Below, piece after piece: positions 1 through 64,000 of a stretch of DNA of 64,000 nucleotides. The position numbers were made by a program, and so were the translations under genes. Origin of the DNA: Podarcis melisellensis (lineage: Eukaryota). Below the pieces are notes generated by a model. The model searched no databases. It saw only the letters and a list, made by a program, of their open reading frames with translations, and was not told the DNA's origin. Where the stretch lies: assembly GCA_964234715.1 (NCBI GenBank), contig OZ174281.1; one strand, written 5' to 3'. Every line of letters starts with the position of its first letter. Position 1 is the first letter of the stretch.

Positions 1-531
1 AGCTATAAACTAAAACCCCTGCAGCTAAACATGAACTGCGTGAAACAAGGGCTCCATTCCAGAACAGAAAACTGCTGGGCCCAGAAAATTAAAAGCCAGA
101 GGCGTTTTCCATTTAAAACTAAATCCCAGTACCGCCTCCCAGCCAAAGAATTATAAGCAGTATCAGATTTACAAAACGAACAATTACCCTGGAAAAATGT
201 AGCCTATTGTACGGTCCCAGATGCTAAATCTCAAAGTGTCTTTTTTCCCCCTAATCCCACATTATATTCCTACCAAACACACTGCTGTATAGTTTAGGCC
301 TGTCTAGAAATAGTTCTTTGTAAACTATGAAAATAAAATGTTAAGAGCTCATAATTCATTGACCTCATTTGAAGTGCTGCCCTTGCCTGTAGCAGTTCCT
401 GTCCTTCCCCAAGGCCTCTGCAAATGGTATGCAACAGCAAAATAAACCCTGACCTAATTGCCAGGAGAGGAGGGCTGCCAACCTTCCCTCAGAATACAAA
501 GGCAAAGCGTGGGGACTTGAAAAAGTCATAC

Positions 532-588
532 CTCTTTTGCTTTCTGCTTTAATCGCAGCTGCTCCGGATCTTCTTTATTGGTACGGCT
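532..588 (-). CDS. TAF4B: TAF4B exon 13 (SRTNKEDPEQLRLKQKAKE); remaining exons off the left edge
   Basis: EDPEQLRLKQKAKE motif. GATAG| acceptor, GAG|GTATGA donor, 57 nt. Confidence 0.96.
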
Positions 589-2254
589 CTATCAAAAAGG
601 AAAGGAAAGGAAAAGAAGGGGGAGGGAGAGGAAGAAAAAGAAAGACGTTTAATAGAAATTACTAGCACCCAAACACAACATTATCTTTAAATATTTAATA
701 AGTTACAATTTTCTCTTCTGATTGGAAATCTTAGCTGCAGGGAATGAATGCCTCAAGCCAGATTGGCTCTCTCTCACACACACATACCAAAAAAAACCCC
801 ACCCTCTCTTCATCAGGGACTGCTGCCTCTATTCTAGCCCAGAGGAAGCTTGAACTAAAAATGATGCTAACATTGTCAGTCAGGTCCAGCCTAGGCATGA
901 TGATGTTCATGTCAGCAACAGACACTTGGGAAAATGAGAAAAGCAGCAAGGAGGGAGATAAAAAGATCTGGCACCATATTTGATGGGCGTGCAGAAGACC
1001 TCCTTAAGGAGCCTATTTTTTCAGTTCCTATATTGGGCCATTTTAAAATAGGTCATTTGCAAGAGTTATAATAGGTTACGTTTAATAGGTCCCAGGCAGC
1101 TACCAGTGGATCATCCGGTAGGGGAAGGAAAGACTTCTAGGTCCATTAGCAAATTGGTGTAACCTTGAAGCTTCTAGCTCAGTGCATAAGCAACTTGCTG
1201 AAGGCCACACAAAGCTCAGTCATCCCCTGTGATCTGTAATGTGGGATAATAGGAATGTACCCTTTAAGTTAATTCTAAGCCATGTATGGGGAACCTCAGG
1301 CCTGGGGAGTCCAAAGGTGGCCTCTCCAGTCCTCTATCTGACCCTCAAAACTCTGTCCAGGAAACACCCATTTCCCCAGGCCATGCTGATCACCAGCCCT
1401 ACTTCATACCTTCTTCTTGAGAGTTTTTGCCTGGCTGGAATCTGTCCTTGAACTCTGCTTGCTTGGTCGGAGGACAAGGAAAGGTGTGTGGGTGTGAACT
1501 GCTCAACTGTACAAAGGTAAAATTCATATTTGTTGCACCATTGACCTGTGGTTCCAGGAAGGTTGCCAGCAACCTCTGCAAAGGTTAATGCTGGGTCCTT
1601 GCAAATCATAGCCAGAATCCACCTGTCCCAAGATATAGTCCCCTGCCCAGTAGTTTGCAGTGGGCTAGAGTTACATCTTCATCACACCCAAGTTAGACAC
1701 ACTGAAAGCTATATAAAGAGATAACTTTCTGCACTTCTATGCTTGGCTACTGAATTCTGCACAGACCCATGGACATGCAATATGGAAGTCTCTGGCAAGA
1801 GGTACCAGCTGCCAAAAACTGAGAAGTCTGGTGGGAGATGACGGAAATGGTTTAAGAATTGGAAGCAGAAGTGTCCTCTAGCTGCTGCTCATCCATTTTT
1901 GTCTTCAACATGAAGCAACAAAAAATAATAATAGAAGGATAGGCTACAAACTCCCCACCATCTAGTTCTAATTTTTGAGTGTTTGGCTCTGTCTTATTTC
2001 TGCTTTTAGCAAGAGCAGCATTCAGTAAATGGTCTAGAGTCATACAGCCCAGACATAGGCTTATTACCAACAACTTTGAAATAGTGATAAATAGTAATAT
2101 AACCAAAGTGTATGACGTTTTCCTATTTGCTTTTAACATCAATCTTTTTTTTCCCTATGGGATATCTTTCCTACGCATTTCAAGTGTCAAGGGGGCCCAC
2201 TGGCACCACACAAAAAACACACAAATGCAAGAAGTGTCCATAGATTACCACATG

Positions 2255-2402
2255 TTTGGACTCAGGAGCCCTGTTTAGGGTAGTTTTTAATGTTTGAAGT
2301 TTGATCATGTTTTTAATATTCTGTTGGGATCCACCCAGAGTGGCTGGGGAAACCCAACCAGATAGGCGGGGCATAAATACAATACAATAAAAATTATTAT
2401 TA
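2255..2402 (+). mobile_element. L2 3'-end fragment
   Basis: CCCAGAGTGGCTGGGGAAACCCAACCAGATAGGCGGGG..AAATTATTATTAT, same family as the 45930 and 57320 copies. Confidence 0.7.
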
Positions 2403-2667
2403 TAGAAAATATTGGAAAGATGGAGTAGTAGTAGTCCACTGTTGCGGAAGAACTTTGCCAGAGTTTGAACCTTTTCGGTAAACCTTGGGATCCACAGAGC
2501 CCCTGAGTCCCTGAATCCCTTCTCTGAGGTCCAACTTCTCAAAGTACCCAATTACTGTAAAATACCCATCCCCTAGATGGATGTGCTTGTATAGTTCTTT
2601 ACTGGCAGCAGCTAGGTCTAGGAATATTTAGCTGCCGTAAGTCTTCTGTAAATAACAATTCTCTCAC

Positions 2668-2793
2668 CTTGGCTGCCCGGAGCAACACCTCTCTCTCTTC
2701 TTCATCCTTTCTCTGCTTCTCGATCTGGTCCAACTGCTCAAGAAACCGAAGCTGGGCCCTTGTATCACTCGTTATTGTGTACTTGTCATTCCC
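2668..2793 (-). CDS. TAF4B: TAF4B exon 12 (GNDKYTITSDTRAQLRFLEQLDQIEKQRKDEEEREVLLRAAK)
   Basis: Conserved TAF4 C-terminal region. TTTTAG| acceptor, AAG|GTGAG donor, 126 nt. Confidence 0.97.
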
Positions 2794-3385
2794 CTAAAAA
2801 GCGGGGGGCGGGGAGAGATAATTTATGGTTGTTTTAAAATACAACATGGACCACTGGCCCCCAACCTAGATGTTAAAAGCAAGTCAGCTTGCATTAACGT
2901 AATAGACAAGTTTAAAATAAATTCAATGCACATTTGCTTACCAAGATTGCATCTGCTTATTTTATTATTTATTAAATTTACATTCCATTAAGAGCTACTT
3001 TCTTCCAAAGTGTTTCCAGATTTTCAGTTAGCTTATCTATACTAGCTATTAAAACCAGCCATTCGCTCCAACCCTCCCCGCCACAAAAAACAACAACCAT
3101 TTTTGCCTATGTCCAGTTTCAAGGTTCCAAGCTCAGAAAACAGGCCCAGCACTGAACTAAACTGATGCCTGAAGACACTTAAAGGCAGGGAAGAATGGGG
3201 GCATATAATTGGAAGTATGCTGTACCTCCAGTGACAGGCGTGCATGCTTGGGATTGTAGACAGTCCTAGGAGGAATCTCTGGAAACTCTAGTTAAGAGAG
3301 AAGCCTGGAACTGCTGGCAGTTAAAGCAGACATATACTGGTCTAAATGAACCAGTAGGTGGAATTGGTATGTGTTAGCTTTTTAG

Positions 3386-3740
3386 GGGACGCGGGTGGCG
3401 CTGTGGGTTAAACCATAGAGCCTAGAACTTGCCGATCAGAAGGTTGGTGGTTTGAATCCCCGCAATGGGATGAGCTCCCGTTGCTCGGTCCCTGCTCCTG
3501 CCAACCTAGCAGTTTGAAAGCACATCAAAGTGCAAGTAGATAAATAGGTACCGCTCCGGCGGGAAGGTAAACGGTGTTTCCGTGTGCTGCTCTGGTTCGC
3601 CAGAAGTGGCTTAGTCCTGCTGGCCACATGACCCGGAAGCTGTACGCTGGCTCCCTTGGCCAATAAAGCAAGATGAGCGCCGCAACCCCAGAGTCGGTCA
3701 CGACTGGACCTAATGGTCAGGGGTCCCTTTACCTTTACCT
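3386..3740 (+). mobile_element. Sauria SINE (Squam1)
   Basis: GGGACGCGGGTGGCGCTGTGGGTTAAACC head, tRNA-like boxes, (ACCTTT)n tail. Confidence 0.9.
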
Positions 3741-3955
3741 AGCTTCCTTTTGGTTATTGCCATTTCCATGACTGCATTTTATTCTTACAACCTAATAGCC
3801 AAGAACCTCCTGTGTCCATGATGAAGCACACTTTAAGGCAGATTTTAGATATAGGATGCCAATACAATTACTTTTTTAAATTTTTTTTTTAAAAAACCCA
3901 CTGACTGGAACAAGACTGTTAGGAGACCAAGAAGCTTAATGATTATTTCCTTTAC

Positions 3956-4081
3956 CTTACAGGTCATCGTACGATGCTGAGCAATTACAGTTAGTTTCTC
4001 CAGAAGCCCTCTTAATCTCTCTTGTGTAGCATGGGAGATCAAGTTCAGAACATCTGAATTAACTTCCGTAATGTCATGGCT
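3956..4081 (-). CDS. TAF4B: TAF4B exon 11, histone-fold domain (..HDITEVNSDVLNLISHATQERLRGLLEKLTVIAQHRTMTCK); 5' end lies in N-gap 4082-4213
   Basis: Conserved ISHATQERLR.LLEKL..IAQHR. Donor AAG|GTAAAG. Confidence 0.95.
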
Positions 4082-6219
4082 NNNNNNNNNNNNNNNNNNN
4101 NNNNNNNNNNNNNNNNNNNNNNNNNNNNNNNNNNNNNNNNNNNNNNNNNNNNNNNNNNNNNNNNNNNNNNNNNNNNNNNNNNNNNNNNNNNNNNNNNNNN
4201 NNNNNNNNNNNNNTTTTCCTGGTAAAGCCACAACTTCAAAGATCTTAGACATTACATTAATAAAACCTAGCCTACAGCTTCAGAAAATAGACATTGTTTC
4301 ACTTAGCCCCTAGAATCACTTTCCTTGCAAGGTCATTTATAGGACAAAGTTAATAAGAATACAGAAATCAAGGCTTGTGGTTGGGAGAAGGGAAGTAGTA
4401 GTAGCTGTAGAAATTAGTGCCATATTCGGTTAATTTCAGTAATTAAAAAAAAAAACACAAAACCACACGCACAGTTACGTTTTGCCCTGTTTTGACACAG
4501 TGCTTGTTAAATCTTGACATGTTAATGAACTAAGTAGCTTTTCGCAACGTACTGGGCCTTTTTCATACTCCAGTCCAGCCAACAGCATATGGCAGCTTGA
4601 CCCAGTGTCTCAAGGCAACAGCTTGGAAAACAGCGAAGTCCAATAGGGCCTTAAAGCAGCCCCCTTTCCCCTTCACCCATAACTGCAGCTTGCCTGGGTG
4701 AGCTCCGCTTCTCTCTCGTTCTGCATCCCTTCACTCCCCCTAATATTTTCAGAGCAATGGCACAGAGGCAGACTGCTTTAAGGAAAGCTGCTTGAACCCT
4801 ACACTAAGGCTAAGCATCTTCTCTGCAGTGCTCTGCAGTAGCGCATGTAACTAATGAAGGCTTCCTCTGGTTGACAACAGACCCTGCTTTCAGCACAGGC
4901 TTCGTAAGGTGTAGCAGCTGCCCAGGCAATTCAGTGCCATGGAAGCAAAATTACTATTAAATGCAGACCCAAAGGCATTTTCCTGAACCTGCACTCTCTC
5001 CCCTTCAGAGATTTGAGAACTTAAAACAACAAGTATACTAATGCAGAAAGGGCATATTTCATGCCAAGAATAAAATGTACCCTCAAAATAGGTGTGCAAG
5101 GGGTTGCTGGCTGCTATCACGAACCTCGGCAGAGAGTAAGACAAGCTACTGTTTTAATATTAAAATGGTCACCTTTTACATTAAGTTGTTTATGGGCAGA
5201 AAGCATATTCCAACATTTGGTTTAGGCTGCACTTTACACTTCTGCAAAGCAGCTTCACTGTTGGTAGCTTGCAAACATTTGCGGAAATTAAGATGTTGAG
5301 ATTTGGGGAAACAAAGGAAACTAGGATTTGTTTAGAGCAGAGATGGCAGATTTGCAACCCTTGGGCCAAATGCAGCCTCCAAAGCAATTCTGTTTGGCCC
5401 CTGGTGGCCATGCTAAATTTTAAACCAAGGTGTGTGCCCAAGTTTCATCCATGAAGGACAATGAAAAATGCTACTTGTACAGTATTAAATTCACACTTCT
5501 AATGTTTAACTCTTTGGGTTTTGCATGCAGAGTCCCGGTTACTAAACAGCGTCTGTGCTCTATATCTGAAACACTTGCAGCTAGATGATTTAGGCTCTGT
5601 AGGACCTAGCCACCTTACTTCAGTTTGTGGCCATATGCTTCTGTCATTCTCCTTCCTCTGGCTGAGGCCATTTTGGGGCAGGGGAGAAAAGCTGGGGATC
5701 CAAGTCAAGGTGGTTTTGGAACAGACTTTCACATGACATACCGGTAACCCCTTTCCAGGGGCAACCTGTGGCCAAGACACACCTGCACCTTCTACCCCCA
5801 CCCCAACCATAGGGGAAAGGTACGCACACCCAAAAAGATGTTTAAGGGGAAGACAACCCTAGAACATCCCCTCCTATTTAATTGTACCAATAGTGGGATT
5901 TGCCTTAAGCACTGCTGTTGGACCTCTTTGCTGTCTGGCTGATGAGTTGGGCACTATCCTTCTCATAGCTGCTTGGTCAAATGGCCCCAGAAGCCTATGC
6001 ACCAGCACAATGGCTCATGGAACATCTCTCTGACCTACTGCTTCAAAGATGTATTGCTGGCCTGCTCAGAAATAGAACAAAACCCTCAAACATCAGTAAA
6101 AAAAAATCTCATCAGTAAAGGGATTTTACAAATTGGAAGCCACCACCTAGAAAGCCCCGTCAGCAATAAATATCAACTGGGTGCCACCAACAAATCAGGT
6201 CTCCCCTGTTGATTATAGG

Positions 6220-6530
6220 TCCAAGATGGCTTGGGGCCCAAGCAACATAGGGCTGTGTATGCTGGTATTAACACGCTAAACAGAGTCCAGTAGGTCATTG
6301 GCAACCTGCACAGCGCTTTCAGGACTGATGACAGTCACATTGTGTTGCCTCACTAAACTAGCAGCTGCATTCTGCACCAGTGGCAACTTCCAGGCAGTTT
6401 TCAAGGGCAGTCCCACACAAAGCACATTGCTGTAGTCAAGATGGGAGGTCAACAGAGCATGGACAATTGTAGCCAGACTATCCCAGTCCATAAACAGCCA
6501 TAGCTGGTCAACAAACCAAAGACGAGCATA
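6220..6530 (-). mobile_element. Old L2 RT fragment
   Basis: LATIVHALLTSHLDYSNVLCVGLPLKTAWKLPLVQNAAASL. Confidence 0.75.
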
Positions 6531-7017
6531 AACACTCCTAGCCACACAGACTGCACTTGGGGATGCAGTGACAGGCTGGAATCTATAGGTACTCCCAGGC
6601 TGCAAACCTGTTCCTGCAGGGTGAATGAAGCCCTTGCAAGAACAGGTCATCCACCCAATTCCCATGTTTGTTGCTTCAAGATTTCTTGGGCAGGGGTTGA
6701 AGTCTTTGACTGCATGTGTTAACCAAACAGACGTGTGTTAACTATACATTAGCACTGAGTAGTAAAGACTGCAAAGCACTGGCCAAAATCTATAGTTTCC
6801 CATTTTTAAGATTAATATTGCTTCATAATCTCACTTTCAGTGCTGCTGCGATCCAAGCTAATTTGCTATTTAAAAATTTGGCTGCTTAAATACAAGTTCC
6901 GTAACTCAGTACAGAGCAACGACAGTACATTCAGGAAAGAGGTGGTGTCAAAGTTAAGATTTATGCAGCCTGTTTTGCATTCTGAAGTATCCCACCCCCG
7001 CCCCCCAATTTTCTCAC

Positions 7018-7187
7018 CCATTTCTAGGATCTTCTTCTGCAGTGCATCTGAAGAAAGGAAGAGTTCTTCTGGACAAGACCGGATAATTGCGCCGACTGAT
7101 TGAGATTTCGAACCGAATACGCATGCACTCTCTTCACTCAGGTTGACCCCAGCCATAGAAGTCACATCGTTGATGTCATCTTCATCT
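7018..7187 (-). CDS. TAF4B: TAF4B exon 10 (DEDDINDVTSMAGVNLSEE...LQKKILEMG)
   Basis: TAF4 family signature DDINDV.SMAGVNL.EE. TTGTAG| acceptor, G|GTGAG donor, 170 nt. Confidence 0.97.
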
Positions 7188-7619
7188 CTACAAGCAAAAT
7201 TTCTATTATATTTTGTATTGGGTTATAAAGGCAAACTATTCTATTAAACACTGAGCTTACCAACATGACCATAGGTCCTGTCACTAACTAGGCTGCTTTT
7301 TTTCTTTGATCTGCACTAGCTAGAATTTAGCATTGCAAGTTCAATGTTTAGGTAAACTTGGCAACTTTGGCATAGTTCTCTACAAATGACATAAGCGGGA
7401 AAGTGAAGGCTCCTGAGAAAGTCATCACTGACCATGATTAGAAGCCTGAGGGCTGAGTGAGACATGAAAAACAACAACTGAAGAGACTTTGTGGGTAGGG
7501 AGATTAGGATCAGAGAAGCGAGTGGGGACGTCCTTGTAAAGAATTCAAAATTCTGCAGAGGGAAAACTGGTGGGAAAGTGGCAATTTGAAGCACTGAAGT
7601 TCAACCTCATTTAGAACAG

Positions 7620-8190
7620 GTAACTGACTTATTGCCTGGACACGAGAACCACTTGCCCACAGAACCACTCTCTCTTGTTAGGGCTTAATCTCAGTTTGTT
7701 GGGGGCCCACCATACAGCCCACAAGTACAGCCACACACAGCCGCTCTTGATCAGATACTGTGGAGAAACAGAGCTGTGTGCCACCAGCATACTGATAACA
7801 CATGGCTCCATATCCCCCGATGACTGCTTCCAATAGGTTCATATAGATGTTAAATAGCACTGGGGAACAAGCAAGTTCCCTGCAGCACCTCATAACAAAT
7901 GTCACAGGCCTGATGAACATCCCCCCATACCACTCTTTAGAACTGATGTTGCAGGTAGCATGAACTGGCATAAAACAATGTTCCTGACACCTGTGTCACA
8001 CAGCCAGTCCAGGTCCATGGTTGACGGTATCAAAAGCCACAGAGAAATCAAGCAAAAGCACAAAGGTTGCACTCTGCTTCTTGCTCTCCCTTCAGGGTGA
8101 TTTCATCCCAACATCAGGTCTGAAACCAGACTAAAATGGGTCCAGACTATCGGTTGTACCCAATAATGCCTGCAGCTGCTCTGCCACAAC
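7620..8190 (-). mobile_element. Old L2 RT fragment
   Basis: SPVLFNIYM..L...I, YQYAGGTQL (degenerate YADD), QSGFRP and AFDTV-like motifs. Confidence 0.72.
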
Positions 8191-8239
8191 CAGCCAATGA
8201 CAACCACAGACTAGGGGATCCAGGGTGAGCTTATATATA

Positions 8240-8492
8240 CCGTATTTTTCGCCCTATAGGGCACACCAGCCCATAGGGTGCATTTATTTGGGGGGGAGGG
8301 GAATAAAGAAAAAAAAAATCCCCAACCGCAGCCCCCAGAACGGGTCCGGGAGCAATGGCGAGGTTGAGCTTCGGGGTGCAGGCTGCTATCCGCAAGCCTA
8401 GGGAGCCCAGCGGGAACTGCCGTGGGACGCACACACATTTCCCCTTCATTTTTGGAGGGGGGAAAGTGCGTCCTATAGGGCGAAAAATACAG
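8240..8492. mobile_element. Tc1/mariner (pogo/Tigger-like) MITE
   Basis: About 27-bp TIRs CCGTATTTTTCGCCCTATAGG.. / ..CCTATAGGGCGAAAAATACAG. TA on the left flank, TG on the right. Confidence 0.82.
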
Positions 8493-8689
8493 TGTGTGTG
8501 TGTGTGTGTGTAGCAGTGGACACAGCACCAGCTCATTCAGGGTAGGCCCAATACTTTAAGCTTGCCAAGAGCAAGATCGCATAGAAAAATAAGCACAGTC
8601 AAGTCAGAAAAGTATTCAATCTTTTAGTTTAAAAAATAAGGTTATCAGAGAAATGAAGGAGAAACAAGGACTTGAACTTGTCTGTGTAA

Positions 8690-9110
8690 TGGTTAAAGGA
8701 ACTTTACTACTACAACAAAATGAATAACAAGGGTGTATTGCAACATGGGTTCAATTGTTCAATTAACCTAATATTTAAGAGAACTTGATATGCAAGCTGG
8801 GGCCGTTCTAGTTCATTCCAGTAGAGCATTTGATATGGTACCACAAGGAAAAATACTCCTTTCAACAAGCAAAAAAAGAGTTACAAGTATTGAAAGAAAA
8901 GAAGTGGGATTTTGTTGGGATTGGTCTTGAACCCATTTGTTCATATTTTAGTGAACATGGTAATAAAAATGCACTTAAGGGTCACTGAGTAACATGCTCA
9001 AGATTAGGGGGTGACATGAATTGATCTTTTCACTAGGACCTAGCAAGCAGGTATGCATGGGACCGAGTCCCCAGGATCAGACTGTTTGTCAACATCAATA
9101 CTATTTCCTC
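8690..9110 (+). mobile_element. Ancient CR1-like RT remnant
   Basis: QHGF, AFDMVPQ (AFDKVPH-like) and VPQGS-like remnants, heavily decayed. Confidence 0.5.
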
Positions 9111-9694
9111 CTGTGGTAGTTATGGATTATCCACAGAAACCATTAATCTGGGACATTTATTTTGTCAATTACAGAAGTTGCTTCTCTACTTAAGCATTTT
9201 ATTAGTTTGGTACATAACTATGTCCTTAAGTGTGGAGTACACTGATCTAATCAAACTTTCCAATTGAAGCAAGTCCCTCCTGGTTTTCTCATTTAGTATA
9301 TCTCATTTAGTAAACTTTTCAATGAAGAAACACACACAAAAACTTGACAAACAAGTCTTTAGCACCCTCTGCTGTTCAAATATTGGCCCTGCACCTTTCA
9401 CTGTTTTAATTACACAATTGTTCTAAAAATAAGGACAGGCTTGGGCTAAAACCTGTAAGATGCCAGCCAGAGGCTGCTAATCAAAATCTGCATGGAACAA
9501 TTTAAAATTTAATCTAGGATTAGGTTGGCAGCAGCTACATACTCATCTGTGTTCATTGTCTTTCTTTCTATTTAAGAAAGCTCTCACACAGGTAAAAAGC
9601 AAAATTAAGACATCTGGACAAAAGTAAGATTGTTCTAGCTTTAGGATGAAGGATTTCAGATTACCATTCTTTTTACCGAAGTGTGATGCTGCAA

Positions 9695-10020
9695 AAACAA
9701 TGGCTCCCAAACGCTTTTCACCATGGACCACTTGAAAATTGCAACAGGTCTTGGTGGACCAACTTAATCTTTTTTTTCTGCATGTTGTAGCGATTTTAAT
9801 GTGCTGTGCTAGGTGATGCATGATTTTGATCATATTTTTATTTCTCATATATTGTATGTCATTGCGTTACAATTTGAATTCCATAGAATTCAAATTGTAA
9901 CACAATGTAAGAAATGAAACCAAGAAATAGCAATTAAAATGAATATGAATATTCAACCACAGACACCCCATGGACCATGTGAATGAAGCTCTATGTGGTC
10001 CACAGACCAGAGTTTGGGGA
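9695..10020. mobile_element. Degenerate hAT-like MITE
   Basis: TCCCAAAC..ATGGACCAC start and GTGGTCCAC..GTTTGGGGA end. Confidence 0.5.
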
Positions 10021-10336
10021 AAGCATTAAGTCCCCCAACCCCCAAGTACATAGTCTCTTGTAGGTAGTGTAACTTCCAGTTAGAATCTGCAGACAGAGAT
10101 AGTGAAATAATCTTCCTTAACAGCCATGAATTATCACAGTTATCTTTCAGTTTTAATTATATGGTAGGAGTTCAATAGAGCATTTGATGCTGCTAACTGC
10201 TGGGATGTCAGACCTTATGCTACAACTTAGAAGTAGTGAGAACAGAAACTTCCTGAACTACAGCTAAAGTAGCTACTCTAACCTTCCATATTTGGAGGGG
10301 AAAAGCTCCCTTGCTACAGTGTTTTGCCATAGTATA

Positions 10337-10681
10337 AAAGGTAAAGGGACCCCTGACCATTAGGTCCAGTCATGACCGACTGAGGTTGCGGCGCTCATCT
10401 CCCTTTATTGGCTGAGGGACCCGGCGTACAGCTTCCGGGTCATGTGGCCAGCATGACTAAGCTGCTTCTGCCGAACCAGAGCAGTGCACGGAAACACAGT
10501 TTACCTTCCCTCCAGAGTGGTACTTATCTACTTGCACTTTGACGTGCTTTTGAAATGCTAGGTTGGCAGGAGCTGGGACCAAGCAACGGGAGCTCACCCC
10601 ATAGCGGGGATTCAAACTGCCGACCTTCTGATCGGCAAGTCCTAGGCTCTGTGGTTTAACCCACAGCGCCACCTGCGTCCC
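10337..10681 (-). mobile_element. Sauria SINE with 12-bp TSD TGCCATAG(T/C)ATA
   Basis: Reverse complement of the 3386 copy. TSD at 10325-10336 and 10682-10693, 1 mismatch. Confidence 0.9.
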
Positions 10682-12180
10682 TGCCATAGCATACTAGCAC
10701 TAAATTAGTAGAGTTGCTTTCTCATCTTATACCTACGGCCCTCCACCAGATATTGCCAGAGTCTTAGGGTTACTGGGCCTACCTTATGTGCATTGAAGTG
10801 TCTAAAACTTAGATGAATGCCATACTTATGCCCTACGGCCCCAGCCAGCATGGCTAATGGTCAGGGATGGCAGGAGTTGTAGTCCCAACATCATCTGAAC
10901 AGCCAAAGGTTCCCCTTCTGCACAAGATGCCACTGACATCCTTGCCTCCCTCCCCAAACCCAAAACATTTTATGCATGGCACAGACTTGTACTAAATCCT
11001 TGTGCTATTACACCAAAAGGTGCACTAGTTTAAGGGGAAAGGCTAGAGCCCAATAAAGGAAGGGGCCAAGATCTTCTGGAGTGACTTTTTGCCCCAAGAG
11101 TGGACTACACTAATGTGTCAACCTCTGAGCCTTCTATGCAACAGAAATCTGAAAGGGATTTTCCTTCCAGCTACTGGCCACATTAGAATGATTTTTTCAG
11201 AGTGATGAAAACAAATACAGCTTCTTTTCCAACAATCACAGACAACTAGACACATTTGATTTCAATTGAAATCTGTTAATAAATCTCAAGTCTGTATTAA
11301 ACCCTAAGATTCAGCTAACAGATATGATACCCTTCTGAACCCTACAAAAATGCTGCTGGGCTATTTAAAAGGAATAGAGTTTGCCGACTTAGAATTAGCT
11401 TAAATCTATCAGCAATGGGCAAATATAGTATATTTGACTACCTCAAACCCCAACAGAATAACTAAGAAAAATATGGTATGTAGAGTTATTAATGAAGCTG
11501 ACTTATTTTCATCAAGGATCATTGAAATACAATCTTTGTTCATAATTTATGGAATAATGTTGTATTACAATTACTTTTTCTTTAAGTGTTCCAACAAGAA
11601 TTGACTGAATTATCTAATTTCATTAATATTTTTTTGAATGTTAAGTGTGCAATTAAAATCCGCTCACGTATACTTTACAATGTATCATTTGTTCAAGCAT
11701 TTTATTCATATTGCTTAGGATAAAGCAATCTCGAATCCAAAGATTTGAAATGTGTGAAGTTTTAGTTCCCACAGACTTAAATTGTATTTTCCTTCAGTGA
11801 GGTAGCAATACTGATATTTTGCAATGTGCGAATTCATTTAATGAGTTGGACAGTTAGAAGACAGGATAAGGAGTTCAAAATAAAAGAACTAGGATTAGCA
11901 ACTAGATAAATGAAAGCCTGGACTTCAGGAGCATATAACCCAATCAAGCTCTGGAATGTAAATATCTGAAACAGCTGGCAGGGCAATTTTTAGGCTTTTC
12001 CTTTCATTAGCACTAAAACATCAGAACCAAGGAAGCAAAAACTCCCATCAGAAATCTTAAATATTTATTTAGGCATCACTCAATTCTCTGTGGCTGTTTG
12101 CTTCCCACCCACCCCCACACCCCGCCTCCCAGCCAGGCTTTTGCATAGTACACAAACTTCCGACTTTGTTTATTTTTTAC

Positions 12181-12286
12181 CTGAAGGATTTTGTTCCGTT
12201 CTCCCTTATTTTATTTCTCTGAACAGGAGATGCTTGAAGCGACAGAATTTTGTTTCCTGGCAGGGTAATTTGTTTCACAATGGAAC
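12181..12286 (-). CDS. TAF4B: TAF4B exon 9 (GSIVKQITLPGNKILSLQASPVQRNKIRENGTKSFR)
   Basis: Poly-T/AG acceptor, AG|GTAAAA donor, 106 nt. Contains the TAF4B-specific KQITLPGNKILSLQASP. Confidence 0.96.
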
Positions 12287-12777
12287 CTAAAAAAAAAAAA
12301 AAAAAGATGAACAATCCGTAGCAGAAAGCAAAATCCTTAATGACATTCAGCGCACAGTGCACCCAAGAACAGATATCTGGAGAGACTGTGTCCAGGATTT
12401 TTCTTTTCTGTTTTTTTTTTAATGAAAGCTGTGTATTTGCTTCAAGGTCAAAATGCAGTTCCCATACACATTATCTGCTCAAGTTATTTTATCAGGACAT
12501 GGACACCTGGACAACTGTGCTATAGCCAAGAATATTCCAACATCAAAGGTATCTGTAACTGTTGCCTTTAACAAAGGCTGCTCCCTCTTGTAATTAAGAG
12601 AACTCTCCAAGTGATTTTCTAGACAACTGCTTTTAGCACAGTTAATACATTTGCTGTGCAAGGTCCAGCTATCTTTCTTAAAGGTTGTGGATGGATCAAT
12701 GGATAGTACTGTGCCAATATTCAAGAGGTAGCACCTATCACAGGGAAAATGCACTTCTGGTATTCAGGATATCATGA

Positions 12778-13140
12778 AAAGGTAAAGGTACCCCTGCCCA
12801 TACGGGCCAGTCGTGTCCGACTCTAGGCTTGTGCACTCATCTCATTTAAGAGGCCGGGAGCCAGCGCTGTCCGCAGACACTTCCGGGTCACGTGGCCAGC
12901 GTGACGAAGCTGCTCTGGTGAGCTAGCACCAGCACAGCACACGGAAATGCCGTTTACCTTCCCGCTATGAAGCGGTACCTATTTATCTACTTGCACTTAG
13001 GGGTGCTTTTGAACTGCTAGGTGGGCAGGAGCTGGGACCGAAAGATGGGAGCTCACCCCGCCGCGGGGATTTGAACCACCGATCATACGATTGACAAGTC
13101 CTAGGCACTGAGGTTTTACCCACAGCGCCACCCGCGTCCC
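12778..13140 (-). mobile_element. Sauria SINE, different subfamily (distinct 3' region)
   Basis: Same head and body. 3' part reads ACCCCTGCCCATACGGGCCAGTCG on the + strand. Confidence 0.87.
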
Positions 13141-13929
13141 TTCTTTCATGAGAAAGCTTAGGGTAAATGGTACAAGCCTGGGCAAGCTGCTCCTCCTCAA
13201 AACTCCTGGCCACCTTCCAGTGTGGCCAAGAAGACAGAACAGAAGCTTTTGCTTATTCACAGTGTAGTGTTACATCTTAACCCTAAAATGGTTAATCTTA
13301 TAGATGGTTTGTAATGGAAAGTAGAGCTTTTTATGAGAGGAGGGGAAATTCAGCAGCCCGAGGCTCATCCGGGTTCATTCCTATCATCATAAAACCATCA
13401 TGATAGCCAAAGCTCAGCTATCATAAACAAATACTGGAATTTGTTTTTCCATGTATCATGGCACCTATTATTGACATTCATAGTTCAGACTTTCATAAAA
13501 ACATCAAATTGGTATACAACATTTAGGAATACAATCCACACATTCATAAAAAAAGTTAAAAAGCACCAACAAATACTGAAAGGTTAAAAAGAGATAATTC
13601 ATATTAAAAAGGCCTGTCTGAACAACATAGTTTTCAAAAGACATTGGAAAAAAGCGAGAAATGGTTCCTGCCGAATCTCTTCTGGATGTGAGTTCTACAG
13701 GTCTGGAACTGCCACAACCAAGGTCTGGCTCATAGTAAAGGCCAAACAAACATCAGAGGTAAGTGGAACCACTAGAAGTTCATCATCAGAGGATCTCAGT
13801 GATGGAACATAGAATCAGACAAACTCTTAATGTATTTTTGGCCCAAGTTGTTTACAACTTTGTGCCTGGAAAATTGGCAACAAGTGCCAGTTTCTTAGCA
13901 GCTGAGTAACATATTGCAATTAACTACAG

Positions 13930-14370
13930 TGTGCAACACTAACAGAGATGCCCAAGCCTACCTTATCCCCGTTTTAAACATTTTTGTGAACCTGCTGACT
14001 TCAGAGTTGAATTACTGCAACCAAGCAACTCTATGTGGGGCTTCCTTTGTGCTTAACCCAGAAACTGCTGTTAGTGCATACAGCTGCAGTTCACTTGGTG
14101 ACAGGCATGAGAATCTGTCAGCATGCAACACCCCTGCTCAGAGATCTGCAGTGGTTGTCATTTTCTTACCTGGCCAAGTATATAAAGCCCTGAATGGCTA
14201 GGGAGCAGTTCAGTTGCGTGATCACCTTAACCCAAATGTGCCCACTCAACCACTTTGATATGTGGAACTGGTGCCATTACAGGTGCCACATAATACTAGT
14301 TCCACAGCTGTAAGAAAACAATCTTTGGACACTTTGGAATTCCCTGCTTATTGACATCAGACAAAACATT
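13930..14370 (+). mobile_element. Old L2 fragment
   Basis: LLTSELNYCN..LCG, YKALNG, WNSL-like remnants. Confidence 0.55.
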
Positions 14371-14603
14371 GAGCTGTACCCACTGAAATGCAGGACACCC
14401 CACCAAGCACAGTGATACATTTGTAAAGTGGAAACAGCATGGTGTGCACTCAATGGTTCAATTCAATTTTTATTTTATTTTATTTATTTTTTGAATTTAT
14501 ATACTGCCCTATACCCGGAGGTCTCAAGGCAGTTCACAGAAAACTAGGCAAGCTATGGTTTGGGTATGAGGTCTGAAATCAGCCAGATAAATTTTAACTG
14601 TAC

Positions 14604-14733
14604 CTGCTGGAAGCTGGCTAGACTGGATCAAAGTGTTTAATGGCATTTTTTCACCTGATTTGTTCGCAGCATGGAGTGAAGCCTGTTCGAGTGTGACTTT
14701 TTTCAAGATACTTCCTGAAGGCTGCTGGACTAT
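14604..14733 (-). CDS. TAF4B: TAF4B exon 8 (IVQQPSGSILKKVTL...MPLNTLIQSSQLPA)
   Basis: TTTTCCAG| acceptor, G|GTACAG donor, 130 nt. Matches VVQQPSG...MPVNTII..SQFPP. Confidence 0.9.
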
Positions 14734-15031
14734 CTGGAAAAGTTACACATAAAAGTACTCAGCACACATTGGAAACCTAAACAGTCACAATATTAGATCA
14801 AGTTAGTCATGCACATGAAAGTGCAACACTTGTATCAGGGCTGACCAAGTCATCCAAGATCAAGCTTGTAAATGACATTAGGATGTCAAATGGCTTTAAG
14901 AAGTCTGACTACATTCCCCCCCTCTTCCAGCAATAATGGGTACAATCATATTGGCAGGACACATGCTTTGTGAGCATTCCAATATAAACTTATTTGCACA
15001 CTTAAAAGACACCGATAGAACCACTGCTCAG

Positions 15032-15446
15032 CAGCGGCGTAGTGTGGGTTGTCAGCACCCGGGGCAAGGCAAGTAATTTGCGCCCCCTAACCCGGGGCAA
15101 GGCAAGTAATTTGCGCCCCCTAACCTGCCACCGCTGCCAGCTTCTTCTTGCTGCTGCCTGGTCTGGTCTGGTGTGGTTCTCTCCCTCGCTCAGCGCTGTG
15201 CTGGGCGGCCGCTGCACTGTCCCTCCCCCAGATAGTCCCTCGCTCTCTCTCTGCACCGCATGCCTGGCACCCACCCCCTCCACAGTGGGCGGCGACCCGG
15301 CGGCTTGGATCGGATTCGCACAGCCAGCACTGCAGTGAGAGAGAGTGAGCCAGGTAGGGGCAGAGAGCTGCGAGTGCGAGCGCACCCCCCCAGATGTTGC
15401 GCCTGGTGCGGCTGGCCCCCCCTGCACCCCCCATGCTACACCACTG
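15032..15446. mobile_element. hAT MITE with perfect 8-bp TSD CTGCTCAG
   Basis: TSD 15024-15031 and 15447-15454. TIR CAGCGGCGTAG / CTACACCACTG. Internal 33-bp tandem duplication 15058-15123. Confidence 0.88.
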
Positions 15447-16414
15447 CTGCTCAGTGTTCTCCCTTCTATCAGAGGCGCCAAAGTTTGCAATATGGAACAG
15501 GCCCTTCCCAGTGGCACCAATGAGATTATGAAACTTTCTCCCCCTGGTCTTTCCTGTTTAGGACAGCTGGAATTTGCTTCAGAAGGGATTTGTGGATCTG
15601 GTGAATTTATGAACTTGTGTCAAACCGCTGGTGCTCCTCTTCAATTTTTTTACTGTTTTATTGGCTGTTTGATGTTGGTTTAAACACATGAAACTGCTTT
15701 GGGGATAATGTCAAAAAGCAGGATGAAATTATCTTAAATAAATCTGTTTGATCATAAAATGAGATCAAAGCTACCTACTGCTACTACTCAAAAGGGCAAA
15801 TATCAGAAGCCATTTTGCCATGGCTCACAGTTAAAGACATTATGTACCCCCAATGTTTTACAAGACTAAAAGTGCCTTCTAACCTCTCCTGCTCCCATAT
15901 ATTCAACAGCTTTCCAGAATACTAACAAGTTTGATGTAGGGGTTCTGTGGTGAAGTTTGAATGGTGTGAACTTTATGCCAAAAGCAGGAGATGCTTAACC
16001 CCACCCCCACCCCAAACATGAAAAATCAGGGTAAAACTGTTCCATTTCCATGGGACGTAATTAGAATCTTCCCAGTGACGTGAACCTCTAGAAAGAAGAA
16101 CTAGATGGGCATTTTAAAACTGCCAAGCGAAACATTGATGTTTTCTTCAACTTTGGCTCTCCAGCTGGACTACAGATCCCATCATCTGCTGTCACTTAGC
16201 CCTAACTCTCAGGAATTATTAAAGTTGCTGTTCCACAGCGTCTAAGGATCCCAAGGATGAAGAGCACCAATTCTAGAGACAGAACAGTCCAGAAAATGTT
16301 ATAGATCAGACAGAAAAAAACACCCCTGTCCTTAAGAGGCCATATCTGATACCTAATAATGGAGCTCTTCAGACACTGTGTATGTACAATTTGCAGCACG
16401 GCAAATTTAATAAC

Positions 16415-16730
16415 CTAAGAAAAGTCTGCTGGATCAGGCCAATGGCCCATCTTGTGTAATATCCTGTTCTTGCAGTAGCCAAGAAGCAGATGCCTGTGGG
16501 AAATGCACAAGGAGGACCTGAGCACTTTCCTCTGCCGCAGTTTCTAGCACACTGCTTCCAACCGCGGAGGCACAACACAGCCATCACATTAGCCACTGGT
16601 AGCCACTGAATTTGCCTGAACCTCCTTTAAAGACATCCAAGATGGCAGCCATCACTGCCTCACACGGGAGCAAGTACCATAGCTTAACTATGTGCTGCAT
16701 GAAGTAGTGCTTTCTTTTATTTGTCTGTGA
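16415..16730 (-). mobile_element. CR1 3' fragment
   Basis: CTGCTGGATCAGGCCAATGGCCCATC motif shared with 50480 and 55835. Confidence 0.65.
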
Positions 16731-17473
16731 AAGGTTTCCTGCTCTCCTTATCAAACAGAAAATAACTGCACGGTAACTTTAACATCTCTTTCAGTTGGTA
16801 GATCAGGGAGAAAAGGGATGTCCAACAACAGTACCTATGGTGACTTCAAATGAGACAGACTTAGCAGTGGGGAGCTGAGTCAACCATCACCATTTAACAT
16901 TTGTACAGCTCTTGAACATTCAAAGTATGTAACATAGTCTTTAATCCGTACCCAGTAAAGTAGACCATATCCTCCTAATCTGTATTATGGGAATGAGGCC
17001 AAGATATAATGGTCTGTCTACGGTCAAGTACACAGAATGGGTGAACTGTGCAAACACACACGCAGTTCAAGTATTCATGCTCAGTAAAGTTCTGGTATTG
17101 GAATGCTTAGTTTACATTGTCAAATACCTAGAAAGCTGCTCTGTTTAGTATCTGCCAGAGTTTTATTCATGGAGATGGGTGCTAAACATTCCTGATTCTT
17201 TGAGTGGACTACTATCAGACAGATATATTCTTCAATGTTGCTTAGTACTCACATATCTCCATACTGCCCCTTTCCTCATATATTATTAACCTTTTACAAT
17301 GGACATCTCAGGTGTCAAGTTATGCAAGGTACGTAAGGGGCAAATGAACAAGTGCCATTTTAATTATATGCTGATAAACTGCCTTTGAATTGCTGGCTCG
17401 GCTGAACTGCTAAGGTTAGAAAACTTCAGAGCTTTACAGATCAAGAGCAAGATAAACTTATCAGCTACTTTAC

Positions 17474-18127
17474 CTTTACAGCCTGTGTCTGAGCTGAATG
17501 GGAAAGGACAGAACTGGGATGGACAACTCTGATCGTGATTGGTTTCCCAGCAACGGGCATTATGGATTGGAGAGACGCGGTCACTGCTGTTGTAGCAGTT
17601 GGTGCAGCAGTAGTCAAGGTTGGCTTCAGAGCTTGTAGAGATGTTGCTGTAGCAGAAGATGGCGGCTTTACAGAACTAGAAGCAGTAAATGCAGGTGATG
17701 ACGACATTGCAGGGGTACGGACTGGTTTCACAACCTGGAGAGAAGTGGTACCAGTTGCCACCATTGCAGTGGAGGAGACTGGATGTACAGCTCTCACAGT
17801 AGTTGGTTTAGTGGAGGGAACGGGACTGGCACCTTGAAGGGAGAGTGTCCCTGACAAAACAGGCGTGGTCTGAACAAGCTGAAGAGAACCAGATCCTCTT
17901 GTCACTCCTGATGTACAGAAGACTGGGCCTGAAGTCTGTTGGGAGGGTATCCCCGTCGGAATTTTAAGAGAGGTCGCAGTCACAGGAGTGCTGGCAGCAG
18001 GTACCGAAGAAGCGGATGATGCTGTGCTACAAATAGGAGGAGCTGTTTGTGGTCCTGATTGTTGAAGACACTGCCGTATAAAGGCCTGCGCGTCAGGCAT
18101 TAATTGCCGTAAGGCAAGCATACTTTT
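17474..18127 (-). CDS. TAF4B: TAF4B exon 7 (KSMLALRQLMPDAQAFIRQC... long S/T/P/A-rich region ...QTQAVK)
   Basis: ORF 17465..18121. End of TAFH (ALRQL.P....FI.QC). TAG| acceptor, AAG|GTAAAG donor, 654 nt. Confidence 0.93.
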
Positions 18128-18764
18128 CTACGCAAGGAAGAAAGCAATAGAAAAAAATTAAGATCCTGCATTTTCCTTCCACCAGTGACACCGCACTGTG
18201 TCTCATTGAATAGTATCAATGTCACCGCTAAAACATTAAAAAGATAGCAGACCAGCTAAACAATACAAATTATCACATCTGATCTTCAAGGAAGATTCCT
18301 AAAGTTCAGGCTGTTTGCCTTTGCAATCATTAACAAATCTGCACTTTGAGAGGAGACTTAAGCACACTGGACAACATCCCAGACACATTTATGAAGCTGG
18401 TCCTGAAGTCCTGCTCTTGTTGCATGTGTGAGAGCCACAAGAACCTGAATGGGCAGGAAGTTTCCCCTGAATGGGCAGAATTTACCGAAATTGTACATGC
18501 AGGTTTGTGCCAGCTAGCCTCACACTACAGGGTATGATATCACAGATTTGGGGAGTCCCAATTCTCATCACAACACCATGGAGGCATGGACAGAATTTCA
18601 CTGGAGAGGCTCATTTTCCCACACCAACCACTTCATGCTGAGTCCCAGTGTGTTTTGCTTTACAAATTAATTCTCCTGACATTTCAAAACAAGCTTTCAC
18701 CCAGCCATCAAGGACCATCACCACTTTGATACTTAAAATGGGGAGCAAATTCATTTAGACATAC

Positions 18765-18854
18765 CTTGAGAAAAGGGAGAAGATAGGGCTGAGGGGAAGA
18801 CTTTAGCTCAATGTACAGTTTTCTAGTAAATTCTTCAGGTTCCATTTTGGCTTC
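18765..18854 (-). CDS. TAF4B: TAF4B exon 6, TAFH domain (EAKMEPEEFTRKLYIELKSSPQPYLLPFLK)
   Basis: Conserved EEFT.KLY.EL.SSPQP.L.PFLK. TCTAG| acceptor and AAG|GTATG donor, 90 nt. Confidence 0.97.
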
Positions 18855-19808
18855 CTAGATAAGAAAGGAAATGGTTGCACAAATGTAACGTGTCATTTCT
18901 CCAGATGTGCCTAAACTGAACCCACCAATTCACTCACTTTCTTGTACTAACAATTTCATACGCTGAATATTTTATTCAACAATTAAATTGAAGAAAGTAT
19001 ACAGTATCGGCAGGCTCCCAAAAGGAATCTAAGATTAATTCTTCACTGGTTAAGAACCAGCAACTGCGGACAATAAGTTAGATTTCTAAGTTGTTACTAG
19101 AAACTTGGAAATGTACCAAGGCGGTAAAAAAAATTGTGCCATATTTCTGCCACATGACTAGAGAGACAGACTGCAGAGAGTCAAATTTCTCCTAGTTTGT
19201 ATCCAGAAGCAGGTAAAATAAAACAAAACCCTTCCTATTTGTTTAGCTTCTCTTTCCTGTTTCCCACCTGTATTTGAAGCATGTGCTACTATAACAGGCA
19301 GTATTTAACTTGCCTATTCTGAACATGCTCAGGAAAAGCAAAAACAGCTACAGAAGTATTGCCATGCCATACACTCTACACCAGTCACTCTGTGAAAAAG
19401 AATGGGATCAGCTTCTGGCAATTATGACACTCCAACATTAAGGCACATGCATATTTAAACATGGTATAGAAAAACTTATTGGGGGGGAAAGGAGCCTTTC
19501 ATTGTTGAGAGGTCTGCAAGAGTGCCTCACATGGTGTGCCTGAGAATCCTGCCTCTCTCTGAATGTTGTCCCAGTACTCAGGCTAGGACTGAAACATTGG
19601 CCTGCAGCCAGGCTGCCTGATGACTGGGATCCTTGCCTTATGCCATGCCCCACTGTGCACCGTAGCCAATGACGTTGTGGCCTCTAGTATGCCCCCATGT
19701 AATTAATCCATCCCGTACTTCACACCCTTCTTTCCTGTGTGCACACAAATCACTTCTGAGTAAATACATTTAGGATCAGGGCACAAATACTTGCAGATGA
19801 ACTTTTAC

Positions 19809-19931
19809 CAACAGACTTTGTACCAGGTTCTTCACATTCTGCCCCATTTCAGGTGCTTGAGGCCCACTGGATGCCAGTTTTATTAGCGTTGCTAGGAAGT
19901 TTTTGCACTTTTCCACATTTTCCAGCATTTC
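19809..19931 (-). CDS. TAF4B: TAF4B exon 5, TAFH/NHR1 domain start (EMLENVEKCKNFLATLIKLASSGPQAPEMGQNVKNLVQSLL)
   Basis: Highly conserved TAFH motif, AG/GT boundaries, 123 nt. Confidence 0.97.
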
Positions 19932-20019
19932 CTGATAGGAAGCCAAAAGAGTAAATTAACTTCTGTTCAGTTCTGAAATACTGGGAAAGGTAAGCAATCT
20001 TAGACTACTTTGCACTAAC

Positions 20020-20187
20020 TTTAGAGGTGCTGAACTGTGCTACTGTCCTACTTTCTGTGTCAGAGACCGGCTTCGTTGCAAGAGAGAGCACAGAAGAATC
20101 AGAAATAGGAGGCTTTGCCACTGGTCCGGTAACCAAAGACTTTGCAGCCACAACTGTGGTGCTGCTATTATTTGTTGATGCTGTTGA
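20020..20187 (-). CDS. TAF4B: TAF4B exon 4 (STASTNNSS...AQFSTSK)
   Basis: TTCTTCCAG| acceptor, AAA|GTTAGT donor, 168 nt, S/T-rich. Followed by an 88-nt intron. Confidence 0.8.
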
Positions 20188-20830
20188 CTGGAAGAAATTA
20201 AACATTTAAGTAGCTAGATTCAATTCTGACAGGAAAAAGCAAAACTAAAGCTGCTACATTAATATTAGTATCAGGAAGGCACCTTTGTTCTACTGGTGTT
20301 GGTGCCTACTACCCTCCAACACAACTTTCCATTAATGTCTCCCATTCACACTTTTAGGAGAAAGTAAAAAGCTACACATAACATCATGCATGCAGATTAG
20401 CTCATGTGAACCTACATTTAGATTTAGCAATAACGATTTTGTCTGGCAGATAGTATTCCTAAGAACCATGCACATTTCCATCAACCACCGGGAGCTGAGA
20501 ATGACCATCACTGAAGACAGCTCATAAAGCATTATGTTTAGAGGTAGACTCCTTTATTGCAGTCAGATTCAGGCATTAGACACTACCATAGGCTGGGGAA
20601 TATGGATGACTAACCCAACCCATATGGCAACTTGAATGAGGCAGATGACCAGGGAGGGGGTTAGTTTTCCTGTTCCTCAGTATGTTTTGAGTTCCATTGG
20701 CAAGTGCACCATTGGGTACGTGTAAAAAAATAGTAATACACACAGCATGATTTATAAAGCCACCTGGCCATTTATTAGATTTGTGACTCAGTGGGCTAAA
20801 AGGTGCCAGAAAATAACAAGGAAGTCATAC

Positions 20831-20935
20831 CTGGATTACAGCAGGCTTCTTAACATTAGAATTAACAGAAGGAGTTGTCCAAGTCACTGTTGTATGAGGA
20901 GCAGCTGATACTTTCAGTACTTGAGTTCCAGAATT
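20831..20935 (-). CDS. TAF4B: TAF4B exon 3 (NSGTQVLKVSAAPH...KKPAVIQ)
   Basis: TTTCTGAAAG| acceptor, CAG|GTATGA donor, 105 nt in frame. Similar to human NSSSQLIKKV...KPSSVQ. Confidence 0.82.
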
Positions 20936-21526
20936 CTTTCAGAAAGATAATAGAATATATATTGTTAGGGAAAAGCCTCAAAAGGAAATATTGGGTAAGC
21001 AGCCGAGCACCATTTCCTTCTAACTGGACACATCAGTGTTATTTGTCCCAACTGCAAGTATGCTGGGCAAAAGTCTTTTCTGAACAGGAAGATGCAAATG
21101 ATGCAGAAGGGGATCCATTAGCACGCCGAGTAGATAAGGCTTCTTTCTATGGATAGGCAGAAATGCTATGACGTAAGAAGCATTTCAGGCTATGACTGTT
21201 CAAGTGTTTTTATTTCTAAGTACTGAATTTTTTCCATCCATGTAGTTAACAGTGATAGCTGGTATGAGCAAGTTGAATGCAGAGGAAAGAACAGAAAATC
21301 ACTGTACTATATAGGCAATTAAGGCTTAACATTTTAAAGTTGTTTAAGCTCCTACGTACGGGCAAGTGGTGCCAGCAGAAAATGGAAAGGATTCCTGCAT
21401 CTAGACTAGATTCACTTCACTGCTGCACCCACATCCCTGAGAGTGACATACACTGGCCCAAGTCCCGTGAAAAGCTATAGTAGCAGAAGAAATACACAAC
21501 AAAACTGCTATTACAGAGGTATTTAC

Positions 21527-21675
21527 CTGTACAGTCTGTATTTTGACTGTAGGTGCATTTGCAGGCAATGATTGTCGTACCATTGAGTTCTTTTGGGATT
21601 GGCTTTGAACTTGAGCAAGTGCTTGTTGGGACAGCAGCATCAGCTGTCCAGTGTTGCTTCTGACAAGAACCGTTC
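21527..21675 (-). CDS. TAF4B: TAF4B exon 2 (GTVLVRSNTGQLMLLSQQ...TVKIQTVQ)
   Basis: TGCAG|GA acceptor, CAG|GTAAAT donor, 149 nt, phase 1 to 0. Matches TAF4/4B GTVLI.SNSG.LMLV. Confidence 0.93.
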
Positions 21676-22651
21676 CTGCAGGAAAGAAGATACTATCAGA
21701 TCCTTCCACTGCACAGTCTTAAGAGCAAGTACATAAATCTGAGATTGTATAATCCAAACTTTTAAGCAAGAAATCGGCAGCATAAACAGTACATGAATTA
21801 TGCAATATTACACTGCTTCTATAGTACTGCACACTTCCCTTCTAGGCTCCTCTGTTTAAACAGCAGACTACTACATTCCTGCTGTGCTCCAGTTAGTGTT
21901 ATGACAGTCGTAGCTTATTGTTTGACCTTTTAAAAATCCATCAAACATATTTAAGAATAAATTCTGAATTGGTCTAGTTTAGTCACGCATCTCTGCTCTC
22001 ACAGCTTGCAATATAGAGATGTTAAGACACGGCACACCACAATGTTAGTCCTGCTTTTGGCAACAGCTTCTGTATTAAATATTTTTAGATTACACATATT
22101 TATAACTCTCCCCCTTTCACTCAGGGGTCCGAGGCCAGGGTACAAACACCTAAAAATCACAAATATATAAAATCAACACAAAACAATCATGAACGAAATC
22201 AAACGGCAACAACAACAAAATGAAAATGCAGCCAGGAGAAACAAGTCAAAATGCACCTGACACCCAGCCCCAAAGGCCTGGACAAAGGTGTGTTTTCACC
22301 TGCCTTTGAAAAGACCAAAATGTTGGAGCATGATGCACCCAAGGGGAGGTCCTGCCTTACTTAAAAAGTAATTATCATAGTCTTGATAGACAATGCTGTG
22401 TGACTGCACACTTCTGAGACCACCTGTGTGTTTCTTTTTAGGCAAGAAATCTCATGCTTGAGATTCTTCACCAGACAAGGCTCATTCTAAAAAAAAAGGT
22501 GAGGGCCTTCTTTTGCTCAAATCAGGAATTTTTAATTAGATATACAACTCTAGAATCGAACATTTTAATACTGATTTTAAGGCACTTATCCATGTTTATG
22601 ATATTAAAGTAGTAAGGGGAAGTCTGCCTCATAGGCACACCCCCCTCCCCA

Positions 22652-22904
22652 GAGAGCTAGTGTGAGGTAGTGGTTAAGAGCAGTAGACTCGTAATCTGGT
22701 GAACCGGGTTCACGTCTCCGCTCCTCCACATGCAGCTGCTGGGTGACCTTGGGCTAGTCACACTTCTTTGAAGTCTCTCAGCCCCACTCATCTAACAGAG
22801 TGTTTGTTGTGGGAGAGGAAAGGAAAGGAAAGGAGAATGTTAACTGCTTTGAGACTCCTTCGGGTAGTGATAAAGCAGGATATCAAATCCAAACTCCTCT
22901 TCTT
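22652..22904 (+). mobile_element. Squam3-type tRNA-derived SINE
   Basis: GAGAGCTAGTGTGAGGTAGTGGTTAAGAGC head, GATATCAAATCCAAACTC(TTC) tail. Confidence 0.82.
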
Positions 22905-24053
22905 AATCCTACTTCCGCAAACTATTCACTGCTGGAACAGGGGCATGTTGCCAACAACAGGATTTAACCCAGCCCTAGTGCCCATTAGCTGATATCACAA
23001 ACCCCACATTTCGGGGAAATGGCCTTGCAGGCCAGGATTGTCCTATGAGCCAAAGGTTCCCCACCCCTGCTAAATATACTTTTTAATAAGACTTCCAACT
23101 CATCCTTAAAAGGGCCAAGAAACCATGCAGAAAGGTATGTTCCTCCTTTCCACATAGGGCAGTGAGCGTTTAAAGTTACAATCATTTCAGGAGTAATAGC
23201 TGGGTACTTGTTAAATCCTCTAAATGGTAGGTGCCGTTAGAGAACAAGAAGTTAGAGAGCTGAAAGTGCTGCTCTGCTGTCACCTCTAACCAAGTCAGCT
23301 TCAAAACCAACATAAAACCTTGTGAAACTTGTTTGTTTCTAAAGAGAGTGGTACGGCTGTCTATTACGACACCATCAAGTGGTCCTTCTTTCAAATCCCC
23401 CATTAACTCTAGGGAGAAACAACCGTCTCAAAGCTCTTGACACCCCCACCAACGCTTCCCTCGGCTATTCTGCAGGTAGCAAGTCAAGAGCCTAACAAAG
23501 GCCAGCCTTTGATATCTTCTCTCAGCTACAGACCACTGCTAGAGAAAAGGTTTAATTGGTATGTGTAGTTCCAAGTTGGGGGAGGAAGAAGGATCTGGGA
23601 CAGCCTGGAAGGATAAACTAGGGCACAAGTAACAGAAGAGAAGGCAGAAGAAAGAAAAGAGGAGGGGGACTGGTAAACATACGGGAAAACTACAGCAACT
23701 GTGGCTTCAGAGGAGGAAATGCTTGAAACTTAATTTATTGTTGACTTTATAGTTCACCCTTCACAGAAACTGTAAGATAAATAGCAAACATATAAAATTC
23801 ATTAATAAAAAAAGAGTAGCAGTGTGTAAAGAGGGGTAATAAGAAACATCCAAGTGTTTCCAACCATCAGCAACTCCCAAAGGTGTGAGTAAAGAAGTGC
23901 TTGGGTACAGGAGTATAAATGAAGACAAAATTGCAAATTAAGGGTCTCATGCTCATCTGCAATTTGCAAGCCTGAAACTGCAATCCTAAACACACATGTC
24001 TAAATAAGCTTACGGTGCACTTATTCATAAGTATGCATGCACAGGACCTAGCT

Positions 24054-24056
<3 letters not shown>

Positions 24057-24083
<27 letters not shown>
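24057..24083. repeat. (CA)n microsatellite
   Basis: Read directly from the sequence. Confidence 0.9.
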
Positions 24084-24084
<1 letters not shown>

Positions 24085-26789
24085 CCCTAAAAATGCTTTG
24101 ACATCTCAGTACAAAATGCACAATCTACGTAGGGTAGCCTGGGTGCCACAAAGCTTTGGTGCCTTTGTTCTACTTTCTACCCTACATTTATTTTCACTTG
24201 TATACATGGGCTGCATAAAAGGCCAAGAGGCACTTCACATCATGTGTCCAAATGTCCTTAAGAATGAAGCACATGGCTCTGCAATAGTTATAATCCTGTC
24301 TGCTAACTGCAACGTAGTTGTACAACACTGCCATCTAATGGTGCAGCTAGTTAAGTGTGTGTTTTCCCTTCATGAAATTCTAAGCATGTGTCACAAGTGC
24401 CTGAGAACATGGATTATCTAGTGCTGCTCTACAACACTCGCCCACATTTGAACACCTGCCGGGAGAAACAGTTCTAGGGTTGAACCGAAACAAGTGCTCT
24501 GTGTGGTGGCCTAATAACTGTTGCCTTAGAACATCTGCATAGGAGGTTGGGTGCCCCTGAGCACAGAAAGGAAGGGGACAGTGCACATCTGGAAGAATCC
24601 CAAGAACAGGTAAGCAACACATAACCAGAAGAAAACCTATTTGCTACTTCGCTCCACAGGAGGCAGTGTTTGGTAACGGCAACAAAAGTGTCACTGTGCA
24701 GGTGGCCCTGGCTATTGCTATCTTGCTCATCAGCTTTGAAAATCTTTCTAATAACTGCTAAGCCACCCCAACCCAGGAATTATCTGAACAGAACTATATG
24801 TGCAGTAGTTTGTATATACTTCTGCTTTGGTTTTCAAACAAAGCAGCTATTATTGTGCCAGAGAACTTAAGATCGATTTAATATTTCCCTCTGTTGCCTC
24901 CACTAAAATGCCTGTTCCTGCATTTTAGACAGGCATGGGGAAGAATAACTATGAAAGTAAGTTGTGGGGAACACTCGGGTCCTCAAAACACAACCCAGTA
25001 AAATGCTACTGAGTGACTTAATCAGCTGAGACCTCTACAAAGGCACTTATGACAAGTTCCCTTTGAATGCTAAAGGCCGAAAGTTCAATGGTTCCCATTG
25101 TAAGATTTGGGAATTTAGGAGGGGTAGGGTTTTTTTTTTTTTTAGAAATTGGGAAATTCTGAATTGGATAAATTTCCTATGCATCAGAAAACTTTCTGAA
25201 ACCCTTGAGAAAGCCCCTAATATCTTAGCCTTTCCTCATAGCAGAACGTTCAGACCCCACATTCTTAAAATGTGAAATTAAGGGTTTTCTGCCACAACTT
25301 ACATCACTTTACACTTGCTTACACAGAATTGCATTAGCAATGGCTAATACCACCCTTTCATTACATTTGGAGAGATCATTTACAGCTCTTCACAACCTAT
25401 TTGTTTTACCCACCCTGAACAATTTAGTGCCACCAGCAAACTTGGCTACCCTGCCCCTGCTCAAGGGCAAACTTTACCCAACCTGGTGCCCTCCAGGTGT
25501 AGACTATGATGCCCATGATCCCCACAGCTTCACTAGCTGCAGCTGATGTGAGGTGAGTTCCAGTTCAAGTATCTGGAGGGCACCAGGTTGGGGAATGTTG
25601 CTCTCTAGGGCCTGGCTCATAAGCTTCCACAATTTTGCTGTTTCAGAGCACCAGCCTTTGCTGACTACAAAGCAGAAAGTGTTACTTCCCAATTCTTCAG
25701 CCAAGTTCAAGCATAGTTACCTTAGTGAGTAATGGCAATAATAGTGTGCAAGAACAACCATTCCCAGTGCAGAATGCAAATAAGTTCTTTCAGTACATTA
25801 TTAATCCTGTATAATGAATACAACTTCCTCAACAGAAAGTCTGGAATACCCTGGCCTTTAAGGTGCAATCACTACCAATGACAACAGACTTTTGACAGCA
25901 TGTAAAAAGTGGCTTTTCACCCAAGCATTTGGCTAAAGTGGTGCCAGTGTATTCGATGATATAGTAAGTTGTATTTTAAAGAAATACTGCTTTATTGTGT
26001 TTGTGTGCGCAACTGCATGAACAATGAATAGTGGGCTACAAGTATTTTAAATAAACATCCTACCAGCTTTATGAAATTATTCATGTGCGTTACTAAACGT
26101 CTATTTGGTCAGAAGCTCTTCTTGAAGGTTGCTTTGAGCCTTTGGAGACACAGGACACACTTGCAGCAACTTTTCATCTTGTATGCTGCTGTCCTCTCCC
26201 CCCTCTTCACCCATTCATTTCTTTCTGTGGTGACACAACACTCTTGACACTCCCTGCAATATAGTTAAGAGAATTGCAGCTCTAGCCTGTACTAACAGTT
26301 GCCACCAGCATTTTAGACACCCCCAGTCTAGACCCAGGGAAATCCTGATCTGCAGTATTTTTTAAGGAGAAGGGGCAAACTGCTTCCAACTCCCCAGAGC
26401 AGTCAAGCACATGTGCTATTCAGCCAACTGTCTACAAAAGAAGCAAGTTGCAGAAACAGTAGCAAACAGAAAGCAAGAAAAAGTAGCGACCAAACAGTAG
26501 CAAACAGAAAGAAGAAACAAAACCAGTAATTTCTAGACAACCTTGCTGATACAATTTCTAAGTTGGTTTCAGCAACTTGCATGCATTCAGCCAGCCTTAT
26601 AGTTAAGCACTAGCCTGCTGGTGGACCATATGCTGCTCATTACGGACTTCACTCTGGGTCACATGGACTTTACATTGCAGTGGAGCGTCTACCCAATATT
26701 ATATTTTACCCTCTATTTTGGCACTATTGCAGAATCCCATTTTTATTAAGTGACAAGTTTAGCTGATTTTAAAATGCAAGACTAAAGAG

Positions 26790-28119
26790 ATGCGGGTCGG
26801 GGCTACTGATTCTTCTAGACCTGTCAGCAGCCTTCGACATGGTCGATCACGAACTCCTGGACCACCGCCTTGCCGACGTGGGGATCCAGGGCACAGTCCT
26901 TCAATGGCTGCGCTCGTTTCTCTCTGGTCGGGGACAGAGGGTGGCGCTTGGGGGGGGAATTGTCATCCCGCCACTCCTTGGTGTGTGGTGTGCCCCAGGG
27001 TGCAATACTCTCCCCGATGCTTTTTAACATCTTTATGCACCCCCTCGCCCAGCTTGTCCGGAGTTTTGGGCTGGGCTGCCATCAGTATGCTGATGACACC
27101 CAACTCTATCTGTTGATGGACGGCCACCCGGACTTGGCCCCAGACACACTGATCAGATGCTTGGAGGCTGTGGCTGGATGGTTACGTGGGAGCCGGTTGA
27201 AGTTAAATCTTTTGAAGACAGAGGTCCTCTGGCTGGGACGGGACGACATGGGACTGAGGGGGCAACTCCCATCTCTTGTGGGGGTGCAATTAGTGCCAGC
27301 ACCGTCCGTTAAGAGTTTGGGTGTAATCTTCGATACCTCCCTCTCCATGGAGGCGCAGATTGCAGCTATAACAAAGGCGGCGTTTTTTCATCTCTGCCAA
27401 GCTAAGCAGTTGGCTCCTTACCTCTCTCGCCCTGACCTAGCCACTGTGATCCACGCGATGGTCACCTCCAGACTGGATTATTGTAACTCGCTCTACGTGG
27501 GGCTGCCCTTGAGACTGACCCAGAAACTCCAGCGGGTGCAGAATGCCGCAGCGAGACTCCTTACGGGGTCTTCGCTTAGAGATCACATTCATCCGGTGCT
27601 ATACCAGCTGCACTGGCTCCCGGTGGAGTACAGGATCAGGTTTAAGGTGCTGGTTTTAACCTTCAAAGCCCTATACGGCCTAGGGCCCTCGTACCTACGG
27701 AACCGCCTCTCCTGGTATGCCCCACAGAGGAACCTACGGTCTTCAAATAAAAACACCTTGAAGGTCCCAAGCCACAGAGAGGTTAGGCTGGCCTCAACTA
27801 GAGCCAGGGCTTTTTCGGCTGCGGCTCCAACCTGGTGGAACGCTCTGTCACAAGAGACAAGGGCCCTCCAGGACTTGACATCTTTCCGCAGGGCCTGCAA
27901 GACAGACCTGTTCCACCTGGCCTTTGGTCAGGGCGCAGCCTGACTCCCTCATTTGGCAATCTTTACAAAACTTTAGTCTATGGCTGCCATCAATTTTGAT
28001 TTTAATTCATTTTTATAATGTTTTATAATGTTGTACTGTTTTAGTGTTGTTAGCCGCACTGAGCCCGGCTTCGGCTGGGGAGGGCGGGATATAAATAAAA
28101 CTTATTATTATTATTATTA
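26790..28119 (+). mobile_element. Young 5'-truncated L2 LINE (RT C-terminal half + 3' UTR), antisense in TAF4B intron 1
   Basis: LLDLSAAFDMVDH, GVPQGAILSPMLFNI, YADD, SRLDYCNSL, HWLPV motifs. One frameshift in the G-run near 26950-26957. (TTA)n tail. Confidence 0.93.
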
Positions 28120-31100
28120 ATCAGAATGATTTGTTTTAAATGTACTAATACTATCAGCATTATGGAAGAGGCATTATTCCCTAGTAGAAGGGGATGATTC
28201 TTCCACGATAATGACTACTATAGCTCATGCTTGCATCTAAAAAAAATTGCTTCAAAAAATAGAGAGTGCATGTGTTAATTAGGTAATTGTCCTAGTCCTC
28301 ACATAAGTCACTTCTAATGCCAAAGCACAGTAAGTAGATTTCATCCTATGCTATCCCTAGAGATGCATGTACAGGTTCTTACTTGTCTGCCACTCTTTGG
28401 ATTATTTTTTTTAAGACACAGAGGGAGACTGCAGATGCATAAATTCATGCTCCAATTTAAACTGTTGTATAAAGCATGACAAAATCTGGAAACCATCAGC
28501 ACAGTTGGGTTATGTAATTGCATTTTGTCTAGAATAAAGGAAATCACTGTGGCAGACAGGCAAAGGTAGAGAGAAGGACAAACAAGCTTTGCCTACGTTT
28601 GTCCATTGAGGCTGAGCATTCAAGGATGTCTCGCTCATGTGGGTTGCAATATCAGCTACTGTTTTTCAAAGCAGTGCAATCTTAGTAAGAAAAACAAAAA
28701 ATATTATGGCTATGTCCAACAGCGATGTGGGACTTTTTGGAAAATTTTGAATTAGATGATGTCTCATCACCCTAAATTGACGGTTTGATGTATCACGCTT
28801 AACTACATTATTTAAAAAGAAGAAAAAAGGAGCTCCGTGTTAATTTAACATGCTGTATAAAAACCTCAACTCTTTCTAGCAGCTCAAAATAGATAAATAG
28901 AAATATTTGATTAAGAACACGTTATGTTTCAATAAAAATAATGAAAGAGAGCTTTGACTGTATTTAAATGCTTGCAAACACTATTCTATAGCAGCCGCTA
29001 ATCCCTGGAACTCCCTTCCATAGGAAAGCCATATGGTACATTGCTTGATTTTTTAGGAGGGCAGTTAATTTTTTTCCTGTTTAGACCAGCTCTTGCATCC
29101 CTCATTATTTGGGGTGCTGTGAATTTCTGTACACATGGGATTTTGTTTCTTCTCCTTCCCTAATGCACCCCCGCAAAAAAAAAAAATCTGCTCTGGAGGG
29201 TCACCCAAACCCTCTAGAGCTGATTTTGAGGGTGTCAATTGCATGTACATTGAGAAGTTCAATTGCATGTACAGAAGTCTGAGTGAGCAGATATGCAGCT
29301 TTTGATACAGCTTCAAAATATTTTAAGATGTTACAATTCACACACTTTAGACTTGAGGGGAAAAATTAAGGTGTCGAAAACTATTAAATACTCATTTTAG
29401 CATGCTAGATACTCAATGCATAAGTAATTGTGTTTTCTTGGGAACAGTCATAAGAAATTATGACTTTGGTTGCACATTTTACTAGCATTATTATTCATTC
29501 TAGCTGCCTAGCTCAGCATGTATTTTTTTCATGCAGGCAATCCCATGAAACAATGAATTTCTAAAACTGAAAACATTATGTACAAAAATATGGTAGTGAT
29601 ATCTTTTCCAGTAAATTCTTCCTATCACTGATGCCTTCAGTAATGCTCAGATGTTGTCAGGGAAGACACACTACAGGTTGCCTTGATGTAACAAGTCATC
29701 CTTAACACAGCTAGCAGCATGGACCAACAGCAACAATTAATACTTGGATAATATGGTAAGGTACATTTTTCAACTTGTTACTTGCTCTGGGCCTGCAGCC
29801 ACTCTGTCAGTCAATGGCACTCATGGCAAGTAATGTTTGTTGTGGCAAAGTTTGTGTGTGACCAACAATAGCCCTGCCACCACTATGCAGGAGTTTTTTC
29901 TGCCACTAGTGTTAAAATGTATATGAAACAAATGAGGAGGAAATAATCTGCAGCTGCTCTGGAGTCTACCAACCTGTGACCTTCCTTCAACAGATACATT
30001 GGCACAGATTCAAAATTAGGGCAGGAAAATCAGTGCATTGCCATGTTTCCTCAAAAAGACAAGCAGCACCATGAGATATAGATAACTACCAACTCCAAGG
30101 TCACCCACACTCAGTTTGAACTGCAGGATCTCCTAGGATGATCACTCCCTTTCATGCATACCAAGGGAGCAATGAATAAGACTGAAACTTATCAATTTGC
30201 TCCTGATTTCATGACATATGTTGTTGGTGACAAGAAGAGCAATGTCTGAACAGGCCCCTGCAGTGGCACTCCTGCCAGGGTTGCTAATTAGATAACTATT
30301 TTCGTATTGTCACATTTGCTACACAGAAATTCTGCCATACCAAAGTCTAACAGCTAATATTTAAGTTTGTTCCAACTCCTAATATTCTCTCATTTTAACA
30401 CCTGCCACCTGCACCTGTCAAGTAATGAAGAAGTCTGGGTAAATGAGAGTAATATCAATTTCTCAAAAAGGTAGAACTTTAATTAGAAAAATATGATACC
30501 AATTCAAAGCTGAAGCTAGCGTCAAATCACATTTTAATAGCACAAGATATCAAAACTTCGACATTAAAAGCTTGGGTGTCAAAACGTTTTGAAAAACTTT
30601 TGCAAGTATATTAGAGAAGGAAACTAAGCCTACCTCAGGCAGGCAAAAAAGTTCATGTCAGTTTATTATATGTGGCACAAGCATAACTTAGATGAGCAAT
30701 TTAGCAACAGTTCAATGGAATCATTTCACGCAAATATGCAGTTGTGGGAACTTTTAAGTCACTGATCTGCAATTAGAAAGTGAAACTAAGGGGATTACAA
30801 TACTAACTTTCTCCCTTTACTTCTACAATAGTCTATGTCACACTTCTAGAACATAAAAACGTTCACTTAATATTGAATCGGAGTGTTTCCATATAAAGAC
30901 TTAATGCTGTGAACCATACAGTACAGATACTGCAGATGGGTTGCTGGAAACTTTGTTTTTAAAAGTCCTATCTGATTTTCCCAAGGAATCTGCATTGAAT
31001 GGGGGGGGGAGGCAGAGATACAGGCTGGCATTTTGGTGCCAACAACATTCAGTGGGCAGGTGCTGAGAAGGGGTGATGAAGGCTACTCCATCCCCACAAT

Positions 31101-31339
31101 AAACACCATTTAACCTGCTCAGCACTCTGCAGAGTTTGAACAGGAGTCCCATGTCGTTGTCCCCACTCCCACCCCGATAGCAGAAATTGAAGCTGGGACC
31201 GTCTGCATGAGAATCAGTTCTTTGCCATGAAGCAATCGTCCCTGCTCTCATGTTTAGAAGGCACATCCCACCACGATGCCCACAACTCGCCACTAGTCCC
31301 CTGATGACTTGACCCGTTAGCTGAAAACAAAACAAAACT

Positions 31340-32370
31340 TGGCGGCGCCTGGCCTCATCCAACAGGAGCGCTGCCAGGAAAGGGAGAAGGCAACTCACCC
31401 GGCGGGATCTGGAAGTTCGCAGGTAGCTGTATCGTCACCGTCTGCGGGGCTTTGGGGGCTCCGGGCTGAGGGGCCGGCAGCCTGGTCCCCGCGCCGGGCG
31501 TCTTGGGGAGCTGCTGAGCCGGAGGCGCCCCTTTGCCCGCCGCGGGAGCGGACGCCGCTCGGGGCTGCTGGGCGACGGGAGGAGGGACTCTGCTGAGGGG
31601 AACTTCGGCGCTCAAGGCGACCGCCGCGGCGGGCGGCGCCGTGCTGTGGGCGCGCAGCGCAGCCGGGGCCTCGCGGAATCCCCCGGTCCCATTCAAGGCG
31701 GCGGCGGTGGTGGCGGGGCCGGCCGCCAAGGCAGCGAGCTCAGGAGACCCGGAGGGCAGGACCCTCCCCGGCGCGGCTGCTCCCGGGGTCGTCATGGAGG
31801 AGAGGGCGCGCGGCGGAAAGTGCGGGAGCCTTGCGGAGACTCCGAGCGAGTCCACAGCATAGCAGCCTCCGAGGGAGCCGGCGAAGCTTCCGCAGCTGAC
31901 GATGCGGCAAAAGCAGCGGCGGCAGAGTCCCCAGCGAAACAAGCTGCCTCAGAGGCTGCACCGCTCGCGGACCAAGCACGAGTTAGGGGCACGGCTGCAG
32001 AAAACACATGGTCACGCAGCCGCTGCCGGCTTCTCCTCCTCAGAGGCGCGCACGTGTAGCGCCAGGCACTTCTCGCCTGGAGCAGAAGGCTCCAGCCAGG
32101 ACAGCGGCGCACGCGAGCCGGCAACGCCCTACGGAGCCCCGCGCCGCCTCCAAGACCCGCCCCGAGGAACAGCCCCCAAGCGGCTCCGCTCTCCGTTAGC
32201 CATGTTTATATAGCCACGCGGGGCTCCCCGGCGCACGCGCCCTGGCTCTCCTGGCGGCTCATTGGCTACACCGGGCAACCTCGGCTGGGCGGCGTCACGC
32301 AGAGAGCACGGCCCCCCGCGCCGCTGAAGAACGCCGGAGGCGGAAAGTTATTGGGGAAATCGAACGCACT
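31340..32370. promoter_or_regulatory. TAF4B CpG island, probable bidirectional promoter
   Basis: Very GC- and CpG-rich. Minus-strand TATATAAA at 32212-32205, CCAAT at 32265-32261, NRF1-like GCGCACGCGC 32231-32240, GGGCGG and CRE half-site near 32287-32297, MYB-like TAACGG near 32193-32198. Confidence 0.85.
31399..31795 (-). CDS. TAF4B: TAF4B coding exon 1 (MTTPGAAAPG...RLPAPQPGAPKAPQTVTIQLPANFQIPPG)
   Basis: ATG at 31795-31793 in a CpG island. C-terminal part matches TAF4B RLPAPQ..TTIQFPANLQLPPG. Donor G|GTGAGT at 31398, phase 1. Confidence 0.88.
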
Positions 32371-32436
32371 TGGTGGTTTTCTCTCTCTTACACCCAAACA
32401 CACTCACTCACCGAAGGCGCACGTTGCATCGAAGAA

Positions 32437-32999
32437 GTAAGTGGAGTTGGTAATGCCAACAGAATGCCTATAATTTAGGGATTTGTCCTTTTAAAATGTT
32501 TGCTTTGGGGTGGTGTTTTCTTTAAATTGATATTACTTGGGGAGTCAGCGCAGTGCTCATCCACAGGCACCCCTGCAGCCTTGTAAATAAGCACCCCGAA
32601 AGTTACTAGCATGCAAAGAGGAAGAAGCTTTTGGAGGAGTGAATAACACAGCAGCGTGCTGTTTTTCCGTAAAGAGTGCAGAGGAAGGAAATGGAGCTCT
32701 AACCTTCCACCACCCACCTGCTCACTTTTCTGCATAAAATTTCCTGCACTGAGCTGCATGCATTTCCTTGTTACTTACGGCTTCCAGGCTAGTGGTTCAA
32801 TACAAGTCTACTGTGTTAGGGCTAACTTTTACCAGTTGAAACTCCCATTAAGCATTTTAGAACATTGCCAATTCTGTGTCTGTGGTTCATGCTGTTCATC
32901 ATCTTAATGCAGACCCAGTGTGTTAGTAATTTAATCCTTAAATATTTCCTACTACTATAATTGGTTAACACAATCTAGCATTTTTCTGCTTATCTGCAG
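32437..32999 (+). other. Putative 5' UTR intron joining the TAF4B CpG island to the MCTS1 retrogene
   Basis: GAA|GTAAGT donor at 32437. Branch-like TTAAC 32965-32969, pyrimidine tract TTTTTCTGCTTATCTGCAG ending at 32999. Confidence 0.5.
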
Positions 33000-33015
33000 C
33001 TGCCAATTCCTAATC

Positions 33016-33831
33016 AACAAGTAGAAATCGTGGCTTGGGCTTGAGAGTGGGAACAGGGCCTGCGTGGGAGCTGCTGCTGCTGCTGCTGCTGTCAGTCGCT
33101 GGCCTTCCAGGCCCTCAGTTCTTGGGGCTCTCGCGGAAACCCCAGCAAGATGTTCAAAAAATTTGATGAAAAGGAGAATGTGTCCAACTGCATCCAGCTA
33201 AAAACGTCAGTTATTAAAGGCATTAAGAACCAGCTGATAGACCAGTTTCCTGGCATCGAACCGTGGCTAAACCAAATTATGCCAAAGAAAGACCCTGTGA
33301 AGATAGTACGTTGTCATGAACATATAGAAATCCTCACAGTAAATGGAGAATTGTTGTTCTTCAGGCAAAGGGAAGGACCATTTTATCCCACGCTCAGATT
33401 ACTTCATAAATATCCATTCATTCTACCACATCAACAAGTTGATAAAGGAGCCATTAAATTTGTACTTAGTGGAGCAAATATCATGTGCCCTGGTCTGACG
33501 TCTCCAGGAGCTAAACTTTATCCTGCTGCTGCTGATACAATCATGGCAATAATGGCCGAAGGAAAGCAACATGCCCTGTGTGTTGGAGTCATGAAGATGT
33601 CGGCAGAGGATATTGAGAAGGTCAACAAAGGAATTGGCATTGAGAATATCCACTATTTAAATGATGGTCTCTGGCATATGAAGACATATAAGTGAAGAAG
33701 CAGGAAGAATCCATTGGATTTCAGCTGGGCCTGTTTTTAATTCTTCTTATAAAATGTGTGGCTAAATGTAAAATTTGTGGTGATGCTAAATAAATCAAAT
33801 GAATGCTGGGGGGGGGGAAACAAGTAGAAAT
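33016..33831 (+). other. Processed-mRNA insertion boundaries: TSD AACAAGTAGAAAT at 33016-33028 and 33819-33831
   Basis: Identical 13-mer on both sides of 5'UTR+CDS+3'UTR. Tail position occupied by G10 (33808-33817). Confidence 0.88.
33150..33695 (+). CDS. MCTS1: Intronless MCTS1 (MCT-1, PUA-domain translation reinitiation/recycling factor) retrogene, intact 181 aa
   Basis: Full-length [26 protein letters not shown]...[11 protein letters not shown] with no introns, stops or frameshifts. A at -3 (AAGATG). AATAAA at 33789-33794. Flanked by a 13-bp direct repeat. Confidence 0.95.
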
Positions 33832-34878
33832 GGCATGTAAATAAAAGTTTGCTTCATCAAACAACTTTAGTAATTCTTCAAAAGAATTGCTGTTATTGTG
33901 TTCAGATGATACTGTATGCTGTTTAATTTATATTCTCCTGCTGAATTGAAATTCAGTATATTGTTTTCCATCTGTCTGAAGTGTTCAAGACTGGTGAATT
34001 CCCTTTCAACAATATGAGTCCCTTGGTCTGAGCTACTCAGGAAAAGCAATTACAATATAATTGTAGGTGTTTTCTCCCCCTCTTCGCTTGTGCAGTGCAC
34101 CTAAATTCTTTTTAATGAGAAAAAAACAAGACATACAAGTTTTATGCAGCTTTGGGACATCATGAACATGTCACAGTTAACTATTCAATTATTGAAAATG
34201 GAATTGGAATCAAGCACCAAATATTGAGAAGTGTAAGTAAACCGTATCATGATCATTTTTTTAGGTTTGTGTAAGAAGCTTGGGTTTTACATGTTGCTTT
34301 GTCCAACAGAAATATAAAGGTTATAAGAAATAGGGACTCTCTTAAAATGCAAGCAATAAGCCAACCTGTAAGTGAATTGACAAATCCAATTTAGTTGCTT
34401 TTGCTGTATGAATTTTTTATAAGACTACCCATGCTCCTTAGAGAGTTTGAAAAATTATGACATCCATTTAATGGTGATTCCTAGGGAATATTCATGCAAC
34501 TATTTTTTTGAAGATACACAGGCTTCATCTGGTCTTCAAGCCCCCCCCCCCCAAATCTATTTCTCCTCCAACCCACACCTCATGGGGCTGCCTTTAAAGA
34601 CAGTTCAGAAGCTTTTGCTGGTACAGAATGCAACAGCCCAGGGATTGGCAAGAGCCAAATTGGGCATGGGGAACCTGTGGCTCTCCAGATCTTTCTGAAC
34701 TGCAGCTCTTGTCATCCGGGTCCATTGGCAATGAGGTCTGGGGCCAATGAGAGTTGGAGTCCAACAACATCTGAAATGCCACGGGTTCCGCATTCTTGGG
34801 CTAAATGGTGCCTGCACTGATAACCTCAAGGCTTGATTACCATAATGTTCTTTGTGTGGGGCTACCCATGTATTTCAG

Positions 34879-35225
34879 AGGGACGCGGGTGGTGCTGTGG
34901 GTTAAACCACAGAGCCTAGGGCTTGCCGATCAGAAGGTTGGTGGTTCAAATCCCCACGACGGGGTGAGCTCCCGTTGCTCAGTCACAGCTCCTGCCAACC
35001 TAGCAGTTCGAAAGCACGTCAAAGTGTAAGTAGATAAATAGGTACCACTCCGGTGGGAAGGTAAACGGCGTTTCTGTGCACTGCTCTGGTTTGCCAGAAG
35101 CAGCTTAGTCATGCTGGCCACATGACCCAGAAGCTGTACACTGGCTCCCTTGGCCAATAAAGCGAGATGAGCGCCACAACCCCAGAGTCGGTCACGACTG
35201 GACCTAACAGTCGGGGTCCCTTTAC
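34879..35225 (+). mobile_element. Sauria SINE inserted into an old L2 fragment, 16-bp TSD
   Basis: TSD CTACCC(A/G)TGTATTTCA at 34862-34877 and 35226-35241. L2 peptide ALITSRLDYHNVLCVGLP continues after the SINE as QKL.LERNAAASLLTG. Confidence 0.88.
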
Positions 35226-36794
35226 CTACCCGTGTATTTCAACCAGAAGCTTTAACTAGAGCGGAATGCAGCAGCCAGTCTGCTTACGGGAGCAGATTAC
35301 TGGCAACAAGTTACCCCATTATATTATTGCTCTGTATTAAGGTTCTCCAAGACAACTGCCTTGCAACAGTCCCCCCCCCCACTTCTCCAGTACTGGAAAC
35401 AGCATGGATTGCTGTGGTAAATTTCTGTTTGATTCCTCTAAATCACCAGGCCCATACAAAATGAATGTGATCATGTCCAAAGTTTATAAGACTAAGGACG
35501 CCGGTGTGCAACAGCCTTTGCCAACCTCATGCCCTCCAGCAATTTTTGAATATTTTTTATCAGTCTCATCCTTTATAGCCATGTTGGCTGAGGCAGATGG
35601 CAGCTGTGAGCGTCATGAGGGCAGCAGATTGAGGAAGGCTGTTGTGCACCAAGCAAAAATTATTAAATGAAACTTCTCATCATCTTTCCTCACCTTACCG
35701 CCGTTAAGTTAGTATGCTTGTTCAGAGGATAGTAATACATTCTGAGGAAATATATATAATAAAATGGCCAATTGTATCTTTTATTAGGATCTTTTGATCC
35801 TAAGAGCTCTCAGGGTGCAATCCTATATACACTTATCTTGGATTAAGGCCTGTTGAACTCAGCAGGGCTTCCTTCTGAGTAGATCCATGTAGGATTGTAG
35901 TGCACTTTACCTTGAGCTCAGTGGGAGTTACTTCCAAGTAAAAGTGATTAGGATCAGACTGAACATTACGTAGATCTATGGCCAGACTTGTCTCAGTTCA
36001 GAAGAACCAAAATTATTGACTGCATGAAGAAAAACAAGCAAATTGACACAGAAGCGGATGCTACTCACAGCTTGTATTAACAAAATAGTTTACATGCTTC
36101 AAGTGAGGAAACTGCTCCCCTCCCCTAAAAATTCTGTGTATGTGCCATATTTTTCCATTTAATTTTCTTATGCCTTGAGTATATCTTTCCCACTGTGGCA
36201 GATGCACAGAAGCAATCATGAGAGCTGCAGTATGTTTTCCCTGAAATATTAATTGTAAAAACTATTCTTCAGAATTGTATGTTAACAAAACTGATTGTCA
36301 CACTGTGGAAATTAGGATGGTAATTTCCCCCTAAATAATACACAAAATTATGTTTTCATATGCTTTCCCAGAACCCTTTCATACCCATAATGTTCTCAAT
36401 ATGGGGCTTCTTACAGTATATTATAAATTAGCATCAATTACTATAGCTCACAGCATTGTCAGTCTAGAGACAGAGACAACAGAAGTCACATAACGTTGTA
36501 CCACCAGATGCTAGGGGACACCTTGTGCACTTCATGAATTTTCAATTGAAAGGCACAGTTGCCAGTTAGAATAATTTATATCAATTCTATACAGGTGTAG
36601 TTTGTTTAGCTCCTATTTAGCCAATCACTCATAACCATAATAGCTGGTTTTGTTGCACCAAAGCAAATGCTTGGGTTTCCTGTTGTTGTTTTGCCACACT
36701 GTGAAACCTAATATACAACTGATACATGATTTGAGGTGGAGAAAGCAAGTAAGTTTTATAGGGGTTATTGGCTGATTCCTAACTGGTCCCAAGA

Positions 36795-37414
36795 CAGGAG
36801 CAAGCTAGCAGTAAATCACACCAAGAAAGTTGGAGTTAACTCATTATTATCAAAAACAGGATCTACACAGGAGTGTCAGACCTAATGAGCATAGCAACTC
36901 ATTTCTGGCGGGACTTGCCCCCATGAAGCAGTTGCAGAGACTGCAAGTTCCCGCCTCCCCGCAGCTGCCTAAGTCCCCTCCTCTCCAGGGTTTTCCCCAA
37001 GCAATCTGACACAGCAACTGTGTGTAGCTAACATCTCCTCCACCCTTTTCATAACTCTCCTGGTTCTGGGAGACATGCGGGGGGGGGGGGGGCAGAAGAG
37101 GAAGTTGTTGCAGCAGGAGGGGAAGACACTCATGCCTCTTCAACAGTTGGACTCTGCCTCTTGACCTCCCTCCTCTCCTGCTTCAGCTTCTGCCTCTTCT
37201 TCTGGCCTCCTCTCTGCCACAGGCTCCCCCAGCTCACTAAGCCCTGTTACCCCTTCAGCTTCTGACACCTCCTCCTCCCAGGCTTCTTCCTCTTCTCTCT
37301 CTGACCACCGATTGTCATCCCAGCACCAATCCCCGGACTCTGAACCTTCTTCCTTTTGGGGGTTCCCCAGCTGGTTCCTCCCACCATTCCTCTTTATCCA
37401 ACCAGCCCATGATA
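36795..37414 (-). mobile_element. Probable solo LTR or LTR-like interspersed repeat
   Basis: Begins T(A/G)TCATGGGCTGGTTGG on the minus strand, purine-rich GAG-rich body, AATAA-like signal near its 3' end. Composition differs sharply from flanks. Confidence 0.4.
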
Positions 37415-39030
37415 TCTCATGATTCTTTGTGCCAGACCATTCCAAAACACACTGAGTTGGATCCAGATTTGGGGTTGTATTCAACACTGTTGTTCCACTT
37501 GCATAATAGGCTTTTGCTTGCACGATGGAACTTCCCTGCCCTCTCTTCTGCAACCCCCACCCGTTCACTCTCGAAATGTTTTTCCACGTGGTTGAGAAAC
37601 CCTATAGAACAGTTTTGTGGGTCCTTGAGGAAAGGTGAGGAATAAGTCCCACTGCACAAGCAGAAGTCTTGAATAAGTAGAACAGCAGCATTGACTACAA
37701 CTAGTGCTATTTTTCTAGAAAAAGAAGTGCTGGAACTCACCATGAACATCTCCCTCATTCTCTTAGAATGGCAATGGCACCCACCTGAGAGTTGTCAGAA
37801 CTGAGTTCTGACTGAGAAGAAGCCCTTAGTTTATTGCGCTTGGTCACCATTGAAATCAGCTGGGCACATTAATAACTTAAGACCCGGAGATTTCTGTCCC
37901 CTAGATTTGAACAGACATATCCAGATGACTCCATGCTCTAGAAGAATGGCTGGAAAGGGAGGAGAGATGTAGAGAAATGCCAAAATAAAAGGCTACAGAA
38001 AGAATAATCTCATTATCTGGACAAGTCGCTTCTTGTACACAGTAAGACGCTATTTTAAAATGTCCCCAGGGTTGCAAGTGAGGATTGCTCATAGAAATAA
38101 ACTCAGAAATCCAAGATTGGGAGCCAATGTGTACTCACACAAAAGACCTCAACAAGGAAAATATTTTTTTTCTGGGAGGTTGATATATTTTTAATATTGC
38201 CATTTCAGAACTCAGTTTTGACTCTATTCTTTAATGTAGAGATTTGCCTGTTTGTCCTATGTAGAATGTTGAAGGGAATTTCTGGCAGATGTCATCTGTC
38301 ATATCTGTTATATGTCTTTTGCACCTAGTTGGTACATCTTGGGGTTCCAGTAAAAAGTAAAGTTGATCCGAAAGTCTGCCTACCCCTAACATAGTTGGTA
38401 GCAATCAACAAGAATGTCACTGGAGATAGGAGGATTTATTAAACAACATTTGTACATGCATCTACAAAGCAAGCTCATCAGTCTGAAAATTCTGTGCACA
38501 TAATAATCTGAGTCTGAGAAAACCTTCTAAGGAAAGTGACACACACAAATTGTAATGCAGTCAAGCCTGAAGAGTAAACACACAAATTTGTATTCGAAAC
38601 TACACGCTATAGTGACATGTCTAGCCGCCACTATTATGATGATGATTTATTAGACACGTAACATAAGCACACCACTGTCACACAATCCTAAGGAATGAAG
38701 GAATCCCCATTTAGGATCTGTGAGCAGTGATTATTGATTTACATGGACCAAGTCTTCAGCACTTCTCTTTTGCAAAGAGAATCCCATGGCTTTTCCCAAT
38801 CTGCTGCCCTCCGGTTGTTTTGGACTCGAACTCCCATCAGCCTCTGCAAACATGTCCAGTGATCAGGGATGATGAGAGCTGTAGTTCAGAACATCCGGAA
38901 GACGCCAGGTTGGGGAAGACTGCTCCATGGTATTCATTACATGACAAGGGCACAATACAAATTACATGCTTCAGATTGTCACCCTATGAAATCAGCAGCA
39001 GTAGGTGGCTTGTGATGTAAGCTGTATGGA

Positions 39031-39275
39031 AAGAAGAAGAGTTTGGATATGATATCCGGCTTTATCACTGCCCTAAGGAGTCTCAAAGCGGCTAACAATC
39101 TCCTTTCCCTTCCTCCTCCACAACAAACACTCTGTGAGGTGAGTGGGGCTGAGAGACTTCAGAGAAGTGTGACTAACCCAAGGTCACCCAGCAGCTGCAT
39201 GTGGAGGAGCAGGGAATCGAACCCGGTTCACCAGATTACGAGTCCACCGCTCTTAACCACTACACCATGCTGGCC
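39031..39275 (-). mobile_element. Squam3-type SINE
   Basis: Reverse complement of the same family. Confidence 0.82.
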
Positions 39276-42200
39276 CAGTTCCCAACCCTGAATCACACAT
39301 AACATGTTAATATATGTTGGAACAACCTTGGGTCCCCAAATGTTGTTGGACTACAACTCCCATAATCTCTGACCACTGGTCCTGCTAGCTAGGGATGCTG
39401 TCTTGAATGGAGGCAGTCTAAAAAGATGTGTCATTGGAGCATGTGGGGATAACGTAGGTTCACTTCAGAGTTGGTGCCTTCTGCTGGGATGAACTCAAGC
39501 CAGATTTTGTTCTGGGTTGCTAATGGAGGCAGAGGAGAGGCACTGACAAGGCGTGAAGTTTCCCTCTCGTGAAAGCAAGCAAGTGTAGCGTAGCAGTCTG
39601 GGAAATGGATTCACGTACCTTTTCAACCATAAAACTCAATGACCTGGTTTGAACACCATGGTAAGCCACAGTGTCTTACTGACACCACCACCTCCATCTC
39701 ACTAACCTGGGGGGCCTGTGAGTCTGTGGTTTGCCTCGGGAGCCAAAATGTGTTGGGCTGGCTGTGGACACCACATACACCACCACAAGCCCTTTGGAGA
39801 AAAGAAGGCATACAAATGTGATTAAGAACGTAGAGCCTGCTGGATCAAGCGATGTCACAGCATCCCACCCTGACATTGGCCAGCCAGAGGCCTGTGGAAA
39901 ACCTGCAAGCAGCATTCAAGCACAAGAGCACTCTACCCTTGATTGATACATAGAATTGATTGATACATGAATTGTAGAAAAGAAGAGAAAAGAAAAGAAA
40001 GATAACCTAGGTAGATTTTAAGACTTAGGGGAAGTTAGGCACAACACTGCTGTATTTTTTATTTTATTTATGTACGCATTCTTATGAGTAGGAGACTCCC
40101 TTTCAAAAAATAAAGTCAGGCCTTTGGAAGATTTTGTCACTAGGACTGTGCCACTTGTTCCCATTAGTGCTGACTGGTGAACGTGGCATGTATTTTTTAT
40201 TCTAAAATATTTATATTTGCAAACTAACATGTCACAGAACAGAATCAAAATTTAGCATCGCCGTGACTGTCTCTTGTTTCATTATTATCTCTCTGGAAGA
40301 GATCTCAGACACTGATGCCCTTGCAAATGTGCTGTGTTGCTTGGTAAGTTCGTTTTTATATCGAGACACAGGGGCTCATATTTCAAGTGTTACTCTCTGA
40401 ATATTCCACCCAATAACAAATGCAAATCATAAATGTCAGCGCTGAAAAAGCTGGGCAAGACAAAAGAAACCAATAAATGGAATAAACTCAGGGCATATTT
40501 CCCTGTTCAGAAAATCCCTCCAATGCAGTAAAACAGCATCATAAGGAAAGTACATCATCTCACCCTACAAAGTTGCTCTCGTGAGCCAAGCTATGGCACC
40601 TCATTATCCGTTAAGCCAGTGACTATGGGCACAACCCAGAGAAAGTCAGGAATGCTAAATCGTAAGGAGATCAAGTAGTCTTGAGCAAAGACTAATTGCC
40701 AAAGGCTGCAACCCTAAGGTTATTTGGAAGTAAGCTGTACTGAAACCGGCGGAACTGCATAAACATGGTAGGACTTATTTTCAACAGGGTGATAAGTTTA
40801 TCTGACTTTCTATTGCACTCAGTTTGAAACAGAGATCTTAGTTTAAAAATAAAAAATAAAATCATGCACAGCCACCCAAACCCCCACCCAGGTAACACCA
40901 CAAGCCAGCAAGCTAGTGTAGCTGAGGGATCCACGGATCAGCCCCCCCCCCCCCGATCTGAAGTCGCTGGTTCCGTTGCCCTACAGCATCCTGTTCTGGG
41001 CCATTCTGCTTCCTACTGCTGGCAGGAACCTTCCCTTTAGCACAATGTTTCTCAGACACTGTGCCTTGGGTCACTTTCAGGAGGTTCTCAGTGCCACAAC
41101 CTATCCAGGGCTTCCTCAGTTGCCTGTTCCATCACCCAGCTGTGACTTGGGGCTGGATCAATGGGCTCCAGCAACTCCTTACATGCTAAGTAAATGTTGC
41201 TAGGAAAAATGTGGGGTGGGGAGGAAGCTAGGTTTCCCTCTCCTATGGGGAAAGGGCCAGAGAGGGGAGGTTAGAAATTCACATATAAGGTGGATGTTAT
41301 CTTCATCACCACCATCATCAGCATCTGGGAATAGAAAGGAAGGAGATAAGAAGCAAGCTGCTACAGAAGAACGAAGTCAGGAAGAAGGGATGAAAGAAAC
41401 TTGCAGGTGTTGTGGGGTGGGGAGGAAGAGGTACACTGTGTGTGTAAAAAGAATAGGACAAGAAAATGCAGGAGATGGATAAAAATATGCTGAGACGCAA
41501 GTGCATGTGGGAAGGTAAAATATAAAAGCAAAGGCCTTCTCCACTTACAGCCTTTAGATCATAGAATCATAGTATTAGAAGGTACCCTAGCCCAACACCC
41601 TGCACTGTAGGAATATGCCACCATCCCGTACAGGGATCAAACGTGCAACCTTGGTGTTATCAGCACTACTCTCGGTATATTCTGCTGACAATGGCAGAGT
41701 ATCTCCTGAGTAAATGCATGTACTTAGCTTGAGGGAAGATGTGCTATGGAACTGCTCACCACAAGGTAAATGCTGAGTAATTTTCAAGGATGGATCACTT
41801 ATCAGAAAATGCCAGTGATTTCCAGCTGATTGTGTCAAACTCTCTGCTGCTATTTCCCACCATTTTGTGACAGGTGGGCCTCGGTAATTTTCAGTCTTCA
41901 CTAAGTTTGAGAAGACCTTTACTAGTGATACTCCTCCCTAGCAGCAGAGAGAATAGGACACAGCATCCTTACCCCCTCAGCTATCAACAAGGTTTTTATT
42001 CAGAAGGAAGCCCCTTTGAAATAAATAGGACATGCAACCTGATCCACAGTTCCTCAAAAGTTTTGGTGTCTTCAGTTGCACTTACTTCCAAATATGTGTG
42101 CATAGGATTAGACTCTGATCATAAGAGCTTTAAAGCCACTTTTCATTTTGTGCAGCAGCAAAAGGAAACTTGATGTGCCATCTGTGTAAAGCAGGAAACA

Positions 42201-42508
42201 TTGCAGGAACTTCAGGCATATAACTGACACACACAAGAAAACGATTTGGCCGTGGTGCGTTTTATGTTTTTCTGTTTCATGGTTTACACGTTGCTACAGC
42301 AAACACCAGTAGAACAATAATGACCCAGGCTGTCATGGTCATTCATCCACTTGTTACAAAATCCAAAAATGGATTTGGATGTCAATCAAATTATTTGTAA
42401 TGGGGAGGCTGATTAGTGATGATTTCTATACCACTTTATATATTTAAAATATATCTAAGAACTGTAGCAAACAACTGAAGCAACAACAAACAACTTAAAC
42501 AAAATATT

Positions 42509-42631
42509 ACAAAAATACAGGGTTACATATAAAAATGTTACAATAATACAAATTTACTAATATTGATGTAGTGTATATATAAGTAACTTTGTATTACTGT
42601 AACATTTTTATATGTAACTCTACATTTTTGT
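42509..42631. repeat. Long AT-rich inverted repeat (50-bp arms, 23-nt spacer)
   Basis: 42509-42558 is the reverse complement of 42582-42631 with 5 mismatches. Confidence 0.9.
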
Positions 42632-43132
42632 CAATCAATTCATTTACCTCCTGACACACCCTCCCTCTCAGGCTCTGGGTTCTTGCCCAGGGTCCAAACA
42701 AACTTTCAGCTCACCCACAAAAGTCTCACAATAAAGAGTTCATGTAAACAGCAGACATCACCCTAGTCTCTCACTCTAGATTTGCTTTTTATGGGCAGGT
42801 CCAAGTTGGATGGTACATCCTTAGGCTGCCCACAGCTGTGTCCCATTCAGCTGCACTCTCCACACCCAGTTCAGGTACAGCAGGTTAGTTGAGCGGTCCA
42901 GAGGATGGAGAAAGGCCCCCCTCCACTGACAGCTCTTTCCTCACCGTTTGTCCTTTCCTCCTCCAGATGCTGGCTGAGCAAGTAGTAGCTCAATTGCTTT
43001 AGATACACCAGTCAGGTTGTGTGTCTGTACGGCTTTCCTCAGCAATTTCTGTTTCCCTGGGGATGCCATGTGTTCTCTTTTTCCAGGACGCGTCCTCTTT
43101 TTCAGGGGTAAAATTTGGGACAAATCGCATTT

Positions 43133-43425
43133 AGAGCCAGTGTGGTGTAGTGGTTAAGAGCGGTAGACTCGTAATCTGGTGCACCGGGTTCGTGTCTCTG
43201 CTCCTCCACATGCAGCTGCTGCGTGACCTTAGGCTAGTCACACTTCTTTGAAGTCTCTCAGCCCCACTCACCTCACAGAGTGTTTGTTGTGGGGGAGGAA
43301 GGGAAAGGAGAACATTAGCCGCTTTGAGACTCCCTCGGGTACTGATAAAGCGGGATATCAAATCCAAACTACTACTATTCTTCTTCTTCTTCTTCTTCTT
43401 CTTCTTCTTCTTCTTCTTCTTCTTC
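43133..43425 (+). mobile_element. Squam3-type SINE with long (TTC)n tail
   Basis: GAGCCAGTGTGGTGTAGTGGTTAAGAGCGGTAGACTC head, (TTC)n at about 43378-43425. Confidence 0.85.
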
Positions 43426-44899
43426 TGCTTTGAATGACCATCATGGCATTCTCCTTTTTGCTCTGCAAATTAAGGCAAACTGTAGTCTCTGGATGCCCAT
43501 CCACCTTTCTGCAACCTATAATACCACTGGCCACAAAGACTTGGTGACTCAGCTGCAGAAGCTAACAGACATTCAGATGATCAGAATCAAATTGTTCTTC
43601 TGGGTTCCTAACCGGGACATCACAGAATGTAACAATGATAACTGCACCTTCTTTGCTGGGTGCTACATGGTTCAATTTCAGAATGTTTACCATTCAACAT
43701 CTATATATGAGGCTGTTGGCAACATTCTGCAAACTGGAGGCACAGTATTGGTAATGTCTTTGCAGTCTTTCTAGTCTTGAAGTTAGACTGCTTCAATGCA
43801 CTCTTTGCATGGCCAGCTGTAACACTATTAATAAGTACAGTAAAAACAGGAATATACTTGCAGAATTGATAACTGACTACTCAGTGTGAATTTATGGCCT
43901 TAAATTAAAGCAAGCGAAACTGTTTTGAAGGCTGCAGCTTAAACAGGATAATTGTTCTGTCTCCTGCTTTTTACCCTGACATTTGCCAAAACTCATGACT
44001 TAATTTTTTTCTGTTCTATAAAATTTGTTTTTGCTGTCCGATGCATGTGGAGATGCAATATTTCCCCCTCCCCATTCCTTTTTTGATTCTAAAATGAATA
44101 TAATGAAGTACCAATGGAAAGTAATCAGGTAGAAGCGGAGGAAAACCTCCCAAAATACAGTAAGGGCTGGAAGCAAGTTGTTTGCTGGGTGAGGCACCTT
44201 ACCACAAGTAGCAGTTTTCAGCTTACCAACTTATAAATCAGTTCCTGTAGCTAGGAAATTTTTACTTGTGGCACCAGAACATAATGGGACCTGGACCTGT
44301 GCATTTTCCGTTGTTGCACTTAAACTTTGGAATATCCGTCCTTCTGTCATATGTGAAGCATCATGCACTATTTGCTTTGGACATCTTATAAAGACTAAAC
44401 AAGAAATCCTTGTAAGCTGCTGAAAGAACAGGTGGAATTTAAGTAATTTTGTGTGTGTGTGTGTATTATTGTAGTGGAGATATTTCTTTTAACAGCACCC
44501 TGGCTGGTAGAAATATACAGAAGTTTCTCCTATAATTGTGATTCCAAGGCAGAAAAGGCTTCAACTCCTTTGCGGGGAGGGTTGGCAACCCTGACGCGCA
44601 CCAACGTATTTGAATAATTATTAATAATAATATTATTTGTACCCTGCCCATCTGGGTGGCTTCCAACAAAATATAAAAAATTATAAAACCTCAAAAACAT
44701 TAATTCAATTTCTTAAAATGTAAAACAACATTGTAAAATGTAAAATGATTGTAAAACAACAATAAGAACCTCAAGGCGGTTTACAAAAATAAAATTCACA
44801 ACTATACTTAAAAAAACAAAAACAAAAATATGGCATGTGTGTTTTAAATTAATCCCGCGCCCTTTAAAGCCAAGAAGCAAACAGTGCATTGAAGGAGAC

Positions 44900-45750
44900 A
44901 GCAAAGATCCCACTTGAAACGGGACTGAGGGTTTCGCTTAGACGTGCTTTGCCGCACGAGCTGGAAGCTCGCTTTGCTTCTCGCGACTTGAAAGGGAAAC
45001 GCCAGGCTCAGAAAAGAGTGGGCTGGACCAATGATGCGAGGAACTCGGGGGGGAGGGGGCGGGAATAGATCAACAGAGAACTTCTCTCCCGACCGCCCCC
45101 TCCTCTGGGGCTGTAACATTTGTCATCGCTCGAAGGAGGTCGGGTAGGAACGTACCATTGTCGCAGCGAAGGGGTGCGCTCGCTAACAGTCCTCACGGGC
45201 TCATTTTCCGGACGGCAACGGGGACCGTTCCGTTTGGAAACGGAGCTACGGGGAGCTGAGTCGAAAGCAGCGCCGCGCCGCCGGGGCACGGTGGCGCCCG
45301 ATGTCGCCGTTGGCCAGGACGTTGCTCCGTCCCCTCCCCTGTTTTGAGAGTGGCGATGGCTCGGCCCAACGGGTAACCGCTTCCTCCTCCACAGCTCGCT
45401 GCTGTTCTTCCCAGGGCTTTGCCGCCGCTGTCGCCGCTGTGGCCTCAGAGGCGGGAGGGGGCAGGAAGAAGGAGGAGGAGCGGGGAGCCGCCGCGGTGCG
45501 CGCCGAGGCCCGTCTTCGCGCGGGGGCCCAAGATGTCGGTGGCGTTCGCAGCCCCCAGGCAGCGGGGGAAGGGCGAGATCACGCCGGCTGCCATCCAGAA
45601 GGTGGGCTGAGGGGCCTAGGCCGGGCCAGGCTGCCGAAGCCGGGCTGGGGCTCATTACGGGGGGGGGGTGAGGGAGGTCGGCGCCCCGGCTCGCCCCTGG
45701 GGCAGCTCGGGACGTTGGGAGCCCCCAAAAGTAGTCCTTCGCCGTTTTAA
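44900..45750. promoter_or_regulatory. SS18 CpG island promoter
   Basis: CpG-rich region around SS18 exon 1. CCAAT 45028-45032, TCTCGCGA (partial BANP/ZBTB33-type motif) 44979-44986, GC boxes. Confidence 0.82.
45533..45601 (+). CDS. SS18: SS18 exon 1 (MSVAFAAPRQRGKGEITPAAIQK)
   Basis: Canonical SS18 N-terminus, 69 nt, AAG|GTGGG donor. Confidence 0.97.
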
Positions 45751-45929
45751 TGTGGCGCTCTTCCTTTCTCTTTCCCTGTCCCAACACCTCCCCGCCTAAT
45801 GGAGGGGTTGCAGCTGTGGCAGCCCTGCGAGGTAGGCCGCTATTGTCACTTTCCCTAAGAAGGGGTTGACGGGAGGGGTGGAGGTGGCTTGAATATCCAA
45901 CACAGAGCTGCACCGACCTTCCACTTTAA

Positions 45930-46120
45930 ATAGTAGTAGTAATAGTAGTAGTAATAGTAGTAGTAGTAATAATAATAATAATAATTTATACCCCGCCCAT
46001 CTGGCTGGGTTTCCCCAGCCACTCTGGGCAACTTCCAGCAAAATATTAAAGTACAATCATTCATCAAATATTAAAAGTTTCCCTAAGCAGGACTGCCTTC
46101 GGATGTCTTCTAAAAGTCAG
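45930..46120 (-). mobile_element. L2 3'-end fragment with (TAG/TAA)n microsatellite tail
   Basis: Reverse complement of the 57320-57542 element. Confidence 0.75.
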
Positions 46121-46156
46121 TAGTAGTAGTATTGTGACTTGCATTCGTCGAGATAG

Positions 46157-46395
46157 GCAGTGCGGTTTTAGTAGTAGGTTTAAAAGTGTGGGATCAGGAC
46201 CTGGGAGACCAGGGTTCAAATACCCACTCCGCCTTGATGGCCTCTGGGTGGCCTTGGGCCAGTCACTGCTTCTCAGCTCAGCCGAACTCAATAGGGTTAT
46301 TTGAGGGTGGGTGGGGGTTAAATGAGGAAGGGGAGAGCCATGGCATGCCACTTGAAGGCCCTGAACATGGGATAGAAATGAAATAAATGGTAATA
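46157..46395 (+). mobile_element. Older diverged Squam3-like SINE
   Basis: tRNA-like box B GGTTCAAATACCC, CCTTGGGCCAGTCAC core, AAAT-rich tail. Confidence 0.55.
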
Positions 46396-48222
46396 AATGT
46401 TGGAAATCCGGAAAGCTCAAGCAGTGGCCGCACACAACATAATCATGGAGTGGAAGGGAAGCGTAGAGCTAAATGGATTATAGGGGAGGGGAAGGAGGAG
46501 TGCATTAGCTGGAATTGCTCAAGAAATTGCAGAAAATCTTGTTACATGCATGTGAAAATGTCAGAGATGTCCCACTAATTATAAGTGATTCTCCTACCTC
46601 TCCTCCCCACCCCGAAGGCCCACAGCATCCAGCATGTTGCTAACTCATGATCTACCCGGGGGGGGGGCACAAATCATTATTTACTGAGTAATATAAGAGC
46701 AGGCATTCAGGATTAACGCAGTGGTGAAGGCAGAGTATAAGAGAAATCATAGCTCTTACCTACTGTTTCAGTATGAAAATTGGGGAGCAGTTGATATTAA
46801 AAGAACTTGCATCTGGAGGTGTATGTTTCAGCTGAAGTACTTTTACAGTAAGTTAAGTAGTTTAGAAGAGTGAAGATTTTAAAGAGTTGCTGTAAGTTAA
46901 ATCATTATGCTTCAGGGAAAATGATGGAAAAGGAGGGTGGGCTGGTAATGGAGAGGTTAGTAATAGGGTATTGGATTGTTAAGATGCTAAAGATATATTT
47001 GTGATGCAAAAATACTGTTGAAAACTTGAGAAACCTGATGGTGGAAACACTTGCAGAACTGGAAAGATCACTGTGGAAAGCATATAGATACAGTATTATG
47101 GTTTCTAGTGTTGCTTAATTCATGGCAGTCGTAGTTAACTAAGAATTTGATGGTCTGCATTCTTTAGAAGACATTGAGGCTACAGTTTTAACACCAAGGG
47201 ACATTGAAGTCCCAGAACTGTTTCTAAATGGCTGAACTAGAAGTTACATTTCTTTTTGGGCATGGTGGATTTTTTAAACCATACAGTTTCATCTTAAGTC
47301 ACCTCCTCCCCATCTGCAATATGGAACTAATAAGACTGATCTATCAGTGGTGGTCTCACAATTACAATAAGATAATATATGTGAAGTACTTTCATTTGCT
47401 CAAACTGGTGCTTGAGTATTGATTCTGTTTAAGTAAACTACACAGTTTTAAGTTCTATATTATCTCTGGTAGCTAACTTCATAAGTGTAGAATCAAGAAT
47501 TTGATGCTTTTAACTAACTGAAGTAATAGAAGTAGTTATAGTAGATTTTATTTGTCTTTTACAGTGACTGCATAAGACAAGAAAAATGAAGTGTCATAGC
47601 TCCAATTGACATTTCTTGAACGCAGAAATTCCTATTTTTTTCCTTCTAAAAATTATGAGTAAATAATTATTGTGGGGGTGGGGAGGGAAAGGAATAATCT
47701 ATGTATGACTAGGAAACTAAAGTGTTCCAGCAGTTTTACTGCTTCAAAATACCTACGGTAATTGCCCGCACTTATTCAAATGAAGCTTCTTTGATTTTAG
47801 GTTGTCTGACTTTTCTAATTCTGTCATTCTAAATACCACTATTCAAGTTTAAGTATGTTTAAGATTGTGGTAGAACTTGAAGTTCTTGATAGCTAAAAGA
47901 GAAACTGGGAAAATCAGTTACATAGTTGCTGTACCCTCCCCCTTATTGAGGAAAAATAACATAAATAGCAGTGGTAATGAATCTGAACTCTGGATTCCAC
48001 AAGAGGGACCAAGAAAGTTTATGATCTGGGTTGAAAAGACAGATTGAGACAAAATCTAGCTCCAGTTGAGATCAGTAATCCTGTTACTATGATAGGCAGC
48101 AAATCTGAAAGGAAGAAAAGGTCTTTTGCTAAACTTTCAAAAAGAAAAGAGATTCGGAATAATAGAGTTCAGTGGGTGCTTGAATGGATTGACCTTATTG
48201 AGAATCTGTTTTATTATTACAG

Positions 48223-48299
48223 ATGTTGGATGAAAACAACCATCTCATTCAGTGTATAATGGACTACCAGAACAAAGGCAAAACTTCAGAGTGCTCTCA
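48223..48299 (+). CDS. SS18: SS18 exon 2, SNH domain (MLDENNHLIQCIMDYQNKGKTSECS)
   Basis: TTACAG| acceptor, CA|GTAAGT donor, 77 nt. Confidence 0.97.
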
Positions 48300-48516
48300 G
48301 TAAGTTAATTACCTGAATGTAATTCATGTTCACTCTTGCCATGTTCACTTTAACCATGCTCTAAAGTAATGTGCTGTGCATACAGAACAGGTTTTTCAGG
48401 TGCACAAAACACATTATGCAAGCAAGTGCATAATCTCTAACTTCTGCTTATATAGCATTATTGTATAGTTGGTACAAGTGATTTTTTTTCTGTTCAGTTA
48501 GCTTGTTAGTATATCT

Positions 48517-49173
48517 CAGACATGTCCAACCGGTCAATTGTGATCAACCAGTAGATCGCGGGAGTGATCCTGGTCAATCGTGGGAATGTTGTCGCCCCCT
48601 GGCACTGGGTCCCGCCACTGCCACAGCAGGAAATGCCGGGCTGTACGGGAAGCGCAAGGGATGTTGCCTGGCCTGGTGGTGGCCATGGCAGCAGCAGCTA
48701 CAACACCCGGGGCAGGGGGGCAGTGACATTCCTTGTCTGCTTGCCTGCCCCCGGCCTGGTTGCTGTGGCAGCCCTGGCACTGGGTCCCTTTGACAATGAG
48801 GGGAAAGGTGGGAGGGGGAAGGAGGGAGGGCAAGTGTGATTGGGATCCACATCAGCTGTGTGGCTCCCTTTGACGGAGGGAGGGGGAAGGCGGAATCGGG
48901 ATCCGCATCAAGTGTGCAGCTCCTTTTGACAGGGATGGAGGAGAGAAAGAAAGGGCTGGCTGGGGTGGGGGAGAAGCCGACTGGCTTCTCAGAGAGAGAA
49001 CTTTTGCCTCCCTCCCCCCCATTTAAACTCTCCCCTCCCGCGTCCAGTTAGCCACCTCCTTCCACACACACACCCCACGCACACTCCTTGCCCCTCCAAT
49101 GACAGTGGGTAGATCACTGCCAGTTTTTTATACTGGGAGTGGATCACAGTCTCTTGAAAGTTGGATGTGCCTG
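48517..49173. mobile_element. hAT MITE with perfect 8-bp TSD GTATATCT
   Basis: TSD 48509-48516 and 49174-49181. TIR CAGACATGTCCAAC / GTTGGATGTGCCTG, subterminal GTAGATC repeats. Confidence 0.85.
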
Positions 49174-49590
49174 GTATATCTGTTTTGTGACATGCACATA
49201 CATATGTGTGGGCCATCATGGTGTAAAATTTTGAATAGGCAAGTTAAGACAACGGTGTGGTTCCTACAACCAGCATTACCCAAAAGACCTCATTCAACTA
49301 TCAACCATCTACACAGGAATGTACTTTGGATATGTGGGAATAAGGCTTTTAAGAGCTTTAAGATGTCAGAAGCAGCACCTAGAAGTGGTGCCTAAAACTA
49401 ATTAATAGCCATTGTGTGGAGACCAAAATCTGAGTATTCTACACCAATTCCTGTTTCTGAGTTTTTAAGTGTAGCCCAGTACAAAGTCTTCATAAGAGGC
49501 AGCCATTAGAATAGCTACATGGCAGTTTTTGACAGTAGTGACATGAGAATCTTTAACCTTAAACTGTAAACATACTCTGCTTTTTTATAG

Positions 49591-49675
49591 TTATCAGCAA
49601 TTGTTGCATACAAACTTGGTCTACCTAGCCACAATAGCAGACTCCAATCAAAATATGCAATCTATACTGCCACCA
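49591..49675 (+). CDS. SS18: SS18 exon 3, SNH domain (YQQLLHTNLVYLATIADSNQNMQSILPP)
   Basis: TTTTATAG| acceptor, CCA|GTAAGT donor, 85 nt. Confidence 0.96.
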
Positions 49676-49929
49676 GTAAGTACCTTGTAAAGACAATTTT
49701 GTGTGCTCTTTCTAATGTAAAAATGTACCTAAAGAAAAATTTAATCACAAATATCTGTACTAATTTTTCTGCATGGCATCTTCTACCTTGTAACAAACAT
49801 CTCTACCCCATATATCTCTGTTTGCAGTATATTACTAAAATAGAACCTTGTGCACAACACTTGCTTGATTTCATTGAAAAGGCTGTAATTCTTAATATAG
49901 GATCAGTCATAATTAAAACCAGCCCAATT

Positions 49930-50360
49930 CAAAGTGCTGATTTTGACTTATAAAGTCTTAAATGGCTCAGGACCGCAGTACCTGAAGGACCGCCTCTCCC
50001 CATATAAATGTCCCAGATTCTAAGCTCACTGGGGCCCCTTTTTTGTGTGCTTCATCCATGTGAGATCTGAAGGGTGGCAACATGAGAACGGGCCTTCTCT
50101 GTAGTGGCTCCCCATTTGTAGAATGCTGTCCCCAGGGAGATTTGATTAGCACCTTCACTATATGTTTTTAGGCGACAGGCAAAAACGTTCCTTTGGCTGA
50201 TTATTATTCCAAAGCCTTTTAAATGTGTATGTGGAAAGGGGGATTCTTGTTCTGCTGTTTCGTTTTACTTATTTTTATCCTGTATTTTATTCTGTGATCT
50301 GCCCTGAGATCCTATGATAAAGAACAATATATAAATCTAATAAATAAAATAAATAATTAG
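49930..50360 (+). mobile_element. Old L2 3' fragment
   Basis: IQFKVLILTYKVLNGSGPQYLKDRL, AT-rich tail. Confidence 0.7.
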
Positions 50361-50477
50361 ATTGTACCTTGACTATTTTACCACAGATTACCAAGTCTCT
50401 TTATGGATATGGCACAGTGATACATTTTATTTTTAAAATGCTAACTCTATGCAACTAATTCTTCCAGTTGCTGAAGG

Positions 50478-50805
50478 GCATAAGAACATAAGAAGAGTCT
50501 GCTGGATCAGGCCAAAGGTCTAATCCTCTTTTGAAGCTATCCTAGTTTGGTGGCCATCACTGACTCTTGTGGGAGTGAATTTCATAGCTTAATGTTGTGA
50601 AGAAGTACTTTCTTTTGTCCTGTATCTTCCCTGAGTTCTAGTGTTACAAGAAAGAGAGAGAAAAACTTTTCTCTATCCACTTTCTCTATACTATACTAAA
50701 TTTTATACAGCTCTATGTTCTCTAAACTAAATAGGTGCAAAGGTTATAATCTTTCCTCAGATGAGTTGCTCCATCAGCTTGATTATTTTGGTTTCCCTTT
50801 TCTGA
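50478..50805 (-). mobile_element. CR1 3' fragment
   Basis: CATAAGAACATAAGAA octamer tail followed by CR1-like body. Confidence 0.68.
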
Positions 50806-53800
50806 TGCAGTTTGGGATCTCATGTTAGGATTTTCCATGGGGAAAGTGAAGCTAAATTCAAAGGTGTCCTTTTTTTGCTTGCGTAAGAGGTTGCATAACT
50901 ACTTGCACAAGTGGAAGCATGATAATTCCTATAGAATCTACTTAGCATAGCATTGCACGAGCTGTAATACAACTTCTTCTCCAAGCACTTGCAGCTATTT
51001 TCCTTCCACCCACAGTTATTTGGAGCCAACCCATTTAATGCAACTTACCCTAATATTCGATTGGTTGAAAATGCCACTTAACACACTAGGGTTGTGCCCT
51101 ATGGTTTCATAGTACCTCATCACAAACATTTGGAAATTCAGCCTTACCAAGAGTTGTTAACCAAAAACAAACCACTGTTTTCTATTACCTCCATGCTAGT
51201 TTTTGTTGCTGATGTCCCCAACACACCCTTTTCTTTACAGCACAGTGCAGCACCATCAACATCGTCTCCCCACTGCCCCCTCTTTTTCAAAAAATGTTTT
51301 CTATGGTGGCAGCAGCACCACTGCAGGAAACTTCTCTGGTACCTTGGTTCTTAGAGAAGACCAAAAGCCATTAACGAGATCCAGCCTTTCTGCGCAAGAA
51401 TGCCTGTGGTGGTACTGCAGTTTGCCAGAGTGGCTTAGAAGGACTTTTAAAACAGAAAAAGTAAGCTTTAGAATTGTTAAAGTCTACCTAGCTGCTGTGG
51501 TCAACCAAACACCTAACCACCTTGCCCAAATGCCTGGCTCTGTGAAGGAGCCCTTTTTCCATTCTCAAGAAACTCCCAGGCCAGATAGAGATGGTGGCTA
51601 GCCAGCTGCCATGGATGAGAACCAAACTCGACTTCCACACGAAGTGATGCCTCCACACACCACCAGCTGGAGCCATTGAGTTCGTAGGTAGCAGGCTGGG
51701 CTGGTGAGGGGCACATTTTTAGCCAGTGCCTGACTTGGGCAACTGTTGGTGCCAGACCTGTTGTAATTGGGAGGTGGCTGAAATGGTGCCCTCTAGATGC
51801 TGTTGGAGTGCCACTCGCATCAGACTAGAGCATTGGCCATGCTGGTTGGGCAGTTGATGGGAATTGTAGCCCAAAGCTTCTGAAGAGTACCAGGTTGGCT
51901 ACTTTTGTTATTCATAATAAATTTGAACTTTATCCAAATACAGCTTGGAAGACTAATTAGGTTGGCTTCTATTCTCCACCTATAAACTGAGTGGGAGAGG
52001 AACTTGGACTGTCCCTTCCTCCCACCCTCTTAAATATGCTGCTCTGGCAGGGAAGAAAGGATGCTATTGTGGCTGCATGCCAGCTGCAAGGTGTTCTAGG
52101 AATTCTAGTTTTGCCAGTGTTGAGAAAGTTGCACTATACAGTGCTTCTTGCATCTGGTATAGCCATAGCAAAATACTAGATGTCTCTACCTCCCTTTGCT
52201 GTTGCCACAATTCTTTTTGTGCGGTGGGTGGGGAGAGATGGATAGATGAGTGGGGAGGGAAGGGGTTGTTGGGCGATCCAAGTTCTTTCTACATTTGAGG
52301 AGAACAGTTTTTTAGGACAAATTCCAAGCCTGGCATGGGGAATTTGCCCATCTTCGCTTGCAACTACCTAAAATCTTTCTTGTACCTAGAGTTAGAAAAT
52401 ATGCTTATTGCAAAAGAACTAGAAGTTAGGCAATAAATTGACAATGGATGAAAGAGTGGAAGAAATGTACAGGCTAGGGCTTTTAAAAAATAGCTGAACA
52501 CCTAAAGAAGAAAACTGAAAACAGATTCCTTTATACATACCTGTTTTTCTTTATCGACTTTTTGAAGCAAACAAATTATTTGTTCAGCCATGTCCTCTGG
52601 GAAAACCTTACTAATATTCTTCAAACTTAAACATTCTGTTATTGTCTGAAAGAATAGTTGTCTTTACACTTTTATGCAGATGTTTTCCTTAATATAACAT
52701 CTTTAACATGCATGAAAGTCATAGCCTGCTTATTTAGTGTTTTTAGATGCCTTAGCTTTTTGAAAATTGGATCCAAACATGTTTTTCCTTAAGCATGAAT
52801 AACTGTATATATTGCATGGTTATACACATGTAAACCAAGTATGATTTTAAAAATGTTTAAAAAATCTTTATCCTATACTAGAGTTCTCTATTTAAAAGAA
52901 TTGGCAGGTACTGAATTGATGCAAGTTTCAGAATCTTGTTTCTCTTGTTCCTGTATTTATCCACACACATTTAGTTCCAGTGTCTTAGTTAAAAGTAAAA
53001 CTCATAGTTTCTTTCCTGTTATGTCTGCTGCTGGTAATTCAGTAACCCAAACCCTGACTTTCATGATCTGATAGTGGGTACCAAGGAAACGTCAACTCTT
53101 TAGGTAAAAAAGTGCACTTAATAATCTTGTTTGTGAAAGATGTGCAAGTTTGAAACCTCAGTCCTGAACTTCGCTGTTCCACAAGAATGGTTATATAGTT
53201 TCTTCAGGCCTAATATGCATTTTAGAAATGAAACTTAGGAACATAGGAATCTGCCTTTTACTGAGTCAAAGCATTGATCTATTTAGCTCAGCACTGTCTC
53301 CTCTGACTGGCAGCAGTTCATCAGGGTTTCAGGCAGGGGACCTTTCAGGATTTTCCCAGGATGGAGTTAACACAGACAATGACTTCTTTCCAGAACTCTG
53401 CCACTATAGGGCATGACTAGATTACATGTTTCACTGCCACCCCTGGTGTGCCACATTGACAACATATGTCTTTGGGTGCAAGATGCTTCAGGTAGATGTG
53501 GTGAAAAAAGACAAGCTTTGGTGGATTAGGTATAATAGAAAATCCAACAAACAAAATTTAGTAGGGGCCAAAACAGTTTGCTATTGTCTCAAGTGTATAA
53601 GGCAGTCCAGCTGTCTTTGCATCCGTCGCATTGGCCATCCACATCACATTTCCCATTACCCAGTAGGTTTTTTTAAAAGGTAAGAGTGTGTGGGTTTTGA
53701 ATAGTTTACCGAGGGTATGTGGTCCTCCAACAACCCCTGGGTTCAGAGGCACTTAAAGCTACTGGGCCAAAACCAGAAATGAAAAAGTATTAAAATTGCA

Positions 53801-54387
53801 ACTACTGCCATTCTGCTGCAAAGGGCAGGGCAGAAAGTCTTCCTCTCTAGGCTTACCTTTTTTTTTTAGCATGGTGACTCCCACCACCACTTATCTCTTC
53901 CATTGCACCATCATGCCCCCGGTATATACAGGGTTTACACCAGATGGTAAGTTTCCCCTGGGAATAGTGTCTCATGATTACTTCACAGGTCTGTTTACAC
54001 AGCTGTATGATAAGAGCCTTCCCTGCTCGTGGGAGATTCTCATGGGAAGTATGATGGGTAGTCTGTCCTTTGAAGCTCCCTTCTTTGACTTTCCTAGAGG
54101 AGACTGCCATGCATTTATATACCTTTATTTTGCTTTCCCTCTAAACTTTTGCATTAAGCCTTTTGTTGATGTAATAAGGGAGTTGATCTTTGAAGATTTT
54201 CTCTGTAATTCTGCATACCACCTCACACACCTCTTCAACCCTCCGGAGCAGATTTTCAGGTGGTTGGAAGTAGAGGGGGGAATCAGCAAAAATTGCCTGC
54301 TTCCTCTTCTTTGAGTGCAGTAGAATGCTCTTCCCTGAGCAGATTTTTTTTGCTCTATCCCAGTGTCCCTGCGGGAATTTATGGGAT

Positions 54388-54660
54388 TCATAGAATCGTA
54401 GAATTGTAGAGTTGGAAGGGATGACAAAAGTCATCAAGTCCCACCCCCTGCAGTGCAGGAATCTTTTTGCCCAACTTGGGACTCAAACCCACAACCTTAC
54501 AATCAAGATTATCATGCTCCCCACAGGCACCCTGAAGTCAGCTAGTTCAACCCCCTGCCATGCAGAAATCTCAACTAAAGCATCCATGACAGATGGCCAT
54601 TCAAACTGCTTAGAAACCAGCACCTTCCTACGGAGTCCAGCACCTTCCTAGGGAGTCTGT
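54388..54660 (-). mobile_element. CR1-type 3' fragment
   Basis: CATAGAATCGTAGAATTGTAGAGTTGGAAGGG tail. Internal 20-bp tandem duplication near 54617-54657. Confidence 0.6.
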
Positions 54661-54955
54661 TTTCATATTCAACATTAAAGTAAAATCCTGAATTTATTTT
54701 GTAGCAGGTACAGATAAAAAGGTTGGCATTCTAAATAAACAGCCTATAAACAGCCTGAATTGTGAGGAGAAAGTCTGTGCTGGAATAGTCAAACTGGAAG
54801 ATAGTGCTGTGCTGCAAAGTCTTACCAGGTATTGAGGGTAGTTGAATATATCAAGAGAAGCAAGGCACATGCTGAAGAACTTGGTTAATGTACCACATGT
54901 ATATGACGGGTATTTATTGTACTAACTTCTTCTGTTTCATTAAATTGTCTTTCAG

Positions 54956-55109
54956 CCACCCACACAGAATATGCCAATGGGTCCAGGAGGAATGAGTCAG
55001 AGCGGCCCTCCCCCACCTCCACGTTCTCACAATATGGGTTCAGATGGTATGGTAGGTGGGGGCCCTCCTGCACCGCACATGCAGAACCAGATGAACGGCC
55101 AGATGCCTG
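54956..55109 (+). CDS. SS18: SS18 exon 4 (PPTQNMPMGPGGMSQSGPPPPPRSHN...NGQMP)
   Basis: TTTCAG| acceptor, G|GTAAGT donor, 154 nt. ORF 54971..55213. Confidence 0.96.
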
Positions 55110-55834
55110 GTAAGTTTTTTCTCCAAGAAGACATTAACACCAGGGTTGCTCAGCAACTGAAACAACATGTGGGCTCAAGGGATAGAAGATTGTTGATGAC
55201 AAAACTGCTTTGAATACCCCCTGAGTACAAGCTCTCTAAGTTTGTTAGCTACAGAGCTATGTGACCTGTATTCTGTGTTTATCAGGCTGCCCTTGGGCTT
55301 TGATGTATCTGACACACAGCATTCCTCTGAACAGAACTGGCTAAATTTAGTCTGTCTGAAACCATACAGTTACAGCTGTGTTTAGAAGGCTTTCTGAAGA
55401 AAGGTACTGGCCTGTGGTTGAGTAAATTCTCACTGAAAGATTATCTCATGCTATCACATCTAGGTTAGTGTGATATGTAAGAGTTGAAGCTGATGGAAAA
55501 GTCACTTAGACAGAAAATCTAATTTCTACTAATCTCTATAGTACAATGGCGGGGTGAGGGCTGTATATCAACCAAGTTGTGTACAATACCTCAACATGAT
55601 TTTTTCCATTCTAAACTTGAAGTCAAGTTTTTATTACAGAATAAAAGTGTGTGACATGTCAGTGCTTGCAGGATAAAAGCAAAACAGTGTTCCATGTTTT
55701 TATCAATTTTATTAGACTGTATTTTTCTGGGGAAAGATTGGCAATAGCACACAAAATGTCATTGAAGAAGGAATGCCCACCATTGGTTATTTTTTCATCA
55801 AAGAGACCCTACTGTTCGAATACCATAACAACAC

Positions 55835-56115
55835 AAGAAAAGCCATGCTGGATCAGACCAAAGGCCCATCTAGTTAAGCATCTTGTTCTCACAGTGGCCA
55901 ACCAGATTACTGTGTGAAGCTTGCAAGCAGGATGTGCAAACAACAGCATTCCCTCCACTTGCAGCTGGTATACGGAGGCATATTGCCTCGAAGGATGGAG
56001 GAGAATGCAGCCATTGATGGTCCTATAAACCATGAATTTGTCTAATGCTCTTTTAAAGCCATCCAAGTTGGTGGCTATCGCTACATCTTGTGTCATCAAA
56101 TTCCATTGTTTAACC
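55835..56115 (-). mobile_element. CR1 3' fragment
   Basis: VKQWNLMTQDVAIATNLDGFKRALDKFM, a CR1 ORF2 C-terminus. Confidence 0.72.
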
Positions 56116-56432
56116 ATACCATTGTTTTAACCATTTTGGGTATTAATTAAAATGTTTCAAATCTGTATAAACGTGACTTTGGGTCATCGATGGAGTGCTA
56201 CATTCAGCATGTACAAAGCTATAGTCAATGTAGGAAATGTTAACAGTGATGCAAAATGTTATTTCTTTTGGAAGGGCAGTATGACTAAATATGCAGGAAA
56301 TTTCAGTCTTCTAAGTGTGTTGTGTTTAAGTGACAAACCTTATTGAGCAGCCTAGATGATTTCTAAATGAGCATCATAGCTCTGTGATTGTGTGTTTCAA
56401 GACATTAATATAGAAATTATTTTTCTTCAAAG

Positions 56433-56654
56433 GACCTAATCACATGCCTATGCAGGGGCCTGGACCGAACCAGCTCAACATGACAAACAGTTCCATGAAC
56501 ATGCCTTCAAATAGTCATGGGTCCATGGGAGGTTATAATCATTCAGTGCCATCCTCTCAAAGCATGCCTGGACAGAATCAGATGACAATGAGCCAAGGAC
56601 AGCCTATGGCAAACTATGGTCCTAGACCAAATATAACCATGCAACCAAATCAAG
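56433..56654 (+). CDS. SS18: SS18 exon 5 (GPNHMPMQGPGPNQLNMTNSS...QPNQ)
   Basis: TTCAAAG| acceptor, AAG|GTAAAT donor, 222 nt. Confidence 0.96.
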
Positions 56655-57319
56655 GTAAATGAATAAATTTGTACTCTTTATTATTATTTTATTATTTCTA
56701 TTTAATTAATTTGTATACCACCCTTCATCCAAAGATCTCAGGGTGGTTCCCAGCATAAAATTCCTCCTTTTCATCAAATAAGATAAAATGATTTCAAGCT
56801 GTTTATTGGGAACTGAGTTATGCTATTGAAAAGTAGAGTTGGTTTCTGATCATTACTTGTTGAAAATGTCTGAAAAAATGTTTTTTTTTTAATCAGTTAA
56901 GAGTTCAGAAAAGCAAAGTGAGCCAGACTGAGCAGCTGTGAATCCAGGCAGTTTGGATTTTCCACAGTTTGCTACACAGTGAAAACAAGAACACAGGTTT
57001 TTGTGAGCAACTGTTTAAATCATAGCAGGTTTTAGTCTGTAGGTAGGAAGAAGTAGAGTTGGCACACCACTGTGATTATAATAAAGAGAAAAGGTACCTA
57101 AAATTATATGTTGACAGGTTTTCCACGTCTTTCACACAGAGGATCTGAAGCAGGGTTTTAGCAAATTGTTAAAGCAAACACAAGGTTGTGTTGCAGGAAA
57201 TCTTAGATTATAGTCTTCAAGATCCGGTACTATGCTAGGTCAGCTGAAGCCAATGAAACTTTTCTAGCATATTCAACACTTTACAGTATAAGGTTTGGCC
57301 ATCCTTCTTTTTGAGCAGC

Positions 57320-57485
57320 AGATGTCAAAGTGATAAACAACGACCTGACATTCAGAAGACATCTTAAGGCAGCCCTGTTCAGGGAAGTTTTTAACGTGTG
57401 ATATTTTACTGTATTTTTGGTTTCTATGGAAGCCGCCCAGAGTGGCTGGGGAGGCCCAGCCAGATGGGCGGGGTATAAATAATAA

Positions 57486-57542
<57 letters not shown>
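57320..57542 (+). mobile_element. L2 3'-end fragment with (TTA)n tail
   Basis: GCCGCCCAGAGTGGCTGGGG..GATGGGCGGGGTATAAAT followed by a long (TTA)n. Confidence 0.78.
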
Positions 57543-57790
57543 GAGCAGGTTCTGCCTATCCCTATATGTTTTTGTCTATTAACTACTATATTTTGCATAT
57601 TAGCCTTAAACTACTTTTTGTTTATCTTGTAGAAAAAGTTTTGCAAGACATTTTGTGTTTCTGGTGCCCCAAAATTGTTATTTGTCAAAGCTGATAATTA
57701 GAAAAGTTAATGTTTCTTTTTGTTTGTCTTGAATGTAGGTTATAGTTAGAATGAATGCATAAAATGTTGCTATGGCTTTTCTCACTGTAG

Positions 57791-57958
57791 GCCCAATGAT
57801 GCACCAGCAGCCGCCTTCTCAACAGTATAACATGCCCCAGGGAGGTGGGCAACATTATCAGGGACAGCAGCCACCAATGGCAATGATGGGTCAAGTTAAC
57901 CAAGGAAACCATATGATAGGACAGAGGCAGATTCCTCCATACAGACCACCACAGCAAG
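57791..57958 (+). CDS. SS18: SS18 exon 6 (GPMMHQQPPSQQYNMPQGGGQHYQGQQ...YRPPQQ)
   Basis: CTGTAG| acceptor, AAG|GTAAGA donor, 168 nt, QPGY-rich. Confidence 0.96.
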
Positions 57959-58756
57959 GTAAGATTCAAAGTTGCCAATTTTACCACTTGATTAATTAAC
58001 ACATAAGAAAAACTTTCAGCTGATTTTCTTACCTATATCCTGTTCTCTATATTCTTGACATACATTCTGTATTTATCTAAACTTTTCAGAGAAGGCCACA
58101 AAAGTTTATAGTACACAATTTTACGTGTGCACCTGCCTGCTCTGTTTATCATTTCAGGCCTAAAAGAGTTAGCTTTTGCAAAGCTTTTCTGCCTCAGAAC
58201 ATAAAGGCAAATCCCCAAACAAGTGGCTATTTCCAATCCTGTACTATTATGTTTTCCTCAAAATAGTACTTGAAGCCAAAAGGTCACTATTTTGGAATTA
58301 AATGTTGAAACCTATATTTTTCTGTTCTAATTTTCATTTTTGAATCAAAAGTTATATAAAAAGATAAAACTTTGCTAAAATCTATGATCAGTATATGGAA
58401 TACTGTACAATCTGTACTAATGTAGAGTGGAATTGACAAGTTGCACACTAGACAAGATGAGATGGTTTTCAACAACTATCTCCTTTTTCTTTTCTTTTTT
58501 AAAGAGCAACAAGTATGTATATATATACACACATATATAGATATTGTCTTTCTGTTTTTAGAAATTTATATTCGCATCATCTTGGGTATATAATTCAGTC
58601 AAGTTGCTGTATATATATAATACATACCTGTTTAGTCACAAAGCATTAAGTATGCTTTCTGAAACACAGTGACACGGGTGGGGGAAGTCTTAGATGAGGA
58701 CTGTTTCTCATAGTAAACTGAGAAATTAGTGAGCGTGCTAACAGAGAAAATAAGTT

Positions 58757-58904
58757 NNNNNNNNNNNNNNNNNNNNNNNNNNNNNNNNNNNNNNNNNNNN
58801 NNNNNNNNNNNNNNNNNNNNNNNNNNNNNNNNNNNNNNNNNNNNNNNNNNNNNNNNNNNNNNNNNNNNNNNNNNNNNNNNNNNNNNNNNNNNNNNNNNNN
58901 NNNN
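58757..58904. other. Assembly gap (148 N), probably hiding SS18 exon 7
   Basis: Exon 7 sequence (GPPQQYSGQEDYYGDQY..) is not visible between exons 6 and 9. Branch-like CTAAC just before the gap. Confidence 0.6.
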
Positions 58905-61088
58905 AATATTAATTTTCCCATTTTACATACCTGCCCATTACCAGTTATATATAACTATTTGATGAACAACTTTTAGCAGCTGATCACCAGAACACTTCTT
59001 ATATTTACTAAAGCTTGTAAGTTCAGTAATCTGAAACCCTACGGATAATTTTATTTTACAGCTCACTCAAAGTATAAACTTTGTAACTTCAGTTCTAGTA
59101 CCCTGATACAGATTTTATCAGAATTCCCTCTTTTGGCTCAAGATATATTAAATTCTTCACTGTTTGTAGGACACTTGATGCAGTCATGTATTATGTCTGC
59201 TTTTCAATATCATTTTGCTTATAAAAAGAAATTTTAAAGCTCAATACTTACTTAAGAGCTGTTAACAAAACAACCAATATGCTTTCAAAGTCTTTTCTTT
59301 CTGTGTGTTTTAAAGAGCAAGCTGCGGTTGCAATTACTTTGACCCAGTTCGTGGCTGCATTCTATGCTTGCATTGCAGAATTCTAGATAACTCCATTTTT
59401 CCTTTTAACATTTTTCTGATTTTGGAAATTACGTAATTTTGGGAAGTACAAATTCTGGCTCTTAGCATTGTAAAATTTTCTCGTAAATTAGAAATTCTTA
59501 TCATATATTATAGGGAAATGCAAGGATGTTCCTCAGGAAATGAAATTTTTAAATTCATTTTTAATGTATGGTAGTAAAGACAAATTAAAAACATATTGAT
59601 GGATTCATTGCTGCTGTAAGAGCTAACATGACACTTTGTACATTAATTTGTGGCACACAATATAATACCTTTTTCAGAGCAACTATTGGTTGCAAATTAA
59701 TTGTGTGGTGTGTTTTTTTTAACGTGTTCAGATAGAATTTGCTGGTATTTTACCACATTTTTATCATTCATCACCATCATATTCATGGTTTACTTAATCC
59801 ACATGTCAGGAAATCAGATTCCCACACCCCTAATTATGGTTCAAGTTAGAGCCAGTTTTATAACATGTAAAAGTATGGTAAGGCAGAGTCACACAAAAGC
59901 ACTCTTTCAAATTCTATCAATCACTGCTACAACTTCCCCCTTGGAAGTCATACTGTGTCTTATCTGGCTGCTAGATGTTATGCACAAGACCAAACCAAAA
60001 GTGTAAGCCGCCAAGAGAACGTGAACTATAGAGTGGCTTATACGGTAAATGGTATAAAATACATAAAATTATGTTTTCAGCTGTGGCATAGGTAACTTTT
60101 GTGAACATTTTCTAAATTCCATTTGCAGCTAGATAAATTAGAGCCACTATGTTCTGCTCTGTTCTTTTCTGTTTGGCAAATGCAAGAGTTGTCTTGTATA
60201 ACATGATCTGCAAATCATGTCTTTAATTATGAAAAGGCATTTTTAACTGACAAAAAGTAGCAGGATATGGAATATGCAGTTGATTAAAATTTGGGATGCC
60301 TATGATCAGGAATGATTTTATATACAGATAGTAGCCACAAAAGTTGAAAGCATTTTGAAAAATGTAGTACTACTTTTTAACTAAAAGAAGCATATTATTA
60401 CTGACCATGGTCAATATTACTTAATGAAGTAGATTTCTAATTACAAGCAGGAGAAATATGTGAGAACTTAAAGCAAGCATCAGGTAGGATGTTTCTTTTA
60501 CCAACTGGATCCTAATGGCAGGTGTCCATAGCATTTACTCATTGCGCTTATACGATAAAGGAGAATTTGGAAGGAAAGCTCTCCTTTCTTCTTGTGTCCC
60601 GTCCCCCCAAAGGATTGCTGTGGATAATAATTTACATTGGGGCAGGGGAAGATAAGTTTTATTTTTTAGATATGCCATACCAAAAAAAAAGCAATGAAGT
60701 TTTTTGGAAGTTCATTGTAGTGTATGTTGCTTTTAGCAGCATATGCTTTTGAATTGGGAATCAGTAGAACAGGTGTATGATAATTGGTTTCTTTGTTCAT
60801 TCTAATTAAATTCAGGTTATTTACATGTGAAAGGACTAAATGCTTTTATTTTTATAAAAAAAGACAAAAGTACTCCCCACCCCCCCACAACAAAGATGAT
60901 CAGAAGCTGAAGACTATCCCTCACTGTGATGTTGCTAGAACTACTTCCTTAGCTGACTTTTTCATATCACGTGTTAATTCCATATAAAAGGAAATCCTAT
61001 TGGTAAATCCTTCTAAATCAGTTTGAAGGTTCTTTTTAATGTATTTCCAGCTGACACTGATTTTTCAGTAAGATGAAAACTTCTTAGG

Positions 61089-61268
61089 NNNNNNNNNNNN
61101 NNNNNNNNNNNNNNNNNNNNNNNNNNNNNNNNNNNNNNNNNNNNNNNNNNNNNNNNNNNNNNNNNNNNNNNNNNNNNNNNNNNNNNNNNNNNNNNNNNNN
61201 NNNNNNNNNNNNNNNNNNNNNNNNNNNNNNNNNNNNNNNNNNNNNNNNNNNNNNNNNNNNNNNNNNNN
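61089..61268. other. Assembly gap (180 N), probably hiding SS18 cassette exon 8
   Basis: Gap is immediately preceded by CTTCTTAG|G, an acceptor-like site. Exon 8 sequence is not found elsewhere. Confidence 0.55.
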
Positions 61269-61942
61269 ATACATTCCTTTTCCTCTTCCCTTCCACAAAG
61301 GAACGAAATCTTGCACAACATAACCTATTTCCTGCCCATGCAAAGCTCTTGTAGACTACTAGTCGCTGGCTGTTGAGAACTGCAGGGAACTTGAAGCATT
61401 CAAAATAGTTTCTTGCAACATCTAAACCTTAATTTGTCATTTCTAACAGCAGTAAAATGACTAAAACACCGTTAGCATCTATTCAAATCGTACCTTTTTA
61501 TTTAAACATAAATCCATTGGTCCAGTTGTATATTTTGTGTGTATGTGTACATACAAATATAGTGCCATTAGGAAACAGCTTGCTGATTTGTGTAGCTAGT
61601 TTGTGCTCTGTAGCTGTCTTTAATTTTGTCCTTTTTTTATTTATTTAGCATAGTCATGGCATTATCAAGTCATGACATCACGTTCCAGTAAACTTAATGC
61701 TCATTTGGCAGAGATGCTGAAAAATGCTGCAGTTTAGCCTTGCAAAATCTGGCTATAACTGCAGTTTGTTTGGCCTAATTCCTTCTGTTTTGGTTTGTTT
61801 GTTTTCTTGGTTTTGTTCAGTTTTTGAGATCAAGACTGGATTTTCATTTTGTTTTTGTGGTGTTCACTGTGCATATTAAAATAAGTGGGGAAAGAACTAG
61901 AAAAAGTGCCTTTAACTGTCCTTGCTTAACCTCATGTTTCAG

Positions 61943-62059
61943 GAAACGCGCAATATGCTCAGCAGCAAGAAGCCTACCAAGCACCGCCTCAGCAGCAAGG
62001 CTATCAACAGCAACAGTATCCAGGTCAGCAAGGTTACCCTGGGCAGCAGCAAGGTTATG
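61943..62059 (+). CDS. SS18: SS18 exon 9 (GNAQYAQQQEAYQAPPQQQGYQQQQYPGQQGYPGQQQGY), QPGY domain; later exons off the right edge
   Basis: TTTCAG| acceptor, G|GTGAGT donor, 117 nt. Confidence 0.94.
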
Positions 62060-63158
62060 GTGAGTAAATACATAGTCAGGGGTATATAACCTATGGCACT
62101 ATATAGTTGAACTTCAACTCCCATGAGCCTTGGCCATCATAGCCAGTGGTCAGAGAGGATAGGAGGTGAAATCCAGCCATTTTTGGAAGGCTACAGTTTC
62201 CCCATTACTGGGCTTTCTGCTTTTAGTTTACTCCTTTATCCTTTTGTAGCTGTCTATGGAACCAAAATGTCAATTTACCAGCAGCAATAGAGCATTTATG
62301 CACCAACAGTCACAGAAGGTTCAAATCCACAGGCAGTTTATAAAGCAGGATTATGCACACACTCCCCATGTGGCTATGGGGAGAGGATGGGGAGTTTTCA
62401 CTTCTGTTATTAAACTAACCAGTAAACCATATGCCTTGAAAAAAATGTTTTCAGATAACACTTCTCTGTTAAAAGTAACATTTGAAAGCAGCAGTTTCAA
62501 AATCATTTTTTACATCCTTTGGCTCAGTTCCCTTCCTACACAGTAATTGGGAAGGATGTAGGTAGAATATGCCTAATACACACATTTGAATTGCCATTAT
62601 TTGAAAGTTAGTCTTGTTTATTTCTGTATAACTTCCAAGTGAAATAAACTCAAGATCACAGCCTTCACGGTGTTAATTTAAAACAATATTTTTGGTCTCC
62701 TATAAGTTCTGAAATTGAAACAGACTGTGATAGAGTGCATTTGTGTGTTTTATCTTTTGCTTTTATTCAAATTGAGCAACTCTCAGAATCAGTGTTGCTG
62801 ATGTGCTATTTTTTCTAATTTCAGCATCTCTTAATAATTTCTACAGCTTTAACCTGTTTCGTACATAAATAGAAAGATCAATGCCTAACCTTGCTCTGAA
62901 CCATTTTGCAATATGAAGTAAACATAATATAGATATTTTCATCCTCATTGAATAACTGCCTAAGATGCAGACTGCAATCTGTGCATGCAGACTGAAGGTC
63001 ACTGAAGTGAAGCTTCTGTGAACAAATTTCTGCCTGGTTAAGGAATTCATTGGGTTGTATCCAATGCAATATTCGTACAAGGATGCTTATATAAAGGGAA
63101 TTCTGAAAAAAAAATCTTCCCACTGCAGCCCCTTTCACCCTTGAAAAACTTTTCAAGA

Positions 63159-63411
63159 CCCAGTGTGGTGTAGTGGTTAAGAGCGGTAGTCTCGTAATCT
63201 GGGGAACCGGGTTCGCGTCTCCGCTCCTCCACATGCAGCTGCTGGGTGACCTTGGGCTAGTCACACTTCTTTGAAGTCTCTCAGCCCCATTCACCTCACA
63301 AAGTGTTTGTTGTGGGGGAGGAAGGGAAAAGAGAATGCTAGCCGCTTTGAGACTCCTTAAAGGGAGTGAAAGGTGGGATATCAAATCCAAACTCCTCTTC
63401 TTCTTCTTCTT
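63159..63411 (+). mobile_element. Squam3-type SINE
   Basis: Same family, (TTC)n tail, short CAAGAC flanking repeat. Confidence 0.83.
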
Positions 63412-63894
63412 CCCAAGACAAAGGCATCAGATGCCATTGGGGGCAGTGGCATAGAATTGGGCAGAGGTAACTTGCACTCTCCCAAGAGTGGCTGGTTTGG
63501 TGTGGTGGAGCTGCCCTCCTAACACAGCTGTCACTTCCTTCTTACCTGAACAATGCTAGGGCATGGTGGGATCATTGGACTGACACTGCCAGTGTGCCTG
63601 CACAGCCCTGCCCCTGCAGCATCTAGGTAAGTGGCAGCAATACCCACCCTGCTGTTGTCTCCTGCTCTTTCCGATATCCAGCCTCCCACTGCAGCCCTCT
63701 TGCTCCATTTACCAGGCCTCAGGAAATGCTTTTCAGGGGGCTGCAGTAGAAAGGAGAGAGTGGGGAATTTAATGTGTGTAAGCATCCTTTTGTTCTTACA
63801 GCATTGAATGGACCCGACTGGTAACAGTCAGTGTTACCTATTAAACAAACATGAAGCTGCCTCAATTATACCGGATCTAAAAGTAAGGGTGTTG

Positions 63895-64000
63895 TTGTTA
63901 CAGATAGGTAGCCGTGTTGGTCTGCCATAGTCAAAACAAAAAAAATTCCTTCTAGTAGCACCTTAAAGACCAACTAAGTTAGTTCTTGGTATGAGCTTTC
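63895..64000. mobile_element. Penelope-like element terminus (truncated by window edge)
   Basis: GGTAGCCGTGTTGGTCTG...AGCACCTTAAAGACCAAC...GAGCTTTC motif typical of squamate Penelope ends. Confidence 0.6.

What the first reader, a model, noticed from the sequence alone, without database searches (positions are those of the whole stretch)
32200..33149. Retrogene appears to have captured the TAF4B promoter through a new 5' UTR intron
Seen: the retrocopy lies head-to-head with TAF4B, about 650 bp beyond the CpG island. A consensus donor GAA|GTAAGT (32437) and a branch/pyrimidine/CAG acceptor (32965-32999) define a 563-nt intron ending 16 nt before the TSD. The spliced leader (about 32300-32436 plus 33000-33149) contains no ATG, whereas the intron contains several. 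Known: TAF4B is a gonad-enriched TFIID subunit, and retrogenes often gain expression from bidirectional CpG promoters plus UTR introns. Inference: MCTS1-retro may be co-expressed with TAF4B in germ cells.
Basis: partly seen in the sequence, partly recalled or inferred. Interest (0 to 1): 0.85.

Follow-up and report, generated by a model that had tools for sequence, protein, structure and literature searches.

The report
Lizard MCTS1 retrogene borrows TAF4B's promoter
A reverse-transcribed, still-functional copy of the translation factor gene MCTS1 in a wall-lizard-type genome is spliced, across the predicted 563-base intron, to a small new first exon inside the CpG-island promoter of its neighbour TAF4B; this is a confirmed but textbook way for a retrogene to get expressed.

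Summary
An intact, intronless MCTS1 ORF (33150-33695, 178/181 residues identical to human MCTS1) lies between 13-15-nt target-site duplications. It sits head-to-head with exon 1 of a TAF4-family gene read as TAF4B.

Assembled contigs from three probable RNA runs (three studies, a related lizard, "organism A") join about 32436 directly to 33000. That is exactly the predicted GT(32437)...AG(32999) intron. The leader exon (at least 32291-32436) lies inside the TAF4B CpG island. The spliced leader has no ATG; the intron has eight.

An orthologous locus (GCA_947686815.1, Podarcis lilfordi) keeps the donor, acceptor, duplications and an identical protein. All five coding differences are synonymous, so the copy is under purifying selection. 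Snake MCTS1 has six coding exons beside a Cullin gene, and Podarcis muralis has a second, spliced MCTS1, so this is a true retrogene whose parent survives.

Not shown:
- the exact transcription start
- real sharing of regulation with TAF4B
- germ-cell co-expression
- splicing in the window's own species, which is inferred from conserved sites

The mechanism, piggybacking on a bidirectional promoter through a gained 5'-UTR exon and intron, is well documented in mammals. This is a new, well-supported reptile example. The scan has no note of it on other DNA.

The parts
21645..21673 (-). 5' end of TAF4B exon 2 (only the part matched)
   Evidence: The loose end of the X2 contig at 31398 maps here with 1 mismatch. 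That contig therefore skips a 9.7-kb intron, so the run is RNA.
31399..31795 (-). Coding part of TAF4B exon 1 (ATG at 31795, donor G|GTGAGT at about 31398)
   Evidence: ORF. The gene call on the orthologous locus is 865 aa with TAFH and TAF4 Pfam domains. The X2 contig is spliced at 31398.
31300..32450 (.). CpG island shared by the two head-to-head genes
   Evidence: GC 0.64-0.78 and CpG observed/expected 0.74-1.05.
32199..32297 (.). Cluster of promoter-type motifs: YY1-like 32199, TATA-like 32207-32214 (better on the minus strand), NRF1-like 32231, inverted CCAAT 32261-32265, GC box 32287-32292, CRE half-site 32293-32297
   Evidence: Regex scan. One substitution in 99 nt against P. lilfordi. 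Consensus matches only; function is inferred.
32291..32436 (+). Non-coding leader exon 1 of the retrogene (minimum extent; the 5' end is unknown)
   Evidence: Contigs X10 32291-32429, X1 32346-32429 and X2 31812-32429, each running on to the joint. No ATG.
32437..32999 (+). 5'-UTR intron, 563 nt, GT...AG
   Evidence: Skipped in contigs of X1, X2 and X10. Donor and acceptor are identical in L001, where the intron is about 1.1 kb longer. It contains 8 ATGs.
33000..33015 (+). Host-derived first 16 nt of exon 2, upstream of the insertion
   Evidence: Lies between the acceptor and the 5' duplication. Covered by the spliced contigs.
33016..33030 (.). 5' target-site duplication
   Evidence: 13 nt exact in the window. 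15 nt exact in L001; the window has C at 33029.
33031..33149 (+). Retroposed parental 5'UTR, including (CTG)7 at 33071-33091
   Evidence: The part nearest the ATG aligns to snake MCTS1 exon 1. CpG observed/expected is 0.33.
33150..33695 (+). Intact MCTS1 coding sequence, 181 aa, no introns
   Evidence: Pre-PUA and PUA domains. 178/181 identical to human MCTS1 structures. Five parental introns are missing. Only synonymous changes against L001.
33696..33818 (+). Retroposed 3'UTR with AATAAA at 33789-33794, then a G-run plus A's where a poly(A) tail would be
   Evidence: Homology to the snake last exon and 3'UTR runs to 33808. Sequence.
33819..33833 (.). 3' target-site duplication

Best explanation
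An MCTS1 mRNA was reverse-transcribed and inserted about 1.2 kb upstream of TAF4B, pointing away from it. The copy carries no promoter of its own. It is transcribed from the plus-strand side of the TAF4B CpG island as a two-exon mRNA. Exon 1 is a short ATG-free leader ending at 32436. A 563-nt intron (32437-32999) removes the ATG-rich spacer. Exon 2 starts 16 nt before the insertion and carries the old 5'UTR, the full ORF and the old polyadenylation signal. The protein is kept by purifying selection alongside the multi-exon parent gene.

Shown: the retrocopy anatomy, the splice junction, the position of exon 1 in the island, conservation in a second species, and selection on the ORF.

Inferred: that initiation uses the same bidirectional promoter as TAF4B, and that the window's own species splices the same way.
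For: Junction: contigs of X1, X2 and X10 (three studies) join 32429 plus TCGAGGAA to 33000. The 8 letters match window 32430-32436 with one inserted letter and one substitution. All contigs covering 33000-33060 are spliced, and none crosses 32999/33000 unspliced.

The runs are RNA: the same X2 run joins TAF4B exon 1 at 31398 to window 21673, across 9.7 kb. A low-depth intronic contig (32693-32824) shows that organism A still has the intron in its genome.

The GT...AG orientation sets the plus strand.

Exon 1 lies inside the island, with CCAAT, GC-box and other motifs just upstream.

Conservation: donor, acceptor, duplication and protein are identical in GCA_947686815.1. That accession stands in the P. 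lilfordi genome paper.

Selection: 5 synonymous and 0 non-synonymous differences. About 8-9 non-synonymous changes would be expected at the roughly 2% flank divergence over 431 non-synonymous sites.

Retrocopy status: the snake gene has six coding exons over 7-12 kb, and their borders map inside the uninterrupted ORF.

Parent retained: P. muralis UniRef protein P0070 differs at two residues. It also has a 17-residue gap starting exactly at the exon 2/3 border, which requires an intron.

The retroposed 5'UTR is CpG-depleted (0.33 against 0.85-0.91).

The same architecture is documented in mammals (PMC4772013).
Against: The tool labels the runs 'RNA?' as a guess. They come from a related organism, not the window's own; only DNA runs hold most of the stretch.

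Contigs cannot show starts, strand or abundance.

The X2 contig is unbroken from 31812 to the donor. Either plus-strand transcription starts much further upstream, antisense to the TAF4B leader and adding upstream ATGs at 31902, 32008 and 32202, or the assembler merged overlapping divergent transcripts.

The TAF4B start site is unknown, so 'shared promoter' rests on geometry.

No tissue information was available. X1 and X10 show the leader without any TAF4B exon-1 contig.

The CpG comparison uses snake 5'UTRs, not the lacertid parental 5'UTR.
Confidence: 0.8

Rival explanations
1. The leader exon, donor and acceptor predate the retrocopy. They belonged to a divergent non-coding transcript from the TAF4B island, and the MCTS1 cDNA landed 16 nt inside its second exon. 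The intron was inherited, not newly created. This is a variant of the main reading, not its opposite.
For: The acceptor and the 16 nt after it are host DNA outside the duplication. CpG-island promoters commonly fire in both directions (general knowledge; PMC4772013, treats pre-existing bidirectional promoters as the source).
Against: No empty-site outgroup could be obtained, so nothing tests it. No downstream plus-strand exon or domain-bearing ORF was seen beyond the retrocopy.
Confidence: 0.25
2. The plus-strand transcript really starts far upstream, at or before 31812 inside TAF4B exon 1. The retrogene mRNA would then be a long antisense-overlapping transcript rather than a product of a compact bidirectional promoter starting near 32290.
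For: The X2 contig of 803 nt is continuous from 31812 to 32429 and then spliced to 33000.
Against: Contigs are unstranded, and the tool warns that a contig across two genes shows no single transcript. In X10 and X1 the contigs begin at 32291 and 32346 with nothing upstream. Such a leader would carry three upstream ATGs, one opening a 103-codon ORF. X2 also expresses TAF4B, whose 5'UTR must cover part of this stretch.
Confidence: 0.15
3. In the window's own species the retrogene is silent or uses a start within or next to its own 5'UTR. The spliced form would be particular to organism A or a minor isoform.
For: No RNA run of the window's species was available.
Against: Donor and acceptor are canonical and unchanged in the window. 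The ORF has been under purifying selection since the split from P. lilfordi. The retroposed 5'UTR is CpG-poor. Every contig over 33000-33060 in three runs is spliced.
Confidence: 0.07
4. The joint is an assembly chimera or a genomic deletion, not splicing.
For: Only contigs were available, not raw reads.
Against: The same joint appears in three runs from three studies, with exact GT...AG borders. Intronic sequence is still present in organism A. The same run shows the TAF4B exon 1 to exon 2 splice.
Confidence: 0.02

Closest known systems
[quoted passage not shown] 2016, PMC4772013; e.g. HTR7P1 with HEBP1)
   Same: A retrocopy within 2 kb of a protein-coding gene, head-to-head, using its CpG-rich promoter region. 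That paper counts 11 human and 12 mouse cases and reports raised co-expression.
   Different: This case is in a lizard and involves MCTS1 and TAF4B. Co-expression is untested and there are no CAGE data.
Retrogene 5'-UTR introns (Fablet, Bueno, Potrzebowski and Kaessmann 2009, Mol Biol Evol; seen only as a reference in PMC4772013; content from my own knowledge)
   Same: A new untranslated 5' exon plus intron bridges the gap between a distant promoter and an intronless coding copy. The intron lies in host DNA.
   Different: I did not read that paper here. The present case adds junction evidence and conservation across two lizard species.
Mammalian MCTS2, the retrogene of X-linked MCTS1 inside an intron of H13 (PMC1796624, PMC3113556, PMC11790910; abstracts)
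   Same: An independent retroduplication of the same parent gene, also with an intact and active protein.
   Different: MCTS2 sits inside a host-gene intron with its own differentially methylated, imprinted promoter. The lizard copy sits upstream of TAF4B and uses a spliced leader from the neighbour's island. The locations differ, so the two are not orthologous.
The parental MCTS1 locus (snake loci L002-L006)
   Same: Same protein (178/181 identical). The parent also lies head-to-head with another gene, a Cullin, so the retrogene has ended up in a similar divergent arrangement.
   Different: The parent has six coding exons over 7-12 kb and a CpG-rich 5'UTR. The retrogene has one coding exon and a borrowed leader.

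Membership tests
Processed (LINE-mediated) retrogene | Lacks the parent's introns | tested here: met
   The five intron positions of snake MCTS1 fall inside the uninterrupted ORF.
Processed (LINE-mediated) retrogene | Flanked by a target-site duplication | tested here: met
   13 nt exact in the window and 15 nt exact in L001.
Processed (LINE-mediated) retrogene | Poly(A) tail after the parental polyadenylation site | tested here: inconclusive
   AATAAA lies at 33789-33794 and parental homology ends at 33808. Only a G-run plus 2-4 A's follows.
Processed (LINE-mediated) retrogene | A multi-exon parent gene exists elsewhere | tested here: met
   Snakes have a multi-exon gene beside a Cullin gene. 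P. muralis has a second, spliced MCTS1 protein, P0070. The parent locus of the window genome itself was not seen.
Processed (LINE-mediated) retrogene | Functional: intact ORF under purifying selection | tested here: met
   5 synonymous and 0 non-synonymous differences against P. lilfordi, with about 8-9 non-synonymous expected if neutral.
Retrogene piggybacking on a neighbour's bidirectional promoter | Head-to-head with a protein-coding gene, within 2 kb | tested here: met
   TAF4B ATG at 31795 (minus strand). The leader exon starts by 32291 and the retrocopy starts at 33031.
Retrogene piggybacking on a neighbour's bidirectional promoter | Transcript whose 5' exon lies outside the retroposed segment, in the neighbour's promoter island, spliced to the copy | tested here: met
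   The joint (about 32436 to 33000) appears in contigs of three runs, and exon 1 lies inside the CpG island. This was seen in a related species.
Retrogene piggybacking on a neighbour's bidirectional promoter | Divergent transcription starts mapped in one island (CAGE or 5' RACE) | not testable with these tools
   Only contigs were available, and they cannot show starts.
Retrogene piggybacking on a neighbour's bidirectional promoter | Expression correlated with the neighbour | not testable with these tools
   Run metadata are coded and contig depth is not a measure of expression.
MCTS1/TMA20 protein family | Pre-PUA plus PUA domains, full length | tested here: met
   PF17832 at 3.8e-28 and PF01472 at 3.4e-16. 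E = 1.2e-122 to human MCTS1 structures over residues 1-181.
Orthologue of mammalian MCTS2 | Same insertion site (intron of H13) | tested here: not met
   The lizard copy lies upstream of a TAF4-family gene. MCTS2 lies within H13 (papers).
TAF4B, as opposed to TAF4 | TAFH plus TAF4 domains, about 860 aa, TAF4B-type N-terminus | tested here: inconclusive
   The gene call is 865 aa with both domains. Assignment to TAF4B rather than TAF4 rests on length and on an N-terminal motif that I recall from human TAF4B. It was not tested against a reference.

The most novel reading that the evidence does not exclude
The lacertid MCTS1 parent is Z-linked, as its Cullin neighbour and the X-linked mammalian locus would suggest. 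The retrogene would then be an 'out-of-Z' escape wired to the promoter of a germline TFIID subunit, convergent with the mammalian out-of-X MCTS2. It might also feed back on the uORF-bearing TAF4B leader through MCTS1-DENR re-initiation.
Probability: 0.12. Interest if true: 0.7.

Novelty: new member of a known kind. Interest (0 to 1): 0.45.

Why it matters
This is a clean, junction-verified example outside mammals of how a promoterless retrocopy becomes a gene. It takes a leader exon from a neighbour's CpG island and splices out the ATG-laden spacer. MCTS1 has been retroduplicated and kept independently in mammals (MCTS2) and in lacertid lizards, which hints at recurrent selection for a second copy of this re-initiation factor. 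The case also shows that a reader working from sequence alone can predict a splice junction to the base. It does not reveal a new mechanism.

Tried and rejected
1. Looking for lizard parent or orthologous copies through protein clusters. Two cluster-member runs and one homologous-protein search gave mostly mammals, birds, turtles, fish and snakes. The only lacertid entry was P0070 (P. muralis, UniRef only), and it has no contig on record. No outgroup with an empty insertion site and no lacertid parent locus was obtained.

2. An exact-protein look-up of the window ORF found one place only, the P. lilfordi assembly.

3. Earlier scan notes hold nothing on a multi-exon MCTS1 or CUL4B in this genome.

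4. Literature: no paper mentions MCTS1 with lizards, or lacertid Z chromosomes with retrogenes.

5. Pfam on the six longest ORFs downstream (34-64 kb) found nothing, so no host gene is evident on the plus strand.

6. Relative conservation of the leader exon against the intron is uninformative: 2.1% against 1.3% substitutions.

Deliberately not done:
- The MCTS1 coding sequence was not sent to the reads tools.
- Cluster members identical to human MCTS1 (P0002, P0003) were not looked up, and no human contig was fetched.
- Complex prediction and structure prediction were not relevant.

Full report
**What is in the sequence**

Window 33150-33695 (+) is an uninterrupted 181-codon ORF with Pre-PUA and PUA domains. 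It is 178/181 identical to human MCTS1 over its full length.

It is flanked by the direct repeat AACAAGTAGAAAT at 33016-33028 and 33819-33831. AATAAA lies at 33789-33794, followed by a G-run and a few A's where a poly(A) tail would be.

On the minus strand, an ORF starting at 31795 ends at a G|GTGAGT donor at about 31398. It lies in a CpG island spanning about 31300-32450, with GC up to 0.78 and CpG observed/expected 0.74-1.05.

- The donor GAA|GTAAGT has its G at 32437.
- A TTAAC branch-like motif lies at 32965-32969.
- A pyrimidine run ends in CAG at 32997-32999.
- The intron is 563 nt and ends 16 nt before the repeat.

The leader 32291-32436 plus 33000-33149 has no ATG. The intron has eight.

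**It is a retrocopy, and the parent still exists**

A snake MCTS1 protein (P0004, 178/181 identical) is encoded at five snake loci by genes spanning 7-12 kb. In the two loci whose flank reaches the neighbour, that neighbour is a Cullin gene lying head-to-head.

BLAST of the window copy against these loci splits it into the parental exons, with borders at about 33160/61, 33313, 33411/12, 33541-45 and 33615-17. Homology to the 3'UTR runs to 33808. The last 60 nt or so of the window's 5'UTR also align to snake exon 1. The segment between the repeats is therefore a full-length processed MCTS1 mRNA.

A UniRef protein from Podarcis muralis (P0070) differs from the window protein at two residues. It also has a 17-residue gap that starts exactly at the exon 2/3 border and resumes behind an internal pyrimidine-CAG (sequence). 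Producing it needs a real intron, so a spliced parental MCTS1 persists in Podarcis.

**The neighbour**

The exact window protein is on record once, in assembly GCA_947686815.1 (L001). That accession stands in the Podarcis lilfordi genome paper.

L001 is not the window's genome. It is 93.5-97% identical and collinear, apart from an extra 1.1 kb or so inside the intron.

The gene call head-to-head with the MCTS1 ORF there is 865 aa with TAFH and TAF4 domains. I read it as TAF4B from its length and an N-terminal motif that I recall from human TAF4B. That last step was not tested against a reference.

**The decisive test**

I laid public data only on 31000-33149. The coding sequence was left out on purpose because it is likely human-like.

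No holder of the stretch is on record as RNA. The runs flagged as probable RNA hold small shares of it. Four of them were laid. In three runs of "organism A", from three studies, a contig joins 32429, plus the eight letters TCGAGGAA, to 33000.

The eight letters are the counterpart of window 32430-32436 (CGAAGAA), with one extra T and one A-to-G change. The junction is therefore the predicted 32436^33000, to the base on the acceptor side and by homology on the donor side.

Every contig covering 33000-33060 is spliced in this way. None crosses the acceptor unspliced.

Three observations show that these runs are RNA and that the joint is splicing:
- In the same X2 run another contig joins TAF4B exon 1 at 31398 to sequence that maps to window 21645-21673. 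It skips 9.7 kb.
- A low-depth contig lies inside the intron (32693-32824), so organism A still has the intron in its genome.
- The skipped segment has GT...AG on the plus strand only, which also sets the strand.

**Where the leader starts**

The contigs begin at 32291 (X10) and 32346 (X1). The X2 contig is unbroken from 31812 to the donor.

Contigs cannot show starts and are unstranded. X2 also expresses TAF4B, so its long contig may be the TAF4B 5'UTR merged with the retrogene leader, or it may be a long plus-strand transcript.

In either case the 5' exon lies inside the TAF4B island and outside the retroposed segment. Just upstream lie the following motifs:
- an inverted CCAAT box at 32261-32265
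- a GC box at 32287-32292
- a CRE half-site
- an NRF1-like motif
- a YY1-like motif
- a TATA-like motif whose better match is on the minus strand (32207-32214)

These are consensus matches, not evidence of function.

The retroposed 5'UTR has CpG observed/expected 0.33 at 65% GC. The snake parental 5'UTRs have 0.85-0.91. This fits a copy that lost promoter status, but it is an indirect argument because the lacertid parent was not seen.

**Conservation and selection**

In L001 the donor context, the acceptor context, the 16 host-derived nucleotides and both repeat copies are identical to the window. The only exception is window position 33029. The original duplication therefore appears to be 15 nt, AACAAGTAGAAATGG.

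The intron is about 1.1 kb longer in L001. Loose ends in organisms A and B match that extra piece, so the window lineage carries the shorter form.

The two ORFs differ at five positions, all third-codon and synonymous. At the roughly 2% substitution level of the flanks, about 8-9 changes would be expected over the 431 non-synonymous sites if the copy were drifting. None is seen, so the copy is a functional gene.

**How it most likely works**

The cDNA landed downstream of the plus-strand side of a CpG-island promoter that already served TAF4B.

Plus-strand transcripts from the island run into the copy. A GTAAGT donor at the island's edge and a pyrimidine-CAG acceptor 16 nt before the insertion remove a spacer that holds eight ATGs. 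This leaves an ATG-free leader of about 300 nt in front of the MCTS1 start codon (A at position -3).

Termination uses the retroposed AATAAA.

- Shown: the anatomy, the junction, its conservation, and selection on the ORF.
- Inferred: initiation from the same promoter as TAF4B, the same splicing in the window's species, and any tissue pattern.

**Comparison with what is known**

Carelli et al. (PMC4772013) describe this exact category: retrocopies within 2 kb head-to-head with a protein-coding gene, 11 in human and 12 in mouse, with raised co-expression. Their reference list cites the 2009 study of retrogene introns (Fablet et al.), which I did not read here.

Mammalian MCTS2 is an independent retrogene of the same parent. 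It sits in an H13 intron with its own imprinted promoter (abstracts), so it is neither orthologous nor built the same way.

No paper in the library links MCTS1 to lizards. I therefore class this as a new member of a known kind.

**Limits**

- There is no RNA from the window's own species, and there are no raw reads, tissue labels or outgroup with an empty site.
- The germ-cell co-expression idea and the "out-of-Z" idea in a neighbouring note (s1-498184) remain untested.

Noticed in passing
window 32826-32829 / L001:1562-2686: The 5'-UTR intron is about 1.1 kb longer in P. lilfordi. Loose ends of contigs from organisms A and B match the extra piece, so the window lineage has the shorter form (a deletion, or a lineage without the insertion). 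The nature of the extra DNA was not determined.
   Followed up: partly
window 33071-33091: (CTG)7 in the retroposed 5'UTR. The P. lilfordi copy is 6 nt shorter there. The reads tool skipped 33061-33149 as repeat-like.
   Followed up: partly
window 33809-33818: A run of about ten G's followed by A's stands where the poly(A) tail should be (GGTGGGGAAAA in P. lilfordi). The origin of the G-run is unexplained.
   Followed up: no
window 32199-32214: A YY1-like GCCATGTT motif lies next to a TATA-like TTTATATAG (TATATAAA on the minus strand) in the middle of the CpG island. It is 100% conserved in P. lilfordi. It could position the TAF4B start about 30 nt to its left.
   Followed up: no
window about 31923 and 31873: The GC-rich TAF4B 5' region varies in length between species. 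P. lilfordi has a 27-nt (GCG/GGC)n expansion and an 8-nt insertion. Organism A shares the 8-nt insertion.
   Followed up: no
window 33352-33365: An internal pyrimidine-CAG inside MCTS1 exon 3 appears to be used as an alternative acceptor by the P. muralis parental gene (protein P0070, 17 residues shorter).
   Followed up: partly
window 34884-34990: A sequence with the look of a tRNA-derived SINE (GGTTCAAATCCCCAC box-B-like motif) lies about 1 kb downstream of the retrocopy.
   Followed up: no
L002 and L006 (snake loci): The parental MCTS1 is itself head-to-head with a Cullin gene. An unannotated 316-aa minus-strand gene follows its 3' end in all five snakes.
   Followed up: no

Follow-up and report, generated by a model that had tools for sequence, protein, structure and literature searches.

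An intronless MCTS1 copy upstream of TAF4B, retroposed on the Podarcis stem and kept under purifying selection at the protein level

The intronless MCTS1 gene that lies upstream of TAF4B in the window analyzed here (the whole stretch of 64,000 nucleotides introduced above) is a processed copy of a full-length MCTS1 mRNA that was inserted on the stem of the genus Podarcis. Its protein is under strong purifying selection, as strong as that exerted on the parental gene, while its UTRs and synonymous sites drift neutrally. The derivation from a full-length processed mRNA is very well supported, because the introns have been removed exactly and the homology is bounded by the leader and the cleavage site of the parental transcript; the assignment of the copy to the selected retrogenes and not to the pseudogenes is also well supported on the basis of the sequence comparisons described below. 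The account as a whole, which comprises retroposition in the Podarcis stem lineage, selection, a role of the predicted protein as a partner of DENR and transcription from the CpG island of TAF4B, is given a probability of about 0.8. Four lacertid genomes together show the donor gene, the insertion site, the empty site, an intact orthologue and selection at the protein level for one young retrogene. In all species comparisons the window copy was treated as that of Podarcis lilfordi (assembly rPodLil1.2), and the chromosome from which the window derives, taken as the 89.6-Mb chromosome of that assembly, corresponds by homology to Lacerta agilis chromosome 7.

The elements of the insertion and the neighboring CpG island are listed in Table 1. 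A preliminary description of this DNA had reported a single-exon MCTS1 ORF of 181 amino acids accompanied by a 5' UTR, an AATAAA signal and an exact target-site duplication (TSD) of 13 bp, all of which are indeed present in the window. The predicted protein contains a Pre-PUA domain (PF17832; residues 5–89, E = 3.8e-28) followed by a PUA domain (PF01472; residues 95–170, E = 3.4e-16) in Pfam, and this domain order together with a length of about 181 residues identifies it as a predicted member of the MCTS1/TMA20 family. Solved MCTS1 chains (PDB 5ONS, 6MS4, and 3R90) match it across residues 1–181 (E = 1e-122). The protein is 98–99% identical to MCTS1 proteins, including that of the parental gene (TMA20 family), with which it shares the layout of Pre-PUA plus PUA; an alignment with eutherian/human MCTS1 gives three replacements (E31D, V128A, and V132M), in keeping with the roughly three differences from the human protein given in the preliminary description. 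An identical protein is on record once, in assembly GCA_947686815.1, and public annotations of both P. lilfordi and P. muralis already include the gene; a full-text literature search returned no paper naming MCTS1 together with Podarcis.

Table 1. Features of the MCTS1 retrocopy and of the adjoining TAF4B promoter region in the window.
Feature	Position	Strand	Basis
Left TSD copy (AACAAGTAGAAAT), 13 bp	33016..33028	+	Exact repeat; single copy at the empty sites of Zootoca and L. agilis
Retroposed MCTS1 5' UTR (exon 1 leader with GCT/CTG repeat), without ATG	33029..33149	+	84% identity to parent exon 1 leader
Intronless MCTS1 CDS, 181 codons plus stop, ATG start	33150..33695	+	Pfam; alignment with parent
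Former exon junctions in the CDS	33160/61, 33313/14, 33411/12, 33545/46, 33613/14	+	Alignment with parent exons
Retroposed MCTS1 3' UTR	33696..33808	+	AATAAA at 33789–33794; alignment with the 3' ends of the parental gene in four lacertids and in Rhineura
Tail remnant, nine G then one A, at the poly(A) position	33809..33818	+	Window letters; 3'-end alignment
Right TSD copy	33819..33831	+	Exact repeat of left copy
CpG island with TAF4B 5' end	31200..32600	-	GC 0.64–0.76; CpG observed/expected 0.76–0.99

The parental MCTS1 of P. lilfordi comprises six exons, is located on another chromosome and adjoins C1GALT1C1 (record OX395140.1, 51.1 Mb), in agreement with the expectation that the parent would be a multi-exon gene elsewhere in the genome; in snakes MCTS1 is also multi-exon and lies between CUL4B and the single-exon C1GALT1C1. 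The snake C1GALT1C1 served as a handle to reach the parent loci, and the neighborhoods compared were those of P. raffonei (L007), P. lilfordi (L008), P. muralis (L009), Zootoca vivipara (L010), and the amphisbaenian Rhineura (L011), with parent exons mapped individually and then joined to count codon changes. Positions 33033–33808 of the window match the P. lilfordi parent across its six exons, and the five parent introns, all of them GT-AG, are absent from the copy to the exact base at the junctions. Homology starts about 120 nt 5' of the ATG, inside the parent leader, and ends at the cleavage site after AATAAA...GAATGCTG; beyond AATAAATCAAATGAATGCTG the parent genome runs into unrelated sequence, and the copy covers the transcript only, with neither promoter nor downstream DNA. 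Besides its lack of introns and its chromosomal location, the copy differs from parental MCTS1 in its upstream region, in its drifting UTRs and in a private replacement (V132M). The two coding sequences differ at eight positions in P. lilfordi (six synonymous and two non-synonymous), the UTRs add more than 20 sites at which copy and parent can be told apart, and identity to the parent amounts to 98.5% in the CDS and to 84–91% in the UTRs. The GCT/CTG repeat of the leader varies in length, with about seven units in the window copy and four to six in the parents (L007–L010) and in the P. muralis copy.

The sequence AACAAGTAGAAAT has two exact occurrences in the whole window, those that flank the copy, and its chance expectation there is about 0.23 matches with one mismatch tolerated. 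At the nick the bottom-strand sequence is CTTGTT/GA, which is compatible with the degenerate TTTT/A consensus of L1 and leaves the identity of the LINE unproven. A spliced, polyadenylated, full-length MCTS1 mRNA was reverse-transcribed into the intergenic site upstream of TAF4B, probably by the reverse transcriptase of an L1-type LINE through target-primed reverse transcription. The 13-bp TSD and the T-rich nick site point to this type of mechanism, and no A-run remains to add support.

The date of the event is given by the locus upstream of TAF4B, which was compared in three other lacertids (P. muralis, L013; Zootoca, L014; L. agilis, L015), so that two Podarcis species are represented; the orthologous loci were found with a 220-aa TAF4B exon (window 17468–18127, minus strand), which led to gecko TAF4B and from there to the lacertid TAF4B proteins. 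The insertion is shared by P. muralis at the corresponding position; a single-exon gene of 181 amino acids is called in it there, its left repeat is partly decayed and its tail consists of GGGG plus AAA. In Zootoca and L. agilis the site is empty and the flanks abut on one target copy, which reads AACAAGTAGAAAT in the former and GACAAGTAGAAAT in the latter. A maximum likelihood tree of leader, CDS, and trailer joins the retrocopies of P. lilfordi (the window copy) and P. muralis (support 98) to the group of the three Podarcis parents (99) with a support of 72, and Zootoca and Rhineura fall outside this group of Podarcis parents and retrocopies; the replacement A126S is common to all three Podarcis parents and absent from both retrocopies. 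On account of the filled site in P. muralis, the empty sites in Zootoca and L. agilis, the tree and the missing A126S, the insertion is placed on the stem of Podarcis, at a time when this lineage had already separated from Lacerta and Zootoca and P. muralis and P. lilfordi had not yet diverged. The flanks show a mismatch divergence of 3.7% between these two Podarcis species and of 4.2–4.3% relative to Zootoca and Lacerta, and for this reason the age of the retrocopy is close to that of the genus. An origin before the separation of Podarcis and Zootoca, hinted at by CDS site 48, was considered and is contradicted by the empty sites as well as by the tree and the characters of the UTRs.

The same evidence bears on the relationship with MCTS2, an imprinted retrogene of the X-linked MCTS1 located in an intron of H13/HM13 in mammals (PMC3107425). 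The preliminary description had proposed a separate squamate retroposition. Its separateness from MCTS2 is borne out by the presence of the copy in P. muralis and by the clean empty site in Zootoca and L. agilis, and a lineage-specific event did take place; "squamate" is too broad a term, the event being confined to the Podarcis lineage. In view of the empty sites, the grouping with the Podarcis parents and the location at TAF4B, the Podarcis copy is not orthologous to mammalian MCTS2 and represents a separate event.

The tail of the retrocopy is a run of G and not of A, both in the window copy (G9 + A) and in that of P. muralis (G4 + A3; L013, about 6410–6420, minus strand). The G-run seems to have grown within Podarcis at the expense of the A-run, and slippage following A-to-G changes may be offered as a guess at its origin. 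The run may be what is left of the original tail or may have taken its place. The tail had been described as aged, which is fair in that no poly(A) is left; that it consists of nine G and one A had gone unremarked.

The insertion site is intergenic and lies about 1 kb upstream of TAF4B, which is called on the minus strand and is thus head-to-head with the retrogene ORF; the edge of the CpG island is about 430 bp from the 5' end of the copy. Borrowing the bidirectional CpG-island promoter of a neighboring gene is a known route to retrogene expression. The window copy resembles the retrogenes that follow this route in having arrived without a promoter and in its divergent position at about 430 bp from an island, the sharing itself being putative. 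Transcription would most probably start in or near the divergent CpG-island promoter of TAF4B, which is the likeliest source because the copy brought no promoter and adjoins the island divergently. The Podarcis case differs from such retrogenes in that P. muralis, Zootoca, and L. agilis have 1–1.5 kb more DNA between the insertion site and the island, and hence the tight spacing is particular to P. lilfordi as represented by the window. The 1.0–1.5 kb missing from the window near 32829–32834 correspond to L013:7385–8939, L014:7590–8838, and L015:7932–8988, and their lack, which brings the retrogene nearer to the promoter, reflects either a deletion specific to this lineage or a collapse in the assembly. 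Within the extra segment of P. muralis lies a 348-bp repeat, which recurs in the window at 34881–35227.

With respect to function, the encoded protein would pair with DENR and promote the recycling of 40S subunits and re-initiation after upstream ORFs, and the copy would constitute a second, autosomal source of the MCTS subunit. This role is suggested by the identity of 98–99% to MCTS1, for which the complex with DENR has been solved, and by the activity of MCTS2, which forms a complex with DENR in cells and rescues re-initiation in vitro (PMC11790910). A different reading is that the copy was selected for a narrower or changed role, for example as a germ-line copy driven by the gonad-enriched TAF4B promoter that offsets a Z-linked parent in ZW females or at meiosis; we regard this as possible and, on balance, rather unlikely. 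The head-to-head position with TAF4B beside a CpG island is consistent with it, and so is the behavior of mouse Mcts2, which rises as the X-linked Mcts1 is silenced in pachytene (PMC3107425). Against it, no excess of gene movement off the Z has been found in birds or Lepidoptera (PMC3242482), and the Z-linkage of the parent on which such a role would depend is itself only probable.

Parental MCTS1 is probably located on the lacertid Z. The pointers are the gene block that CUL4B shares with MCTS1 and C1GALT1C1 in snakes, the mapping of CUL4B to chicken 4p, the homology of the lacertid Z with both the human X and chicken 4p + 17, and chromosome size, as the Z scaffold of P. lilfordi measures 50.6–50.7 Mb (with half coverage in the sequenced female) and the parent record 51.1 Mb. 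Size and accession order also allow that the parent chromosome is instead the homologue of L. agilis chromosome 14, which could reach a similar size after curation. KLHL13, LPAR4, GAB3, and MBNL3 have been named as Z-specific, and MCTS1 or CUL4B were not found under this designation in the searchable papers. An extended form of the idea is more doubtful than the narrower role as such: the linkage group of chicken 4p would have become a sex chromosome independently in therians (X) and lacertids (Z), and MCTS1 would have escaped from it twice by retroposition, from the therian X to give MCTS2 and from the lacertid Z to give the Podarcis copy, the latter being kept to supplement a Z parent that is hemizygous or meiotically silenced, in ZW females or in the germ line, by means of the gonad-enriched TAF4B promoter. 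If true, this would be a rare and mechanistically readable "out-of-Z" retrogene of a vertebrate; Z-linkage of the parent would bear on whether genes leave Z chromosomes as they leave the X, and the importance of the copy would grow if both Z-linkage and sex- or germ-line-biased expression hold.

The reading of the copy as a selected retrogene, whichever its precise role, is founded on the distribution of substitutions. Compared with the P. lilfordi parent, dS is 0.055, dN 0.0047 and dN/dS 0.084. Changes on the copy's own branch number 9 in 111 leader sites, 7 in 116 trailer sites and 6 in 543 coding sites, and V132M is the one coding change among these that alters the protein. In the retro clade formed by the two orthologues there are nine synonymous, two non-synonymous and 21 UTR changes (the last in 225 sites), giving an omega of 0.058. 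With the small counts that a total of 11 coding changes implies, the per-site frequency of non-synonymous changes is 17-fold lower than that of synonymous changes (2/431 vs. 9/112; Fisher exact test, p = 2e-5) and 20-fold lower than that of UTR changes (p = 1e-8), and selection on the protein is concluded because of this rarity; the synonymous rate equals that of the UTRs (p = 0.84). The orthologues themselves differ by eight synonymous and two non-synonymous substitutions, V132M in the window copy and M135V in that of P. muralis, both of which are conservative and fall within residues 126–135, the sole segment that is variable among vertebrate MCTS1 proteins. The purifying selection suspected beforehand thus finds support in dN/dS values of 0.06–0.08, which are not near 1; dS relative to the parent is not near zero, as it would be in a very recent copy, and the related species P. 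muralis has an intact ORF with no sign of a disabled frame.

These figures also make it very improbable that the copy is a neutral processed pseudogene whose frame has stayed open by chance. In favor of this reading, retrocopies are usually dead on arrival, the snake Ahaetulla prasina has a separate MCTS1 retrocopy in clear decay (see below), and at a neutral divergence of 3–7% a frame of 546 nt is estimated to remain free of stops in a fair share of cases. At the rate of the UTRs, however, the branch of the window copy should have accumulated about 30 non-synonymous changes and shows one, and the frame of 181 codons is unbroken in both species at a neutral divergence of 3.7%, besides the deficits of non-synonymous changes relative to the synonymous and UTR classes given above. 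An older UniProt model of P. muralis (P0056, 164 aa) was considered as a disabled orthologue or a second retrocopy and rejected on both counts, as it corresponds to the P. muralis retrogene protein minus 17 residues; its "intron" lacks a GT and begins where exons 2 and 3 were formerly joined, and the newer assembly of P. muralis contains the full frame. An exact look-up of P0056 gave no matching record, and the gap is read as a probable modelling artefact.

It is still less probable that the likeness of the CDS to the parent (98.5%, as opposed to 84–91% in the UTRs) has been upheld, in place of selection, by recurrent conversion with the parent gene or its cDNA as donor. The parent exons are separated by introns, so that conversion tracts would have to end at each junction; each of the retro orthologues has private synonymous changes, both copies are without A126S and a neighboring synonymous change common to the Podarcis parents, and the equality of synonymous and UTR rates in the copies is a pattern that conversion would have erased. 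No derived synonymous state was seen to be common to a copy and the parent from its own species. An artefact of assembly or of cDNA contamination, which can yield intronless copies in contaminated libraries, is hardly credible for a copy with private substitutions, a tail in decay and a TSD that occupies the same site with the same flanks in the independent assembly of P. muralis.

Selected retrogenes are a well-known class and MCTS2 is the direct precedent for the Podarcis copy. Like the latter, mammalian MCTS2 (Mcts2) originated from MCTS1 by retroposition of a full-length mRNA, and its protein, of 181 amino acids, has also remained near-identical to that of the parent through purifying selection, under which the mammalian Mcts family as a whole is placed (PMC3107425). 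The two cases differ in location, since the Podarcis copy is intergenic and head-to-head with TAF4B whereas MCTS2 resides within the H13 intron, and in age, the Podarcis copy being much younger with eight nucleotide differences from its parent vs. 81 between mouse Mcts1 and Mcts2 (PMC11790910). Imprinting of the Podarcis copy is not expected.

A further intronless copy of squamate MCTS1 of independent origin is annotated in A. prasina as "MCTS1-A-like" (P0071; L012:6001–8111, GCA_028640845.1). It is located antisense in an intron of DPH6, encodes residues 1–123 without introns before an interruption of about 1.6 kb, and has an identity of about 85%, non-synonymous changes being numerous and small deletions present. 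It is a decaying retrocopy to which a gene model has been given, and it illustrates the appearance of a copy that is not under selection.

MCTS1 has therefore been retroposed and then retained independently in two amniote lineages. MCTS1 is the partner of DENR in translation re-initiation, and the activity of MCTS2 has been shown only recently, in mammals, where it may account for the milder effect of losing MCTS1 compared with losing DENR. With the Podarcis copy, nature provides a second and much younger replicate in which the selective advantage of a spare MCTS subunit can be studied.

Several minor observations concern the parental gene and the surroundings of the copy. In the parent CDS, P. 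lilfordi (L008) and P. muralis (L009) differ at one of 112 synonymous sites; the divergence of their introns is 2.9–4.2%, and the retrocopies differ at eight synonymous sites. This hints at constraint on the synonymous sites of the parent, with small numbers and a P of about 0.08. No gene is called in the annotation within 10 kb downstream of the retrogene, and a GC-rich block resembling a CpG island at 45000–45900, about 11 kb downstream, is probably the promoter of the next gene. The public RNA-seq of P. lilfordi derives from five tissues (heart, kidney, liver, lung, and tail), none of them gonadal. On the minus strand at 31355–31942 the CpG island contains a long Ala/Pro-rich open frame upstream of the annotated start of TAF4B (about 30635), and the 865-aa TAF4B model of P. 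lilfordi, the N-terminus of which may be under-annotated, is 23–33 residues shorter than the corresponding NCBI models for P. muralis, L. agilis, and Zootoca.

What the first reader, a model, noticed from the sequence alone, without database searches (positions are those of the whole stretch)
33150..33695. Possible out-of-Z retroposition paralleling mammalian out-of-X MCTS2
Known: MCTS1 is X-linked in mammals, in the region homologous to chicken 4p. The lacertid Z chromosome has been reported to be homologous to chicken 4p and 17. TAF4B-SS18 is autosomal in human (chr18). Inference: if this is a lacertid and the parent is Z-linked, the same gene escaped a sex chromosome by retroposition twice, once in an XY and once in a ZW system. 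Next to an oocyte/spermatogonial promoter it could offset low Z dosage or silencing in the ZW germline.
Basis: inference. Interest (0 to 1): 0.8.

Follow-up and report, generated by a model that had tools for sequence, protein, structure and literature searches.

The report
Autosomal MCTS1 retrogene from lizard Z
A wall lizard (Podarcis) carries an intact, selectively maintained, intron-free copy of the translation re-initiation gene MCTS1 on an autosome while the parent gene lies on the Z chromosome, so the gene that left the mammalian X as MCTS2 also left the homologous lizard Z; why it was kept is untested.

Summary
Window 33150-33695 (+) is an intact 181-codon MCTS1 ORF inside a full-length processed copy (33029-33807). 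All five parental introns are missing and a perfect 13-bp target-site duplication flanks it. It lies 1.2 kb upstream of TAF4B, in the opposite orientation, between TAF4B and SS18.

The window is a lacertid at Podarcis-level distance (about 3%) from P. lilfordi, but it is not that reference assembly. P. lilfordi has the same insertion on chromosome 7, with an identical protein.

The six-exon parent lies next to CUL4B and C1GALT1C1 on the P. lilfordi Z, which has about half coverage in the sequenced female. A published table places it on the P. muralis Z, between genes shown to be Z-specific across lacertids.

Trees place the origin near the Podarcis-Zootoca split or on the Podarcis stem, roughly 25-35 Mya. 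That is long after the lacertid ZW system arose (85-150 Mya).

The copy has been under purifying selection: 7 synonymous and 1 non-synonymous change (P = 5e-4).

The scan had noted this stretch before, on this same window only.

The parts
33016..33028 (+). 5' target-site duplication, AACAAGTAGAAAT
   Evidence: It is an exact 13-bp repeat of 33819-33831. The same repeat flanks the P. lilfordi orthologue.
33029..33149 (+). 5' UTR of the retrocopy (parental exon 1, with a (CTG)7 repeat)
   Evidence: It aligns with the 5' UTR of the lacertid parents, which carry 4-6 CTG units. Exon 1 ends at 33160, where the parents have a GTGAGT donor.
33150..33695 (+). Intact MCTS1 coding sequence, 181 codons plus stop
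   Evidence: There are no introns at the five parental exon junctions. The retro clade has 7 synonymous and 1 non-synonymous change (V132M at 33543).
33696..33807 (+). 3' UTR, with AATAAA at 33790-33795, ending at the parental cleavage site
   Evidence: Similarity to the snake and lacertid parents ends at GAATGCT, position 33807.
33808..33818 (+). G10 + A tract where a poly(A) tail is expected
   Evidence: It is not templated by any parental locus. P. lilfordi has GGTGGGGAAA at the same place, so it is old and not an assembly slip. Unexplained.
33819..33831 (+). 3' target-site duplication
31399..31795 (-). TAF4B exon 1, coding part (ATG at 31795)
   Evidence: In P. lilfordi the called 865-aa TAFH+TAF4 gene ends its coding range at the position matching window 31795. 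The donor GTGAGT follows 31399. TAF4B rather than its paralogue TAF4 rests on product length and the SS18 neighbour.
31300..32450 (.). CpG island over the TAF4B start; candidate bidirectional promoter
   Evidence: GC is 0.64-0.78 and CpG observed/expected is 0.87-1.03 between 31400 and 32400. Activity towards the retrogene is inferred, not shown.
32437..33000 (+). Hypothetical leader intron: donor GAAGAA|GTAAGT at 32436/32437 and acceptor ...TTATCTGCAG|C at 32999/33000
   Evidence: Both motifs are present in the window and in P. lilfordi. At 97% identity that conservation is uninformative, and no RNA evidence could be obtained.
45533..45601 (+). SS18 exon 1, coding part
   Evidence: The ORF contains MSVAFAAPRQRGKGEITPAAIQK. 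Its last 10 residues are identical to Protein SSXT (SS18) in PDB 7vrb, a weak match by E-value.

Best explanation
This is a functional retrogene of MCTS1, the PUA-domain partner of DENR in translation re-initiation and 40S recycling.

A full-length, processed MCTS1 mRNA from the Z-linked parent was reverse-transcribed into an autosome by target-primed insertion. It landed 1.2 kb upstream of TAF4B in the opposite orientation, in the TAF4B-SS18 spacer. This happened on the lineage leading to Podarcis, near or after its split from Zootoca, at roughly 25-35 Mya. The lacertid ZW pair had differentiated long before.

The copy has kept an intact frame and an almost unchanged protein in at least two Podarcis species, so it is very probably transcribed and translated.

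Shown here: the retrocopy anatomy, the parent on the Z, the copy on an autosome, the relative timing, and purifying selection.

Inferred: transcription from the TAF4B CpG-island promoter through a spliced leader (about 40%); DENR binding, from 180/181 residues matching the inferred ancestral lacertid protein; and retention because an autosomal copy gives two doses in ZW females or escapes meiotic ZW silencing (about 30%).
For: Anatomy. The ORF is intact with Pre-PUA and PUA domains. It is collinear with the six parental exons and has no introns. It has a 13-bp TSD and ends at the parental poly(A) site.

Orthologue. P. lilfordi chromosome 7 has the same TSD and flanks and an identical protein; the 5 CDS differences are all synonymous.

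Parent. The six-exon MCTS1 between CUL4B and C1GALT1C1 lies on the P. lilfordi Z (OX395140.1; Z identified by size and half coverage). It is on the P. muralis Z at 39.5 Mb, and on syntenic 48.7-51.5-Mb chromosomes in P. raffonei and Zootoca. Flanking genes are Z-specific across lacertids.

Timing. Before the second retrocopy was added, 45 of 46 polarised lacertid-stem substitutions were shared by the retrocopy; the single exception proved specific to the window's species. The two retro orthologues form a clade (97/99) outside the Podarcis parent clade (97/98). AU tests reject an origin inside the Podarcis parent crown (p = 0.012), two independent origins (p = 4e-6) and an origin before the Rhineura split (p ~ 0).

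Selection. There are 7 synonymous and 1 non-synonymous events in the retro clade, P = 4.8e-4 under neutrality. Since the two species split the count is 5:0, P = 1.2e-3. The UTRs and flanks diverged about 3 times faster than the CDS.
Against: The P. lilfordi RNA-seq set has no gonad samples.

The exact protein has no Logan (read-assembly) source on record.

There is no poly(A) tail; a G-rich tract sits in its place.

Autosomal location and Z-linkage of the parent in that species are therefore by orthology with three congeners and Zootoca.

The selection tests rest on 8 substitutions. The tree has 651 columns and cannot resolve the origin relative to Zootoca.

Absolute dates come from published calibrations that differ widely.

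Published surveys found no excess gene movement off avian or lepidopteran Z chromosomes (PMC3242482), which lowers the prior for an adaptive escape.
Confidence: 0.8

Rival explanations
1. The retrogene is functional, but its retention has nothing to do with the parent's sex linkage. MCTS1 is a short, abundant mRNA that is often retroposed, and an extra copy was kept for general redundancy or a new expression domain. On this view the parallel with MCTS2 reflects how often this gene is retroposed, not escape from a sex chromosome.
For: Many annotated 'MCTS1-like' proteins in mammals, and a degenerate one in the snake Ahaetulla where MCTS1 is not Z-linked, look like retrocopies; this was not verified. 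Retroposition is ongoing in this genome (scan notes). No out-of-Z excess was found in birds or Lepidoptera (PMC3242482). Mouse MCTS2 is broadly expressed and redundant with MCTS1 in vitro (PMC11790910).
Against: The Z is only about 3.5% of the genome (50.6 of 1460 Mb), so a retained retrogene with a Z-linked parent is a priori uncommon. In mouse, Mcts2 rises when Mcts1 is silenced in pachytene (PMC3107425). The insertion sits beside a gene that is germline-specific in mice.
Confidence: 0.45
2. Adaptive out-of-Z escape. The copy was retained because Z-linked MCTS1 is hemizygous and uncompensated in females, or silenced in ZW meiosis. The autosomal copy, driven by the TAF4B germline promoter, restores the supply.
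For: The parent is on the hemizygous Z. The copy postdates ZW differentiation. It has been under long-term purifying selection. It lies head-to-head with the TAF4B CpG island. Female meiotic sex-chromosome inactivation has been reported in chicken (PMC2678266). The MCTS2 precedent applies.
Against: There are no expression data. The dosage-compensation status and meiotic behaviour of the lacertid ZW pair were not established here. TAF4B germline specificity is known from mice only. It is a single case.
Confidence: 0.3
3. It is a neutral processed pseudogene whose reading frame has survived by chance.
For: Expression is not shown. The copy carries V132M where the other MCTS1 proteins compared have V. 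Young, neutral retrocopies exist in this genome.
Against: The copy is older than the split of two Podarcis species that differ by about 3% in the flanks, yet their proteins are identical. The retro clade has 7 S and 1 N changes, P = 4.8e-4. An origin inside the Podarcis parent crown is rejected (p = 0.012).
Confidence: 0.04
4. The insertion predates differentiation of the Z at the MCTS1 locus, so it was an autosome-to-autosome event.
For: The tree cannot exclude an origin just before the Podarcis-Zootoca split. No Gallotiinae or Eremiadini sequences were available.
Against: When the copy is forced outside the Podarcis+Zootoca parents, the internal branch has zero length, against a lacertid stem of 0.078. 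Genes on both sides of MCTS1 on the Z are Z-specific in all lacertids tested, so the ZW pair dates to before the basal lacertid split.
Confidence: 0.05

Closest known systems
Mammalian MCTS2 (Mcts2), the retrogene of X-linked MCTS1
   Same: It has the same parent gene, on the same ancestral linkage group: chicken 4p, the therian X and the lacertid Z. Both are intronless full-length copies on an autosome. Both are under strong purifying selection that keeps the protein nearly identical to the parent (PMC3107425; here). MCTS2 binds DENR and supports re-initiation (PMC11790910).
   Different: The origin is independent: the lizard copy nests inside lacertid MCTS1. The location differs: the TAF4B-SS18 spacer beside a CpG island, not an intron of H13. 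The heterogamety is opposite (ZW). The copy is younger, at tens of millions of years. Imprinting and meiotic expression are known for Mcts2 and unknown here.
Out-of-X retrogenes of mammals and Drosophila (a general class)
   Same: The parent is sex-linked, the copy is autosomal and intact, it arose after sex-chromosome differentiation, and it is selectively maintained.
   Different: That class is defined statistically and by testis or meiotic expression. Here there is one gene, in a ZW system, and no expression data. Surveys of bird and moth Z chromosomes found no such excess (PMC3242482).
Ordinary processed pseudogenes of this genome (for example the polymorphic POLD1 copy noted by the scan)
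   Same: The insertion mechanism and hallmarks are the same: TSD, no introns, and an end at the poly(A) site.
   Different: This copy is old, shared between species, intact and constrained. The POLD1 copy is reported as young, polymorphic and broken (not checked here).

Membership tests
Processed retrocopy / retrogene | Lacks the introns of a multi-exon parent | tested here: met
   Five junctions (33160/61, 33313/14, 33411/12, 33545/46, 33613/14) coincide with GT-AG introns in the P. lilfordi, P. muralis, P. raffonei, Zootoca and snake parents.
Processed retrocopy / retrogene | Target-site duplication at the exact ends of the mRNA-derived sequence | tested here: met
   A 13/13-bp repeat at 33016-33028 and 33819-33831, also present in P. 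lilfordi.
Processed retrocopy / retrogene | 3' end at the poly(A) site, followed by a poly(A) tail | tested here: inconclusive
   The end is at the parental cleavage site, 12 nt after AATAAA. What follows is G10 + A in the window and GGTGGGGAAA in P. lilfordi, not an A tract.
Processed retrocopy / retrogene | Retrogene status: intact frame under purifying selection | tested here: met
   The 181-codon frame is intact in two species. There are 7 S and 1 N events, P = 4.8e-4, and 5 S to 0 N between the orthologues.
Processed retrocopy / retrogene | Retrogene status: transcribed | not testable with these tools
The RNA-like runs that hold 19-22% of the sampled words cannot be assigned to copy or parent.
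MCTS1 / MCT-1 / Tma20 family | Pre-PUA plus PUA domain architecture, about 181 aa | tested here: met
   PF17832 at 98 bits and PF01472 at 59 bits, both above their cut-offs. The protein is 98% identical to vertebrate MCTS1.
MCTS1 / MCT-1 / Tma20 family | Heterodimer with DENR and re-initiation activity | not tested
   Inferred only, from one conservative difference (V132M) to the ancestral lacertid protein.
Out-of-sex-chromosome retrogene | Parent on the differentiated sex chromosome | tested here: met
   The P. lilfordi parent is on the 51.1-Mb record, which matches the half-coverage Z. On the P. muralis Z it is at 39.5 Mb, between Z-specific mars2 and klhl13/mbnl3. This was not shown in the window's own, unnamed species.
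Out-of-sex-chromosome retrogene | Copy on an autosome | tested here: met
   The orthologous insertion is on P. lilfordi chromosome 7, which has autosomal coverage of 54. The window itself keeps the TAF4B and SS18 flanks.
Out-of-sex-chromosome retrogene | Insertion after sex-chromosome differentiation | tested here: met
   The origin is near or after the Podarcis-Zootoca split, and the ZW pair is shared by all lacertids at 85-150 Mya. No Gallotiinae locus was available for a direct absence test.
Out-of-sex-chromosome retrogene | Germline or meiotic expression that complements the parent | not testable with these tools
   No usable reads.
Orthologue of mammalian MCTS2 | Shared insertion site (H13 intron) and common origin | tested here: not met
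   It lies between TAF4B and SS18. It branches inside lacertid MCTS1 with 100% support, and an origin before the amphisbaenian split is rejected.

The most novel reading that the evidence does not exclude
The same gene was exported by retroposition from the same ancestral chromosome twice, once after it became the therian X and once after it became the lacertid Z. In both cases it was kept because germ cells of the heterogametic sex are short of the sex-linked copy. In the lizard, the copy would be expressed in oocytes and spermatogonia from the TAF4B bidirectional promoter through a spliced leader (32437^33000), and would compensate for hemizygous or meiotically silenced Z-linked MCTS1 in ZW females.
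Probability: 0.25. Interest if true: 0.85.

Novelty: new member of a known kind. Interest (0 to 1): 0.62.

Why it matters
The lacertid Z and the therian X descend from the same ancestral autosome. A conserved autosomal MCTS1 retrogene in both lineages is a natural replicate of out-of-sex-chromosome gene export under opposite heterogamety.

It gives a concrete gene pair for asking whether export from a Z is driven by dosage, by meiotic silencing in females, or simply by how often this gene is retroposed. More than a dozen diagnostic bases distinguish copy from parent. ZW systems have so far shown no such traffic in birds or moths.

It also bears on MCTS1/MCTS2 redundancy with DENR. In practice, it is an annotation trap: reads and proteins from the copy and the parent are easily confused, as the odd P. 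muralis UniProt model suggests.

Tried and rejected
There is therefore no depth, splice or expression evidence.

Run shares. The shares from the look-up of sequencing runs cannot tell copy from parent: parental mRNA alone would give roughly 0.14 (my estimate) and a congener's copy 0.15-0.2. I draw no conclusion from them.

Getting the parent directly. The lacertid parent could not be obtained from the MCTS1 cluster. Clustering at 90% merges all vertebrates, and the listing of cluster members returns the same members each time. I reached the parents through the single-exon neighbour C1GALT1C1 instead.

Joined models. Exons were handled one by one, and alignment columns were concatenated only inside the sandbox for the tree. 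As a result, I could not look up retro-orthologues in other species by exact protein.

Orthologous loci elsewhere. The TAF4B-SS18 spacer of P. muralis, P. raffonei, Zootoca and more distant lacertids could not be fetched, because no usable protein id lies within 10 kb.

My first taxon call was wrong. I first took the window for P. lilfordi itself because its exact protein is found there. Direct alignment refuted this.

An abandoned reading. I first read site 33197 as evidence that the copy predates the Podarcis-Zootoca split. The P. lilfordi orthologue shows it is a change specific to the window's species.

An abandoned dating idea. Dating from CpG decay in the 5' UTR was dropped, because the parental UTRs are equally CpG-depleted.

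Papers. The Heredity 2016 paper on lacertid Z genes is not held. No paper in the library mentions an MCTS1 retrocopy in reptiles.

Full report
**What is there.** Window 33150-33695 (+) is an ATG-to-TGA ORF of 181 codons. It has Pre-PUA and PUA domains well above Pfam's cut-offs and is 98% identical to vertebrate MCTS1.

I compared it exon by exon with snake MCTS1 loci and with four lacertid parental loci. The stretch 33029-33807 is a head-to-tail copy of all six parental exons. The junctions are at 33160/61, 33313/14, 33411/12, 33545/46 and 33613/14, where the parents have GT-AG introns.

The 5' end matches the parental 5' UTR, including its CTG repeat. The 3' end stops 12 nt after AATAAA, where similarity to every parental genomic sequence also stops. 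An exact 13-bp direct repeat, AACAAGTAGAAAT, brackets the insert. In place of a poly(A) tail there is G10 plus one A.

**Neighbourhood.** On the minus strand, a CpG island (about 31300-32450, CpG o/e near 1) holds the first coding exon of a TAFH+TAF4 gene of 865 aa. Its start codon is at 31795. The size and the neighbour fit TAF4B.

SS18 exon 1 is at 45533-45601 on the + strand.

The copy therefore lies in the 13-kb TAF4B-SS18 spacer, facing away from TAF4B. Its 5' end is 1.2 kb from the TAF4B ATG and about 0.6 kb from the edge of the island.

A consensus donor (32436|32437) inside the island and a good acceptor (32999|33000), 29 nt before the insert, could make a spliced leader, as another first-stage note proposed. 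Both motifs are also in P. lilfordi. At 97% identity that says nothing, and I have no RNA evidence.

**Taxon, with a correction of my own first reading.** The exact protein is on record on a single contig, OX395132.1 of GCA_947686815.1. That assembly is Podarcis lilfordi rPodLil1.2.

Aligning that locus (L001) to the window gave only 93-97% identity, plus a 1.12-kb segment present in P. lilfordi and absent from the window near 32830.

At the Z-linked MCTS1 locus, pairs of Podarcis species differ by 3.3-3.7%. Podarcis differs from Zootoca by 6.0-6.3%, and lacertids differ from Rhineura by about 17%.

The window therefore comes from another wall lizard at ordinary between-Podarcis distance from P. 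lilfordi. I could not name the species, because run and organism names were coded.

This turned out to be useful. P. lilfordi carries the orthologous insertion, with the same TSD, the same flanks, a G-rich tail (GGTGGGGAAA) and an identical protein.

**Where the copy and the parent lie.** OX395132.1 is 89,641,981 bp, which is the scaffold N50 (L50 = 7) of the assembly. It corresponds to scaffold_7, P. muralis chromosome 7, with autosomal Illumina coverage of 54.

I reached the parent through its single-exon neighbour C1GALT1C1. In P. lilfordi a six-exon, 181-aa MCTS1 lies on OX395140.1 (51,098,390 bp) at 10.92-10.94 Mb.

In the pre-curation table, the only superscaffold between 44 and 53 Mb is the Z (50.56 Mb; the paper gives 50.7 Mb for the final Z). 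In the sequenced female it has 0.51 (ONT) to 0.575 (Illumina) of autosomal coverage.

Independently, Supplementary Table 2 of PMC10901801 lists mcts1 on the P. muralis Z at 39,515,115-39,522,836, next to cul4b. The chicken orthologue is at chr4:16.38 Mb, on 4p.

On that Z, MCTS1 lies between mars2 (32.3 Mb) and klhl13/mbnl3 (48.2-48.9 Mb). These genes are Z-specific by qPCR across lacertids.

No genes were retained on the partial W assembly.

P. muralis (new assembly), P. raffonei and Zootoca have the same gene trio on 48.7-51.5-Mb chromosomes.

**When it arose.** I aligned the exon blocks of the two retrocopies, four lacertid parents, Rhineura, Elgaria and three snakes. That gave 651 columns. 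The 5' UTR and window 33314-33352 were left out.

The one exception, at 33197, is a change specific to the window's species.

Both retrocopies keep the ancestral state at five sites where the three Podarcis parents share a derived base. One of these is A126S in the Z-linked protein.

The ML tree groups the two retrocopies (97/99), groups the Podarcis parents (97/98), and puts the retro clade beside the Podarcis parents (75/71) inside a 100%-supported lacertid clade.

AU tests give the following:
- An origin inside the Podarcis parent crown is rejected (p = 0.012).
- Separate origins in the two species are rejected (p = 4e-6).
- An origin before the amphisbaenian split is rejected (p ~ 0).
- Three placements cannot be separated: sister to the Podarcis parents, sister to Podarcis+Zootoca (internal branch of zero length), or sister to Zootoca.

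On the parental path, the origin sits about a fifth of the way from the Podarcis-Zootoca split to the present. The Lacertini radiation is put at about 37 Mya (Garcia-Porta et al., as cited in PMC7279592). That gives roughly 25-35 Mya, with wide error.

The ZW pair is shared by all lacertids and dated to 85-150 Mya. The parent was therefore already Z-linked when the copy was made.

**Is it functional?** In the retro clade I count 8 coding substitutions in 163 codons: 7 synonymous and 1 non-synonymous. The non-synonymous one is V132M, on the shared stem, at the last codon of exon 4.

With 74% of mutational opportunity non-synonymous or nonsense (kappa = 3), P(1 or fewer of 8) = 4.8e-4. Since the two species split the count is 5 synonymous to 0 non-synonymous, P = 1.2e-3.

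The two orthologues differ by 1.0% in the CDS, against about 2.8% in the flanks and more in the UTRs. P. lilfordi also has a deletion in the 3' UTR.

A neutral pseudogene is therefore very unlikely. That the copy is expressed is inferred from this constraint, not observed.

**What is not shown.** Nothing here speaks to tissue, sex bias, promoter use, dosage compensation or meiotic silencing.
- The P. lilfordi RNA set has no gonads.
- The run shares fit either copy or parent.
- MCTS1 appears to be retroposed often; many annotated MCTS1-like proteins look like retrocopies, though I did not verify them.
- Retroposition is active in this genome.
- No out-of-Z excess was found in birds or moths.

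I therefore give the adaptive escape reading about 30% and retention for unrelated reasons about 45%. The event itself, a Z-linked parent with a conserved autosomal retrogene, I hold at about 80-85%.

**Comparison with what is known.** The closest case is mammalian MCTS2. It is a retrogene of X-linked MCTS1, under strong purifying selection. It is up-regulated when Mcts1 is silenced in pachytene (PMC3107425) and is a working DENR partner (PMC11790910).

The lizard copy works like MCTS2 as far as can be seen, but it is not its orthologue. Its site, origin and lineage all differ.

I found no paper describing it.

- Runs of N (4082-4213, 58757-58904, 61089-61268) were left alone.
- After, no letters of 33315-33352 were sent to any search tool.

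Noticed in passing
window 33808-33818; L001 (P. lilfordi) about 5648-5657: The retrocopy ends in G10+A in the window and in GGTGGGGAAA in P. lilfordi, instead of a poly(A) tail. No parental locus templates it, and it is shared by both species, so it is old. G/C homopolymer runs of 10 or more are fairly common in the window (7 in 64 kb). Unexplained.
   Followed up: partly
L007-L009 (Podarcis parental MCTS1, exon 4); aligns to window 33524-33525: The Z-linked parent of all three Podarcis species carries A126S (CCT GCT to CCA TCT). None of the closely related MCTS1 proteins listed differs at this position. The retrocopies keep the ancestral alanine.
   Followed up: partly
P0056 (UniProt A0A670I9B7, P. 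muralis, 164 aa): This model has A126 like the retrocopy, unlike the P. muralis parent (S126). It also has V132 and V135, and lacks residues 55-72 with W at the junction. It is probably an annotation of the P. muralis orthologue of the retrogene, built on an alternatively spliced template, or else a third copy. If it is the orthologue, V132M arose after P. muralis split off.
   Followed up: partly
window about 32830; L001 3567-4686: A 1.12-kb segment (GC 0.38) is present in P. lilfordi and absent from the window, between the TAF4B CpG island and the retrocopy, inside the hypothetical leader intron. It is not repeated elsewhere in the window.
   Followed up: partly
window 33070-33090; parents in L007-L010: The (CTG)n repeat in the MCTS1 5' UTR varies in length: 7 units in the window's copy, 5-6 in P. 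lilfordi's copy and 4-6 in the parents.
   Followed up: no
window 26870-27943 (+): A 357-aa ORF with a partial reverse-transcriptase domain (RVT_1, 8.8e-16), probably a LINE fragment in TAF4B intron 1.
   Followed up: no
P0071 (Ahaetulla prasina, 'MCTS1-A-like', 178 aa): A snake protein with many changes at otherwise invariant MCTS1 positions, probably an independent and decaying retrocopy. It suggests that MCTS1 is retroposed repeatedly in squamates.
   Followed up: no
L002-L012: The order CUL4B, MCTS1, C1GALT1C1 (head-to-head, then tail-to-tail) is seen in four of the five snake loci. The MCTS1-C1GALT1C1 tail-to-tail pair is conserved in all loci fetched: snakes, Elgaria, Rhineura, Zootoca and Podarcis. 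Rhineura has an unusually short branch in the MCTS1 tree.
   Followed up: no
window 43358-43534, 45796-46067: Long simple repeats next to the SS18 CpG island read as poly-Arg, poly-Leu or poly-Tyr in ORF lists. They are trinucleotide repeats, not genes.
   Followed up: no
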